A stretch of 10,643 bases of DNA from a virus (Duplodnaviria > Heunggongvirae > Uroviricota > Caudoviricetes), in IMG/VR virus record IMGVR_UViG_2657245521_000002; one strand, written 5' to 3'. How positions within the stretch are numbered: the first letter of the stretch is position 1; each line of letters opens with the position of its first letter. The notes under the pieces are model-generated. The model was given only the letters and a program-made list of their open reading frames with translations. It ran no database searches and had not been told where the DNA came from. Shown here piece after piece: positions 1 through 10,643 of the stretch. A program made the translations under genes and the position numbers.

Positions 1-79
1 AGCGCGCGCGGCTAATTTACCGATCAACAACAAACCGGTGATGCTGTTAAGCCTGGTGTTCGCACCGACCTGGCTTGGG

Positions 80-370
80 TTATCGTTTTACGATAGCAGT
101 ACCAACAACAGCAAACCCCGATCCCAGCAATTCAACAAAACCGGGCAGATCACCATTATCAAGCACATCCCGTTGCGTTTTATCACTTACAAACTGGGCC
201 AGAGCTGCAGCAATAAAGCTGGCCTGCCGAATAACCTTATTGACTTGCGCACTGGAGGCTTTCCCTGCTGTAAATCCAGATAAAAGCGCGGGCAACGCTT
301 CCCATTCCTCCTGCGATATAACATTGGCATTTCGATCCGTTGCAAACGCTTTAAAGTCATTTTTCGCCAT
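80..370 (-). CDS. short ORF (96 aa from the ATG at 368-370) in the tail-fiber position; possibly a fiber N-terminal fragment or a small separate gene
   Basis: ATG at 368-370 overlaps the I-like TGA (TGATG); the ORF track starts it 6 codons earlier. It ends at a TAA at 80-82, far too short for a complete fiber. A different minus-strand frame is open from about 87 to the window edge (29 codons). Confidence 0.35.
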   Translation of the reverse strand: MAKNDFKAFATDRNANVISQEEWEALPALLSGFTAGKASSAQVNKVIRQASFIAAALAQFVSDKTQRDVLDNGDLPGFVELLGSGFAVVGTAIVKR

Positions 371-1050
371 CAGAGTAATACTCCCCATGCTCCTACATCA
401 AAACCACTGATGAATTCGTTATCCATATCAAAACCAAAAAATTTTGAGCCTTCCGATGGGGTTTCCACCGAAGGTGTTTCAATGCCACCCGCCCATACCC
501 CGGCGGCTTTTACTGTGAGATACCCCTGTTTAATTGCCGCAATTAACTCACGCGATACATCTGAAATATCAGTATCAGGAAAGACCCAGACCGATATCGT
601 CATGTCCTGGTTATCGACTATCTGCATTCGCAGCCCGGATCCTGCTGTTGCCGCGTCAAGAATTGCCGGAAGCGAATCATTCCGTCCGTCCCAGTTATTA
701 ATCGCAATCTTCGCTTTAAGAATGACACGATAAGTTTCATCGCTGAGATACATGTATCCTGAATCAGGATCGTATGGTCCCTGCCATACCCCCTGATCAT
801 ATCCAAGCCCGTCGGTATCCCAGCTGAAATAGACACCTGAGATAGGCTGGCTGACAACACGGCTACGTCCGATCCACAATCCAAGGATGTCAAGTTGCAC
901 ACCAACCGCAGAGTCAATATCAAATGCACTAATCAGCCCTCTGGTGGCAGCCGCAACATCAATAAGTGGCCGGGTCATCAGATCAACATGCGCAAGAAAT
1001 TTAGGTTTGGTGGCGTGGTAGTTCGTGATTAGTTCGGTGTATTTGCTCAT
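370..1050 (-). CDS. baseplate/tail protein I-like (226 aa)
   Basis: ATG at 1048-1050 overlaps the J-like stop (ATGA). Sits between the J-like gene and the fiber-like ORF, as P2 gpI and Mu gp48 homologues do. Confidence 0.5.
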   Translation of the reverse strand: MSKYTELITNYHATKPKFLAHVDLMTRPLIDVAAATRGLISAFDIDSAVGVQLDILGLWIGRSRVVSQPISGVYFSWDTDGLGYDQGVWQGPYDPDSGYMYLSDETYRVILKAKIAINNWDGRNDSLPAILDAATAGSGLRMQIVDNQDMTISVWVFPDTDISDVSRELIAAIKQGYLTVKAAGVWAGGIETPSVETPSEGSKFFGFDMDNEFISGFDVGAWGVLL

Positions 1051-2246
1051 GACTCCACCGTTATAACGATATTTTTCGGGGTACAGGACGCAGATTCGTT
1101 GTATCTGATATCAATGTTTGATGACGACAAAGCCCCCGGGGATTTCCCAATCGTCAGTTCCTGAATATCGTAATAGCGTGCATTCCCGCCACTCACCACG
1201 CCAAGATTCGCCGGTGAGTAAATGCGACTTAAAAGGACCGAATCACCAATCATCAGACTATTGATATAGTCGGAAATAGCCTGCTGGATCTGCTGCCCTA
1301 TCTGTGAGGTATAACCCGTAAAAACTTTTAATTTAATCAGGGCATAAACAGGCACATCACTGGAACGCGAGAATTTGATTACATGGGGATTGCCGTATTT
1401 ATCCGGAACCGTAACGGATGTTGTACCGTGAGTGGCTGTCCCCTGGCCTTTATTCCCTCTGATAGCCTGAGCAATATCCGTTACATCACCGCCATCCACA
1501 ATTACAGCAACAGAGTGTGGCGGTAACCCGTTACCGTCCTCCGAACCAGTATCGTTTTCATAGAGTTTGTGGCGGGTTACACCGGTAACATTAGAAACAG
1601 CACCATCCAGTGCTTCAAATGGGGTTATTGATGGCAACGCAACACTTTGCGACTGGCGGATACGTAACTCAGCGTCAGTTTCTGCCGGAGTGCCCACAGT
1701 GGCTGCAGCAGGATTGGTTACCGAAACCCAGCCACGGGTTGGCGTATTAATTTCAGTGATAGTTCCAGCCAGCGCCGCCACTGCACCACTGACGGAACAT
1801 GTTGCGGTCACCATCACTGTACCATCCACGCCTACCACCACTGAAGCAGGCAAACGCCATATCACATTATTACTGTCTTTCACGCTGCCATTAATGATGG
1901 TTGTTCCGGCAGTTCCTGTAAGAAGCAAATCAACCGTAGAGTTCGTCGCGCCTTTACGTGAAATACCATTTATTTTCACGTTACAGGTCAGTGCAGCCCC
2001 ATAGCCGGTTGCCGGTGAAAAACAGTTGTAGACAGTTATCGCAGTATTATTGGCATCATGAATCGCCAGCGCCATCAGAGCCACCATCTGGCCGTCTTTG
2101 CTGTCCGGTTCGAGGTAGGCATCACTGCCATAAATCTGCTGAAAATAGCTAATCAGGGTGCTGAGTATCGTCTGATAATCAGGCGCACTGATCCCCTCCG
2201 CGGTTACCTTTGCAGATAAACCGAGAGAATCAAGGTTCAGAGCCAT
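1047..2246 (-). CDS. baseplate J-like protein (399 aa)
   Basis: ATG at 2244-2246 overlaps the W-like TAA (TAATG). A roughly 400-aa protein following the W-like gene, the canonical position of the J/gp6/gp47 family. Confidence 0.65.
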   Translation of the reverse strand: MALNLDSLGLSAKVTAEGISAPDYQTILSTLISYFQQIYGSDAYLEPDSKDGQMVALMALAIHDANNTAITVYNCFSPATGYGAALTCNVKINGISRKGATNSTVDLLLTGTAGTTIINGSVKDSNNVIWRLPASVVVGVDGTVMVTATCSVSGAVAALAGTITEINTPTRGWVSVTNPAAATVGTPAETDAELRIRQSQSVALPSITPFEALDGAVSNVTGVTRHKLYENDTGSEDGNGLPPHSVAVIVDGGDVTDIAQAIRGNKGQGTATHGTTSVTVPDKYGNPHVIKFSRSSDVPVYALIKLKVFTGYTSQIGQQIQQAISDYINSLMIGDSVLLSRIYSPANLGVVSGGNARYYDIQELTIGKSPGALSSSNIDIRYNESASCTPKNIVITVES

Positions 2247-2599
2247 TACGCCTCCGATGTAACAGTCGTTATTCCATAAAGAGTGTCGATTTCAGCGGAA
2301 AACATGACACGTCGGGTCGTGGTATCCAGCGTCGTATTGAAAGAGAGGATTGATTTAACGCCCTGCGTTTCGAGGATGCGCTTACGGATCGCCAGGTTGT
2401 AGGTTTCCGGCTTCTGCTTACCGAGTACGGACTGGATCCACGGAGTCCCCTCGGTGGTGTCGAGAAACCATTGCCCATACCACAATTCGAATCGCGTTTT
2501 TACCGCCTGCGCCACGGCCTCCGGTGAGTTAATCAGCCAGGTGTCATCACCGCTGCCAAAGGTGTAATCGCCATCGGCGTCTTCACGTCTGTATCGCAT
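2246..2599 (-). CDS. baseplate wedge protein, gpW/gp25-like (117 aa)
   Basis: ATG at 2597-2599 overlaps the spike TGA (TGATG). A 117-aa protein between the spike and J-like genes; size matches P2 gpW (115 aa). Confidence 0.6.
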   Translation of the reverse strand: MRYRREDADGDYTFGSGDDTWLINSPEAVAQAVKTRFELWYGQWFLDTTEGTPWIQSVLGKQKPETYNLAIRKRILETQGVKSILSFNTTLDTTTRRVMFSAEIDTLYGITTVTSEA

Positions 2600-3351
2600 C
2601 AGTTTACCCCGTCGGTACTGCTTCCACCGCGCTGAACACCACCATGAGTGTGCGTATCATCGATTGGCTTGCCGTTAGCCTTCACGCTCCCCAAAAACTC
2701 AACAGCACCAGTGATTTTTGAAGCCACACCAGAAACCACAGACCCCACCATGCCCCCCATCCAGGTTAACAGGCCATGAATGGTTACTTTCTCAGAAAAA
2801 TCAGCCAGGGGGGCAACCACATCAAGCCCCCCCGGAGCGACAATTTTAATTTTCCTGGTATCAGGATTAAGCTCAAAATAGGTGCTGCCGTCGTCACTAC
2901 GCAACTGTGTGGCACTGGTATTAATACCGCTAATCTTCCTAGCCTGCGACTGGGGACCGACAATACAAAACGCATCCGATAAATCATGCATTCTGTCATC
3001 AACCGTCTCCTGTATCCCGCCGCTCTGCCACCAGAAATCAATACAACGATCGGCAAAAACGACAAGACACTCATCCCCAGCTTTTACCGGAAAAGTCAAC
3101 GTACAGCCTCCGCCGCGCGGGAATACCACTGGCACATCCACCAGCAATGGGTAATTTTTGGTAATGCGGTTACCGTCGTTATCCTTTTCAACTGACCGGA
3201 TAGCTGGCTGCACAACCGCCGTCACCGCGTCAGGATCGAATGACTGAATAATGCCAGGCAAGGCGACACGGATCTGGTTCTTTGTTGTTTCCCGTTCAGA
3301 TTTAAATGTTTCGGCAAGATCGCCACTGCGGGTCTGGTCAGTTACTGCCAT
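2599..3351 (-). CDS. baseplate central spike protein (250 aa, P2 gpV-like)
   Basis: ATG at 3349-3351 with GGAG 8 nt upstream. First gene of a V-W-J-I series. The C-terminal tip reads DDTHTHGG (H234, H236; nt 2644-2652 verified), resembling the His-x-His metal-binding apex described for P2 gpV-type spikes. Confidence 0.65.
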   Translation of the reverse strand: MAVTDQTRSGDLAETFKSERETTKNQIRVALPGIIQSFDPDAVTAVVQPAIRSVEKDNDGNRITKNYPLLVDVPVVFPRGGGCTLTFPVKAGDECLVVFADRCIDFWWQSGGIQETVDDRMHDLSDAFCIVGPQSQARKISGINTSATQLRSDDGSTYFELNPDTRKIKIVAPGGLDVVAPLADFSEKVTIHGLLTWMGGMVGSVVSGVASKITGAVEFLGSVKANGKPIDDTHTHGGVQRGGSSTDGVN

Positions 3352-3362
3352 TGGTAGGCTCC

Positions 3363-3392
3363 AAAAAGCAAAAAACCCGCCGGGTGGCAGGT
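3363..3392 (-). terminator. putative rho-independent terminator downstream of the moron cassette
   Basis: Minus-strand RNA would read AAAACCUGCC-ACCC-GGCGGGUUUUUUGCUUUUU: a 6-9 bp GC-rich stem (one G-U pair) with a 4-nt loop, followed by U6 and U5 tracts. It sits in the only sizeable intergenic gap, between the 170-aa stop (3412) and the spike ATG (3351). Confidence 0.5.
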
Positions 3393-3411
3393 TTTATCTC
3401 ATGAAGAATGA

Positions 3412-3924
3412 CTATCGGTGGATAGTATTAAAGTATTCAGAAAGCTGATTATCAGTTATCAAACACAACTGCATCAAATAAATAGAGTATTTCAATAACT
3501 TTTCATCACGAACGGGGGCGGGACGTAAATACTTCCCGCCGTGAAAGAGATTATTTCTTATATACGGGATCTGCTTTAATGCTTCAGCAAGAGAATGAGG
3601 TTCGATTGGAGGTTTATCCTCCCACGAAAAATCATGCCTCTGCTGCTTCACAGGTTGCTGACATAGATACTCAACTGCCCTATCGACATTTCTATTTCCA
3701 GTAGGATATAAAGGCCGCGTATCATCAGTAGCGTAGCGGCTCCAGTCAGCACCGATTAGATAATTTCTACGATCAGTTTTTTTGAAATTAATTCTTTTTA
3801 ACGCATATTCGAAACGCGAAAAATAATTAAAAAACCTTATAACAAGAGTAATATCAATTCCGCCGAGAAGTTCCTGAAAGTCAGGGTCTTGAAATGAATT
3901 CAAAGGATCATCATCAACTGTCAC
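3412..3924 (-). CDS. hypothetical cytoplasmic protein, 170 aa, low GC, with R-x4-H (HEPN-like) motif; moron gene
   Basis: Start (GTG at 3922-3924, or the TTG 7 codons downstream) overlaps the TGA of the 111-aa gene. Hand-counted GC is about 38% over 3421-3900. Residues 123-128 read RNNLFH (nt 3541-3558, verified codon by codon). No signal peptide or transmembrane segment. Followed by a terminator hairpin. Confidence 0.55.
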   Translation of the reverse strand: MTVDDDPLNSFQDPDFQELLGGIDITLVIRFFNYFSRFEYALKRINFKKTDRRNYLIGADWSRYATDDTRPLYPTGNRNVDRAVEYLCQQPVKQQRHDFSWEDKPPIEPHSLAEALKQIPYIRNNLFHGGKYLRPAPVRDEKLLKYSIYLMQLCLITDNQLSEYFNTIHR

Positions 3925-4256
3925 TTGCTGCTCACTTTTTTACACGGGAAAGATCCAATGATTTTCGGCGCGTCCATGCTGTTCTGCAGCAGCTGGACGT
4001 TCAGGAAAGCTTTTCCGTTACGTTTCACAAACTCAAAGCCGTAATTGTTACCATCACGGGAAGGCATCAGGCCCATGTCCATTTTCATGTTTGAATAGTC
4101 ACCATCTTTTCCCAGAAATTTTATCTTCTGTGATGTGACAGTTTCACCGTTAATAACAGTCATTCCGTCACCGGTCATCGTGTAGTTGCCGCACTGAATT
4201 GCAGCCATCGCCGGAGCAGTAACCATCATAACTAACGCCAAACATAACCGTTTCAT
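3921..4256 (-). CDS. small exported protein with Sec signal peptide (111 aa; moron gene, function unknown)
   Basis: ATG at 4254-4256 overlaps the hub-gene TAA (TAATG), with an AGAGGG Shine-Dalgarno 6 nt upstream. The N-terminus MKRLCLALVMMVTAPAMA followed by AIQCG is a textbook signal peptide with an A-x-A signal peptidase I site; there is no lipobox. The mature protein is about 93 aa with two Cys (near the N- and C-terminus) and is Gly/Asn/Lys-rich. Not a tail structural protein. Confidence 0.6.
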   Translation of the reverse strand: MKRLCLALVMMVTAPAMAAIQCGNYTMTGDGMTVINGETVTSQKIKFLGKDGDYSNMKMDMGLMPSRDGNNYGFEFVKRNGKAFLNVQLLQNSMDAPKIIGSFPCKKVSSK

Positions 4257-5320
4257 TAAAGCCCTCTTTCCCTCGCTGATGAGGAAACAAGATCCGCCGC
4301 GCCACGCGCTTCACACATCATATCCATGTACCACGCCTGGCCCCTTGTGTCGCCAGTGTACATAATCCCGCGCACAATATAAACGCCATCCGTTGCGATG
4401 CTGGCAGGCTGCGATGTGGTGCCGCTGAGCGTGATATTTCCGTCCGTGTTCTGGTCGGTGATCTGACCACCAGCCATCGCAATATCGTTGTTCGACAACG
4501 CGGTACGATAGACGGAAGCCTGATCCAGCTGAATGAGCCCGTTAACCCGGATGTTCGGATTAATAAGCGCGCGGACGTTTACGCCGTTACCGATAGTCTG
4601 CTGCGGCATTCCAATAAGCCCGGTAGCGCTGTTGAGCACAATCGCTTCGTGAACATATTCGTTATTCACCACCATCTGGCGCTGACCGTCCACGAATTGC
4701 CATGTTGCGCCACATTGTCCGGCTACGTTATCCATTAGATGCCGCGTCATGCCAAAGAGTACCCGCCCCCGGGGGAATACAGTAGCAGGCATTTCAGGCG
4801 TCAGGCCTTCGGTCGCGCCTTTGGCTTCGAAGTCTTTCATCAGCGCACGGTTCACATCAGCGACCGTGTAACCGGCAGCCAGCGTCTGTGAGGTTATACT
4901 GGTAGCAAAAGCCAGATCAGTATCTGCTGCCTGAATCAGGACGTAGGTATCAACCGGACTGTCTTTTCCTGTGACCGAGTAGCGAATTTCACCGCTGAAA
5001 ATCAGTCCGTAGTTGCGGCCATCTCTCTGGCCCACGTCCGCCGCGTCAACTTCCCGCACGGTCCCTACGTCGCTTGCTGACACCTCCGGCGCGATACCGT
5101 CGTAACCGGCAATCAGACGCACTTTCGAAAACTCCTGCCCGGTAATTCGGTTCACAGTATCTGCCGAGAGGTTATAAATTTTGATAGTCCCTACCCGGGA
5201 CGCGCTGCTGATGTTGAACCAGTCGATCGTAAAGGTGACTTTGAAATCACTTAGCTCAATTCCCTGACCGTTCCCGTCCACAAGCTGCAGCTCGAAATGT
5301 CTCATCCAGTTCTGTGACAT
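4256..5320 (-). CDS. baseplate hub / late-control-D-like protein (354 aa; P2 gpD / Mu gpP family by position and size)
   Basis: ATG at 5318-5320 with GGAG 7 nt upstream. A 354-aa protein in the D slot after the tape measure, U-like and X-like genes. The call rests on synteny and size, not on a verified motif. Confidence 0.5.
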   Translation of the reverse strand: MSQNWMRHFELQLVDGNGQGIELSDFKVTFTIDWFNISSASRVGTIKIYNLSADTVNRITGQEFSKVRLIAGYDGIAPEVSASDVGTVREVDAADVGQRDGRNYGLIFSGEIRYSVTGKDSPVDTYVLIQAADTDLAFATSITSQTLAAGYTVADVNRALMKDFEAKGATEGLTPEMPATVFPRGRVLFGMTRHLMDNVAGQCGATWQFVDGQRQMVVNNEYVHEAIVLNSATGLIGMPQQTIGNGVNVRALINPNIRVNGLIQLDQASVYRTALSNNDIAMAGGQITDQNTDGNITLSGTTSQPASIATDGVYIVRGIMYTGDTRGQAWYMDMMCEARGAADLVSSSARERGL

Positions 5321-5322
5321 GC

Positions 5323-5625
5323 TTACTCCGTTGATACCAGTAAATGGCTGCGACCGCCCAGGTCAGTTTTTGTGGGGTAATCCTGTGTGTTGTCATCACA
5401 GACCACCACCAGCTTAAAACCAAGCCCCATACAGGCGTACTGCGCCAGCAGGTCAGCACCAGTGACGAGAGGAATACCGGAGATTACCGGCTCCCCTCTG
5501 TCGTTCTGCAGGTCCATAATCCAGTACAGATCGCGCCATATGATGCTAATCCGCCAGGTGACACCACCCAGGACGATGCTGAACTGCTGGTTGTCCGCTG
5601 TCAGCGGAATTTCCTGAATTGTCAT
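5323..5625 (-). CDS. small tail/baseplate protein, 100 aa (X-like position between the U-like and D-like genes; no LysM motif seen)
   Basis: ATG at 5623-5625 overlaps the upstream TAA stop and is preceded by a G-rich Shine-Dalgarno; its stop is followed 3 nt later by the next ATG. Assigned as a tail gene only by coupling and position. Confidence 0.4.
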   Translation of the reverse strand: MTIQEIPLTADNQQFSIVLGGVTWRISIIWRDLYWIMDLQNDRGEPVISGIPLVTGADLLAQYACMGLGFKLVVVCDDNTQDYPTKTDLGGRSHLLVSTE

Positions 5626-6212
5626 TAGCCGCCCCCCAGTAATGACGCCACGTTACCCGTGATGCTTTTCAGCAGTGAAGTATCTGGAGGCTTTGTGGTT
5701 TTGTTGCCGCTGTTCTGTACCGCCGACGTGCTGGCCCCTTCCTTCATGTTGGTTTTATCCGCGACGGTAATCTGCTGTGTCCGGGAGATAATGACCTCCC
5801 TCAGGGTGAGGACGGCGGACAGGACGTTTTCGGTTGTCTTGTCCGTCGTCACTTCCAGCGCCCGGATCAACATGTTGCTGTACAGCCGTTTACCGGTTAC
5901 CACATCGAAGGGGATACGGCTTTCCTGCAGACCCAGTAGCTCCTGATACGTCTGCTGAGGACTCAGGCCGAGCAGGCTGGTAGCCGTCAGGTTACTGGCA
6001 AAATCCAGCAATGCGCCGCCACCGGCGAAACCAACCTCCATCACCACTTCTGACGGTTTTTTATAGGCATGATCAGCGACAGCGGCCCCGACCTCTACCG
6101 GATGCTCTGTTATTTCAAGCATATCTGTATGCTTCTCTGAAATAACAACACTGGGAACAATCATTCCTATTTTTCTGCTCTGCTGATGAAAAAGTGTAGA
6201 GAGAATATCCAC
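5625..6212 (-). CDS. tail/baseplate protein, 195 aa (post-tape-measure position, P2 gpU-like by synteny)
   Basis: Start (GTG in the ORF track) overlaps the tape measure stop and is preceded by a GGTGAGGGTGGG Shine-Dalgarno-like tract. Size and position match the U slot of a P2 T-U-(X)-D block. No motif was recognised. Confidence 0.45.
   Translation of the reverse strand: MDILSTLFHQQSRKIGMIVPSVVISEKHTDMLEITEHPVEVGAAVADHAYKKPSEVVMEVGFAGGGALLDFASNLTATSLLGLSPQQTYQELLGLQESRIPFDVVTGKRLYSNMLIRALEVTTDKTTENVLSAVLTLREVIISRTQQITVADKTNMKEGASTSAVQNSGNKTTKPPDTSLLKSITGNVASLLGGG

Positions 6213-10643: not shown

Follow-up and report, generated by a model that had tools for sequence, protein, structure and literature searches.

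How does a protein that carries an export signal come to be encoded inside the tail operon of a phage, and what would it do there? The question is raised by a 111-aa protein, here called X111, whose gene directly follows the baseplate-hub gene in a stretch of caudoviricete DNA of 10,643 nucleotides from a temperate phage of E. coli, analysed as a whole and referred to as the window. Superinfection exclusion and lysogenic conversion are known to arise from exported proteins of tail operons, among them HK97 gp15, Cor, Llp and Lom. To our knowledge, few of them have been characterised, and we know of no soluble periplasmic beta-barrel attached to a contractile-tail hub gene so far. No paper mentioning the window's phages was found in the literature. 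We are highly confident that X111 is an exported non-virion accessory protein. The complete statement, according to which this protein would also be a periplasmic binder of the exclusion or immunity type, is plausible to us, if on balance a little short of convincing.

The X111 gene and its start region

The first-pass annotation had read a frame for a 111-aa protein at this place, with a start overlapping the hub stop and a strong Shine-Dalgarno sequence. Both points stand, and the ORF list and the sequence put the frame on the minus strand (Table 1). Around the hub stop and the X111 start, this strand reads ...GCGAGGGAAAGAGGGCTTTAATGAAACGG..., where the last A of the hub TAA (4258-4256) doubles as the first base of the X111 ATG (4256-4254), giving TAATG and an overlap of 1 nt, with GAGGG placed 5 nt before the ATG. 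At its other end, the X111 stop overlaps the GTG start of a 170-aa ORF by 4 nt (GTGA, 3924-3921). To judge from the TAATG overlap, X111 is translationally coupled to the hub gene, which supports the earlier expectation of its co-expression with the late tail genes. The frame lies far beyond what chance would produce, because it has 410 homologues at E<=1e-3, a dN/dS of 0.11 over the mature protein, the invariant pair of Cys22 and Cys105, and a Cys-Gly motif kept together with its -3/-1 site.

Table 1. Positions of X111 and of the features around it in the window.
Feature	Position	Strand	Remarks
X111 (111-aa exported protein), complete CDS including stop	3921..4256	minus	ORF list; member of phrog_3443
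X111 signal peptide, residues 1-18 (MKRLCLALVMMVTAPAMA)	4203..4256	minus	read from sequence; predicted SPase-I cleavage after A18
X111 mature domain, 93 aa	3924..4202	minus	predicted all-beta barrel
Cys22 codon (mature position 4)	4191..4193	minus	invariant in alignments A1, A2, A3
Cys105 codon (mature position 87)	3942..3944	minus	invariant in alignments A1, A2, A3
Shine-Dalgarno GAGGG of X111	4262..4266	minus	sequence; inside 3' end of hub gene
Baseplate-hub gene stop TAA	4256..4258	minus	hub gene = 4256-5320
170-aa ORF, HEPN-like moron	3412..3924	minus	GTG start; GC 38%, GC3 34%
Terminator-like hairpin and T-run	3372..3395	minus	consensus scan, pattern match only; after 170-aa gene, before spike
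Spike gene	2599-3351		context downstream of hairpin

Export signal and cysteines

Signal peptides were scored by a rule-based script (charged n-region, h-region of about 7-15 residues, small neutral residues at -3/-1), and lipoboxes were scanned for with a regular expression ([LVI][ASTVI][GAS]C at the cleavage site). X111 carries all sequence hallmarks of Sec export and SPase-I cleavage. Its N-terminus, MKRLCLALVMMVTAPAMA followed by AIQCG, has an n-region of charge +2, a hydrophobic core of 12 residues, and A-M-A at -3/-1, and this tripartite layout (M-K-R, then LCLALVMMVTAP, then A-M-A before the first A of the mature protein) agrees with the Sec/SPase-I type I criteria. The context of Cys22 is A-I-Q-C, and the Q at its -1 position rules out a lipobox.

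The same architecture runs through the family. A Cys-Gly motif is present in 141 of 146 full-length members, and every one of these 141 has a small-residue -3/-1 site at most 10 residues upstream of the Cys, with A (127), S (11) or G (3) at -1; the mean peak hydropathy of the signal peptides in these motif-bearing relatives is 2.66. In the family comparison, the signal peptide shows a dN/dS of 0.67, its sequence drifting while the n-h-c architecture is retained. Lipobox matches in the family are confined to P0137, P0156 and P0172. P0137 and P0156 are lipoproteins, with the lipoboxes LSGC and LVSC fused to an X111-type domain, and P0137 occupies the same hub-to-spike slot. Signal peptides are also present on free-standing chromosomal homologues. 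The initial reading of a Sec signal peptide with an A-x-A site and no lipobox is borne out, and so is that of a mature protein of about 93 aa with two cysteines near its ends. Export of X111 to the periplasm is predicted on these grounds, and a Cys22-Cys105 disulfide probably staples the mature protein.

A family with two unequal halves

X111 matches phrog_3443, an uncharacterised family restricted to Enterobacterales, at E 2.7e-53 (residues 3-109 against profile positions 6-114 of 115), and in every database examined the label of the family is "hypothetical". Searches with X111 gave no match in Pfam (E<=0.01) or NCBIfam, and no PADLOC profile family even at E<=1. The prophages that carry the family have their hosts in Escherichia, Klebsiella, Salmonella, Enterobacter, Citrobacter, Yersinia, Serratia, Photorhabdus and Pantoea, and among complete E. 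coli genomes about 2% have a match to the region. A chromosomal subfamily, P0141, is located between yciY and yciI/tonB; its 10 relatives are all labelled "hypothetical", and no functional clue was found among them.

Columns conserved in the family are C22, G23, N36, D53, L85 and C105, with only C22, C105 and L85 invariant down to 23% identity; the main clade additionally conserves the motifs TSQK and DGNxYGF. The protein divides into a variable N-half (precursor residues 19-60, dN/dS 0.29) and an ultra-conserved C-half (residues 61-108, dN/dS 0.07). In a set of 33 genome loci from distinct species, obtained by a locus search based on alignment A1, C-half identity is 75-100% in most loci and 47-69% in the most divergent ones. 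At one example locus, the C-half is 86% identical, whereas the hub reaches about 60% and the spike about 52%, and across genera the conservation of the C-half exceeds that of any tail protein. Within these 33 loci, the X111 alleles are reshuffled without regard to hub, spike and tape measure, and no co-variation with hub, spike or tape-measure lysin type was seen, so that a self-directed, co-evolving target is not evident. A Serratia aquatilis prophage contains six family members in tandem; among the downstream copies of full length, the C-halves are almost the same and the N-halves diverge.

A position-fixed accessory gene

X111 belongs to the SEN34-like temperate myophage tail modules of Enterobacterales; the SEN34 paper does not discuss the gene. 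In the 33 loci and in related phages, the X111-family gene nearly always comes directly after the hub gene. Nineteen loci with a resolved hub stop show an overlap with it of 1, 4, 8 or 11 nt, and no more than 35 nt separate the two genes in nearly all loci where this stop is resolved. At L042, L048 and L050 the spike gene starts only 10-12 nt after X111, without terminator or cargo.

Related tail modules are also found without X111. Hafnia phage yong1, whose hub is 77% identical, lacks the gene and has only a C-terminal remnant of 17-21 aa left; in Acinetobacter phage AbTJ the hub adjoins the spike with no gene between them; and EKP1 and Burkholderia BgManors32 have unrelated signal-peptide proteins in the X111 slot, that of BgManors32 being encoded on the opposite strand. 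X111 is therefore a dispensable accessory gene.

The definition of morons quoted in PMC3594210 comprises a patchy presence among close phages, a deviating GC content, and a promoter and terminator of their own. The presence of X111 is patchy in this sense, the gene being absent from yong1 (remnant), EKP1, BgManors32 and AbTJ despite the shared tail module. Its GC content is 45.2% against 51-54% in the neighbours, and its GC3 of 54.5% falls inside their range of 51-64%. Read from the sequence, X111 is best described as a long-resident, position-fixed accessory gene, not a recent moron. The term cargo, used for it in the first-pass annotation, has to be restricted accordingly: the GC3 of X111 matches that of the tail genes, whereas the adjacent 170-aa gene, at 34%, clearly deviates.

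The gene between hub and tip of phage E217, gp42, was considered as an analogue and rejected, being unrelated to X111 and devoid of a signal peptide. The E217 virion has been solved with no protein assigned to this gene, and the E217 paper makes no mention of gp42.

The hub-to-spike slot and the 170-aa neighbour

The interval from X111 to the spike gene is a hotspot whose content of morons and defence genes varies. What follows X111 differs in every related phage examined, with 31 different cargo clusters or nothing at all in this place; the cargo includes an exported Sie-like protein, a TM-anchored Mrr-like nuclease, and YafO and Phd/Doc toxin-antitoxin pairs. In the window, the slot is taken by the 170-aa ORF, whose product has an invariant RNNLFHGGK and motifs found in 19 homologues, carries no export signal, and gave nothing significant in a sequence search of the PDB.

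The first-pass annotation had offered the 170-aa protein as a possible partner of X111, and the 4-nt overlap of the two frames, both of them within a low-GC stretch (3350-4250), would agree with a two-gene module, for example of sensor and effector or of toxin and antidote. However, a homologue of the 170-aa gene is next to X111 at just one of the 33 genome loci (L022) and after it in 25 of the 103 E. coli genomes matching the region, the place being otherwise filled by the alternative cargo or left empty. The compositions are also unlike (GC3 54.5% for X111, 34% for the 170-aa ORF), and only one of the two products has an export signal. The partnership is not borne out, and a module of this kind is barely credible.

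Expression

A consensus scan of the window, which is weak evidence, revealed no convincing promoter belonging to X111 itself, and the only nearby terminator-like hairpin that the scan detected follows the 170-aa gene, not X111. Promoter-like sites upstream of X111 are present in six of 30 relatives, all of them where conserved hub codons for VYIV spell TATATT, and at this site a -35 match is missing from the window copy; the weak enrichment over the 30 loci is due to the conservation of these codons. Classical exclusion needs expression in lysogens. X111 may be made there as well, but its coupling to the late operon and the lack of a convincing promoter count against the exclusion reading.

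Predicted fold

The mature domain was modelled with good confidence as a small up-and-down beta-barrel (pLDDT 87.6). A Foldseek comparison of the model with BFVD gave no match below E 0.1, and the structure searches, BFVD included, yielded no significant match to any virion protein. The original view that X111 is not a tail structural protein has thus withstood the search for a confident virion-protein match, and it is very unlikely that X111 is part of the virus particle. Avidin-type barrels outscore PliC or PhiA on this model. The periplasmic T6SS immunity protein BtaiB (9jdd_B) shows a fold-level resemblance at 16% identity.

Proposed function and alternatives

According to our proposal, X111 would be exported by Sec and cut by signal peptidase I to give a small beta-barrel of 93 aa in the periplasm, produced, as a minimum, each time the late tail operon is active. 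There, it would act as a binder or blocker of the superinfection-exclusion or immunity type, intercepting a factor that gets into the periplasm or is active there, the most plausible one being the tail tip or DNA-delivery apparatus of incoming phages. The ultra-conserved C-half would provide a constant function and the variable N-half the specificity. The contrast between the halves, the six-copy array and the lipoprotein fusions point to a binder of this type, and the envelope-targeted and defence cargo that fills the neighbouring slot supports the same reading. No homology of the family to any exclusion system was found, PADLOC included. An exclusion or immunity function with this target is our leading suggestion and a tentative one; a conserved host target would fit the extreme cross-genus conservation of the C-half equally well. 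The roles of periplasmic inhibitor and of exclusion factor, both suggested in the first-pass annotation, are thus plausible candidates, except that inhibition of the phage's own tail lysin is disfavoured.

A more specific form of the proposal, which we consider rather unlikely, would make phrog_3443 a previously unrecognised periplasmic immunity family against contractile injection devices. The constant C-half would dock on a conserved element, and the N-half would distinguish particular incoming myophages or tailocins by their tail tip (spike, hub or tape-measure conduit) once they have punctured the outer membrane. Protection might be widened by allele swaps, stacked paralogues (six in Serratia) and lipoprotein tethering, and the hub-to-spike junction would be an envelope-defence island with the X111 gene as its fixed first member.

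MliC/PliC lysozyme inhibitors (PF09864) are eight-stranded antiparallel beta-barrels that insert their signature motifs, SxSGAxY and YxxxTKG, into the active site. A mature barrel of about 90-100 aa, one Cys pair, and soluble and lipoprotein forms within the X111 family draw a parallel with them, and X111 might accordingly serve the fitness or conversion of the lysogen, not phage defence, as a PliC/MliC/PhiA-like hydrolase inhibitor or as a binder of the host envelope. An inhibitor could be directed at animal lysozyme or at a lytic enzyme of the host or a competitor; a binder could engage a conserved envelope component and improve fitness under stress or in host association. A C-half conserved across genera above any tail protein is what a non-phage target would lead one to expect, and stand-alone chromosomal homologues exist. 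However, both motifs are missing from the conserved columns of the X111 family, X111 has no Pfam match at E<=0.01 and 10 distant members have none to MliC even at E<=1, and avidin-type barrels give the better scores. In addition, the tight coupling to a late lytic operon would be odd for a gene benefiting the lysogen, and a tandem array with diversified N-halves suggests variable targets, all of which makes this explanation unlikely. That coupling would be natural for a periplasmic helper of the phage's own late lytic cycle, expressed only with the tail genes, which could tune lysis or envelope breakdown, guard the producer against lysis from without, or lessen the loss of progeny on debris. 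The X111 start lying at or a few nt from the hub stop in nearly all loci, the close spike genes of L042, L048 and L050 that leave X111 embedded in the late operon, the backbone-like GC3, and the lack of a detected promoter in the window are all in keeping with it. Nevertheless, such a helper is distinctly unlikely: phages with related tail modules can do without the gene, its exported replacements are unrelated and one of them, on the opposite strand, is therefore independently transcribed, non-phage chromosomal homologues exist, and six-copy arrays and allele shuffling are unexpected for a housekeeping lysis gene.

The target might also be found in the phage itself, if X111 were a strict analogue of T4 Spackle that inhibits the peptidoglycan hydrolase domain of its own tape measure and blocks re-infection by the same phage. 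The C-terminal end of the tape measure is indeed lysozyme-like (PDB 7q47 "Endolysin", E 9.5e-14; relatives carry SLT domains), and Spackle, too, is a small periplasmic protein with a disulfide (PMC7677548). However, X111 alleles at least 86% identical to that of the window co-occur with both lysin types, the Enc34-endolysin-like one (window, L020, L023) and the SLT one (L019, L021, L022), which argues against a strict self-lysin inhibitor; together with a predicted all-beta fold, where Spackle is a helical bundle, this renders the analogy improbable. A further alternative does without export altogether, the hydrophobic N-terminal segment staying uncleaved and anchoring a minor protein of the tail tip, of ejection or of assembly that would act together with the hub. 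Hydrophobic segments can occur in tail-tip and ejection proteins, and the invariant hub-adjacent position with its translational coupling would agree with such a role. Such an anchor is, however, difficult to reconcile with the lipobox-fused relatives (P0137 in the same slot), the invariant Cys pair, a signal-peptide sequence that evolves almost neutrally, the absence of X111 from phages with related tail modules, its chromosomal non-phage homologues, and the lack of a structural match to virion proteins. The E217 virion, with no protein assigned to its hub-tip gene (gp42, unrelated and without signal peptide), adds to these points, and we regard the anchor as highly improbable.

Comparison with known systems

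T4 Spackle (gp61.3), a periplasmic protein of 75 aa in its mature form with a Cys29-Cys81 disulfide, inhibits the tail-spike enzyme (PMC7677548). Both Spackle and X111 are small and phage-encoded, with a cleaved periplasmic signal, a mature form below 100 aa and a Cys pair near the ends, the cleavage and the disulfide of X111 being predicted. The periplasmic action of Spackle is directed at a tail-tip component of the incoming phage (PMC7677548), which for X111 is a proposal. Whereas Spackle is an alpha-helical bundle and its gene is expressed early, in a virulent phage, X111 is predicted to be all-beta and is encoded in the late tail operon of a temperate one. The two share no sequence similarity, and X111 alleles do not follow the tail lysin type, contrary to a Spackle-like self-specificity.

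HK97 gp15 (YebO-like) is an envelope exclusion protein encoded by a tail-operon moron, with homologues that are limited to Enterobacteriaceae and include chromosomal ones (PMC3594210), and it blocks DNA entry in a manner depending on the tail of the incoming phage (PMC3594210, PMC10883804). It has in common with X111 a tail-operon accessory gene, an envelope-directed product and non-prophage chromosomal homologues. There is no homology between them, and gp15 differs in being a small protein of the inner membrane whose gene has a promoter and a terminator to itself and an aberrant GC content, whereas X111 is predicted to be a soluble exported barrel, and its gene is hub-coupled, with a backbone-like GC3 and no promoter detected in the window. 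T5 Llp and phi80/N15 Cor are exported proteins encoded beside tail or receptor-binding genes, and they protect the cell at the envelope (PMC9586334, PMC3594210). They mask an outer-membrane receptor, whereas X111 has no lipobox and no homology to them; two members of its family are nevertheless lipoprotein fusions, like the lipoprotein exclusion proteins. Periplasmic T6SS immunity proteins such as BtaiB differ from X111, which has no paired effector gene and lies in a phage baseplate operon. One homologue is encoded near an orphan Hcp (L010), and a T6SS immunity reading based on it was rejected, as the neighbouring genes have no effector signature.

Significance

If X111 blocks phage entry, phages used in therapy against Klebsiella, E. 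coli and Salmonella would have their host ranges affected by it, and the catalogue of defences would gain a mechanism that works in the periplasm. Independently of what X111 does, the hub-to-spike junction of SEN34-like myophages is defined here as a cargo hotspot, whose contents (toxin-antitoxin pairs, Sie-like protein, Mrr-like nuclease, HEPN-like protein) recommend it for the search for new defence genes.

Tail operon of the window

Four temperate E. coli myophages (vB_EcoM-689R2, 606R2, 611R5 and 683R1) are 100% identical to the window over positions 3300-5400, and all tail genes of the window lie on the minus strand. Within this operon, the ATG of X111, the 111-aa ORF following the baseplate hub gene, overlaps the stop codon of the hub by one base (TAATG) and is preceded at 5 nt by GAGGG. 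No promoter of its own was found for X111 in the window. In 6 of 30 related loci, versus 6% of background windows, a promoter-like site lies some 130 nt upstream; it falls on conserved hub codons, with TATATT corresponding to VYIV, and the copy in the window has no -35 match at that position.

Features of the window and of the compared loci
Feature	Record	Coordinates	Strand	Remark
Tape measure	window	6212-8218	minus	
Lysozyme-like domain of tape measure	window	6212-6800		C-terminal ~200 aa; RNNNPGN motif
Dit-like protein	window	5625-6212	minus	
Pam3-gp18-type plug	window	5323-5625	minus	
Baseplate hub	window	4256-5320	minus	phrog_196 'baseplate hub', E 2e-88; Pfam E217_GP41, under its cut-off
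X111	window	3921-4256	minus	phrog_3443
170-aa ORF	window	3412-3924	minus	
Terminator-like hairpin	window	3372-3395	minus	10-bp stem and T-run
Spike	window	2599-3351	minus	Gp138_N and Apex motifs
Sheath-initiator-like gene, Baseplate_J, DUF2612	window		minus	after the spike
X111 remnant	L015, Hafnia phage yong1	4523-4594		MDAPKLIGSFPCKKVPG
X111 paralogues	L043, Serratia aquatilis prophage (NZ_CP173186.1)	5983-10328		between hub and spike
Non-phage family member	L011, enterobacterial chromosome	8001-8327		yciY-yciI/tonB interval
Non-phage family member	L010 (GCA_000773975.1)	7318-10208		beside a lipoprotein gene
gp42	L052, Pseudomonas phage E217	7595-8128		177 aa
Named slot cargo	L041	6399-7247		
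Named slot cargo	L045	6402-7243		
Named slot cargo	L037	7972-8403		
Named slot cargo	L033	6355-7095		
Named slot cargo	L005	4378-5046		

A probably exported protein of a narrow family

X111 is very probably an exported, non-virion accessory protein. Its N-terminus, MKRLCLALVMMVTAPAMA, is a textbook signal peptide for SPase-I with predicted cleavage before AIQCG and no lipobox, leaving a mature protein of 93 aa with cysteines at positions 4 and 87. The first-pass annotation proved right in every detail on the ORF, the signal peptide, the two cysteines, the hub overlap and the Shine-Dalgarno sequence. Among 146 full-length relatives scanned, 141 have a Cys-Gly motif, and all 141 carry a -3/-1 small-residue site no more than 10 residues upstream of the conserved cysteine, the -1 residue being alanine in 127. 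Their presequences have a hydrophobic core with a mean peak hydropathy of 2.66 and, in most cases, an n-region with one or two K/R, and are themselves hardly conserved, which fits the behaviour of cleavable signal peptides. Two homologues, P0137 (292 aa) and P0156 (265 aa), are lipoproteins (lipobox LSGC or LVSC) in which an N-terminal domain of about 190 aa is joined to the X111 domain; P0137 is encoded in the hub-to-spike slot of a tail of the same type. Free-standing chromosomal homologues also have signal peptides, and the non-phage members include one filling the yciY-yciI/tonB interval and one beside a lipoprotein gene, with an orphan T6SS Hcp gene about 1.4 kb downstream.

X111 matches phrog_3443 (function not known; E 2.7e-53), and searches of Pfam, NCBIfam and PADLOC gave no match. 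A search of 5.8 billion proteins returned 410 homologues, all annotated as 'hypothetical' or 'secreted protein' and, where an organism is named, all from Enterobacterales. The family is narrow, with only 61 members among the 1.84 billion cluster representatives that were searched exhaustively by profile. In alignments down to 23% identity, the sole invariant residues are C22, C105 and L85, and a cysteine pair at both ends of a small domain is what would be expected for a periplasmic disulfide. In a codon analysis of 31 genes, dN/dS was 0.67 in the signal peptide, 0.29 in the mature N-half (precursor residues 19-60) and 0.07 in the C-half (residues 61-108), values that are approximate because dS is saturated (about 1.4). 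X111 is a real gene under selection. It represents an uncharacterised family within a known kind, the exported phage accessory proteins of tail operons.

A fixed position beside a cargo hotspot

Scanning a single genome for each GTDB species gave 33 X111 loci, labelled Enterobacterales throughout, bar one Chryseobacterium record. In nearly all loci with flanks, the homologue starts between -11 and +35 nt from the hub stop, typically with an overlap of 1 or 4 nt, and the spike starts 10 nt to 4.1 kb further along. SEN34, Mulock, YP3 and several prophages of Klebsiella share the order hub, X111, variable gene(s), spike, even where X111 identity falls to 35%; in some cases the variable genes lie on the opposite strand. 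In Hafnia phage yong1, whose hub is 77% identical, the slot holds unrelated genes and X111 is reduced to a C-terminal remnant of 17-21 aa (81% identity) following an unrelated 136-aa gene, the footprint of a cassette replacement. In Acinetobacter phage AbTJ the spike directly follows the hub, and in EKP1 and Burkholderia BgManors32 the slot carries unrelated signal-peptide proteins, the one in BgManors32 on the opposite strand. These genomes show that X111 is dispensable for this tail type. Fixed position together with absence or replacement makes it a position-fixed accessory gene that borders a cargo hotspot on its 5' side; its GC3 (54.5%) is like that of the backbone.

Two Flavobacteriia-labelled records, Elizabethkingia phage EKP1 and Chryseobacterium sp. 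18061 (hub 93% and X111 86% identical to the window), have tail modules resembling Enterobacterales versions, and their host or assembly labels look doubtful, through contamination or misassignment. In Pseudomonas phage E217, gp42, encoded between the hub (gp41) and the tail tip (gp43), lacks a signal peptide and bears no relation to X111; the E217 cryo-EM paper nowhere mentions it. Hub-to-spike insertions therefore occur outside Enterobacterales too, but are heterogeneous.

Between X111 and the spike, the 33 loci carry 31 unrelated cargo clusters, many of them signal-peptide or TM proteins. Among them are an exported protein of Sie-like/tRNA_anti-like type (phrog_8545), the toxin YafO, Phd paired with Fic/Doc, and a TM-anchored protein that has an Mrr-like nuclease domain (PADLOC matches to the ZorD C-terminus, PDC-S02 and mREase_IV). 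This slot is a defence and moron hotspot of SEN34-like myophages.

The 170-aa gene of the window is clearly foreign by composition (GC 38%, GC3 34%). Its family is small, with FSRFEYALK and RNNLFHGGK invariant in 19 of 19 aligned homologues; the latter contains Rx4H, a HEPN-like signature typical of HEPN RNases, and Pfam Abi_2 matches weakly (E 0.04) in 3 of the 19. The protein had no PADLOC match and no PDB sequence match. The gene looks to be an independent moron with a defence or toxin role, and is a candidate for a single-domain HEPN gene that acts in abortive infection or as a toxin. The earlier suggestion that it is a partner of X111 does not hold, as a homologue follows X111 in only 1 of 33 loci (the Chryseobacterium record) and both genes occur in 25 of the 103 region-matching genomes among 5,426 complete E. 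coli genomes. The terminator-like hairpin separating it from the spike, midway through the late tail operon, implies read-through or antitermination in lytic growth.

Possible roles of X111

In most of the 33 loci, the C-half, with the motif MGLMP.RDGN.YGF.F.KRNGKAFLNVQLLQNSMDAPKIIGSFPC, shows 75-100% identity, falling to 47-69% in the most divergent. It is 86% identical when E. coli prophages are compared with those of Photorhabdus, versus only 44-64% for hub, spike, plug and Baseplate_J, and the N-half is 50-60% identical in these loci. The Serratia aquatilis prophage carries six family members, one of them truncated, and an IS transposase, each member with its own signal peptide; among the full-length downstream copies the C-halves are almost identical and the N-halves diverge. 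A second, distant copy is present in another locus (L026). Together with allele shuffling, paralogue stacking and lipoprotein tethering, the pairing of a constant with a variable half is the signature of specificity-diversified envelope binders, which makes exclusion or immunity the best single guess.

We tentatively propose, at somewhat less than even odds, that X111 is a periplasmic binder of the exclusion or immunity type. Precedents are HK97 gp15, an envelope exclusion protein likewise encoded in a tail operon, whose homologues are restricted to Enterobacteriaceae and in some cases chromosomal (PMC3594210, PMC10883804), and T4 Spackle, a small disulfide-bonded periplasmic inhibitor of a tail-tip enzyme (PMC7677548). 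Against exclusion, however, the gene is an integral part of the late operon, the conservation of the C-half fits a conserved host target equally well, and no defence database recognises the family. The remaining probability on function is shared by a role in lysogen fitness or hydrolase inhibition, a late-lytic helper and minor rivals. The family is widespread, easily tested and a marker of a defence-cargo hotspot, with a function that we infer.

A Spackle-like inhibitor of the phage's own tail lysin is disfavoured, given that X111 alleles 86-98% identical to that of the window occur with both lysin types. In the PDB, the lysozyme-like domain of the window tape measure matches 7q47 'Endolysin' (E 9.5e-14) and 9vvp_L Gp29 (E 1.3e-20); no Pfam model covers it. 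Closely related tape measures (L007, yong1, L019 and L021) have Pfam SLT in its place, so that the lysin domain has been swapped within one tape-measure family. Identity comparison across loci showed no co-evolution of X111 with hub or spike: one locus (L003) has a hub 96%, a spike 88% and an X111 53% identical to those of the window, and another (L023) a hub 80% and an X111 87% identical.
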